DNA of 40,257 nucleotides from Fidelibacterota bacterium (GTDB lineage Bacteria; Fidelibacterota; Marinisomatia; Marinisomatales; UBA2128), in contig JBHHUM010000015.1 of assembly GCA_046861645.1 (NCBI GenBank), positions 1-40,257 of the forward strand, written 5' to 3'. The notes under the pieces were generated by a model, which ran no database searches, was not told where the DNA came from, and worked only from the letters and a program-made list of their open reading frames with translations. Each line of letters begins with the position of its first letter. Positions within the stretch are counted from its first letter, which is position 1. This document shows positions 1-40,257 of this stretch, in pieces. Position numbers and translations under genes: made by a program.

Positions 1-19
1 ATTTCTGAGAAAATAGTTG

Positions 20-48
20 TTGACGACGGTAAAACCGTCAACTATATT
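20..48 (+). promoter_or_regulatory. sigma70-type promoter overlapped by an imperfect inverted repeat
   Basis: TTGACG(20-25), 17-nt spacer, TATATT(43-48); ATG at 62. GACGGT-AAA-ACCGTC palindrome at 25-39. Confidence 0.6.
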
Positions 49-61
49 TACGCCCGTTATA

Positions 62-478
62 ATGGCAAAAGATACTAAAAAGACGATCCTCGAGGGCATT
101 GTTTGTCCCGAGTGCAGTGTTCCCTTGCACGATGAGCAACTTCAGGAATCCCTTGTTTGTCCATCTTGTAAGACAGATTTGAAGCAGCCTAAGTTTTTGG
201 ACTTCATCGAGTATCTGATCGCCAATGGAATAGTTAGTAATATTGACTTCTTTGATACAGCCCTTTACAGTGATGAGATCGAACGCTTGGATCCTTCTGA
301 TCAAGAAGAAGTTGACCCCCAGGATTACGAGAAGAAAAAAGAATCTTTTTCCTTGTTCGAAGATGAAATTGAGAAAATTGTCCAGCAGGAATCAGATGAA
401 ATTGAAGAAATGGATGAATGGGAAGGACTTGAAGAGGACTGGGAAGAGTTCAACAGGCGAGATGAAGAAAGTGAGTAG
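62..478 (+). CDS. Zn-ribbon protein (CPEC...CPSC) with a very acidic C-terminal tail, function unknown
   Basis: Two CxxC pairs and a D/E-rich tail. ATG 62 is preferred to TTG 17 because the promoter overlaps 20-48. Confidence 0.75.
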   Translation: MAKDTKKTILEGIVCPECSVPLHDEQLQESLVCPSCKTDLKQPKFLDFIEYLIANGIVSNIDFFDTALYSDEIERLDPSDQEEVDPQDYEKKKESFSLFEDEIEKIVQQESDEIEEMDEWEGLEEDWEEFNRRDEESE

Positions 479-483
479 TAATT

Positions 484-804
484 ATGAAGGAAAAAGAAAA
501 AGTCCAGCGTATAGATATTCAACTTGACAGTGATGTCGGTGGTGGTGAATACGCTAATTTTGTGGTCATTACCCATTCTCCAGCAGAATTTGTATTGGAT
601 TTCACACGGATTCTTCCGGGGATGAAAAAGGCAAAGGTGAACTCCAGGATAATAATGGCTCCTCCTCATGCTAAAGCATTCTTGAATGCACTAAAGGAAA
701 ACATTTCTCGTTATGAGAATAAGCATGGTGAAATAAAACTTCAGGAAAAGGGTGGATTTGGGGACATAGGTATTAAGCCGCCCCCAGATGTACTACCCAA
801 CTGA
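484..804 (+). CDS. DUF3467 family protein
   Basis: GEYANFVVITHSPAEFVLDF and SRIIMAPPHAKAFLNALKENISRYE match the family as recalled. Confidence 0.85.
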   Translation: MKEKEKVQRIDIQLDSDVGGGEYANFVVITHSPAEFVLDFTRILPGMKKAKVNSRIIMAPPHAKAFLNALKENISRYENKHGEIKLQEKGGFGDIGIKPPPDVLPN

Positions 805-899
805 TTTCTCTGTCTTTGCTGTCCCAAGCTTCCTGCTGACGCTCTATAGTGTCAAAACTCAGCGAGGTGGGGAAACTTTTCAGTAGTTAGGCAACAGTG

Positions 900-1232
900 A
901 TGAAATTTCTCTTCAAAACACTGCTTACCAGTTTTCTAACCTTATGGCTTTCTCTTTCTCCATGGTTGGAGACACACCACTATACTACTTTTCAAAACCG
1001 GTATAATCTCGAACAGAAAGGTCTCTGTAAGGAAGAATGTGAAAACCCTGCTCACCGCAGGGGACATATCCATCATAAGTGGTGCCAGGTACGTTTAGCA
1101 AAGTATATCGATGAATTACCTTATATTTTATTAAAAGATAACATTGTCTCACTCGACTGTTCACATACAGGGCAGTTACTGTTTTCTGTAACCTCTTTTA
1201 TAGCTTCACCCAGAGCCCCTCCCGCTTCTTAA
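900..1232 (+). CDS. putative secreted ribosome-arrest leader peptide (DUF2946/CutF/CruR-like architecture)
   Basis: N-terminal hydrophobic segment, HH, CKEEC, HRRGHIHHKWC, and C-terminal SPRAPPAS-stop (RAPP codons 1212-1223), directly upstream of a metal-uptake operon. Confidence 0.7.
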   Translation: MKFLFKTLLTSFLTLWLSLSPWLETHHYTTFQNRYNLEQKGLCKEECENPAHRRGHIHHKWCQVRLAKYIDELPYILLKDNIVSLDCSHTGQLLFSVTSFIASPRAPPAS

Positions 1233-1253
1233 TCTTCACTTTATTGAAGCTTA

Positions 1254-1297
1254 ACACTCTGATGTAGACACTCCTGGAGTGTGACTCAGAGTAGTGT
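1254..1297 (+). promoter_or_regulatory. intergenic stem-loop between the RAPP leader and the first transport gene
   Basis: ACTCTGA(1256-62) pairs with TCAGAGT(1286-92); inner ACACTC-CTG-GAGTGT(1268-82); no U-tract follows. Confidence 0.6.
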
Positions 1298-1326
1298 AGA
1301 AAACAGTAAATCTTTTACTTGGAAGG

Positions 1327-2373
1327 ATGATGAAGCGATCAATAATTGCGTGTCTGCTAATTGTCATAGGAGGACGGTCTCAAACAACGGTGAACCCTGA
1401 TATCAGTATTTTAGGTGATCTTCTCATAGAGAGAAATAGTGGTGATGTAGCGTTTTCAACTTCTGGAGTTGAATTAGCCATTCAAGGATATGTTAACCCC
1501 TTTGCTCGTGCTGATATTTTTCTACATGTTCATGATGAAGAGAGTCCGATTGAGTTAGAGGAAGCTTTCTTATCAGTTGAGAGGGGTCTTCCACTGGGGT
1601 TGGGTCTAAAAATGGGAAAATTTCGACCTAATTTTGGAAAAATCAATCGAGAGCACGCCCATACCTACTATTACATTTTACCTTCTGTTCCCGCTCAGCA
1701 AATTTTAGGTGAAGAGATGTGGTCAAGCCCAGGGATGGAAGCTGATGTATTGTTACCACTGCCGTGGTACAGTAATCTTTCTGTCGGTTATTACCAGGAA
1801 GGTATTAGTTCACATGCTCATCAACATATAGATAAAAATGCTAATGTAGATACCAGTTTATTAGAAGAATCAATGATACCTCCAGGATTTACGGGTCGCT
1901 GGTCACAGTTCCTTGACTTAAATCAAGTGACCCATGTTGAAGTAGGTATAAGTCACTTTCGAGAGCTGGGGAAAAAGGACCCGGTTACTGTGCTTGCAGG
2001 AGATATTAAAGTGAAGTGGCGTCCTGACATTTATCGTTCCCTGACCTGGCAGGCAGAATGGTTCCAAAAGGTGGAATCTGCTGAGTTAGAAGTACAAAAC
2101 GGAACTCGAGAGACTGTTAGGGCTGGATATATTTGGGTTAACTACCAGTTCAATCGTATCTGGAATACGGGAGTAATTCTCGACTTCTCTAGTAACCTCG
2201 ACTCAAAGTTTTACCAGTCGTATGGCTTGTTTGTCGGGTTCAGTCCAGTAGAGGAATCATCTGTACTGCGGGTACGCTTTCACCGGTCACATCATGGTGC
2301 AGAAGATCCTGAACTGTCACTAGTACTGCAAATGATCTGGTCGTTAGGACCTCATAAACCACATCGGTTTTAG
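1327..2373 (+). CDS. outer-membrane beta-barrel protein of the type associated with Zn/Mn ABC uptake operons
   Basis: Signal peptide, NPDISILGD, ELAIQGYVNPF, ELEEAF, His-rich loops and C-terminal LGPHKPHRF; adjacent to a metal-binding protein gene. Confidence 0.7.
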   Translation: MMKRSIIACLLIVIGGRSQTTVNPDISILGDLLIERNSGDVAFSTSGVELAIQGYVNPFARADIFLHVHDEESPIELEEAFLSVERGLPLGLGLKMGKFRPNFGKINREHAHTYYYILPSVPAQQILGEEMWSSPGMEADVLLPLPWYSNLSVGYYQEGISSHAHQHIDKNANVDTSLLEESMIPPGFTGRWSQFLDLNQVTHVEVGISHFRELGKKDPVTVLAGDIKVKWRPDIYRSLTWQAEWFQKVESAELEVQNGTRETVRAGYIWVNYQFNRIWNTGVILDFSSNLDSKFYQSYGLFVGFSPVEESSVLRVRFHRSHHGAEDPELSLVLQMIWSLGPHKPHRF

Positions 2374-2382
2374 GATAAAGTT

Positions 2383-3261
2383 GTGAGACAAACCACAATA
2401 CTACTACTGATCATTAGTTCATTTTCCTGGGGTAAAGTAAACATAGTGGCATCTATTACAGATTTAGCCGATATTGCTGCTCAAGTTGGTGGTGACAGGG
2501 TGAGTGTAACAAGTATAGCAAGGGGCAACCAGGATCCCCATTATGTAGAAATTCTTCCTTCTTATATGATGAAGGTACGAAAGGCGGATATCTATTTGGA
2601 GGTGGGAGTGGAACTTGATTTGTGGGCTCGACGGATCGTAGATGGCTCCCGTAACAAACATATCAAAGTAATTGACTGTTCGGTAAACATTCCTAAGCTG
2701 GAGGTACCAACTGGCAAGATTGACGCGAGTAGGGGGGATATCCACCGTTATGGAAATCCTCATTACTGGCTTGATCCTTTAAACGGTAAGATCATTGCTG
2801 AAGATATTACAAAAGCGTTGTCAGCAGTAGATCCTGCGGGACGGATGATTTACGAAGAGAATCTAAGGACATTGACTAATAAGATTGATTCTAAAGTAGC
2901 AGAGTGGTTGGAGGAATATTCCAGCCTGCAGAGAGAGAAAGTGATCTTCTACCATAACTCCTGGCCGTACTTTTCAAAACGATTTGGACTAAAAGTGGTC
3001 GCCTTTATAGAACCCAAACCGGGGATCATGCCGTCTCCTACTCATCTGCAAAAGCTGATAGAAGTGATTGAAGCTGAAAACATCAAAGTGGTAGCTATGG
3101 AGCCTTACTTTAGTGACAGAGCGCCCCAATTCTTGGCGCAAAAAACAGGGATCCAGGTCGTAACGCTCGCTCAATCGGTAGGCGCTCTGTCAGGGGCAGA
3201 TTCTTACCTGCAAATGATAGAGCTGAATCTGGCCACGCTAATGGAGGTATTGGGGAAATGA
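2383..3261 (+). CDS. metal (Zn/Mn) ABC transporter substrate-binding protein, ZnuA/TroA family
   Basis: QDPHY, GNPHYWLDP and YHNSWPYF motifs; signal peptide. Confidence 0.9.
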   Translation: MRQTTILLLIISSFSWGKVNIVASITDLADIAAQVGGDRVSVTSIARGNQDPHYVEILPSYMMKVRKADIYLEVGVELDLWARRIVDGSRNKHIKVIDCSVNIPKLEVPTGKIDASRGDIHRYGNPHYWLDPLNGKIIAEDITKALSAVDPAGRMIYEENLRTLTNKIDSKVAEWLEEYSSLQREKVIFYHNSWPYFSKRFGLKVVAFIEPKPGIMPSPTHLQKLIEVIEAENIKVVAMEPYFSDRAPQFLAQKTGIQVVTLAQSVGALSGADSYLQMIELNLATLMEVLGK

Positions 3262-4091
3262 TATTTGAGTATTTAGATATGATTATCTGGCCGCTACTAG
3301 CTGCTCTTGTGTTGACTGGCATTCATGTTTACTTGGGGCTTCATGTAGTGACAAGAGGTGTAATTTTTGTTGATTTAGCATTAGCTCAGGTAGCGGCTCT
3401 GGGAACTGCGGTTGGTATTCTTTTAGGTTGGGAGATTAACTCTGGTGCCACCTATTTACTTGCTTTAGGATTCACATTTTTAGGAGCCACACTTTTTTCA
3501 ATAACACGATCTCTGGACGAACGTATACCTCAGGAGGCTATTATTGGAATTACCTATGTGGTTTGTACTGCCTTGATGATTCTACTTTTCAGCAAATCAG
3601 TAGAAGGTGCTGAACATATTAATCATTTATTGATAGGATCTATTCTTTTTGTGACCCCAGGGAGAGTGGCCGCAACTTTTGTCCTTTATTCAGCCATTGG
3701 TTTATTCCATTGGCGCTATAGATCACAGTTCATGGCTGCCTCCAGGGGAAATGTCAGTGGGGATGTGAATACTCGTCTATGGGATTTCCTTTTTTACATG
3801 ACATTCGGTTTTGTCGTTACCAGTTCAGTAAAGATTGCTGGAGTACTACTTGTATTTTCTTACCTGGTTATCCCTGCAGTAGGGGCATTACTTTTTATGA
3901 ATTCAATTCGAAGCCGCTTGATTTTTGGTTGGATTTTTGGAGTTTTAGGAAGCCTTATTGGAATATTGTCGTCCCTAATGTTTGATATTCCTACTGGAGC
4001 AGCTATAATTGTGACGTTTGGATTATTTTTAGTAGTGGATATTGTCTGGTACTTGAGTCTGTCGGGTTCAAACAAGAAACAAGTAGTTTAG
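3258..4091 (+). CDS. metal ABC transporter permease (ZnuB/ABC-3 family)
   Basis: Multiple TM segments; GVIFVDLALAQVAALG and AGVLLVFSYLVIPA; ATGA overlap with the binding-protein gene. Confidence 0.9.
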   Translation: MIFEYLDMIIWPLLAALVLTGIHVYLGLHVVTRGVIFVDLALAQVAALGTAVGILLGWEINSGATYLLALGFTFLGATLFSITRSLDERIPQEAIIGITYVVCTALMILLFSKSVEGAEHINHLLIGSILFVTPGRVAATFVLYSAIGLFHWRYRSQFMAASRGNVSGDVNTRLWDFLFYMTFGFVVTSSVKIAGVLLVFSYLVIPAVGALLFMNSIRSRLIFGWIFGVLGSLIGILSSLMFDIPTGAAIIVTFGLFLVVDIVWYLSLSGSNKKQVV

Positions 4092-4111
4092 AAAGATTTT
4101 CCGTAAAATAA

Positions 4112-7100
4112 TTATAGTTGCCCCTGCAGACGGAGTACAATCATTCGGCCTAGCCTCGGTCCTCCGATTATCTCTGTATGTCGATTATCAAGTAAGTTAT
4201 TGATTGAAGCCCAAAGCTTAAAATGATCATTTATCTTATAACCTAAGTGAAGGTCAAGAATATTGTATGCTTTTATGGTGCCGTAGTAAATCCCTGATTT
4301 CCAGGCGAATTGATCCACATGACGTAAATAAGAAGCGATAGAAAATCCTTTTGGTGATTCATATGTAGCCTTGATTGACCATTTGTTCCTCGGGGCATTG
4401 ATAGGTTCCTTGGTTCCTGTGAGTGGATTTGAAAATTCTGAGATACTCAGGAAAGAGTAGTTGGCATCCAAGATGAGATTACGACTGAAAAAGTAGGTCA
4501 TACTCATGTCAGAACCCCACATAAAGACTTTTCCATAGTTAAGATAGCCTACCACTACGGGTGGGTTGCCGACGTATTGATTAGTATCCCCAACTACAAC
4601 AACACCTTTAATGTAGTCTGAAGGGGCATCGAAGAATTTATCAATTGTCAGATCGGGATCATTTGCTACTACAAGAGGGGTTACAAACAGAATGGGGCTA
4701 ACAAAGCTGTTATACCTACTGTAAAATATATCCAGTGTCCCGTAAATTTGGGGAGTCAACCGACCTTTGTAACCAAATTCCAGGGTTTGTACAATCTCCG
4801 GTTTAATAGGTTTAGGATCAATAGGGATATCGTCTTGGAAGGTACCTTTAATACGTGGATCAACGGAAGGAAATAGGAGTTTATAAAGACCATCCCAAAT
4901 TCCATTACTATTAGCGTCAGTCCATAGTTCGTGTCCTTCAGCAGGTTCGCCCTCGTCAAATACCCCATTACCTTCGGTCCCATTTAAGTCGCAGCCGGTA
5001 CATTGATAATTGCCATCTAGATCATCCCAGGGTTCACCAAAATCCCAGTGACCGTTGCCGTTGGTGTCAGTATAGGGTTCTCCTTGGATACCATCCGTCC
5101 CATAATCATGATAGTCAAACGAGCCATTATTATCAAATTCATAGACATCCACAACGTTACCCCAATAGTCGTAAACGGTATCTGTAGAGCCATCCAAGAA
5201 ACTCCAATCACCATCGCCATCGTTATCTTCGAAATTCTCCATTCCGACGTTATTATAGAACCAGTATTCTTTTTCGTCACCACTGATATCCCAGAAAGTG
5301 AGATAACCATTCTCATCACGGGGATAGAAGTATCCATTTGCTGCACCTTTGGCATACACCTTAAATACCGAAAAGCGCTGCACGAAGATATCCAGAAAAA
5401 GTGCCTGTGATGAAGGAGTATTAAATGCCTTTGCCCAGGTCAATCTGAAATTCTGGTTATCGCTGGGTCGGTACATGAGCCCAATTTTAGGAGAAATCTG
5501 CAAACCACTTGTTTTACTGAGATCGAATGACCATTTAATAGGGTTCGGTGAGTGATTTTTGCTGTCAAAATCGATGAAATGGGTAAGCTGCTCATGGACG
5601 TCAAAACGATTTGCCAGGATTAGTTCCCATTTGTCGGTCAGCTTCGTATTCGATTGAACATAAAAGCCTAGCTCATTGGTAAAGTTTCGATTATCTTCAT
5701 TCTTTTCGTCAATGCCTTCATCAATCAATCCATCACCATCATTATCGATACCGTCGGCAATGGCTCCCTGGGCATTATCAGAACCATCCAAGGAATCGTA
5801 GGAAGTGGGAATAAATCCTTCTCCGGGATCGTACCATTCGTTGTCGATCGTTTCGACCCACTCAGTGGGAGAGCCGTCTTCACCATCACCATCGTTGTCG
5901 ATCTTATCCCATAGATTATTGTCGTGAAGAATCGTGCCGTAAGTCTGAGGCATGGTACGGAAATAGTCGACACCCCACACAAACCGCTGTCGTTCATTCC
6001 AGAATGTCTTGTTGTATTGAACTTGTGCGCTGAACTTCTTGGATGTGTCTTTAATCAGCCCCCCAGTGGCCATGTTTCTGGTTTCACCAGCATAACTTGA
6101 ATTCATGTAAGTCTGGGCGAACCAGTTCTTGTAAGTCATACGCAGTTGACCGTAACGATAGATCCATCCATCGGCAAGGTACCGGGCTATGCCGGTAATG
6201 TTAATGTTTTTAGCCCAGGCATAACCGGTGGCAATGCTCATCTTGAAATCTTCATTGGGATCATAATCAATTCTTATATCTGTACGAATGTTTCGGACAT
6301 TGAAATCTAGAAAGTCATCTATACCATCACCATTGGAATCAAAGACGCGGTAAGACACTACACTGGAGTCACCTTCACATCCGAAACAACCATCCTGATT
6401 TGTATCGAAAAGCATGTTTCCTTCATGATCAAACTGATAATCTCCAAACTTGTTATTGCCATATTCTCCACTTCGGTTTTGAAACTTACTTCCCTTTTCA
6501 TCGGACTCGTCAATTTCACCATCACCGTCATTATCAATACCGTCGTACCACTTTTCATTCAAGTCATCAATGCCGTCATCGATTCCTTCGTCAATGTAGC
6601 CGTTGCCATTATTGTCAATCCCATCGGCGTAAATAATCCCATTATTATTTACTCCTGGTTCACCCGGATCAGGGATACCGTCGCCATCTAAGTCGGTAAA
6701 ATCGGAACTGTTACCATCATTGTCCAGTCCATCAGCCTGTGCTACCCAGGCATAGAAAACCCCGTTTTCCATATACCAGTCAATACCCAAACTATCAAGA
6801 TATTCTGCAGTTAATTCTCTATCATCATTTGGCCAGGGGTCAGCGATAGGTACGGCGGTAAAAGGATTACCTGATTCTAGATAGTTTGTCTGCCAAACCG
6901 CATCGAGTCCATCTCTAGTGAGGTCCCAGTTACCGATGAGAGCAAAATGATGTCCTTCCCACTCACCTTTGTTGAAATGGCGCCAGTCATCTGCCTCGAG
7001 GTAAGCACCGGAAACTTTTATGCCCCAATATTTCCATGCCTTGGCAGCACGAGCTGAAAACTTCTTAAGGTTGCGATCCCCAGCCTGGAAGTTGAGCACT

Positions 7101-7846
7101 AATGGATCAGAGAATCGGGGAGGTTTGGTTACTATATTCAGCACACCACTATGCGCATTTGGGCCGTAAGTGGCGGAGGATGGTCCCAGTACTACTTCAA
7201 TTTGTTGTACGTCGTCAGACGTCACTGGGATTACATTATAGGCTATCAGTCTGAGGGAGGGGACATTTGCCATTCGTCCATCAGTAAGAGTAAGCAAGCG
7301 GGAACTGAAACTGGAATTGAACCCCCGGGCACTCAGATTGTAACTGTCCACTCCAGACTGAGTAAAATCAACTCCCTTGATGGCTTTCATATAATCCCCA
7401 AGGTTGGTGTTGCTTTCACGCCTGATATTGCGTTCGGTAATCACGGATATAGCAGCCGGAGCGTCTTCAATACGTTCCTTGCGCCGGGAAGCAGTAACCA
7501 CGTAGGTCTGAAACTTGATAGCGGATGAAGTAAGTTCAATATCGACTATCTCCACAGCATCCTCTTCTAACTGGACACTCTGGGAAGCACTATTATAACC
7601 GATATAGCTGGCTTTAACCAGGTAGAGTCCAGCAGGTAGGTTTTCTACACTGTAAGCTCCATTAAAATCCGTAGCAGAACCAGTTGGCAAAGGTAGTGTT
7701 TCACTGGTAATAATTACATTAGCCCCCATCAAGGGTTCCCCATTGTCAGCATCAATAATGCGACCTTTGATGGCTCCACCTGCCAAGAGGTATATAGGTA
7801 CAATACCAGATATTATAAGAAACAGAACAAATCTCTGTTTCATCAT
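4112..7846 (-). CDS. TonB-dependent receptor with an N-terminal carboxypeptidase-regulatory-like domain and large Asp-rich insertions
   Basis: GRIIDADNGEPLMGANV N-domain; plug motifs VVTASRR, APAAISVI, LSARGF, IEVVLGPSSATYG; C-terminal INNLLD...GR barrel motif. Confidence 0.9.
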   Translation of the reverse strand: MMKQRFVLFLIISGIVPIYLLAGGAIKGRIIDADNGEPLMGANVIITSETLPLPTGSATDFNGAYSVENLPAGLYLVKASYIGYNSASQSVQLEEDAVEIVDIELTSSAIKFQTYVVTASRRKERIEDAPAAISVITERNIRRESNTNLGDYMKAIKGVDFTQSGVDSYNLSARGFNSSFSSRLLTLTDGRMANVPSLRLIAYNVIPVTSDDVQQIEVVLGPSSATYGPNAHSGVLNIVTKPPRFSDPLVLNFQAGDRNLKKFSARAAKAWKYWGIKVSGAYLEADDWRHFNKGEWEGHHFALIGNWDLTRDGLDAVWQTNYLESGNPFTAVPIADPWPNDDRELTAEYLDSLGIDWYMENGVFYAWVAQADGLDNDGNSSDFTDLDGDGIPDPGEPGVNNNGIIYADGIDNNGNGYIDEGIDDGIDDLNEKWYDGIDNDGDGEIDESDEKGSKFQNRSGEYGNNKFGDYQFDHEGNMLFDTNQDGCFGCEGDSSVVSYRVFDSNGDGIDDFLDFNVRNIRTDIRIDYDPNEDFKMSIATGYAWAKNINITGIARYLADGWIYRYGQLRMTYKNWFAQTYMNSSYAGETRNMATGGLIKDTSKKFSAQVQYNKTFWNERQRFVWGVDYFRTMPQTYGTILHDNNLWDKIDNDGDGEDGSPTEWVETIDNEWYDPGEGFIPTSYDSLDGSDNAQGAIADGIDNDGDGLIDEGIDEKNEDNRNFTNELGFYVQSNTKLTDKWELILANRFDVHEQLTHFIDFDSKNHSPNPIKWSFDLSKTSGLQISPKIGLMYRPSDNQNFRLTWAKAFNTPSSQALFLDIFVQRFSVFKVYAKGAANGYFYPRDENGYLTFWDISGDEKEYWFYNNVGMENFEDNDGDGDWSFLDGSTDTVYDYWGNVVDVYEFDNNGSFDYHDYGTDGIQGEPYTDTNGNGHWDFGEPWDDLDGNYQCTGCDLNGTEGNGVFDEGEPAEGHELWTDANSNGIWDGLYKLLFPSVDPRIKGTFQDDIPIDPKPIKPEIVQTLEFGYKGRLTPQIYGTLDIFYSRYNSFVSPILFVTPLVVANDPDLTIDKFFDAPSDYIKGVVVVGDTNQYVGNPPVVVGYLNYGKVFMWGSDMSMTYFFSRNLILDANYSFLSISEFSNPLTGTKEPINAPRNKWSIKATYESPKGFSIASYLRHVDQFAWKSGIYYGTIKAYNILDLHLGYKINDHFKLWASINNLLDNRHTEIIGGPRLGRMIVLRLQGQL

Positions 7847-7871
7847 ATTTCTGAAAATTCCCCCAAGTTAG

Positions 7872-7907
7872 CAATCAACCCCGCTTTAAGATAAGCGGGG
7901 TTGATTG
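7872..7907. terminator. perfect 15-bp stem-loop between the T9SS cargo gene and the TonB receptor gene
   Basis: CAATCAACCCCGCTT-TAAGAT-AAGCGGGGTTGATTG. No good U-tract on the coding (-) strand, so it may be a partial terminator or an mRNA stabiliser. Confidence 0.6.
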
Positions 7908-7938
7908 GTTTTCCAAAATTATCCGGTAAGAGACCGGA

Positions 7939-9519
7939 TTATTTAATTAGCAACATCTTGCCCATCAGCTCACGATGGTCTGCCTGTACCTTGTAGAGGT
8001 AGACACCGGAAGGAACTGGGTTACCAAGGGCATCTTTACCGCGCCAGGTGATAGTATAACGGCCTGGCTTACTGTAGCTTTGGTAAATCGTGTTAATTTC
8101 CTGACCGAGTACGGAATAAACAATCACTTTCACATCCGCGTTCTTATCCAGATCAAAAACGATATTGGTAGTGGGGTTGAACGGGTTAGGATAGTTGCCC
8201 TGAAGGGCAAATGTCTCTGGAATCGTCTCGCTGTCATGTTCTACGCTTCCCTCTACAGACTCGAAGTATGCATAAACTACACGGGTCTGTTTATCCCAGG
8301 TGCATTGATTACCCATTTCAAAAACTAGCCGACCGTCACCAGTTATAGGATCATAGTCATGATCGGAATCATCCGGGAATGTCCATGCACCAGCACTTGC
8401 TTCAGTAGCGGCACCAATGGCATAAACTACTCCAGCAACCAGAGCGTCTTCGATATCCATTCCGCTTACGATCAGGCTATAAACATAATCGTATACGGCT
8501 GTAAGGATAGCAGCTATAACCTCTGAAGAGACTCCAAATGTTGTCAGCGTTTGATCTGCAGCGGACTCAATCGCAGCCTGTAAATTCGTGCCGTCGTATA
8601 GAGCGCTGAAAGTCCCCGTGAATGTTGCAATAGCGGTCATATCGTTGTAGGTGAAGTAGTAGCTGGTGAATTGCAGTAGTTCATCGCCACTGAAAAGATC
8701 GCCATCATCTCCGGCAGGATCAAAGAGATACATCCAGTTGGCATCGAGTTCTTCGTCAAAAGGCCAGTTTTCGCCGGCAGTAGGGAAATCTCCTACGGGA
8801 AGATCAAGACCATATGTAGAGTTCAAACCAGCTACGAAATCCTGATCAGCAGGTAATTGAGCGACACCCATGATTCTATTGAGATTGCCTTCAGTATCTA
8901 CTCCACTGTCAGAATCTGGGCCATCAGTTGCGTCCCATTCGATGGTGATGGTTGTAATAGCGCCGTCACCGTCTCTTACTACGGTAACCCAGCCGTGGTT
9001 CTCCTGACTCTGATCCATACTGTACAGGTCGAAGATATTCGATTCTACGACACCAAATCCTCCACCATTATCGACTCCATCCCACTCATATGTACCTGCA
9101 TCCTGGATTGTGGGGATGTAGGCATAGGTAGAGCAGTTCTCGGTAGTAGTAGTGGGGTATGTGCTGGTTGGGATCTGAAAAGTGCCATCGCTGTTGAGTG
9201 TGATCGTTAAGTCGATGCCGTAAGCTGCCAGTCCTTCGGGAGTCAATAGTTCGTCAGGTGTAATGGGAGCGGCAATCGTATCGCCCGGAGCGTATTCAGA
9301 CACCGGATAATCAAACATGGATGTCACAGCGCTGGGCCAGGAGAGTACTAAAGCGGGGCTGCCATCAATATCGGCTTCGGCATCACCTGAATCCCGGGCT
9401 ACATCATAATACTGTATTTGTACACCTTCTAGGTGGAAAGTTCCACTCAGGCCTTGAGCTGGTAGACTTCCACAGATTAGGCACAAGGCAAAAGTCACCA
9501 ATAGCCATTTAGCTTTCAT
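7939..9519 (-). CDS. acidic secreted protein with a C-terminal T9SS type A sorting / FlgD-Ig-like domain
   Basis: Signal peptide; C-terminal NYPNPFNPTT...VYSVLGQEI...WRGKD..G..VPSGVYLY...KMLLIK. Confidence 0.85.
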   Translation of the reverse strand: MKAKWLLVTFALCLICGSLPAQGLSGTFHLEGVQIQYYDVARDSGDAEADIDGSPALVLSWPSAVTSMFDYPVSEYAPGDTIAAPITPDELLTPEGLAAYGIDLTITLNSDGTFQIPTSTYPTTTTENCSTYAYIPTIQDAGTYEWDGVDNGGGFGVVESNIFDLYSMDQSQENHGWVTVVRDGDGAITTITIEWDATDGPDSDSGVDTEGNLNRIMGVAQLPADQDFVAGLNSTYGLDLPVGDFPTAGENWPFDEELDANWMYLFDPAGDDGDLFSGDELLQFTSYYFTYNDMTAIATFTGTFSALYDGTNLQAAIESAADQTLTTFGVSSEVIAAILTAVYDYVYSLIVSGMDIEDALVAGVVYAIGAATEASAGAWTFPDDSDHDYDPITGDGRLVFEMGNQCTWDKQTRVVYAYFESVEGSVEHDSETIPETFALQGNYPNPFNPTTNIVFDLDKNADVKVIVYSVLGQEINTIYQSYSKPGRYTITWRGKDALGNPVPSGVYLYKVQADHRELMGKMLLIK

Positions 9520-9666
9520 TTAAGGGTCCTCCACTTATGATGAGTAAACAAAAGGTCAATACTTACTTTTCAGCTAAGGTAGACAAAGTTTATGGTAGAG
9601 CGCAACACTTTTTTATAGTTGTATATCGATGTAGTGTCTGGGATCAATTCCTTAAATTATTGAACT

Positions 9667-11502
9667 TCAGTCCAAGTTCTCAGCGATAATATCTGCTACA
9701 TCTTTAACCTGTATCGGTTCTTGACCTTCAGGTGATAACGGAGCCAGACCCTGATTCATCATACCAAAACAAAAATTGCAGGCCGTAACAATTGTTCCTA
9801 CACGTGAGTCAACCACTTGTTGTGCCCGGACGAGATGGGTGCGACCGGTGGTTTCTTTTTTCCACCAGAGGCCACCTCCCGCACCACAACAAAGAGTCTT
9901 TACACCAGATTCAGGTAGCTCTTGGAAATTAGGTGCAACTGCCTGTATAGCTTTTCGAGGAGCATCTACTTCCTTCATTATACGTGCCAGATTACAAGGA
10001 TCATGGAATGAGACTTCACCATCCAGACCTGGATTTACTACGATCTTTCCTTCCTCCATGAGTCGGGAAATGACTTGCGTGTGATGCTCAATCTCGTAGG
10101 GGACATCTCCATATTTGCTATACTCATTGGAGAGTGTAATCAGACAGTGCGGGCAGAGGGAGGTAACTTTTTTGGCTGAAGTAAGTAACTTCAGGTTGTG
10201 CTCTCTTAAAAGTTGGAAGGTCATTTTATCGCCCAGGCGATTGGCTGGATCACCTGAACACCACTCGTCCTTTAGAATTCCATAGGTAACCCCGGCAGCG
10301 TCGAGAATCTTGGTAAAATTTTCTACAGATTGGAGGAAGTCAGAGTCGAGATTGTATCTGGCAAAGCAGCCCAACCATAGGACGTATTCCTTATCAGGTG
10401 TCCAAGCGGGGAAACGTTCATCCAGAGGGCTTCCAAAAAGTCCTTCACTATTCCCGGTTTCCTGGAGGTTCATAAACAATCTCTGGTACTCTTGGGGTAC
10501 TTGACCTTCAACGAGAACCTGTAAGCGCCTGATTTCATCGGCTTTTTCAACCTGGTTACCGACTGGGCAGGCAAAGGTACATGCTTGACAGGTAGTACAT
10601 TCCCAACCCGCTTCAGGATTGATCTGGTTCAATACACTGGTATCTCCATTGTCCAAAAGAGGTTCGCGGAGATCCAGGATGAAATGCTCTTTTGGGCTTA
10701 ACAGAGCTCCACCCCGGCTGGCAGGACAGACTTCAGTACAACGGCCGCATTCTACACAGGCGAAAATATCAAGAGCTTGGTTTTTAGTCATTCTGGGAAG
10801 TTCTGCTAAAAGATTATCGAGCTCTTCTTCAGAAGAATCCATATCGATAATTACAGGAGTATGATAGGGTGTTTCCAAAGGCCTTAAAAAAATATTAAAA
10901 GGGGCGAAGATCAAGTGCAGATGTTTTGAACGTGGTATCAATATGAGAAAAGCTAAAATGAGAATTGCGTGGCACCACCAGTTTACCTTTTCGGCCAGTT
11001 CAGTGGGAGCCATTTCACCGTAGATGAAGGTGACCATAAGTAGGAAAATGAAGGCAGCCACCATACCGGAGGAAAGGGATAGTTTCCCCAGGAATTCAGG
11101 GCGTAAGAGGAAGCGGCGAATAAAAAGAAATACAATCCCGATATTGACTAGGATAGCAAAGGGGAGAGCAATGAGAGTATAGGTGTGTCGGAGTTCTGTA
11201 GATAAAATGCGCTGATTGAAACCGAGGGCGAAATGATCCAGTGTGATGATAAGGAAAACCAGAAATCCCCAAAAGACCAGACCGTGCATTAGTCCAGGCC
11301 AGAATCTTCCTCCAATCACTCTTTTATGGAATAATACTTCCAAGACAGTTCTTTTCAATCTGAAAAGGAAATGATCCCCGTGCAGTCGTCCACTTCCAGT
11401 ACCGACAATTATAAGCCGTCGGCTGATTTCATTGATGAACTGAGAAATAGTCAGAAAGATCAACAAGATAAGGATGATCTGTTCTGTGGAAGAGAAAGTC
11501 AC
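9667..11502 (-). CDS. membrane-bound Fe-S oxidoreductase (FadF/EtfD-like, probable ETF:quinone oxidoreductase)
   Basis: N-terminal TM domain with His residues, two ferredoxin motifs (CVECGRCTEVCP, CTTCQACTFACP), two CCG-type domains (WCSGDP, HDPC...LCCGAGGG); downstream of etfBA. Confidence 0.85.
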   Translation of the reverse strand: MTFSSTEQIILILLIFLTISQFINEISRRLIIVGTGSGRLHGDHFLFRLKRTVLEVLFHKRVIGGRFWPGLMHGLVFWGFLVFLIITLDHFALGFNQRILSTELRHTYTLIALPFAILVNIGIVFLFIRRFLLRPEFLGKLSLSSGMVAAFIFLLMVTFIYGEMAPTELAEKVNWWCHAILILAFLILIPRSKHLHLIFAPFNIFLRPLETPYHTPVIIDMDSSEEELDNLLAELPRMTKNQALDIFACVECGRCTEVCPASRGGALLSPKEHFILDLREPLLDNGDTSVLNQINPEAGWECTTCQACTFACPVGNQVEKADEIRRLQVLVEGQVPQEYQRLFMNLQETGNSEGLFGSPLDERFPAWTPDKEYVLWLGCFARYNLDSDFLQSVENFTKILDAAGVTYGILKDEWCSGDPANRLGDKMTFQLLREHNLKLLTSAKKVTSLCPHCLITLSNEYSKYGDVPYEIEHHTQVISRLMEEGKIVVNPGLDGEVSFHDPCNLARIMKEVDAPRKAIQAVAPNFQELPESGVKTLCCGAGGGLWWKKETTGRTHLVRAQQVVDSRVGTIVTACNFCFGMMNQGLAPLSPEGQEPIQVKDVADIIAENLD

Positions 11503-11530
11503 GAGTGTGTCAGCTTAATAGTTGAAGAGG

Positions 11531-12508
11531 TTAATTTTTTGCTTCTTTAATAGCTTTCGTAAGCTTAGGGATAATTTCAATAATGTCTCCAACGATACCA
11601 TAATCGGCCAGCTCGAACATAGGAGCATCGGGATCTTTATTAATGACGACCACGTTACGGGCACCCTTCATTCCCACCACATGCTGGATGGCTCCGGAGA
11701 TACCAAGGGCGAGATAAAGTTGAGGGGTTACGGTCTGTCCCGAGCTTCCGATCTGATGATAAGGAGGTAGCCAACCAGCATCGACGACAGGGCGGGAAGA
11801 TCCAATCTGAGCACCTAAAGCATTGGCCAATTCGCGTACCTTGGACAGGTTTTCCTCCTTGCCGATGCCCCGGCCAATAGCAACAATGAGTTCAGCAGTA
11901 GAAAGGTCCACTTCTCCTCTCACTTCCTGAACTGGTTCTTCATATTTAGTTTTTATAATACTTTCATCAAAGGAAATGTCGATAGTTCGAATCTTTGCTG
12001 AGCCACTTTCCACCATGTCGTCCTGAAAAGCTGCAGACTGGAAAGTAACGAGCCACGGTGCTGTACTGGTAGGAGTCGTATCTGCTGACATTTTGCCTTG
12101 AAATACTTGCCGAGTGAATACCGGTTCGCTGTTCTCTATGTGGTAACCTATATTGTCAGCTATAAGTGGCTTAGCTAAAATTGTGCTGACCTTGGGGAGA
12201 AAATCACGAGCCTGATAAGTGTGTCCAGAGATTACATACCGGGGTTGTTCTGCTTTAATAATCTGACTGACAGCATAGGCATATCCTTCCGCACTGTAAC
12301 TTTTCAGTTGAATATGATTTACTTTCAGAACTTCCTGTAAATCTTTGCTGGCTGTTTCTTGAGCAAGTTGATCGATGCCTTCGCCCAGGACTAAAGCTGC
12401 TGCTGATCCCTTTATATCCTTTGCCAAAGCCTGTCCAGCTGCGATTGCTTCCCAGCTCATGCGGTGGATTTTTCCGTTGTGGTGTTCGAGAATGATAAGT
12501 ATATCCAC
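11531..12508 (-). CDS. etfA: electron transfer flavoprotein subunit alpha
   Basis: GSSRPVVDAGW, QIGSSGQTV.P.LY.ALGISGAIQH..GM and INKDPDAP motifs. Confidence 0.95.
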   Translation of the reverse strand: MDILIILEHHNGKIHRMSWEAIAAGQALAKDIKGSAAALVLGEGIDQLAQETASKDLQEVLKVNHIQLKSYSAEGYAYAVSQIIKAEQPRYVISGHTYQARDFLPKVSTILAKPLIADNIGYHIENSEPVFTRQVFQGKMSADTTPTSTAPWLVTFQSAAFQDDMVESGSAKIRTIDISFDESIIKTKYEEPVQEVRGEVDLSTAELIVAIGRGIGKEENLSKVRELANALGAQIGSSRPVVDAGWLPPYHQIGSSGQTVTPQLYLALGISGAIQHVVGMKGARNVVVINKDPDAPMFELADYGIVGDIIEIIPKLTKAIKEAKN

Positions 12509-12510
12509 GG

Positions 12511-13281
12511 CTATAGGACCCTTATCTCACGCTTCAAGATTTCTACCAGTTTTCCAGCTACCTGCTCGGCGTCTCCTTCTATCATTTCTGTTCTTTTAGT
12601 TTTCTGAGGGACGTAAACCTTCGTTATCGACTGCAGGGTGTCAGCAGAACTAAGTTTTTCTTTTGAGATAGTATTAATTTCCTTCTTTTTGGCTCCCATG
12701 ATTCCTTTTAACGATGGGTAGCGAGGAGTGTTAATACCGGATTGGATAGTGATACATGCCGGTAACTCCATGTTGAGCCACTGAACCCACCCTGATTCAA
12801 GTTCCCGCTTTATACGTAAGTTAGTCCCTTCCAATTCGGTTTCCATAACGAGCGTAGCTGTCGACATTCCCAGCATTTCTCCCAAGATGACTCCTGTCTG
12901 ACCAGTTCCAATGTCATCAGATTGCAAGCCAGTAAGAATCAAATCAAAATTTTCATCCTTAACAGCGGTTGCTATGAGGGTAGCAATAGTGAAGGGATCG
13001 GTAGTATAGGGGAATGATTCCACAATATGTATCCCCCGATCGGCTCCTTTTGATAGACCCTCACGAATTGTGCGGGATACTCGTTCCGGCCCCAGACTGA
13101 TTACTGCTACTTCACCTTCTCCGAGTTTTTCCCGGATTTGAAGTGCTTCTTCAAGGGCGTAGGAGTCGCTCTCGTTAGCTGTAAAAGTAACATTATTTTC
13201 CTGTATCCAATTGTTGTCTGGATTAAGACGTAATGAGGAATCTGGACTGGGTACTTGCTTTAATAAGACGCCTGTTTTCAC
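12511..13281 (-). CDS. etfB: electron transfer flavoprotein subunit beta
   Basis: LKQVP, ALEEAL, GADRG, DLILTG.QS.D and NTPRYPSLKGIM.AKKK motifs. Confidence 0.95.
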   Translation of the reverse strand: MKTGVLLKQVPSPDSSLRLNPDNNWIQENNVTFTANESDSYALEEALQIREKLGEGEVAVISLGPERVSRTIREGLSKGADRGIHIVESFPYTTDPFTIATLIATAVKDENFDLILTGLQSDDIGTGQTGVILGEMLGMSTATLVMETELEGTNLRIKRELESGWVQWLNMELPACITIQSGINTPRYPSLKGIMGAKKKEINTISKEKLSSADTLQSITKVYVPQKTKRTEMIEGDAEQVAGKLVEILKREIRVL

Positions 13282-13333
13282 GGGAGCAATTCCTTCGACA
13301 ATCTAACCGGTATGTTTAATAAGAATGGATCGA

Positions 13334-13362
13334 AAATTACATCTCATCATAGCAAGAAACAA
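13334..13362 (-). promoter_or_regulatory. putative sigma70 promoter of the etfB operon
   Basis: TTGTTT, 17-nt spacer, TAATTT on the minus strand. Confidence 0.45.
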
Positions 13363-13641
13363 GTAAGCAGAAGAATTTCCCAGAACCAAAGTTTCTTTTT
13401 CCTGAGGATTAGTTTAGAAGTAGTTAATAGATTTTCATTGTCCTGACTACGCTAAAAAATCATACAGTAAGAGTAGCTAAGAAGTTGATTCAGGTAGGAC
13501 GAAAACAGGGAAACTTAAGGGGGATAGATTAGCATACAATCGTAGTCCATTGAATTAATAGCAGGATTATCAAACAAATGAAAGATAAATTTTTTAATTA
13601 TAGCAACTCATGGAGGAATAATATCCATCTATTCATTGCAC

Positions 13642-13670
13642 TTGTACTGAGTAGATAGCTCATTTATATT
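13642..13670 (+). promoter_or_regulatory. putative sigma70 promoter of the DUF5916 gene
   Basis: TTGTAC, 17-nt spacer, TATATT. Confidence 0.5.
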
Positions 13671-13704
13671 CGACGGCTTTTAATAGGACATTGACGAGAA
13701 CCTG

Positions 13705-16101
13705 ATGAGAAATCTCCTACTGCCCATATTTATATCCTTTTGCACTATTTCGTTAACAGCCTCCACAAATAGTCTGGAGTTTGATCCATCGCAGTTGCAT
13801 CTACGCATCGCTTATGCGATGAGAACAGCAACTGCTCCCACTATAGATGGACGTCTTGTGGATCCAGAGTGGGGTTCGGCAATTCCTATTAGTTCCTTCT
13901 TACAGTTAGAGCCGGATAATCTTGCTCCTGCTACAGAAGCGACTGAGGCGCGCATACTTTTCGATGATGAGAATATATATGTTGCCATTAGAGCATACGA
14001 CTCAGAGCCTGACAAAATAGTAGCTCGTCTGGCTCGCCGTGATGCTTGGATGGAAGCTGCAGAGAATAGTGCTGATTGGGTGGGTGTAATGTTTGATAGC
14101 CGCAATGATGATCGCACTGCTTTTGTGTTCGCGGTGAATGCTGCTGGTGTTATGATAGACAGTTATGTTTACAATGATGACAATTTCGATCTCTCTTGGG
14201 ATGGGGTATGGGATGTGGAAGTAAAAATTGATGATGAAGGGTGGTCAGCAGAGTTTGAAATACCGTTTTCGCTTTTCAGGTTTAATGCAGGAGAAGATCA
14301 TGACTGGGGATTTCTTGTAGATCGGGGTATTCAGCGCAAGCAAGAATATCAACGATGGCCTGGTAAAAAGCGCGGAGTAGAAGGTTTAGTGTCAAGATTT
14401 GGTATTCTCAAAGGAATTGAAGACATTCCTGCACCGAAACAGATTGAGATTCTTCCTTATGTATTAGGAGGTCGCCAGGCCGAAAATGATGATCCCCTGG
14501 CGTGGAATATGGGGCTTGATGTGGAATACGGTTTGGGGAGCAATGCTACTCTAAATATCACCTTCAATCCTGATTTTGGACAGGTTGAAGCCGATCCGTC
14601 TATCCTAAATTTGACAGCGTTTGAGACTTTTTATGAAGAGAAGCGTCCCTTCTTCATAGAAGGGGGTTCTTTCTTTAAGCAAAGAATTCAGCAATTTCAT
14701 TCCCGTAGAATTGGGAGAGAACCTAACCACTACTTTCCTGACACCGGTTCTATTATTAATAAGCCAGATATGACTACTATTTTAACCGCCGCTAAGGTTA
14801 CTGGTAAGACTTCGTCTGGTTTAGGATTTGGCATAATTGAGAGTATCACTGACGAAGAATATGGAATCTGGCAATACTTAGATAGTGATTCCAATACTGT
14901 TACCGAAAACTTCCTTCTGGAGCCCTACACCAATTATCTGGTTGGTCGTATAGACAGACCTGTATTTAATAGCGTTTCTACGGTGGGTATGATGATCACT
15001 GATGTTCGTCGACAAGGTAGTCATTCTTCCAGCACTGGTGGAGTAAATTGGGATCTGAGCTTTCTAGACAACAAACTTGATTTAACCGGTCAGCTACTCC
15101 TGTCCCGAACCAACAGTATCAAGGGACATGCAGGCAGATTTTTCATAGGTTATGATGATCCTGTTTGGTGGGGTATAGGAAGTGCAGTTTCCTGGTACGA
15201 GGATACCTTTGATCCCAATGATCTCGGATTTCTGGATAGAAGTGGAGTGTGGAATCTGATGACCTTCATAAATATTCGCAAACAGGATCCTTGGGGTCTG
15301 TTTCTTAGAAATGATCTACATTCCTTTTACTTCTATAAAGCAAGAACAGATGGATTGTCTTTGCCTGGAACCTTAGGTTGGGAGCAGTCCAATTTGACCA
15401 AGTACTATTGGGCTTTTGGTATAGGCGGTGAGTACAATTTCTCATCTTTTGATGATGCTGATATTTTCAAAGGTTCTCCCTGGGTGATTGGCTCTCCCAA
15501 AGCAAATTCTTTATGGGGTTGGTTTAGGAGTGACTCTCGTAAACCTACTATTCTTCAGGGATCATATGGCTTTGGAGCAGATATTTTAGGAGGTTCAGGC
15601 TATAGAACATCCCTAGATGTCATTCTAAAGCCGACTGATTATCTCGATATTTCAATAAATGCTGTGCATAGTATTCTAAAAACAAGAAAGGAGTACATTA
15701 CTACAAATTATGTTTCTGGTGACACAAATATCATATACAGTAATTCTACACAATTTATGGATGATATACAGCTACATATAAACTGGACGTTTACAAATGA
15801 TATTACGATTCAGTTGTTTTTACAACCCTTCAATGCAGACGTGAATTACTATAATTTTAAGCGATTGATGGCACCTAAGTCACTTATCTTCGAGGAGTAC
15901 CCTTACGGAAGTGATCCAGATTTTAAATTGCAAGATATAATTGGTACCTTTGTATTCAGGTGGGAATATTCCCCAGGAAGTACACTTTTCGTTGTTTATA
16001 ACTTAAGTGAAAGAGGATATTATTCAGCGGACCTGTCAGAGTGGAGCAAAACCAAAGAAAATGCTCTGTTTATCAAACTGAATTATTGGTTACAAATGTG
16101 A
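13705..16101 (+). CDS. CBM9-like domain plus DUF5916 exported/outer-membrane protein
   Basis: PTIDGRL.DPEW, GWSAEFEIPF and NPDFGQVEAD...LNL.AFE.FY.EKRPFF.EG motifs. Confidence 0.85.
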   Translation: MRNLLLPIFISFCTISLTASTNSLEFDPSQLHLRIAYAMRTATAPTIDGRLVDPEWGSAIPISSFLQLEPDNLAPATEATEARILFDDENIYVAIRAYDSEPDKIVARLARRDAWMEAAENSADWVGVMFDSRNDDRTAFVFAVNAAGVMIDSYVYNDDNFDLSWDGVWDVEVKIDDEGWSAEFEIPFSLFRFNAGEDHDWGFLVDRGIQRKQEYQRWPGKKRGVEGLVSRFGILKGIEDIPAPKQIEILPYVLGGRQAENDDPLAWNMGLDVEYGLGSNATLNITFNPDFGQVEADPSILNLTAFETFYEEKRPFFIEGGSFFKQRIQQFHSRRIGREPNHYFPDTGSIINKPDMTTILTAAKVTGKTSSGLGFGIIESITDEEYGIWQYLDSDSNTVTENFLLEPYTNYLVGRIDRPVFNSVSTVGMMITDVRRQGSHSSSTGGVNWDLSFLDNKLDLTGQLLLSRTNSIKGHAGRFFIGYDDPVWWGIGSAVSWYEDTFDPNDLGFLDRSGVWNLMTFINIRKQDPWGLFLRNDLHSFYFYKARTDGLSLPGTLGWEQSNLTKYYWAFGIGGEYNFSSFDDADIFKGSPWVIGSPKANSLWGWFRSDSRKPTILQGSYGFGADILGGSGYRTSLDVILKPTDYLDISINAVHSILKTRKEYITTNYVSGDTNIIYSNSTQFMDDIQLHINWTFTNDITIQLFLQPFNADVNYYNFKRLMAPKSLIFEEYPYGSDPDFKLQDIIGTFVFRWEYSPGSTLFVVYNLSERGYYSADLSEWSKTKENALFIKLNYWLQM

Positions 16102-16108
16102 TACAATT

Positions 16109-16555
16109 TTATGGCATTGGTGGAGCAATAAGGTGTACCAGTTCTATGTTAAGTTCAGCTGCATGTTTTGAAATACGCTTATCTCTGTAAAACTCTCCAT
16201 AGTAAATACATAATATTCCAGAATTAGCAATCATTTTAAAGCAATTATAACAAGGGCTGGCAGTAACGTAAATCTCAGATCGATCTATTGCTACTCCGTT
16301 GCGGGCAGCCTGAACGATTGCGTTTGCTTCCGCATGAATGGTTCTAAGACAATGACCATTCTCCATTTCATGGCCTACATCATCACAATGTTGAAGTCCA
16401 CGGAGGCTACCGTTATAACCAGTAGATAGAATAGTTTTGTCACGTACTATTACAGCTCCGACATGTTTTCTATCACAAGTTGAACGTGTAGCCACTTCTT
16501 GAGCAATATTCATGAAATATTCTTGCCAACTGATCCTTTTCTGAGAGTTATTCAT
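16109..16555 (-). CDS. dCMP deaminase family protein (ComEB-like)
   Basis: RSTC.R.HVGAVIV, TGYNG, HAEANA and PCYNC Zn-binding motifs. Confidence 0.9.
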   Translation of the reverse strand: MNNSQKRISWQEYFMNIAQEVATRSTCDRKHVGAVIVRDKTILSTGYNGSLRGLQHCDDVGHEMENGHCLRTIHAEANAIVQAARNGVAIDRSEIYVTASPCYNCFKMIANSGILCIYYGEFYRDKRISKHAAELNIELVHLIAPPMP

Positions 16556-16701
16556 AGGTTGTGGTTTTTGCTGAACCAGGATAATGGATGAACCTGCATA
16601 ATTAGAGTCGAAAAATGTACTAAATTTATTTCACAAAAGTTATATTGAATCAAGTTAATTATAATCAAATAAAATTAAACTTATCAAGGGAGGAATAAGA
16701 A

Positions 16702-17057
16702 ATGAAATCCTTCCTGCCTTTATCAGTTAAATTATCTGATTCCATATGTTTAGGATAGTCAAACAATGCTGAGGTAAATACCCTAGTGCAAGGACAGATC
16801 CATGTACTCAAGCTGCTGTGAATGCAGCAGCAGATGTAAATGGAACCCAGTAATATGGTACTGGTTTTATGTTTAGAATAATCGGAATGGGAATATCTTA
16901 TGTAATTGAGACAGACCCTCCAGCCACCTGGTTAATAGGTATGGATGCAAATGATGCTGCCATATATACCGTTTGTAATAAAACTGAAGCGAAAAAAATA
17001 CAGAAGAAAAAATCACTTATCGGTTATCTTACCTATACTGAGTTTACCTGTTGTTAA
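16702..17057 (+). pseudogene. probable degraded gene of a small exported/membrane protein
   Basis: Strong SD (AAGGGAGG) and ATG 16702, then TAG at 16756; a second frame reads DPCTQAAVNAAADVNGTQ-stop(16851)-YGTGFMF...ETDPPA...YTVC...KKIQKKKSLIG. Confidence 0.5.
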
Positions 17058-17086
17058 TAGTCAGTACATTCGTTTAAGAAAGATTG

Positions 17087-17338
17087 CTAATGCGAATTTT
17101 GCTTAAACACTGTAATTGTCGAGCAAGGTTCACCATAGAGGATATGATCGGCATGTTGAGCCAAGTGGGCCGTGATGATCAGATAAGACCAGGTAGGAAC
17201 TGGGACATCACTACATCCTTTAATTAAGACTTTCTTACCGTAATACTGAGACCAGTCTATAGCATTCACTGCTTGACGGAAGGGTTGTTCTTTCAGGATA
17301 CCGTTGTCGAGGAAATCGTCGAGGTAGATAGTTTCCAT
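17087..17338 (-). CDS. DUF2480 family protein, short form
   Basis: GILKE..FR...DWSQY, VLIKGCS..PVP and YGEPCS motifs; at the end of the suf cluster. Confidence 0.75.
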   Translation of the reverse strand: METIYLDDFLDNGILKEQPFRQAVNAIDWSQYYGKKVLIKGCSDVPVPTWSYLIITAHLAQHADHILYGEPCSTITVFKQNSH

Positions 17339-17685
17339 TAAACCGAAAAGGATGTTCCACAGCCACAGGTACGCTGGGCATTGGGATTATTGAACCTGAA
17401 TCCTCCTGAAAGAAGATCAGTGGAAAAGTCTATTTCCATTCCCTGCAGATAGAGTAAAGACTTCATATCTACAATTAGCTCAATACCGTGATGATGATAA
17501 ACTTTATCGAACTCACCTTTCTCGTTGTCCCATTCCAATTGATAGCTCATTCCAGAGCAGCCACCACCCTTAACGGAAGCCCGGAGGTAAGTACCTTCAT
17601 CACTCGTACGTATCTTAAGTAATCGCTCTGCCGCAACTTTGGTAATCGTTACATCTTGAAGAATTTGTTCATCCAAATTTGTCAT
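17338..17685 (-). CDS. A-type Fe-S carrier (HesB/IscA/SufA family)
   Basis: GGGCSGMSY and FNNPNAQRTCGCGTSF. Confidence 0.95.
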   Translation of the reverse strand: MTNLDEQILQDVTITKVAAERLLKIRTSDEGTYLRASVKGGGCSGMSYQLEWDNEKGEFDKVYHHHGIELIVDMKSLLYLQGMEIDFSTDLLSGGFRFNNPNAQRTCGCGTSFSV

Positions 17686-17688
17686 TTA

Positions 17689-18063
17689 TTACTCCCACTG
17701 TTTTGAACTTACTTCTGGGTTCCTTTTAGCTTGAGGTGCAAATCCTAATTTTGATTTAGCTTCTTCACTCATCATTTCCGGATTCCACGGTGGATCGAAT
17801 ACTACTCGCACACTGGCTTCAGAAATGTCGGGTACGGCTTCAAGTTTAGATTTGATATCCTGAGCCATATGGTTGCCCATGGCACATCCTGGGGTGGTTA
17901 AGGACATAACGATATTTACATAACAGTTGTCATTTTGATCCTGTATCTGGATCTCATAAATAAGACCGAGATTCCACAGATCGATAGGAATTTCAGGATC
18001 ATAACACTGTTTTAGAATTTCCACTACTTGGGCTTCGGTGACTGACATGATCTTCTCCTTCAA
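17689..18063 (-). CDS. DUF59/MIP18 metal-sulfur cluster assembly factor (short SufT-like)
   Basis: YDPEIPIDLWNLGLIY, MSLTTPGC and VFDPPW motifs. Start may be a few codons later (MSVTE). Confidence 0.9.
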   Translation of the reverse strand: MKEKIMSVTEAQVVEILKQCYDPEIPIDLWNLGLIYEIQIQDQNDNCYVNIVMSLTTPGCAMGNHMAQDIKSKLEAVPDISEASVRVVFDPPWNPEMMSEEAKSKLGFAPQAKRNPEVSSKQWE

Positions 18064-18458
18064 TGGGTGACGTCATAGAGGGTCATTTTATCGAATAAAC
18101 CACGGATATTCTCGTTGATGCGCTGGATGGGTAATTTGATGCAGCAAGTTTTTAAAAGGTCGCAATCTAGATCAACAGAGCAATCAACCATTCCTATCGG
18201 TCCCTCCAGCATTTCAATAAAATCGGTCATTGAAATATCAGAAAGATTTACGGCCAACTTATAGCCCCCCCGTGCCCCCTGAACTGGGCGAAGAATCTCC
18301 TTTTTTGCCAGCTCCTGTAAGATTTTTGCCAGCAGAGGCAGCGGGATGCTGTATTCCTCAGCTATCTCCCGGGCATTCGTTAGCACATCATTTCCTGTAA
18401 GTTGTAGATGCCTGAGGGCAATGAGTGCGTATTCGGTTTTCTTGGTGAATTTCAGCAT
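18060..18458 (-). CDS. Rrf2 family transcriptional regulator (IscR/SufR-like, Cys-containing)
   Basis: TEYALIAL, LAKILQ.L, GARGGY.L; C-terminal C-x5-C-x5-CC. Confidence 0.9.
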   Translation of the reverse strand: MLKFTKKTEYALIALRHLQLTGNDVLTNAREIAEEYSIPLPLLAKILQELAKKEILRPVQGARGGYKLAVNLSDISMTDFIEMLEGPIGMVDCSVDLDCDLLKTCCIKLPIQRINENIRGLFDKMTLYDVTH

Positions 18459-18486
18459 ATCTATTTAGATCCCATGCTAGGTTGCC

Positions 18487-18515
18487 AAATTAAGTGCAGG
18501 TTAATTTTTAGGCAA
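18487..18515 (-). promoter_or_regulatory. putative internal promoter upstream of the Rrf2 gene
   Basis: TTGCCT, 17-nt spacer, TAATTT in the sufS-rrf2 gap. Confidence 0.5.
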
Positions 18516-18525
18516 GGTACATCCA

Positions 18526-19788
18526 TCAACTTGTACCCATAAATTCTCTGGCTTTTTCGATGGCGGTGCTAAGAAAGTCGATTTCTTCCTTGGTGTTGTA
18601 GAAATGGAAGCTGGCTCGTGTGGTTGCTGGTACACCTAACCTGTCCATAATTGGTTGAGCACAGTGGTGACCGGCTCTTATGGCAATATGTCGTTGATCA
18701 AGTATCTGAGCCAAATCATGTGGATGAATGTTGTCGACATTAAAGCTGATAACCGGTCCACGTGGATTAGCATTACCATAAATCGTCAATCCTGGGATGT
18801 TACTTAGGGTAGACAATGCGTATTGAATCAATTCTCTTTCATGATTGATGAGTGCCTTCCGATTTAGGGGTTTTAAATAATCAATGGCTGCCCCTAATCC
18901 TATTGCCTGGGCAATTTTTGGTGTGCCTGCTTCGAATTTCCAGGGTACTTCATTCCAGGTTGAATTATCCATGGTAACCTGTTCAATCATCTCTCCACCA
19001 CCAAGAAATGGGTCCATTATTTCCAACAGTTCTTGTCTTGAGTAAAGTACACCTATACCTGTAGGCCCAAGCATCTTGTGTCCAGAGAAGACTAGGAAGT
19101 CGCAGTCGAGTGCTGTGACATCTACCGGGGAATGGGGTACGCTTTGGGCAGCATCAACCAATGATAAAGCCCCTATATCTTTGGCTCGGGCAATGAGTTG
19201 GGCTACAGGATTTATAGTTCCTAGAACATTTGACTGGTGAATCATAGCTACGATCTTTGTCTTTGGATTGAGCAATTCATCAATCTTGGAAAAATCCAAG
19301 TTGCCATTTTCCAGTATAGGGATGTAGCGGAGAGAAGCTCCAGTATCCCGGGAAGCAAGCTGCCACGGGACGATATTACTGTGGTGTTCCATTTCGGTGA
19401 TGAGAATCTCGTCTCCAGGACGAAGGTTATGTCGTCCCCAGGCATAAGCGACCAGATTTATAGATTCTGTTGCCCCTCCTGTAAAGACGATATGACTGCT
19501 GTCTGGAGCATTAATGAACTGTGCTACTTTCTGGCGGGCTCCTTCATATTCTTCAGTGGCTCTTTCTCCCAGGGAATAGATAGCACGGTGTACATTGGCA
19601 CTGTATTCTTCATAATATTCTTTAACTGCGGCAATGACAGAGTATGGTTTCAAGGTAGTAGAAGCGTTATCGAGATAAACGGGTACAGTGCCACCATCTT
19701 TAGACTGTAAAATCGGGAAATCCTGGCGAAGAGCTTCCACGTTCAGTTCGGGAATAGTGGTTCTCAATTTTTCAGTAGGTATCATCAT
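18526..19788 (-). CDS. sufS: cysteine desulfurase SufS
   Basis: YLDNAST, MEHHSN, FSGHKMLGPTG and RAGHHCA. Confidence 0.95.
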   Translation of the reverse strand: MMIPTEKLRTTIPELNVEALRQDFPILQSKDGGTVPVYLDNASTTLKPYSVIAAVKEYYEEYSANVHRAIYSLGERATEEYEGARQKVAQFINAPDSSHIVFTGGATESINLVAYAWGRHNLRPGDEILITEMEHHSNIVPWQLASRDTGASLRYIPILENGNLDFSKIDELLNPKTKIVAMIHQSNVLGTINPVAQLIARAKDIGALSLVDAAQSVPHSPVDVTALDCDFLVFSGHKMLGPTGIGVLYSRQELLEIMDPFLGGGEMIEQVTMDNSTWNEVPWKFEAGTPKIAQAIGLGAAIDYLKPLNRKALINHERELIQYALSTLSNIPGLTIYGNANPRGPVISFNVDNIHPHDLAQILDQRHIAIRAGHHCAQPIMDRLGVPATTRASFHFYNTKEEIDFLSTAIEKAREFMGTS

Positions 19789-19790
19789 CC

Positions 19791-20369
19791 CTACATCATT
19801 CCTAGCTTTAACTGTGCGGCTTCAGTCATCATACTCCGATCCCAAGGTGGATCCCATACCAGTTCTACGGTTACTTCTCCTACACCGGGGATATGACTGA
19901 TCTTCTGTCGGGCATCGTCAGCAATCAGTTCACCTAAACCGCAACCAGGAGCTGTTAGAGTCATCTTGATTTCAATATTTGTGCTTCCATTTGTCTGAGG
20001 TTTCAGTTCGCAAGAATATATAAGTCCCAAATCTACTATGTTTATGGGGATTTCTGGATCGTAACAGGTCCTCAGAGCATCCCAGACAAGTTTACTGGTC
20101 ACTTTTTGAGTATTATCACCGTCTTGAGTAGTTGAGAGAGCCGTGATCTTTTCTCCAATTGTACTATCCGGGATAGACTCCATACCGATGGCATCGGCAT
20201 CTTTGCCATCAATACGAACCAGACTTCCCCGGATGAAGAGGGTATAGCTTCCTCCCAGGGCTTGCGTGATGGTGGCTTCATCACCTTTCCGGAGGGTTAC
20301 AGATTCACCATAGGGTATGAGGATAGCCTGACAATCTCTGGTAAACGTAACCTGCTTATTATTCTCCAT
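19791..20369 (-). CDS. sufT: Fe-S cluster assembly protein SufT, long form
   Basis: N-terminal RDC.A..IP.G...ITQALGGSYT plus a DUF59 domain (YDPEIP, TLTAPGC, WDPPW). Confidence 0.9.
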   Translation of the reverse strand: MENNKQVTFTRDCQAILIPYGESVTLRKGDEATITQALGGSYTLFIRGSLVRIDGKDADAIGMESIPDSTIGEKITALSTTQDGDNTQKVTSKLVWDALRTCYDPEIPINIVDLGLIYSCELKPQTNGSTNIEIKMTLTAPGCGLGELIADDARQKISHIPGVGEVTVELVWDPPWDRSMMTEAAQLKLGMM

Positions 20370-20372
20370 AGT

Positions 20373-20816
20373 TTACTCTGTCTTCGCGATAGCTTTTGAT
20401 CCTACTAACGCATTTTTAGCGGTATGCCAGGCTAACATGGCACATTTTACCCGTGCTGGATACTTATGAATACCAGAGAGCACGGCTAATTTGCCCAAGT
20501 CACTATCTGGGATTTCTCCTGTAGTAGCCATTCGTTGAAATGTTTGGAAGAGAGCTATGACCTCTGTTCTGGTTTTTCCCTTGAGAACAGTAGTCATTAT
20601 AGATGCGGATGCTTTAGAAATGGCACAGCCTGAACCAACAAACTTTACGTCCTCGACTAATTCATCTGTCATCTTCAGGTAGAGTGTTAACCGGTCGCCG
20701 CAGAGGGGGTTGAACCCGTCAGCTTTAGCTGTGGCATCAACCAACTCTCCAAAATTGTGAGGGTTTTGGTTGTGGTCCAGGATTAACTCCCGGTAGAGTT
20801 CCCTTAGATCGTCCAT
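20373..20816 (-). CDS. sufU: SUF system NifU-family protein SufU
   Basis: NPLCGD, GCAISKASAS and ARVKCA. Confidence 0.92.
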   Translation of the reverse strand: MDDLRELYRELILDHNQNPHNFGELVDATAKADGFNPLCGDRLTLYLKMTDELVEDVKFVGSGCAISKASASIMTTVLKGKTRTEVIALFQTFQRMATTGEIPDSDLGKLAVLSGIHKYPARVKCAMLAWHTAKNALVGSKAIAKTE

Positions 20817-22144
20817 TACGATTTATGACTCATTAATGTCAACAGCCAGTTGGAGAGGATTCGGTAGAGGTAGATATTTACGGCTCCAATTTGGACCTCA
20901 TCAATAATTTCATTGGCAAAGCCATTTATTAATAAACTCTGGGCGGTGAGTACGTCTAAGCCACGGGATCGGAGATAAAATATTGCGTCCTCATCTAACT
21001 GACCTGTAGTGGAACCATGTGTACAGCGTACATTGTCAGCGTAGATCTCCAATTGTGGATTGGAGTTAACCAGTGCTTTTTCTGATAAAAGCAGATTCTT
21101 ATTAGACTGTTCAGCATTAGTAATTTGTGCTTCCTCTCTGACGATTATACGCCCATTGAAAACACCCCGGGATGAATCAGTGTGGATTCCTTTGAAGATT
21201 TCGCGACTACTTCCGTGAGGTGCTTGATGGTCAATAAGTGTATGATTGTCCTGATGTTGTTCTCCAGAAGCTAATACCAGACCGGAGAGGTTACACTCTG
21301 CTCCTTCGCCGACTAACCTGACGCGAAGATCATTACGACTCAACCGGGCACCAACGGTAAATATCGCAGAAGTCAGCACGGCATTTGTATGAACTTCTGC
21401 CTGAGTTACCGCCAAGTGGTCGACGATAGTTGCTTCTTCTTGAATTTTTACATGGTGGAGAACTGCATTGTGATCGATCTTTATTTCTGTGACAACATTG
21501 GTCAATGATGGACTACCATCCCAGCTGGCATAATGCTCAATGATTGTGGCTTCACTACCTTCTTCGAGGAAGATTATATTGCGATAGTTATACATGACTT
21601 CCTTTTCGTGGGTAGTGGTAAGATATAGAATATGAATGGGTCGGGGGATTACCTCTCCTTTGGGAACGTGAATTAAGACACCGTCACTCATAAAGGCAGT
21701 ATTAAGAGCCACAAAGGTTTCATCGTAAAAGGTTGCCAGGTTGCCCAGTAAGGAGTCAATCATTTTTCTTTCCTGAATCGAAGCCTCAGAAAATAGGTTT
21801 ATCACACTTGCCTGCGCTGCTGCCTTTTGAATGAAAGATAGTTCGGTTGAGTAATTACCATCTACGATTACAATTGTAGAAACATGCTGGGGATCGATCA
21901 AGAAATACTGAAGGTCTTTCTTAGTAAGCTTGGGATACAAGGTCGGGGCAAGAGCGTATTCACTTTTAGCCAGTCGGGAAACATCTGTTTCCCGCCAGTC
22001 TTCCATGTTAGTAGTGGGAAACCCCAGCTCGCAGAATCGTTCCATAGCTTGGTATCTTAGTTCAAGAAGTGAAGATTTTTGACCATCCTGTGACTCTGTT
22101 AGCAGTTGAAACTGTTGTCTGAAGTTTTCAAATGTTTCAGTCAT
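20816..22144 (-). CDS. sufD: Fe-S cluster assembly protein SufD
   Basis: PQLEIYADNVRCTHGST and FYLRSRG. Confidence 0.95.
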   Translation of the reverse strand: MTETFENFRQQFQLLTESQDGQKSSLLELRYQAMERFCELGFPTTNMEDWRETDVSRLAKSEYALAPTLYPKLTKKDLQYFLIDPQHVSTIVIVDGNYSTELSFIQKAAAQASVINLFSEASIQERKMIDSLLGNLATFYDETFVALNTAFMSDGVLIHVPKGEVIPRPIHILYLTTTHEKEVMYNYRNIIFLEEGSEATIIEHYASWDGSPSLTNVVTEIKIDHNAVLHHVKIQEEATIVDHLAVTQAEVHTNAVLTSAIFTVGARLSRNDLRVRLVGEGAECNLSGLVLASGEQHQDNHTLIDHQAPHGSSREIFKGIHTDSSRGVFNGRIIVREEAQITNAEQSNKNLLLSEKALVNSNPQLEIYADNVRCTHGSTTGQLDEDAIFYLRSRGLDVLTAQSLLINGFANEIIDEVQIGAVNIYLYRILSNWLLTLMSHKS

Positions 22145-22148
22145 ATTT

Positions 22149-22904
22149 TTAGGTAGGAACTACATCTTCCTCGAGCCAAGAGTACCCTTTATCCTCAAGT
22201 TCATGAGCCAGCTCTTTATCTCCTGTACGAACGATACGACCATCCAGAAGAACATGAATCACGTCTGGTTCCATATACTGCAGGATTCGCTGGTAATGAG
22301 TGATAACTACTATAGCCCGATCTTCCCTTCGATAATTATCTATCCCACGGGCGATGATTTGTAGGGCATCAATATCAAGTCCAGAATCGGTTTCGTCCAG
22401 AATAGCTAAACGGGGTTCAAGTGTTAGTAGTTGCAGTATTTCGTTACGTTTTTTTTCACCGCCAGAGAAACCTTCATTTACAGCTCGTCGCAGATAACTT
22501 TCATCCATGGCTACTTTCTTCATTTTTTCTTTAATGAAGGTAAGGAAGTCCATAGCATCCATCTCTTCTTCACCACGGTATTTCCTGAGGGCATTTACCG
22601 CAGCCTTAAGAAAGTAAGTATTATTGACACCCGGGATGGTTACAGGGTACTGAAAAGACATAAAAATGCCCTCCAGAGCTCGCTTTTCAGGGCTCATTTC
22701 AGTTAAGTCCTGTCCATTGAAAAGAATTTCTCCTTGAGTGATTTGATATTGTTCTCGTCCTACGATGACATTGGCGAGGGTGCTCTTACCAGAACCATTC
22801 CGTCCCATGATAGCATGGAGTTCTCCTGTTCCAACGGAAAGGTTGAGTCCTTTCAGGATTTCTTTTCCTTCTACTTGAACATGTACGTCATTGATTTCTA
22901 ACAT
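22149..22904 (-). CDS. sufC: Fe-S cluster assembly ATPase SufC
   Basis: GRNGSGKST, GFSGGEKKR and LDETDSGLDID. Confidence 0.97.
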   Translation of the reverse strand: MLEINDVHVQVEGKEILKGLNLSVGTGELHAIMGRNGSGKSTLANVIVGREQYQITQGEILFNGQDLTEMSPEKRALEGIFMSFQYPVTIPGVNNTYFLKAAVNALRKYRGEEEMDAMDFLTFIKEKMKKVAMDESYLRRAVNEGFSGGEKKRNEILQLLTLEPRLAILDETDSGLDIDALQIIARGIDNYRREDRAIVVITHYQRILQYMEPDVIHVLLDGRIVRTGDKELAHELEDKGYSWLEEDVVPT

Positions 22905-22939
22905 AGAGTCTCCATTTCCAGTTTAGTCGGAAGGGAGTC

Positions 22940-24388
22940 CTATCCAACGCTCCCTTCCAGACTAACTTCCAGCAGTTTTTGTGCTTCCACGGCAAATTCC
23001 ATAGGCAGCTCTCGGAAAACCTCCTTGCAGAAGCCGTTTACAATCATTGATACTGTATCTTCTGTGGAGATGCCCCGTTGGTTGCAATAGAAGATTTGAT
23101 CCTCACCTATTGTGGATGTGGATGCTTCGTGTTCCATCTGAGCGGACGGATTCCGGACGTCAATATAGGGAAATGTGTGAGCGCCACATCTTTCACCAAT
23201 AAGTAGTGAATCACACTGGGAATAATTACGAGCATTATGGGCACCTTTCATAATCTTAACCATACCGCGATAGGTATTCTGCCCGTAGCCAGCGCTTACT
23301 CCTTTGGAGATAATGGTACTGCGGGTATTTTTTCCAATGTGTATCATTTTAGTTCCAGTATCGGCTTGCTGATAGTTGTTTGTAAGAGCTACAGAGTAGA
23401 ATTGACCAACAGAATTATCGCCTTGCAGGATACAACTGGGATATTTCCAGGTGATGGCTGAACCAGTTTCCACCTGGGTCCAGGATATCTTGGAATTTTT
23501 ACCACGGCAGGCGCCCCGCTTGGTAACAAAATTGTAGATACCTCCCTTGCCTTCCTTATCTCCGGGATACCAATTCTGCACGGTAGAATACTTGATCTCA
23601 GCATTATCAAGTGTGATTAGTTCCACAACGGCAGCATGTAGCTGGTTCTCGTCTCTCATGGGGGCTGTGCACCCTTCAAGATAACTGACATAACTTCCCT
23701 CTTCGGCTATAATAAGCGTCCGCTCAAACTGTCCAGTGTTAGAAGCATTGATACGAAAATAAGTTGATAATTCCATGGGACAACGGACACCCTTGGGAAT
23801 GTAAACGAAGCTACCATCACTGAAAACGGCAGAGTTCAAGGCGGCAAAATAGTTATCGGTATAAGGTACTACAGTGCCGAGATATTTTCGCACTAACTCA
23901 GGATGATTAAAGACTGCTTCCGAAAATGAACAGAATATGATGTCATATTTTTTTAACTCTTTTTTGAAGGTAGTTGCCACTGATACTGAATCAAAAACTG
24001 CATCTACAGCGACACCAGCCAGAACTTTCTGCTCTTCCAGCGGGATACCCAGCTTGTTGTAAGTATCCAGAATTTCGGCATCCACATCTTCCAGGCTTTG
24101 AGGTCCTTCTGTCTTACTCTTGGGGGCAGCATAGTAACTGATTGCCTGATAATCAATGGGGTCGTACTTAACCTTGGACCAGGTAGGTTCTACCATCTTA
24201 AGCCAGTGCTGAAAAGCCTTCAAGCGCCAGTCAGTCAACCATTCCGGTTCCTGCTTCTTAGCGGAAAGTGAGCGTATGACGTCCTCATTTAGTCCGGGAG
24301 AGAAAGTATCCTGTTCAATATCTGTGACAAATCCGTACTTATAGTCCTGCCCGGTGAAAGACTCGATGGTATCCAGTTTGCTGGTCAT
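22940..24388 (-). CDS. sufB: Fe-S cluster assembly protein SufB
   Basis: [16 protein letters not shown] and [17 protein letters not shown]. Confidence 0.97.
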
Positions 24389-24421
24389 AACAGTATCTTA
24401 AAGTCCTCTTTTATTGGCTGG

Positions 24422-24450
24422 AAGCTACGACGTAATGGAAAAGTGAACAA
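24422..24450 (-). promoter_or_regulatory. putative promoter directly upstream of sufB
   Basis: TTGTTC, 17-nt spacer, TAGCTT. Confidence 0.5.
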
Positions 24451-24455
24451 TAAAT

Positions 24456-24476
24456 ATACGACTAATTCTATCGCCT
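24456..24476. promoter_or_regulatory. candidate Rrf2 binding site 3
   Basis: ATACGA-CTAATTCTA-TCGCCT, 5 nt upstream of the sufB -35. Confidence 0.55.
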
Positions 24477-24515
24477 ATTTTGTGAGGCTGTAAAATCTGT
24501 TGAACTCCTGGTAGA

Positions 24516-24743
24516 TCAATCAGAAACACCGCTGGCCACTTTAATAATCTGATGTGAATCCCCCTTACAAACAGGGCAGATTTCCACATCACAGCCAATA
24601 GCCGGGAAATCCTGAAGCTCACGCCAAACCCATACACCAGTTTTATCCCCCCAGCGATGAACAGTACTGCTCTGCCAGTCTTCCCATACAATATGACATT
24701 CAGGACATTTCTTCGGTCGGCGGGCGGTTGTGATTTCACCCAT
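24516..24743 (-). CDS. small CxxC...CxxC protein of unknown function heading the suf cluster
   Basis: Strong SD (AAAAGGAG) before the ATG; CPEC and CPVC; near-consensus promoter upstream. Confidence 0.75.
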   Translation of the reverse strand: MGEITTARRPKKCPECHIVWEDWQSSTVHRWGDKTGVWVWRELQDFPAIGCDVEICPVCKGDSHQIIKVASGVSD

Positions 24744-24774
24744 GATACTACTCCTTTTTTTTGTAACTTAAGTA

Positions 24775-24795
24775 ATACGACATATTTTATCGTAT
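24775..24795. promoter_or_regulatory. candidate Rrf2 binding site 1
   Basis: Perfect ATACGA-N9-TCGTAT overlapping the -10 and the predicted transcription start. Confidence 0.65.
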
Positions 24796-24822
24796 ATTAC
24801 GTAAACATTCTGTTAATGTCAA
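24794..24822 (-). promoter_or_regulatory. sigma70 promoter of the small Cys gene and suf cluster
   Basis: TTGACA, 17-nt spacer, TAATAT. Confidence 0.7.
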
Positions 24823-24827
24823 TAGAA

Positions 24828-24848
24828 ATACGATAAAATTTGTCTGAT
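24828..24848. promoter_or_regulatory. candidate Rrf2 binding site 2
   Basis: ATACGA-TAAAATTTG-TCTGAT, nearly the reverse complement of site 1; 5 nt upstream of the -35. Confidence 0.6.
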
Positions 24849-24905
24849 TTCCGGATTAATATATGATATTAGTCAGGTAAAAATAAGTCGTCTATCTGAC
24901 GAAAC

Positions 24906-25955
24906 TCAGGAGATAGTGATAGTGCTTTTTTCTTCTTCCAAGATGGTTCCAATCTTGAAAGCAGGAGTGGGAGAAAGGTTGTTGAACTCTTTTAAAAAGT
25001 CCTGTTGCTGCTCTTCAGAAATGGCGATCAATAATCCCCCGGAGGTTTGTGCATCACTTAACATTATTTTATTATGGTAAGGAAAGTCAGCTGAGAAAAC
25101 AACATGAGTCTTTACGAAGTCCAGATTTCGTTTGCTACCTCCGGGGATGACATTGTTATGTGCCAGCTCCTCTACTCCAGGAATAAATTGTATGCTGCTG
25201 TACTTCACCTCTGCCGAAACACTACTTGCCTGAGACATTTCCAGAAGATGACCTAACAATCCGTAACCGGTGACGTCTGTAGCTGCATGTGCTTTGTACT
25301 TGAGCATTAAATCAGCAGCCGTGCGGTTCAAAGTGCTCATGATTGTAGTAGCTTCTGTTATCATCCCATCCGAGGCAATACCTCTTTTAATAGCGGTGGC
25401 AATTATACCGGTTCCCAGAGGTTTGGTAAGAACCAAGGCATCACCTGGTTGAGCAGTTGAATTTCTGACCAAGTCTCTCACTTTTCCACTTCCGGTGATC
25501 ACCAGTCCATATTTGGGTTCTTTGTCATCAATGCTGTGTCCTCCGACTATACTGATGCCGGCTTCCCTGGCTTTGTCACTCCCTCCCCGTAGAATCTGTG
25601 CAAGTATATCCATAGAAAGATCTTTGCTGGGGAAAGCCACAATATTCAGGGCGAAGAGCGGTTTAGCACCCATGGCATAGATATCTGAGAGGGAGTTAGC
25701 AGCAGCGATTTGTCCAAAAGCATAAGGATCATCCACAATAGGAGTGAAGAAGTCCACTGTCTGAACAATAGTACTCTCATCGTCAATACGTACTACGGCG
25801 GCATCGTCAACTCCGTGGAAGTCAACAATCACGTTTTCATCATCTGATGCAGGCAGCAGGCTCAGAACCTGAGCCAGGTCCTTAGGACCTAACTTGCAGG
25901 CTCAACCGGAGCCGTGGCTGAACTGTGTCAGTCGCTTGGCTTCTGCGCTGGCCAT
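24906..25955 (-). CDS. selD: selenide,water dikinase (selenophosphate synthetase), selenoprotein with Sec18, 349 aa
   Basis: From ATG 25955 the frame reads MASAEAKRLTQFSHGSG-TGA(25902-04)-ACKLGP and continues into the tracked ORF (DDAAV, QTVDFFTP, GGHS, DAQTSGGLL). U-x-C-K is the SelD active-site motif. Confidence 0.95.
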
Positions 25956-25998
25956 GGGTCAAATTTAGGGTGAGTGAGGGAGAGTCGGGAGGGGAAAA
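25797..25998. repeat. direct repeat copy 1 (selD upstream region and 5' end), 202 bp
   Basis: Aligns without gaps to 32445-32646 (offset 6648); 20 mismatches by manual count. Confidence 0.95.
25859..25904 (-). promoter_or_regulatory. candidate bacterial SECIS region of selD
   Basis: After UGA: AGGUCC-UAA-GGACCU, then GGCUCAG-GUU-CUGAGCC with the GUU loop 33 nt after UGA. Confidence 0.65.
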
Positions 25999-26080
25999 TG
26001 AATGTGCGGGAGTCTAAATCCTAACGTAGGATCTAACGATCAATCAAATCTCAAGGGAATGGGGTTATTTTTGTATGAAT

Positions 26081-26995
26081 TTACTTTTTTGATAGACTCC
26101 TTATGTGTGCAACAGTCAATTCAATATTTTTCCCGATTAGCTCAAGGCATGCTTCTTTGAATGAGTTCGGATCCACGACAATTGCGAAGGTTTTATCATC
26201 AATTTGTTCACTTCCGATCACGAAGTCTTTGTCAACTGTCCAAACATTTTTGTTTCTCAGCATCCCGAATTTTGATTTGGACGAAATCCATGAAGATTCG
26301 GAACCGAGTGAAATCAAAGGCAACGCTTCAACTTTTACTGAAGTGATGACTTTATCCAGGGAAGATTCTTTTTCTTTTTCAGTTTTATACGTTGAAAAGT
26401 TTATAGTAAAAGTGTGCGCGATTGACCCTTTCTTTAGTTTGGATTGCATCTTATAAAGATACATTCCTGATTTTGCTGAATAAATAGGTCCGTCATGAGC
26501 TGTGAATGTTTTCATATGTGTAGTTCCGGTTGATCTAAGCAAAGCTGGAATCTTTGTCTCAACTTTTCTGGGTTCAGAAATCTCAATCATTTTTTGAAAA
26601 CCTTTATTTCCCTGTAAATCGCTGAACGGGACTACTGTAAATCCTGCTGTCTTTAACATGGTCTCATAAATCACACCGACTTGATCGGCAATTTCCTGCA
26701 TAACATCATCACTTACACCCTTTAAAACGACAGAAACTTCTGCTTTCGGGCCGCCATGAATTGCAGCCTTTTCATATCGGGCTTTGTAAGTAGCCCTGGT
26801 GGCAAAGTTCACCTGGATAAATGCCGGTGCAAAAGCTTTCTCCTTTTTGACATATTTTGTTTTAATGTCTTCAAACAGTGCCTTTGATTTCGTAGGAAGG
26901 GAATTAACATTAATTATACCAATATCAGTCCCACCTCTTTGAGAAAACACAAATCCAAACCCTGATATGATTACTGCTATTATTAACCTTTTCAT
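26081..26995 (-). CDS. exported hypothetical protein, Lys-rich
   Basis: SD AAGGAG, signal peptide MKRLIIAVIISGFGFVFSQ, 304-aa ORF. Confidence 0.8.
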   Translation of the reverse strand: MKRLIIAVIISGFGFVFSQRGGTDIGIINVNSLPTKSKALFEDIKTKYVKKEKAFAPAFIQVNFATRATYKARYEKAAIHGGPKAEVSVVLKGVSDDVMQEIADQVGVIYETMLKTAGFTVVPFSDLQGNKGFQKMIEISEPRKVETKIPALLRSTGTTHMKTFTAHDGPIYSAKSGMYLYKMQSKLKKGSIAHTFTINFSTYKTEKEKESSLDKVITSVKVEALPLISLGSESSWISSKSKFGMLRNKNVWTVDKDFVIGSEQIDDKTFAIVVDPNSFKEACLELIGKNIELTVAHIRSLSKK

Positions 26996-27007
26996 GATTA
27001 TTTCTCC

Positions 27008-27184
27008 TTACCTGTTTTGGTTATGGTCTAAGGAATATTTCCCCGTCAGTCTCAAATGTGTCCCATTTTTGGTTTTACCAGCCACGTGCAGTACTATTGC
27101 TTCTGAATCATATCCAAGCAGAAAACCATCAAGATTATTTTTGATTGCAGTATCATTAATATGAAGAAGGGGAATAGATTTCAT
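27008..27184 (-). CDS. possible 58-aa small protein (MKSIPLLHIND...LDHNQNR)
   Basis: The open frame fills the gap between two co-oriented genes and its TAA overlaps the next SD; no recognisable family. Confidence 0.3.
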   Translation of the reverse strand: MKSIPLLHINDTAIKNNLDGFLLGYDSEAIVLHVAGKTKNGTHLRLTGKYSLDHNQNR

Positions 27185-27196
27185 ATGTTTTCCGAA

Positions 27197-28165
27197 TCAC
27201 AGAGCAAACCCTAATCCAATTCCTAAAGTACCGTACAAGGCATCTTTTTCCAGTCCAGGGCGCATTCCGATTTCACCGAAATAGGATATACCGACCCACC
27301 TTCCAAAGGCTTGGTAACGATTGATATCAAAGCCAACCCTCCATCCCATGGATTTCCAACTGTAATATTTTTCTGAGTCTGAGATACCCAGTACGTAATT
27401 GTTTACAATCGCATCATAGGGATAAGTAGCGTCTGTACTAGTAACCACCCAACTTCCTTCCAATTCACCGCCACCCAGCAGAATATCCAGATAAATGTGG
27501 TTGGTTTGCCTCGGTATCCTGCGGATATATTCGTCATAACTTGTACTCACCCGAGCTCCGAAAAACGTTTTGTAAGAGATACCGATATATAATCCGTTCA
27601 GTGCATACGATAACCCTTCAGCCATCGTGGTTGTAATTGTTGTATCTTCAACAGACCCTAGGGAATGCTCCTCCCCGTCGAATTCTCCGCTGTAGTAATT
27701 ACCGACGGAAACGGAATATATTCCTCCCCTGACAGATAGAATCCTCCGTTTCTTTACTTCAGCATCTATATAATAGACCATATCCCCGGCTCTATCCAAG
27801 AACAGCCGGCGTGTGGCGTCAACTTCTTTATCGCTTATGTGAAAGTCGCCCCCCAAATCATAACCGGAAAAGCTTCCGGACAAGGAATCCGTAAGCCCGA
27901 ACCAGCCTTTATAGCGAGCAGTTACCAGCTTGATAAAGTGAGCCTCTCCTTCATAACCCCAAGAACCATAGAAATTTCTATCAGGGTTTTCTCCAATGAT
28001 ATCCCCCAGACCAACGGCACGGATGAAAATATTTCTATCATAGACATCATTCTCGATGATCTCATAGTCAATTGTCTGTGTCCAGATGTTTGAAATCAAA
28101 AAAATCAACAAGTTGGTTATCCAACTAATTTGTAACTTGTTTTCAGGTTTCATAATTTGCTCCAT
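27197..28165 (-). CDS. exported hypothetical protein, probable outer-membrane beta-barrel
   Basis: Signal-like N-terminus, Gly/aromatic-rich alternating strands, C-terminal YGTLGIGLGFAL. Confidence 0.7.
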   Translation of the reverse strand: MEQIMKPENKLQISWITNLLIFLISNIWTQTIDYEIIENDVYDRNIFIRAVGLGDIIGENPDRNFYGSWGYEGEAHFIKLVTARYKGWFGLTDSLSGSFSGYDLGGDFHISDKEVDATRRLFLDRAGDMVYYIDAEVKKRRILSVRGGIYSVSVGNYYSGEFDGEEHSLGSVEDTTITTTMAEGLSYALNGLYIGISYKTFFGARVSTSYDEYIRRIPRQTNHIYLDILLGGGELEGSWVVTSTDATYPYDAIVNNYVLGISDSEKYYSWKSMGWRVGFDINRYQAFGRWVGISYFGEIGMRPGLEKDALYGTLGIGLGFAL

Positions 28166-28204
28166 TGTTACTATTTTTTTCCGTTGTTGATCATCTTAGG
28201 TGTT

Positions 28205-28861
28205 TTATATGATTTTATGCTCAATCGCTTTTTTGACGGCCGAGGCACTCGTATGTACATGGAGCTTCTCATAAATGTTCTTGATGTGTGTTCTCACCGT
28301 ATGGGGACTGATAAACAGTTTCTTTGATAGAGAAAGATAGGTTTCTCCGGCGGCCATTCCAGTCAAGATTTCCTTTTCTCGCCTGGTGATACCGAGGCTG
28401 TCCACTTCTATCTCGTCTGCGGATGTCCCCCCTGACTTAATATAGTTGAGTACTTTTCGGGCTATCTTCTGGGAGATGGGAGAGCCTCCATCAATTACAT
28501 CCTTTACCGCTTGCGCAATGTGATCTGGGGAAGTCCCTTTCAGCACGTAACCGCTGGCTCCTGCTTGAATGGAGCTAAAGACTTTCTCGTCATCATCATA
28601 AACCGTCAAGATGATTACTTGTGTTGCCGGTGTATATGACTTTATCCGGCGTGTGGCTTCAATCCCCGACATCCCAGGAAGCTCAATATCCATAAGGTAA
28701 ACATCAGGAATATCGTCCTTGACTTGACTTGAAAGGTCTTGAATCGCATCTTCACCACAACTGAAAGAACCCGTTACGGTTAAACCATCATCAAAACTCA
28801 ACAATTCTCCGAGGTCACGACGGAGTTTTTTGTCGTCTTCCACTATTGCGATGTTAATCAT
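28205..28861 (-). CDS. NarL/FixJ-family response regulator (REC plus LuxR-type HTH)
   Basis: IVEDD, LMDIELPGMSG, GASGYVLK and ITRREKEIL...HIKNIYEKLHV. Confidence 0.95.
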   Translation of the reverse strand: MINIAIVEDDKKLRRDLGELLSFDDGLTVTGSFSCGEDAIQDLSSQVKDDIPDVYLMDIELPGMSGIEATRRIKSYTPATQVIILTVYDDDEKVFSSIQAGASGYVLKGTSPDHIAQAVKDVIDGGSPISQKIARKVLNYIKSGGTSADEIEVDSLGITRREKEILTGMAAGETYLSLSKKLFISPHTVRTHIKNIYEKLHVHTSASAVKKAIEHKII

Positions 28862-28905
28862 TTCATTCTCCTCCTTCGAGAATACGGATATATGGATTGG
28901 GAATC

Positions 28906-28925
28906 AATACCGCAAAAGCGGTATT
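28906..28925. terminator. stem-loop between the kinase and response regulator genes
   Basis: AATACCGC-AAAA-GCGGTATT; the T-run lies on the + (antisense) strand. Confidence 0.4.
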
Positions 28926-28955
28926 TTTCTGATTTTGAAGAGTAATGTTTTAATA

Positions 28956-30734
28956 TTAATTGAGAGGTATCTCGACGTTAATACGCGTACCTGCACCCGA
29001 TTGAGTACGAATAGAGAATTGGCCGTTAATCTCCTGTGCTCTGGTCTCCATGTTCTTCAGACCGAGATGATGGATTTTAACTTCTTCCCATTTCCCAATC
29101 TCGAATCCTTTTCCGTCATCCTCTATTACTATAGAGATGACACCGGCATGAACGGATAGATCTGCACGAACGGATTCGGCACCAGCATATTTTAAAATGT
29201 TAGAGCATGCCTCTTGGAATATTCGGAGAAGATTCAGTTTGATCTTTGGATTAACGATAAAATCAATATCGTAGGAACTGGAAAAACGGAACGAGATATC
29301 CTCGGTTGATTGAAAGAATGAAGTCCCCCACTGTTTTAAGAAAGCTGCGAAATCCGACCAATTGATATCAATTTTATCTACCGCCCAAATCACCTCCCTG
29401 ACTTCTTCGATGCTTTCCTGAGCGTTATCAATCAAAATGGATAGGATTTTAACCGCTTTCTCACGGTCTTTCGGCAGATAACGCTTAATCAGCTCTGCTT
29501 TGTACAGAATGCTGGTTAGGCTGGTGCCGATATTATCATGCATCTCTCTTGAGATGTGGCGTCGCTCGGTTTCTATCTCCAATTCCTTTTTCGACATTTC
29601 CAATGTTATCTTCCTGACCTCTTCAATTTTCTCATTTAAGCTGTCTGTCATCTGATTGAAAGTCTGTGCCAGAGTACTCACTTCATCTCCGGTGTTCACA
29701 TCGATTTTATAATCCAAGTTCCCCTGTGATATTTCAACAGCGCCCTTTGTAACCGTCCGTATCGACTTTGAAATGGTTCCGGTAGCAAAATAGGTAATCA
29801 CTCCTGTCACAATCAGAACAGTCAGCAAGAGTAAAAAGGTTTGATACGCAATCTTCTGAGGTCCCGATAAAAACGGTTCTACCGGCACGATCATAGCCAA
29901 TACCCATTTAAACGAGGTAAGCGGCATCGATGCAAAAACCCATTCCTGACCCTCCGCATCTTTAAACAGATGGGGTCCCGCTTTGTCCTCCCTTAACGTT
30001 GCTTTAATTATCGATTTGCTTTTTTCGGATAAATCAGAGTCCGAGGTATAGACAAGTTCATCATTCGTATTAAAAGCAACAAGCCGGTTGTATCCCCTCA
30101 ACAATGTTGATTTATTGGCATAACTCAGGATAGATTCCAATTTAATATCAGCCAGAATTACACCAACTGTTTTTCTCTGATCTACTAAAGACAACCCTAT
30201 CCTTTGAATATAGCCACCATCGTGCCTGTACGGTTTTGAAGAAAACACTCCATCTGTTTTTGCCTTTACTACTGATGCGAACAGAAGCGTATCCCCCAGT
30301 GTGAAAAATCGATTTTCCGGATATACTTTCTCCGTGAAACCATCATAATATATAGTTCTCAGCTTAAACATCGAATTACCGGAGGAGTCAATAAAAACGA
30401 ATTTTGAAAAGTAATCTCTATAAGCTAATAACAAACCGGATGCATGAGACTGGATTTTTTTTTGTATTTCTCTGTAACCTTGTTCTGTAATATCCACATC
30501 CGAAATTGAGGAAAATTGCTGAATCAATTGGAGATTGTTTTTTCTTTCCGCAAGTATTTGCTCCACAAACTCAGCTGATTTTTCCAGAGTAGTTATTGTT
30601 TTTTGTAGTGTATCTCTCTCTACCATTGTAATAGAATGCTGATAGGCAACCAATGATGCGATAAAAAGGGGAAGGAAAACTACTACCATGAGAAGAATGA
30701 GAAGTTTTGCGCGAATGGGAAGATATAAGATCAC
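28956..30734 (-). CDS. membrane sensor histidine kinase (periplasmic Cache-like domain, HAMP, HisKA_3, HATPase)
   Basis: Two TM segments, DEVSTLAQTFNQM (HAMP), ERRHISREMHDNIG, QEACSNILKYA, DDGKGF and GLKNM. Confidence 0.92.
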   Translation of the reverse strand: MILYLPIRAKLLILLMVVVFLPLFIASLVAYQHSITMVERDTLQKTITTLEKSAEFVEQILAERKNNLQLIQQFSSISDVDITEQGYREIQKKIQSHASGLLLAYRDYFSKFVFIDSSGNSMFKLRTIYYDGFTEKVYPENRFFTLGDTLLFASVVKAKTDGVFSSKPYRHDGGYIQRIGLSLVDQRKTVGVILADIKLESILSYANKSTLLRGYNRLVAFNTNDELVYTSDSDLSEKSKSIIKATLREDKAGPHLFKDAEGQEWVFASMPLTSFKWVLAMIVPVEPFLSGPQKIAYQTFLLLLTVLIVTGVITYFATGTISKSIRTVTKGAVEISQGNLDYKIDVNTGDEVSTLAQTFNQMTDSLNEKIEEVRKITLEMSKKELEIETERRHISREMHDNIGTSLTSILYKAELIKRYLPKDREKAVKILSILIDNAQESIEEVREVIWAVDKIDINWSDFAAFLKQWGTSFFQSTEDISFRFSSSYDIDFIVNPKIKLNLLRIFQEACSNILKYAGAESVRADLSVHAGVISIVIEDDGKGFEIGKWEEVKIHHLGLKNMETRAQEINGQFSIRTQSGAGTRINVEIPLN

Positions 30735-30742
30735 AAATTATC

Positions 30743-32407
30743 TTATTTGGTTAACCTTATTCCAGACAGCAACGCATTACCGATGGGAGAAATGACAAAA
30801 CCTTCAATGTTTTGCCTCACAGCTACTATTGGCGGAGTTGGGTGATAAAGAAATATTTCATAAGCCATTTCGGTAGCAAATTCATCCAGTTGATAGCATA
30901 ATGCAATACGGGTAGAATCGTCTAACTCCGTTGCAATTTGATTCTCCAGGAAACGACAATATTCTTTGGCATCTCCCTGGAATATTCTGGACCGATAAAT
31001 ACCGAACATAAAATTGGACAGATCCGGAAAATCGGCATTCCACCCGGCTATTCTCATATTTGATAGCCTCATATCCTCTTCACTCGGCTCCATATATTCA
31101 GGATATAACAAAAGTTGCACATGGATTCCTATCCTCTCCCAGTCTGAAGTAATCTGCTCTGCAATTCCTAAATTCCTGTCCGGTGTCGGTACTCTCAGGA
31201 ATAACTCTGGAAGACCTTCTCCATTAGGATAGCCGGCTTTTTTCAGAAGTAGCTTTGCTCTCTCGGGATCATAACCATATCCTTCGTATGTAACACCGTG
31301 TCGGGGATAGAGAGGGGGAAGTCTACTTTTAGCTGGGAAAGCCTGACCGCCAGGGAAAAATCGATTGACTATCTTTTCACGATTCACAGCATAGTTCAAA
31401 GCCTGTCTAAAATATTTATTATTCAAAATGATTTCATGACTCATCAATAAGGTATCCGTAGGAAATTCAAACTCTATGAACCGGCTTCTAAATGAAATGG
31501 GTTGTCTTGAAATCTTGAATCCCTTTTCCTCCAATACGTTTTCATCGACAACTCCATTTTTAAACAGATTCCTGAGAACAGTGATGGGGATAGTCACAGC
31601 ATCTAAGCGTCCCGCTTTGAATTCCGCCCAATTAATAAGTAGATTGGACTGAATTCGGAAAACCAATTTGTCTAAATAGGGTAATCGTCTTCTTTTTTTA
31701 TCTGTTTGCCAATAATGGGAATTTTTTGTTAAAACGATCTGCTTATTACGCTCCCAGGATTCAAATCTAAAAGGTCCCGTCCCAACGGGGTGATATCTAA
31801 AATTTTCTCCGTAATATTCCACTGCCTCTTTGGGAACAACATATGCAAAGTTCAGAAACGTAGTCATTGGAAAATTTACATTGGCTCTAATAAACCGAAC
31901 TTCCAGTTGATATTCACTCACCGTTTTTAATCCTGAAACTTTTCTTTTTTTCCTCAGTTCAGGATTATAGCCTTCAAGGTCTTTCATTGCTCTCCATACG
32001 GATGGAGGGCCATTTTCAGAACTTAATATTCGGCTCCACGAATATCTTACATCCTCAGCTGTTAACTCTCTCCCTTTGCCTCCAGGAAAACAGGGATCAT
32101 CATGAAATCTGATACCACGTCTTATTTTGAAAATAAATGTTCTGCCATCATCTGAAATCTCCCAACTTTCTGCTATGAGCGGTAGCAACTTCAGGCTGTC
32201 GGGTGAGAATGTGACAAGTCCTTCCAATATTTGCGATGCCACCTTGTGAGATACTGCATCCCATATTTGTTGCGGATCAAGACTGACCGGATTCACCGGA
32301 ATAGCCACCCGGAAAACGCTTGTAGTGCTGTCTTTTTTTCTTTGTTCGGAACATGAAAGAAACAGAATGAGCAAAACATAAAAAAAATGTTGTGTCGATA
32401 TTCTCAA
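30743..32407 (-). CDS. ABC-type family 5 (oligopeptide/nickel-like) substrate-binding lipoprotein
   Basis: SLDP, LAESWE-like IAESWE, PVGTGPF and RQALNYAVNRE; lipobox LFLSC. TTG 32407 is inferred from signal-peptide length; ATG 32452 is an alternative. Confidence 0.85.
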   Translation of the reverse strand: MRISTQHFFYVLLILFLSCSEQRKKDSTTSVFRVAIPVNPVSLDPQQIWDAVSHKVASQILEGLVTFSPDSLKLLPLIAESWEISDDGRTFIFKIRRGIRFHDDPCFPGGKGRELTAEDVRYSWSRILSSENGPPSVWRAMKDLEGYNPELRKKRKVSGLKTVSEYQLEVRFIRANVNFPMTTFLNFAYVVPKEAVEYYGENFRYHPVGTGPFRFESWERNKQIVLTKNSHYWQTDKKRRRLPYLDKLVFRIQSNLLINWAEFKAGRLDAVTIPITVLRNLFKNGVVDENVLEEKGFKISRQPISFRSRFIEFEFPTDTLLMSHEIILNNKYFRQALNYAVNREKIVNRFFPGGQAFPAKSRLPPLYPRHGVTYEGYGYDPERAKLLLKKAGYPNGEGLPELFLRVPTPDRNLGIAEQITSDWERIGIHVQLLLYPEYMEPSEEDMRLSNMRIAGWNADFPDLSNFMFGIYRSRIFQGDAKEYCRFLENQIATELDDSTRIALCYQLDEFATEMAYEIFLYHPTPPIVAVRQNIEGFVISPIGNALLSGIRLTK

Positions 32408-32414
32408 AGGTAGG

Positions 32415-32603
32415 TTAAGAGCTGTGCCGATATGGAAAAATAGAGGCGGCATAGTCAACTCCGTGGAAGCCAACAATCACGTTTTCATCATCTGATGCAG
32501 GCAGCAGGCTCAGAACCTGAGCCAGGTCCTTAGGACCTAACTTGCAGGCTCAACCAGAACCGTGACTGTATTGTGTCAGTCTCTTTTCTACTTTACTAGA
32601 CAT
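32415..32603 (-). pseudogene. truncated selD 5' copy, 62 codons, retaining UGA(Sec18) and the candidate SECIS; possible leader ORF
   Basis: MSSKVEKRLTQYSHGSG-U-ACKLGPKDLAQVLSLLPASDDENVIVGFHGVDYAA-SIFPYRHSS-stop; TGA at 32550-32552. Confidence 0.85.
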
Positions 32604-32646
32604 AGACCTAATTTAGGGTGAGTGAGGGAGAGTCGGGAGGGGAAAA
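32445..32646. repeat. direct repeat copy 2 (selD upstream region and 5' end)
   Basis: About 90% identical to 25797-25998, with identical blocks of 85 bp and 37 bp. Confidence 0.95.
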
Positions 32647-32769
32647 ACTGTGCTGTATTTGCAAAAGCTAAAGAGGTTTAATGCTAATCGATTAGAATAC
32701 AGACGTCTGATGTACAACCTTCCTCAATACTTGACCCGCTTCCTATTGTGTGTTTGCTGTCATTGTATT

Positions 32770-33198
32770 TCAACTTGCTAAAGTACCCATAAGGTATATA
32801 ATGCCTATACTCAAGGATACTAGGCTGAAGATAATCATCCGGATGGAGGAATTGGTAGGAGTCTTAAAGTAATTTCCCAGCTCGAAAATTACAGCCAGCC
32901 CCCGTAGGCAGTAAATGCTACTGATAATAATTAAAGCCTGGTGCTGTAAGGGTAGGGGGGGAATTAAGCCACTACCCGACAAAGCATAGAATCCGAATGC
33001 AGCAAATAAGGTGGCGATAAAAAGAGTTATTAATGCTGGAAGGGGGGAACCCCTTTCTGCCAGATTTACCATTCGTTCACCAGCGTTGAAATAACGGTAT
33101 GCAGGAGCACCTTTAAATACCATGCCCACGTGCAGAAGGGATAGTGCCAGGCTTAATATACCCCCAATAATAAGTATTGTACTTCCCAGAGTCATCAA
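32770..33198 (-). CDS. hypothetical membrane protein, about 4 TM
   Basis: Hydrophobic segments; LLH...GAPAYRYF.AGE.M...AE.GS. Confidence 0.75.
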   Translation of the reverse strand: MMTLGSTILIIGGILSLALSLLHVGMVFKGAPAYRYFNAGERMVNLAERGSPLPALITLFIATLFAAFGFYALSGSGLIPPLPLQHQALIIISSIYCLRGLAVIFELGNYFKTPTNSSIRMIIFSLVSLSIGIIYLMGTLAS

Positions 33199-33272
33199 TT
33201 CCTATTCAAGGTTAATGGTTTGTAAAAACACAAAGATAGACCTGTACCGTGGAAGAGACTTGTTGGTCATTC

Positions 33273-33716
33273 TTAACTAATAAATTCATGCCGTGTTTGC
33301 ACTAAAGGTATTCCAAAGGCAAAAAGCAACATGGTGTTGATTAATGCATTGCTGTACACGTAATAATAGAGAGATATTCCGGTATCAGTAAAGTACCAGA
33401 TACAGATTCCAGAAACTAAAGCTTTCCACACCCATTTTTCTTTGTTCCTGTAAGGATAAAATACCATAAAGGCTAAAACAGTACCCCAACCAGCAGCGGT
33501 GGCTCCAATAACACCGTACACAAATTTCTGAAACATAATCACTGAATCTGAAACCTGAGTTGTTTCCCAGAATGTTTTATTGATTTGATTATTCAGGAGA
33601 AAATCAAAAACAAAAGACTGGCTAAAGAAGGCTATCGTCAAACCATAAATAATCACTATTATGGCCATAACTTCTAGCCACTTTAGCCAGAAAGTAAATC
33701 GGTTCATATTAATCAT
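33273..33716 (-). CDS. hypothetical membrane protein, about 4 TM
   Basis: SD AAAGGAG; hydrophobic segments; W..W...D..IS pattern. Confidence 0.75.
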   Translation of the reverse strand: MINMNRFTFWLKWLEVMAIIVIIYGLTIAFFSQSFVFDFLLNNQINKTFWETTQVSDSVIMFQKFVYGVIGATAAGWGTVLAFMVFYPYRNKEKWVWKALVSGICIWYFTDTGISLYYYVYSNALINTMLLFAFGIPLVQTRHEFIS

Positions 33717-33770
33717 CTCCTTTCTTATAAGCTGAAATAAACCGAAGTCAGAGCAGTTGGCTGGAGAAAT

Positions 33771-34676
33771 TTATCGCTTTTGATTATTATTTCGTAGCTC
33801 AACAAAATAATATCTTCCTAAAACTACGGTTAGAATTCCCCCCAGAATCATTGATGCCGAGATAGTTAACCGGAGAGTAATTTCTTCAGAGACAAAGATG
33901 ACACCTCCCCAGGCAGCGATGACAGGTACTGTCAATTGGAGAGCAGCTGCTAAAGTTGTGGAAAGACCTCCCAAAGCCAAGTACCAGATCGAATATCCTA
34001 TTCCAGAAGCTAAGCCACCTGATAATGCTGCCAACACAACCCCTTGAGTTGTGTAACTAACATTTTGTATTGTAACGATAATCACTATAATAACGATAGG
34101 AAGAGTTTTTAAGAAATTGTTGGCAGTTTCTTCAAGGGGGTTCTTTGAATGTCTTCCTTTAAGGGTATAGATACCCCATGCTATCCCGGCTATAGTCATA
34201 AGTAAAAATCCAATCAGCGAAGGGGTAGAGACTCCTGGAAGAAGTAGATAGACAAACCCGGTAAAAGCTATAATAACACCCAGCCATTCTGTTAAATGTA
34301 ATCGATTTCCTGAAATGACTGATAAAAGAATTATGGTTATTTGTACTGCACCAAACAGTATCAGGGCACCCGTAGCTGTGTCCAGTGTGACATAAGCGAA
34401 GGAGAAGGAAATGGCATAAAGAAAGAGCATGAAACTGGCTGACCAATCTCTCTTAGGGGTTAATATTGGTCCGCTTTTACGAATTCTTGTCAGGGTTACA
34501 AGAACAATTGTACCAGATAATAACCGGACAATTGTAAAACTAGAAGCGTCGATCATTTCGTCACCCAACGCTAAACGACATAACACAGAATTTGCAGCGA
34601 AGGCAGTCAATGCCAAGCCACTAAAGAACATAGTTTTTATGAAGCTATTTGACTTGACGACCAATCTCAAACCCAC
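33771..34676 (-). CDS. DMT/EamA family transporter
   Basis: LTAFAANSVLCRLAL, GALILFGAVQ and QLTVPVIAA.GG; about 10 TM; start codon uncertain. Confidence 0.9.
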   Translation of the reverse strand: MGLRLVVKSNSFIKTMFFSGLALTAFAANSVLCRLALGDEMIDASSFTIVRLLSGTIVLVTLTRIRKSGPILTPKRDWSASFMLFLYAISFSFAYVTLDTATGALILFGAVQITIILLSVISGNRLHLTEWLGVIIAFTGFVYLLLPGVSTPSLIGFLLMTIAGIAWGIYTLKGRHSKNPLEETANNFLKTLPIVIIVIIVTIQNVSYTTQGVVLAALSGGLASGIGYSIWYLALGGLSTTLAAALQLTVPVIAAWGGVIFVSEEITLRLTISASMILGGILTVVLGRYYFVELRNNNQKR

Positions 34677-34748
34677 TGTAATCTTTACACATTATTTTGC
34701 CACATAACAGAAAAATAAAATCTATCATAAGGATGTAGTGGGTTGAGC

Positions 34749-35567
34749 TTATACCTCTTCTCCCATCCGCTCACTTAGCCGCTTCACATCCTCCACGGTT
34801 CGGATCTCCACATCCTTCAGGTAATCCAGGTGGATGGACTTGAAGGCGAAGTGGATGCTGAGCTGTCGCATATATCCTTCCAGCTCAGTCGGGATGCGGA
34901 GGGTCTTCAGGCAGACCGCCTTCATGGGATAATCGGGAGTGGTCTTGTCCAAGGTGTGGTGTGTCTTGTGATTCTCTTTCAGCCAGCGGCGGGTCTCACG
35001 GATGTCCTGAAGAAGAGCGGACTCCAGAAATTCCCACGGGGCAGTGTTGTCTGCCGCTTCCTGCAAATAACTGTAGCCCTGCTCAAACATATGGCGGAAG
35101 TGCTGTCCGTAAGTCCAGCCTCGCTGAGAGTCCTCCAGGAACGCCTCTACGTGCTCCTTCCGTTCTTCAGCAAACTTGGTCCAAATGCGAAAGTATGGGC
35201 GGAAGAGGAAAAAGCCGAATGGGGATTTGAAGGAATTTTTCTGGTTGAAGAAAGCAGTGATCTCATACAATAGTTTTTTCAGTTGATTCCGAATTTCCGG
35301 AGGGAAAAGGTAGAAGGTTGGAGAAACACCGTTAATATATTCCTCTTTGAGGAAATCATCTGGAATTTCTAACTCCCGGGTATGGATGGAGAATGACTTC
35401 TCTACACCATGGACGTTCACGGAGATAAAGGCTCCCAGATCACTCATTTTGATGAGATTATCCATCGCCCGATCGAACTCTGGCAGAGTTGTAATTGAGG
35501 GTAGTGAAGGCCGATTAGCTAATTCAGGAAAAAGTGCCAGTTGGCCTCTGGGTTCTAAACTGGACAT
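34749..35567 (-). CDS. hypothetical cytoplasmic protein
   Basis: 272-aa ORF with a promoter-like element just upstream; no family recognised. Confidence 0.7.
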   Translation of the reverse strand: MSSLEPRGQLALFPELANRPSLPSITTLPEFDRAMDNLIKMSDLGAFISVNVHGVEKSFSIHTRELEIPDDFLKEEYINGVSPTFYLFPPEIRNQLKKLLYEITAFFNQKNSFKSPFGFFLFRPYFRIWTKFAEERKEHVEAFLEDSQRGWTYGQHFRHMFEQGYSYLQEAADNTAPWEFLESALLQDIRETRRWLKENHKTHHTLDKTTPDYPMKAVCLKTLRIPTELEGYMRQLSIHFAFKSIHLDYLKDVEIRTVEDVKRLSERMGEEV

Positions 35568-35576
35568 TGCGGTTGT

Positions 35577-35605
35577 AGTTTAAGGTGCATAGCCACAAAA
35601 TGCAA
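35577..35605 (-). promoter_or_regulatory. putative promoter giving a near-leaderless transcript
   Basis: TTGCAT, 17-nt spacer, TAAACT, 9 nt before ATG 35567. Confidence 0.5.
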
Positions 35606-35724
35606 GTATACTAGATTACTGATTAGTAAGTGGTGAATGGTAACTTGAGTTTGATATCTCGGTCTGTCTACGGGAGGTACTATGTCTCCCAGCTCCCCTG
35701 CAATTTAACTTATGCGATATGCTC

Positions 35725-35753
35725 ATGTTAGTCTATGAGGGGTAGACTGTCAA
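35725..35753 (-). promoter_or_regulatory. near-consensus sigma70 promoter
   Basis: TTGACA, 17-nt spacer, TAACAT. Confidence 0.55.
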
Positions 35754-35799
35754 TTTACTATTCACCTCTATATATCTCATTTGTCGACACTCGTTTCAA

Positions 35800-35828
35800 T
35801 TGTCTTAGCCCAGAAATGATGGTAAATT
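35800..35828 (+). promoter_or_regulatory. putative promoter of the korA operon
   Basis: TTGTCT, 17-nt spacer, TAAATT. Confidence 0.5.
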
Positions 35829-35906
35829 GAAACAGAGAAAATAAGAAAGGGAACCGCTTCCATCTGTCGACGTTGACGGTTCTTATCCTATCATAATAAG
35901 AGATGC

Positions 35907-37748
35907 ATGTCCAATAAGTCCAAGCCTGTAGTAAACGTTGTAATCCGCTTTGCTGGTGATTCTGGTGATGGGATGCAACTTATGGGTGATCGTTTTACCG
36001 CCACTACTGCCATGGTAGGAAATGATCTGGGGACATTTCCCGATTACCCGGCGGAAATTCGTGCACCTGCTGGCTCTTTGGCTGGTGTCAGCGCCTTTCA
36101 AATTCAGTTTTCCAGCCAGGATATTTTTACTCCTGGTGATTGGGTGGACGTCCTGGTTGCAATGAATCCCGCAGCCCTCAAAATGCATATTCAGGATCTC
36201 CGCCCGGGAGGAACTCTAATAGCCAACAAATCTAATTTTCAACCGAAAAACCTCAAACTGGCCGGTTATAAATCTGACCCCCTGACTGACAGTTCCTTGA
36301 GTGGTTACAAGGTCTTGGATATTGAAATTACGGGCTTGGTATTTAAAGCTCTTGAGGACATGAGACTCCCCTCAAAAACAGTGGAACGAACAAAAAATAT
36401 GTTTGCTTTAGGTTTAACATTCTGGATGTACGGACGCCCTCTAGAACCGACGATTAAGTGGTTGGGTATTAAATTCAAAAAAAGGCCTGAATTAGTGGAA
36501 GCAAACGTCCGGGCTCTTAAAGCCGGTTTTCATTTTGGAGACATCTCAGAAGTATTCCCCGATAGCTATCGGGTGGCTCCTGCTCCCATGGCCAAAGGAA
36601 CGTATCGTAATATCACTGGTAACCATGCCCTGGGTCTTGGACTGTTGACTGCCGCCGAAAAGTCCGGATTGCCCCTTTTCTTTGGGGGATATCCCATTAC
36701 ACCAGCCAGTGAAATCCTACATCAACTCTCACTCTATAGAAATTTTGGTGTGCGCACATTCCAGGCAGAGGATGAGATAGCCAGCATTGGAGCTAGTATT
36801 GGCGCAGCTTTTGCCGGGAGTCTGGCTGTTACTGCTTCCTCAGGACCGGGAATTGCCCTGAAAAGTGAAGCTATGGGCTTGGCGGTTATCACAGAGTTAC
36901 CACTGGTGATCATCAATATTCAACGAGCTGGGCCCAGTACTGGAATGCCGACGAAAACTGAACAGGGCGATCTATTCCAGGTTATTTTCGGTCGAAATGG
37001 TGAATCTCCTATTCCAGTTATTTCAGCCATTTCTCCTAGTGACTGTTTTTATGTTGCTTACGAAGCCTGCCGGGTGGCTTTAAAATATATGACTCCTATT
37101 ATTGTACTTTCCGATGCTTATCTGGCCAGTGGTTCAGAGCCCTGGCTTCTACCAAACCTATCAGAACTTGATAGTATTGAGGTGGAATTTGCCCGGAGTG
37201 ATAATAACTCTTTTCATCCCTATTTACGTAATAATAAGACTCTAGCTCGTCCCTGGGCAATTCCCGGTACTCCCGGCTTGGAGCATAGGATAGGAGGGTT
37301 GGAGAAAGAGGATTTTACAGGTAACGTTAGTTATGATCCGGAAAATCATCAGAAAATGGTAGAGTTGCGAGAGGCAAAGATTTCAGGAATAACACGTGAG
37401 ATGACTCCTACCGAACTCTATGGAGACACCACGGGGGATCTGCTTATTTTGGGTTGGGGTAGTACTTATGGTTCCATACGAACTGCCGTAAAGCGTTTAC
37501 AGGAAGAAGGTAAATCAGTATCACATGCTCATGTCAGATGGGTAAATCCGCTACCTTTGGATTTAGGTGAAATGGTGCTTCGCTATCAGCAGGTGCTTAT
37601 TCCAGAGCTCAATCGTGGGCAGTTCCTGAAACTAATCAGAGCTGAGTATCTTGTAGATGCTAAAGGTATGAACGTAATCCGCGGGAAGCCTATTCGTGCG
37701 TATCGTATCGAAGATGCTGCCAACGAAATGTTGGAGTCAAGCAGATGA
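35907..37748 (+). CDS. korA: 2-oxoacid:ferredoxin oxidoreductase subunit alpha (gamma-alpha fusion)
   Basis: IRFAGDSGDGMQL, YPITPAS, QAEDEIA and QRAGPSTGMPTK. Substrate not determinable from sequence alone. Confidence 0.9.
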   Translation: MSNKSKPVVNVVIRFAGDSGDGMQLMGDRFTATTAMVGNDLGTFPDYPAEIRAPAGSLAGVSAFQIQFSSQDIFTPGDWVDVLVAMNPAALKMHIQDLRPGGTLIANKSNFQPKNLKLAGYKSDPLTDSSLSGYKVLDIEITGLVFKALEDMRLPSKTVERTKNMFALGLTFWMYGRPLEPTIKWLGIKFKKRPELVEANVRALKAGFHFGDISEVFPDSYRVAPAPMAKGTYRNITGNHALGLGLLTAAEKSGLPLFFGGYPITPASEILHQLSLYRNFGVRTFQAEDEIASIGASIGAAFAGSLAVTASSGPGIALKSEAMGLAVITELPLVIINIQRAGPSTGMPTKTEQGDLFQVIFGRNGESPIPVISAISPSDCFYVAYEACRVALKYMTPIIVLSDAYLASGSEPWLLPNLSELDSIEVEFARSDNNSFHPYLRNNKTLARPWAIPGTPGLEHRIGGLEKEDFTGNVSYDPENHQKMVELREAKISGITREMTPTELYGDTTGDLLILGWGSTYGSIRTAVKRLQEEGKSVSHAHVRWVNPLPLDLGEMVLRYQQVLIPELNRGQFLKLIRAEYLVDAKGMNVIRGKPIRAYRIEDAANEMLESSR

Positions 37749-38761
37749 GTAGAGAGACAGAACCGAAGCTGAAACGTCAGAATTTTATATCGGATCAGGA
37801 TGTTCGCTGGTGTCCGGGATGTGGTGATTATTCCATTTTAGCCCAGACACAGAAAAGTCTGCCGGATCTGGGAATTCCCAAGGAAAACTTTGTTTTTATC
37901 TCAGGCATTGGTTGTTCCAGTCGGTTTCCCTATTATATAAATACTTTTGGATTCCATACCATTCACGGAAGAGCACCTACCATCGCCTCAGGTGTAAAAT
38001 TGGCTAGACCCGACCTGTCTGTGTGGGTAATTACTGGTGATGGTGATTCTCTCAGCATAGGCGGTAACCATTTCATCCATGTTTTAAGGCGGAATATTGA
38101 TCTGAATATTGTTCTTTTTAACAACCGCATCTATGGATTAACAAAAGGGCAATATTCCCCCACATCTGAACTGGGGAAAGTAACCAAGTCCACACCCTTT
38201 GGCTCACTGGACACACCATTTAATCCTCCTGCAGTGGCACTGGGAGCTCAGGCCTCATTTGTTGCCCGATCTATTGACCGCTATCCGAGTCACATGCAAA
38301 AGTTGCTGGAACGAGCCCATGGGCATAAGGGAGCGTCGTTTCTGGAGGTTTATCAGAACTGTCTTATTTTCAACGATGGCGCTTTCTTAAGCCTTACTGA
38401 TAGAGAGACGAAAGGTGATCATGTTTTAGAACTGGAGGATGGCAAACCGATGATTTTCGGTAAAGAGAAGGATAAAGGGATCCGTCTTGATGGTTTTAAA
38501 CCTGAGGTAGTCAATATTAATGGCGATTATTCTGTGGATGATATCCTGGTTCACGATGAAACGGATAAGAACAGTGCCGATATCCTGACTAATTTTACCT
38601 ATGATACCAAGTTTCCCACTCCCATAGGTGTTTTATATGTTGAAGATCGTTCCACGTATGAAGAAAAACTCGATCAGCAGATTAAGGTTGCCAAGGAGCA
38701 ATTAGGAGAGGGCAACCTGGAGGAACTCATTAGAGGAGTGGACACATGGGAGGTCGAATAA
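37745..38761 (+). CDS. korB: 2-oxoacid:ferredoxin oxidoreductase subunit beta
   Basis: WCPGCGD, SGIGCS, GDGD and NN..YGLTKGQ.SPT. Confidence 0.9.
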   Translation: MSRETEPKLKRQNFISDQDVRWCPGCGDYSILAQTQKSLPDLGIPKENFVFISGIGCSSRFPYYINTFGFHTIHGRAPTIASGVKLARPDLSVWVITGDGDSLSIGGNHFIHVLRRNIDLNIVLFNNRIYGLTKGQYSPTSELGKVTKSTPFGSLDTPFNPPAVALGAQASFVARSIDRYPSHMQKLLERAHGHKGASFLEVYQNCLIFNDGAFLSLTDRETKGDHVLELEDGKPMIFGKEKDKGIRLDGFKPEVVNINGDYSVDDILVHDETDKNSADILTNFTYDTKFPTPIGVLYVEDRSTYEEKLDQQIKVAKEQLGEGNLEELIRGVDTWEVE

Positions 38762-38798
38762 ACTGATGTACCGGAACTTATCCTGATTGGAGGTGATG

Positions 38799-39686
38799 AT
38801 GGAGTTCCAGCTTAACGAGAAAATGCTTCAGGATGCTGTAGTGGAGTTGATCCGGCGTGCATCAACCCAGTTACCATCAGATGTAATTACGGCTATGGAA
38901 ATGGGTCGTGACAGTGAGGAGGAAGGGAGTCCGGCTCAGTCGGTCCTTAAGCTCATGCTGGAAAATGTCCAGATGGCTCGGGAGGATGAAACTCCCATCT
39001 GCCAGGACACGGGAACAAACATCTACTATGTCACAGTTCCGGAGGGTGTTTCTCTGAGGAAAGTGGAGAGGGCTATTATTGAAGCTTCAAAAACAGCTAC
39101 CGAAAAGGCTTATCTGCGCCCCAACATGGTCGACTCGATAACGGGTGAGAACACCGGTGACAATACTGGAATCATGTCACCCTTCATTCATTTCGAAGAG
39201 TGGGATGAGCCGAAAATAAGGATTCAACTGGCTTTGAAGGGTGGAGGCAGTGAAAATGTATCGGCCCAGTACAAACTACCCGACAACAGGTTAAAAGCGG
39301 GTCGTGATCTGGACGGTGTCTATAAATGTGTGATTGATGCTGTCAATGAGGCTCAAGGGTTGGGATGTGCTCCCGGAATGATCGGTTTAGGCATTGGAGG
39401 TGATCGAGCAACCGGGATGATTATTGCCAAGAAACAGATCTTCCGGAAAATTGATGATACTAATCCTGATCCTGAGTTGGCGAAACTTGAGGAAAGGCTA
39501 TACGATGATCTGAATAAACTGGGGATCGGCCCCATGGGATTTGGAGGAAATACTACCGTACTTGGGGTAAAGGTTGGTGCTGCTCATCGACTGCCGGCAT
39601 CATTCTTTGTTTCTATCGCCTACATGTGCTGGGCAGATCGCCATGCTGCCATGAATATCAGTGAAGAGGAGGTAAGCTATGATTAA
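38799..39686 (+). CDS. class I fumarate hydratase / tartrate dehydratase-type, alpha subunit
   Basis: PICQDTG, KGGGSEN, GIGPMG.GG and CWADR; SD GGAGG at 38789-93 favours ATG 38799. Confidence 0.9.
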   Translation: MEFQLNEKMLQDAVVELIRRASTQLPSDVITAMEMGRDSEEEGSPAQSVLKLMLENVQMAREDETPICQDTGTNIYYVTVPEGVSLRKVERAIIEASKTATEKAYLRPNMVDSITGENTGDNTGIMSPFIHFEEWDEPKIRIQLALKGGGSENVSAQYKLPDNRLKAGRDLDGVYKCVIDAVNEAQGLGCAPGMIGLGIGGDRATGMIIAKKQIFRKIDDTNPDPELAKLEERLYDDLNKLGIGPMGFGGNTTVLGVKVGAAHRLPASFFVSIAYMCWADRHAAMNISEEEVSYD

Positions 39687-40257
39687 GCTTCAGCTTCCTG
39701 TCAGCGAAGAAGAAGTACGTAAACTGAAGGTGGGCGATGAAGTCAGCCTGAATGGGATCATGGTTCTTGGGCGCGATAACGCCCATGCTTGGATGCACAA
39801 AGAGAAGCCGGACGAGATTCGAGACCTTCTGAAGGGTACGGTGATTTATCATTGCGGACCGGTGGTGAAGAAAGTGGATGATGAATGGGTCTTTGTAGCA
39901 GCAGGTCCAACGACCTCAATCCGTGAAGAGCCGTATCAGGGAGATGTACTTAAGGAATATGGTCTTCGTGGTGTGATAGGCAAAGGGGGGATGGGAGAAA
40001 AAACATTGGCTGCACTGAAAGAACACGGTGCTGTCTATCTGCACGCTATAGGAGGTACCGCCGCTCTGTTGGCGAAATCCGTCGTGAAAGTCCATGATGT
40101 GCTGAAACTGGAAGAGTTTGGTATTCCGGAAGCGATGTGGGTGATTGAAGTAAAAGATTTCCCCACAGTAGTAACGATGGACAGTCATGGACAATCCCTC
40201 CATACTGAAATAAAAGGTAAATCAAACATCGTTGCTGATAAGTTGATCGGTGGTTGA
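39679..40257 (+). CDS. class I fumarate hydratase / tartrate dehydratase-type, beta subunit
   Basis: RDNAH, YHCGPVV, AGPTTS.R, IGKGGM and MDSHG; stop codon at the window end. Confidence 0.9.
   Translation: MIKLQLPVSEEEVRKLKVGDEVSLNGIMVLGRDNAHAWMHKEKPDEIRDLLKGTVIYHCGPVVKKVDDEWVFVAAGPTTSIREEPYQGDVLKEYGLRGVIGKGGMGEKTLAALKEHGAVYLHAIGGTAALLAKSVVKVHDVLKLEEFGIPEAMWVIEVKDFPTVVTMDSHGQSLHTEIKGKSNIVADKLIGG

Follow-up and report, generated by a model that had tools for sequence, protein, structure and literature searches.

A conserved RAPP-type leader with a His/Cys cluster, a candidate metal-responsive arrest peptide, upstream of a putative zinc-import operon in Marinisomatota

The closest described systems are small leader proteins that arrest the translating ribosome and thereby control the gene that follows. 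CruR of Bordetella pertussis (Bp2923, DUF2946/PF11162; PMC9426467), for which arrest was shown in PMC12992588, heads the gene of a TonB copper receptor and carries an invariant CxxC; 45 residues separate its metal motif from a RAPP motif, this spacing matters, and a Rho site has been mapped in cruR (PMC9426467). CutF of Rhodobacter capsulatus stalls at a PPP motif when copper is present, is sensitive to EF-P and switches on a detoxifying oxidase (bioRxiv 10.1101/2025.02.05.636593). Small exported proteins with RAPP or RGPP motifs were reported upstream of metal-homeostasis genes across Gram-negative phyla (Fujiwara et al. 2025, PMC12992588); the motif alone was insufficient for arrest, regulation was, as far as this source describes it, tested for copper alone, and the word zinc does not occur in its main text as covered here. 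The source data of the same study contain at least 9 rows before 'zinc-regulated TonB-dependent' receptors and 137 RAPP leaders before DUF2796 genes, the family of the Zur-regulated zinc protein ZrgA. In the Vibrio zrg zinc operon, where a DUF2607 gene adjoins zrgA, zinc limitation raised the mRNA 75-206-fold but a promoter fusion only ∼2-fold (PMC9817125), a gap that, together with the 137 RAPP leaders, would fit an added leader-peptide layer. Searches of the open-access literature turned up no account of a RAPP leader that senses zinc, and terms for Marinisomatota or ZnuA were not found in the part of the PMC12992588 supplements that was covered.

Here we describe a leader of this kind in the window, by which we mean the whole stretch of DNA analysed (40,257 nucleotides, source genome G000). 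The 110-aa ORF, its motifs and the hairpin behind it were located where the initial annotation had placed them (Table 1). Translation can start at ATG 900 (an in-frame GTG also stands at 897) and ends with TAA 1230-1232, and a protein collection contains a 110-aa gene call on the same contig. The C-terminus reads SPRAPPAS (P104-R105-A106-P107-P108-A109-S110), with the R105 codon at 1212 and the last Pro of RAPP at 1221-1223. The putative ligands are encoded at 975-980 (H26-H27), 1026-1040 (C43xxxC47) and 1053-1085 (H52xxxH56xH58H59xxC62). At the N-terminus the best 15-residue Kyte-Doolittle mean was 1.57, which is only moderately hydrophobic and just below a cut of ≥1.6 that was reached by 73 of 76 leaders of the family described below. 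In the AlphaFold2 model the ligand region was of low confidence (pLDDT 50-59; pTM 0.37), making the metal-site geometry unusable, and the C-terminal half was predicted to be unstructured. The motif itself is exceptional in this genome: R[AGS]PP within the last 14 residues occurred in one of 3243 G000 ORFs of 70-200 aa, the window leader, and RAPP, RGPP and RSPP were not found at all in the 540,374 residues of 1030 long G000 ORFs, matching the reported exclusion of RAPP-type motifs from proteomes (PMC12992588).

Table 1. Positions of the leader, its candidate regulatory elements and the downstream genes in the window
Feature	Position	Strand	Basis
110-aa leader ORF, candidate arrest peptide of the RAPP type	900..1232	+	ORF, conservation, motif, dN/dS
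N-terminal helix, residues 2-31, signal-peptide- or anchor-like	900..992	+	AlphaFold2 pLDDT 86-98; hydrophobicity 1.57
His/Cys cluster (H26/H27, C43, C47, H52, H56/H58/H59, C62), putative metal site	975..1085	+	column conservation, 72 leaders
Candidate Rho utilisation site, rich in C and poor in G (21 C, 5 G and 15 YC dimers within 63 nt), its core predicted to lie under the stalled ribosome	1183..1245	+	
Codons of R105-A106-P107-P108, where the predicted arrest places P107 in the P site and P108 in the A site	1212..1223	+	register from PMC10951233, PMC12992588
Core of the intergenic hairpin, with an outer stem that may reach 1240-1310, candidate pause/spacer element, RBS outside	1254..1295	+	folding
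Porin ribosome-binding region, GGAAGG 1321-1326, ATG 1330, in predicted small local hairpin 1310-1328	1310..1332	+	
Outer-membrane porin-like beta-barrel, 347 aa, no Pfam or NCBIfam family	1330..2373	+	predicted structure, structure matches
ZnuA-type (PF01297) solute-binding protein of cluster A-I, with H53, H127, H191 and Q264 at the ligand positions	2383..3261	+	HMM, alignment
ABC-3 permease, PF00950, no ATPase gene after it	3258..4091	+	HMM

The initial annotation had proposed a CruR/CutF-like design, and the design is indeed shared (a leader with a Cys motif and a RAPP or Pro-rich end), but membership in DUF2946 was not borne out, as none of 72 aligned leaders matched the DUF2946 HMM. PF11162 was not found in 19 or in 72 leaders at E ≤ 1 (in the 72-leader scan, among the matches listed, for 25 of 26 families), nor was there a DUF2946 match in G000 at E ≤ 10; profile searches of large protein libraries gave 55 and 10 matches and no Pfam bridge to DUF2946. 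A language-model search returned a single DUF2946-named cluster at rank 28 of the best 30 (score 0.95, 157/256 features), which is a lead only. Pfam and NCBIfam assigned no family to the leader, and the LIC10965 family was matched weakly in 3 of 72 leaders (best E 5e-4). Like CruR, the window leader is the first gene of a metal-import operon, has an export-like N-terminus, places a Cys motif ∼45 residues before a C-proximal RAPP and carries a C>G tract in its second half, with a predicted stall-ON, metal-OFF behaviour. It differs in its phylum, in the lack of a PF11162 match, in the genes that it heads (a porin, a ZnuA-type protein and an ABC-3 permease) and in its ligands: instead of an invariant CxxC the family has an H..H..CxxxC..H..C/HxxC set, present in the window as C43xxxC47 and H59xxC62, and many homologues show pairing of the leader tail with the ribosome-binding site (RBS) of the next gene. 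With CutF it shares a putative export signal, a CxxxC, the Pro-rich end and, in the family, a predicted control by RNA structure at the RBS of the next gene. Since CutF heads an oxidase and the window RAPP leader heads an importer, the opposite sign is expected. The Fujiwara class consists of small exported proteins with a C-terminal RAPP or RGPP upstream of metal genes, and here, too, we found a conserved R[AG]PP-like motif close to the C-terminus of a small, apparently exported protein that precedes its presumed target. Judged by its sequence, the leader is a genuine, well-conserved RAPP leader and a His-rich variant of a published type. On balance we favour the reading that it arrests the ribosome translating it, which would leave the importer switched on under metal scarcity, and that metal, probably zinc, releases the arrest and turns the operon off.

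We examined the conservation of this arrangement at porin loci. The porin occurred in 20 of the 61 related genomes, a count that includes G000, and the leader preceded it in 18/18 of those among the 19 further loci that had upstream DNA. A scan of a larger collection with the single porin sequence found no relative, while a narrower alignment found relatives in Marinisomatota/Fidelibacterota and two Zixibacteria, in line with the FCB-type lineage proposed from the window alone. This gave 44 distinct porin loci that were chosen by the porin rather than by the leader, one of them without upstream DNA, and the leader stood upstream in 40 of the other 43 (39 by script and L004 by separate inspection). 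It was absent from L120, L125 and L128; the leaderless porin operon of L128 (3254-3874) retains the DUF3467-like gene found upstream in the window and is a natural deletion control. A profile built from 19 leaders matched 63 of 301 genomes of the phylum and one place in G000. Including leaders from 40 further stretches we collected 76 distinct ones, a set that is partly motif-selected and excludes four others: in two the contig stopped short of the motif, and two had no gene downstream. They ended in RAPP (41), RGPP (13), RPPP (12), RSPP (4), RASP (4), RVPP (1) and KSPP (1), with 2-5 codons from motif to stop in 73/76, and the second motif residue was fully or partly arrest-permissive by ApdA/ApdP mutagenesis (PMC12992588) in 71/76. 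In the alignment of 72 of these leaders the mean column identity was 23%, conservation being confined to the ligands and the last motif: H27 was kept in 68, C43 in 59, C47 in 57 and H52 in 65, along with R105, P107 and P108; position 32 was His in 61 (Gln in the window leader), position 59 was Cys in 65 and His in 6, among them the window leader, and position 62 was Cys in 33. The distance from position 59 to the Arg was 45-48 residues in 72/72 leaders, and that from the second Cys to the Arg 42-44 residues in 33/33. dN/dS was below 1 in 45/45 leader pairs of 60-95% identity (median 0.17), which indicates purifying selection, although these pairs are non-independent and none contains the window leader; as the genomes are related, the conservation counts are likewise not independent. 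Thus the RAPP motif, the His/Cys ligands and their spacing are kept in syntenic homologues, as the initial annotation had led one to expect.

The genes that follow the leader are of the metal-importer type, as had been proposed. In contrast to a complete ZnuABC importer, the operon has no ATPase gene: none lies in the gap from 4091 to 4112, where a convergent gene is reached. The 347-aa protein from ATG 1330 was modelled as an all-beta barrel (pLDDT 80) whose best structural matches are porins, e.g. OprP, OmpT and DcaP (E ∼1e-9, TM ∼0.6); with regard to the label 'zinc-regulated TonB-dependent receptor', the named matches among the best 120 for this porin were all 'hypothetical'. In G000 the ZnuA family and the ABC-3 family are represented by a single gene each, both in this operon, and there is no clear ZnuC orthologue (best 34% identity to the ZnuC of a relative). 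At 29 of 33 permease loci no ATPase gene was found within up to 1.5 kb downstream, and at the remaining four there was an ATPase with a permease of its own behind it. ZnuA operons that lack the porin, seen in four relatives, are ordinary ZnuABC operons including the ATPase. Two proteins are encoded in the convergent region 4112-9519 (-): a TonB-dependent receptor of 1244 aa that contains Asp/Gly-rich repeats, and a protein of 526 aa whose C-terminal domain is FlgD/type IX-like. Elsewhere in the window we noted by eye a SUF-type Fe-S cluster operon at 17338-24388 (-) and, at 24906-25832 (-), a selD-like gene that seems to have been called from too late a start, with a possible selenocysteine upstream.

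The identity of the metal was approached through the binding protein and through the genes that the leaders precede. We take the ligands of PsaA, a manganese-type cluster A-I protein like MntC, to be His, His, Glu and Asp; by alignment the window protein differs from this set with His, His, His and Gln, and because His stands at the PsaA Glu position in 46/46 homologues, manganese is disfavoured. His-rich sites also bind nickel and cobalt well, and binding proteins with three His are not strictly specific for zinc. The fourth position is Gln in 36/46, the window included, and a further His, H121, just before the second ligand, is invariant (46/46). AdcA has the same three His (His63, His140, His204) but Glu279 as the fourth ligand (PMC7858048). 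Of the four metals originally considered (Zn, Ni, Co or Mn), the ligands thus speak against manganese and make zinc the best guess, with nickel and cobalt as remaining candidates. The first gene downstream of the 76 leaders was the porin in 47, an acidic/His-rich lipoprotein in 21 (with a TonB receptor next in the four checked), a TonB receptor in 4, MerC in 2 and an ABC-2 ATPase in 2 (with a DUF3526 permease alongside in the one checked); in Caulobacter, an ABC-2 system is repressed by Zur (PMC4176598). L065 and L072 each carry two leaders on opposite strands, one before a lipoprotein and TonB receptor and one before MerC. The same arrest leader could instead read nickel, cobalt or copper, or could work with the CutF-like sign, the metal inducing the stall. 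CutF uses CxxxC and CruR uses CxxC as its copper motif, and some targets, MerC and the TonB receptors, leave room for another metal; however, the binding protein has three His in 46/46 homologues, none of the 76 first downstream genes belongs to the copper-chaperone or oxidase class, and as the targets are importers, a metal-ON switch makes little sense. We therefore regard this alternative as unlikely, if the strongest of those considered. In our main reading the metal is probably zinc, and provided that the leader senses a metal at all, zinc seems to us a somewhat better than even choice.

ApdA, ApdP and SecM share with the window leader the RAPP core and show the stall register and the control of the next gene by the stalled ribosome that are predicted for it, but they are protein-export monitors that head sec/yidC genes and, as described in PMC10951233, have no His/Cys cluster. 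A leader could likewise monitor export or disulfide formation without sensing any metal, so that the porin and the periplasmic protein would be made in step with the capacity for secretion. Secretion monitoring is an established role of RAPP leaders that carry export signals (PMC10951233), exported products are encoded by nearly all of the first downstream genes, and paired Cys could form disulfides, as proposed for CutF (bioRxiv 10.1101/2025.02.05.636593). This account would leave several features of the family unexplained, however: four His positions are conserved beside the Cys, position 59 exchanges Cys for His in 6/72, 10 of 76 leaders lack both CxxxC and CxxC and still keep His and a single Cys, and the targets are metal-uptake genes rather than sec genes. 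We consider it improbable, and we retain a metal-responsive arrest as the better description.

Conventional control by a Zur or Fur repressor found little support. The initial annotation had seen no convincing box upstream, and neither did we: the best match upstream of the window leader had 4-5 mismatches to the Fur/Zur consensus boxes, and such patterns showed no enrichment upstream of 74 leaders. Among the same 74, no upstream motif was common to more than four loci, and 9-bp inverted repeats were commoner than in shuffles (26/74 versus 17%). Eleven of the 76 leaders begin ≤20 nt from the upstream gene, five of them overlapping its stop, and thus little space is left there for an operator. 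G000 has two Fur-family genes, one adjoining feoB and a DtxR-type gene and the other a peroxiredoxin, and no Zur-like paralogue was found; the Zur model ranked fifth and lowest for the feoB-side gene and was absent for the other. When the best Fur loci of 30 relatives were compared, 22 adjoined a feoB-like gene (by eye) and the other 8 shared a helicase neighbourhood. Because 7 of 61 genomes hold three Fur-family matches and the comparison covered the best loci, some relatives may still have a Zur.

How could a stalled leader affect the next gene? The C>G skew in the 75 nt before the Arg codon was above 0 in 74/76 leaders (median 0.28 versus -0.12 for 1491 G000 gene ends) and above that of same-locus coding DNA in 76/76, and the leader 3' end was less structured in 61/76. 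The skew exceeded synonymous recoding in 57/76 (p ≤ 0.05 in 16), much of it coming from Ser-rich, Gly-poor residues (null mean 0.20 versus 0.28); for the window alone this comparison was not significant (p 0.10). A Rho gene is present in G000, so that both elements of a CruR-type attenuator, a C>G tract at the leader 3' end and Rho, are at hand, and Rho-dependent termination is predicted. The intergenic hairpin, which the initial annotation had pointed out, is real (the core starts 22 nt after the leader stop; 1233-1313 folds at -24.1 kcal/mol, and 6 of 500 dinucleotide shuffles were as stable), but it does not overlap the porin RBS and its sequence is not conserved. Intergenic hairpins are frequent in the family (z ≤ -2 in 37/73 loci), with sequences that differ by inspection, and Rfam gave no family match in the window. 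As an intrinsic terminator the hairpin was rejected, being not terminator-like and with no terminator called, as was a direct shielding of the porin RBS, which it does not cover. A relay switch through a 12-bp helix (1177-1188/1297-1308) was also rejected: modelled ribosome queues left the RBS closed, at an opening cost of 5.2-5.5 kcal/mol.

In the family at large, by contrast with these window-specific candidates, pairing between leader tail and RBS stood above controls. A modelled stalled ribosome cut the RBS opening cost by a median of 1.75 kcal/mol in 72 leaders (four of the 76 with long spacers being left out) versus 0.01 at control junctions (170 of 269 run), and by ≥2 kcal/mol in 32/72 versus 14/170. 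The leader-tail/RBS duplex was better than under uniform synonymous recoding in 56/72 (p ≤ 0.05 in 23), and cognate pairs beat swapped pairs in 46/72; L005, L011, L014 and L018 have clear tail-RBS helices of differing sequence. In the window, the duplex was no better than under synonymous recoding (-6.5 versus -7.6, p 0.745), the RBS remained in its local hairpin in most modelled states, and the effect of the ribosome was -0.3 or +3.6 kcal/mol depending on the 5' folding boundary. Compared with the RBS-hairpin switch of CutF, therefore, the window hairpin excludes the RBS and no robust switch was found. This bears on a further alternative, namely that the family is regulatory while the window copy or its subgroup is a weakened switch, the operon being approximately constitutive from an upstream promoter. 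Besides the lack of a clear RBS switch, the Gln at the usual His position 32 and the loss of the leader from 3/43 porin loci would agree with it, as would the His-59 subgroup to which the window leader belongs (n = 6): four of its members end in RASP, which would count as non-permissive by the ApdA/ApdP mutagenesis (PMC12992588). On the other hand, the RAPP of the window copy is canonical, its remaining ligands and their spacing are kept and its C>G tract is strong, and every RASP leader has a Pro-Pro pair just upstream of the motif. The closest leader relatives (L015, L016, L060, L101) end in LPPSRASP, possibly a different arrest motif. To us a weakened switch appears about as improbable as a secretion monitor. 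Least probable of all is that the leader encodes a small accessory protein of the importer, membrane-anchored or periplasmic, that binds metal and has an incidental RAPP, since, for all the purifying selection and the confident N-terminal helix, only the ligands and the last motif stand out from 23% mean column identity, the C-terminal half is predicted unstructured, the motif is otherwise excluded from the G000 proteome, the leader comes first in the operon and the ligand-to-Arg spacing is fixed.

We therefore return to metal-released arrest. The ribosome would very probably arrest with P107 in the P site, a register taken from RAPP peptides (PMC10951233) and the CruR toeprint (PMC12992588). 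During arrest the His/Cys cluster would already be clear of the tunnel, at a distance of 45-80 residues from the catalytic centre, and metal-driven folding could then pull the chain free; we think it likely that arrest is released in this way. Sensing may take place in the cytoplasm or at the translocon/periplasm: the signal peptide is needed by CutF (bioRxiv 10.1101/2025.02.05.636593) but not by CruR (PMC9426467). The arrested ribosome would cover ∼1204-1233 and, as in cruR, keep Rho off the C>G tract, and it would also hide the tail that in many homologues pairs with the downstream RBS; with Rho loading blocked and the anti-RBS tail covered where present, the importer would stay on. On release, Rho could terminate transcription near the intergenic hairpin, or the RBS could be occluded, or both, and the operon would be turned off.

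As the principle is published and the arrangement is widespread, the surprise is limited; in the literature considered, however, metal sensing by a leader peptide has been shown for copper alone, and no riboswitch is known for copper or zinc according to PMC9426467. A zinc-reading arrest peptide would, if true, fill this riboswitch-less gap for zinc. It is conceivable, though we put it forward tentatively, that in Marinisomatota, apparently without Zur, the leader is the main zinc sensor and a portable switch before unrelated importers (porin-ZnuA-permease, lipoprotein-TonB receptor, MerC, ABC-2/DUF3526), with a co-translational His/Cys site distinct from the copper CxxC and an output through Rho masking and RBS release. 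The 76 natural variants lend themselves to asking how Cys or His at position 59 bears on the choice of metal, and whether the output runs through Rho or through the RBS. If true, the leader would explain how zinc uptake is controlled in an abundant marine phylum without an evident Zur.
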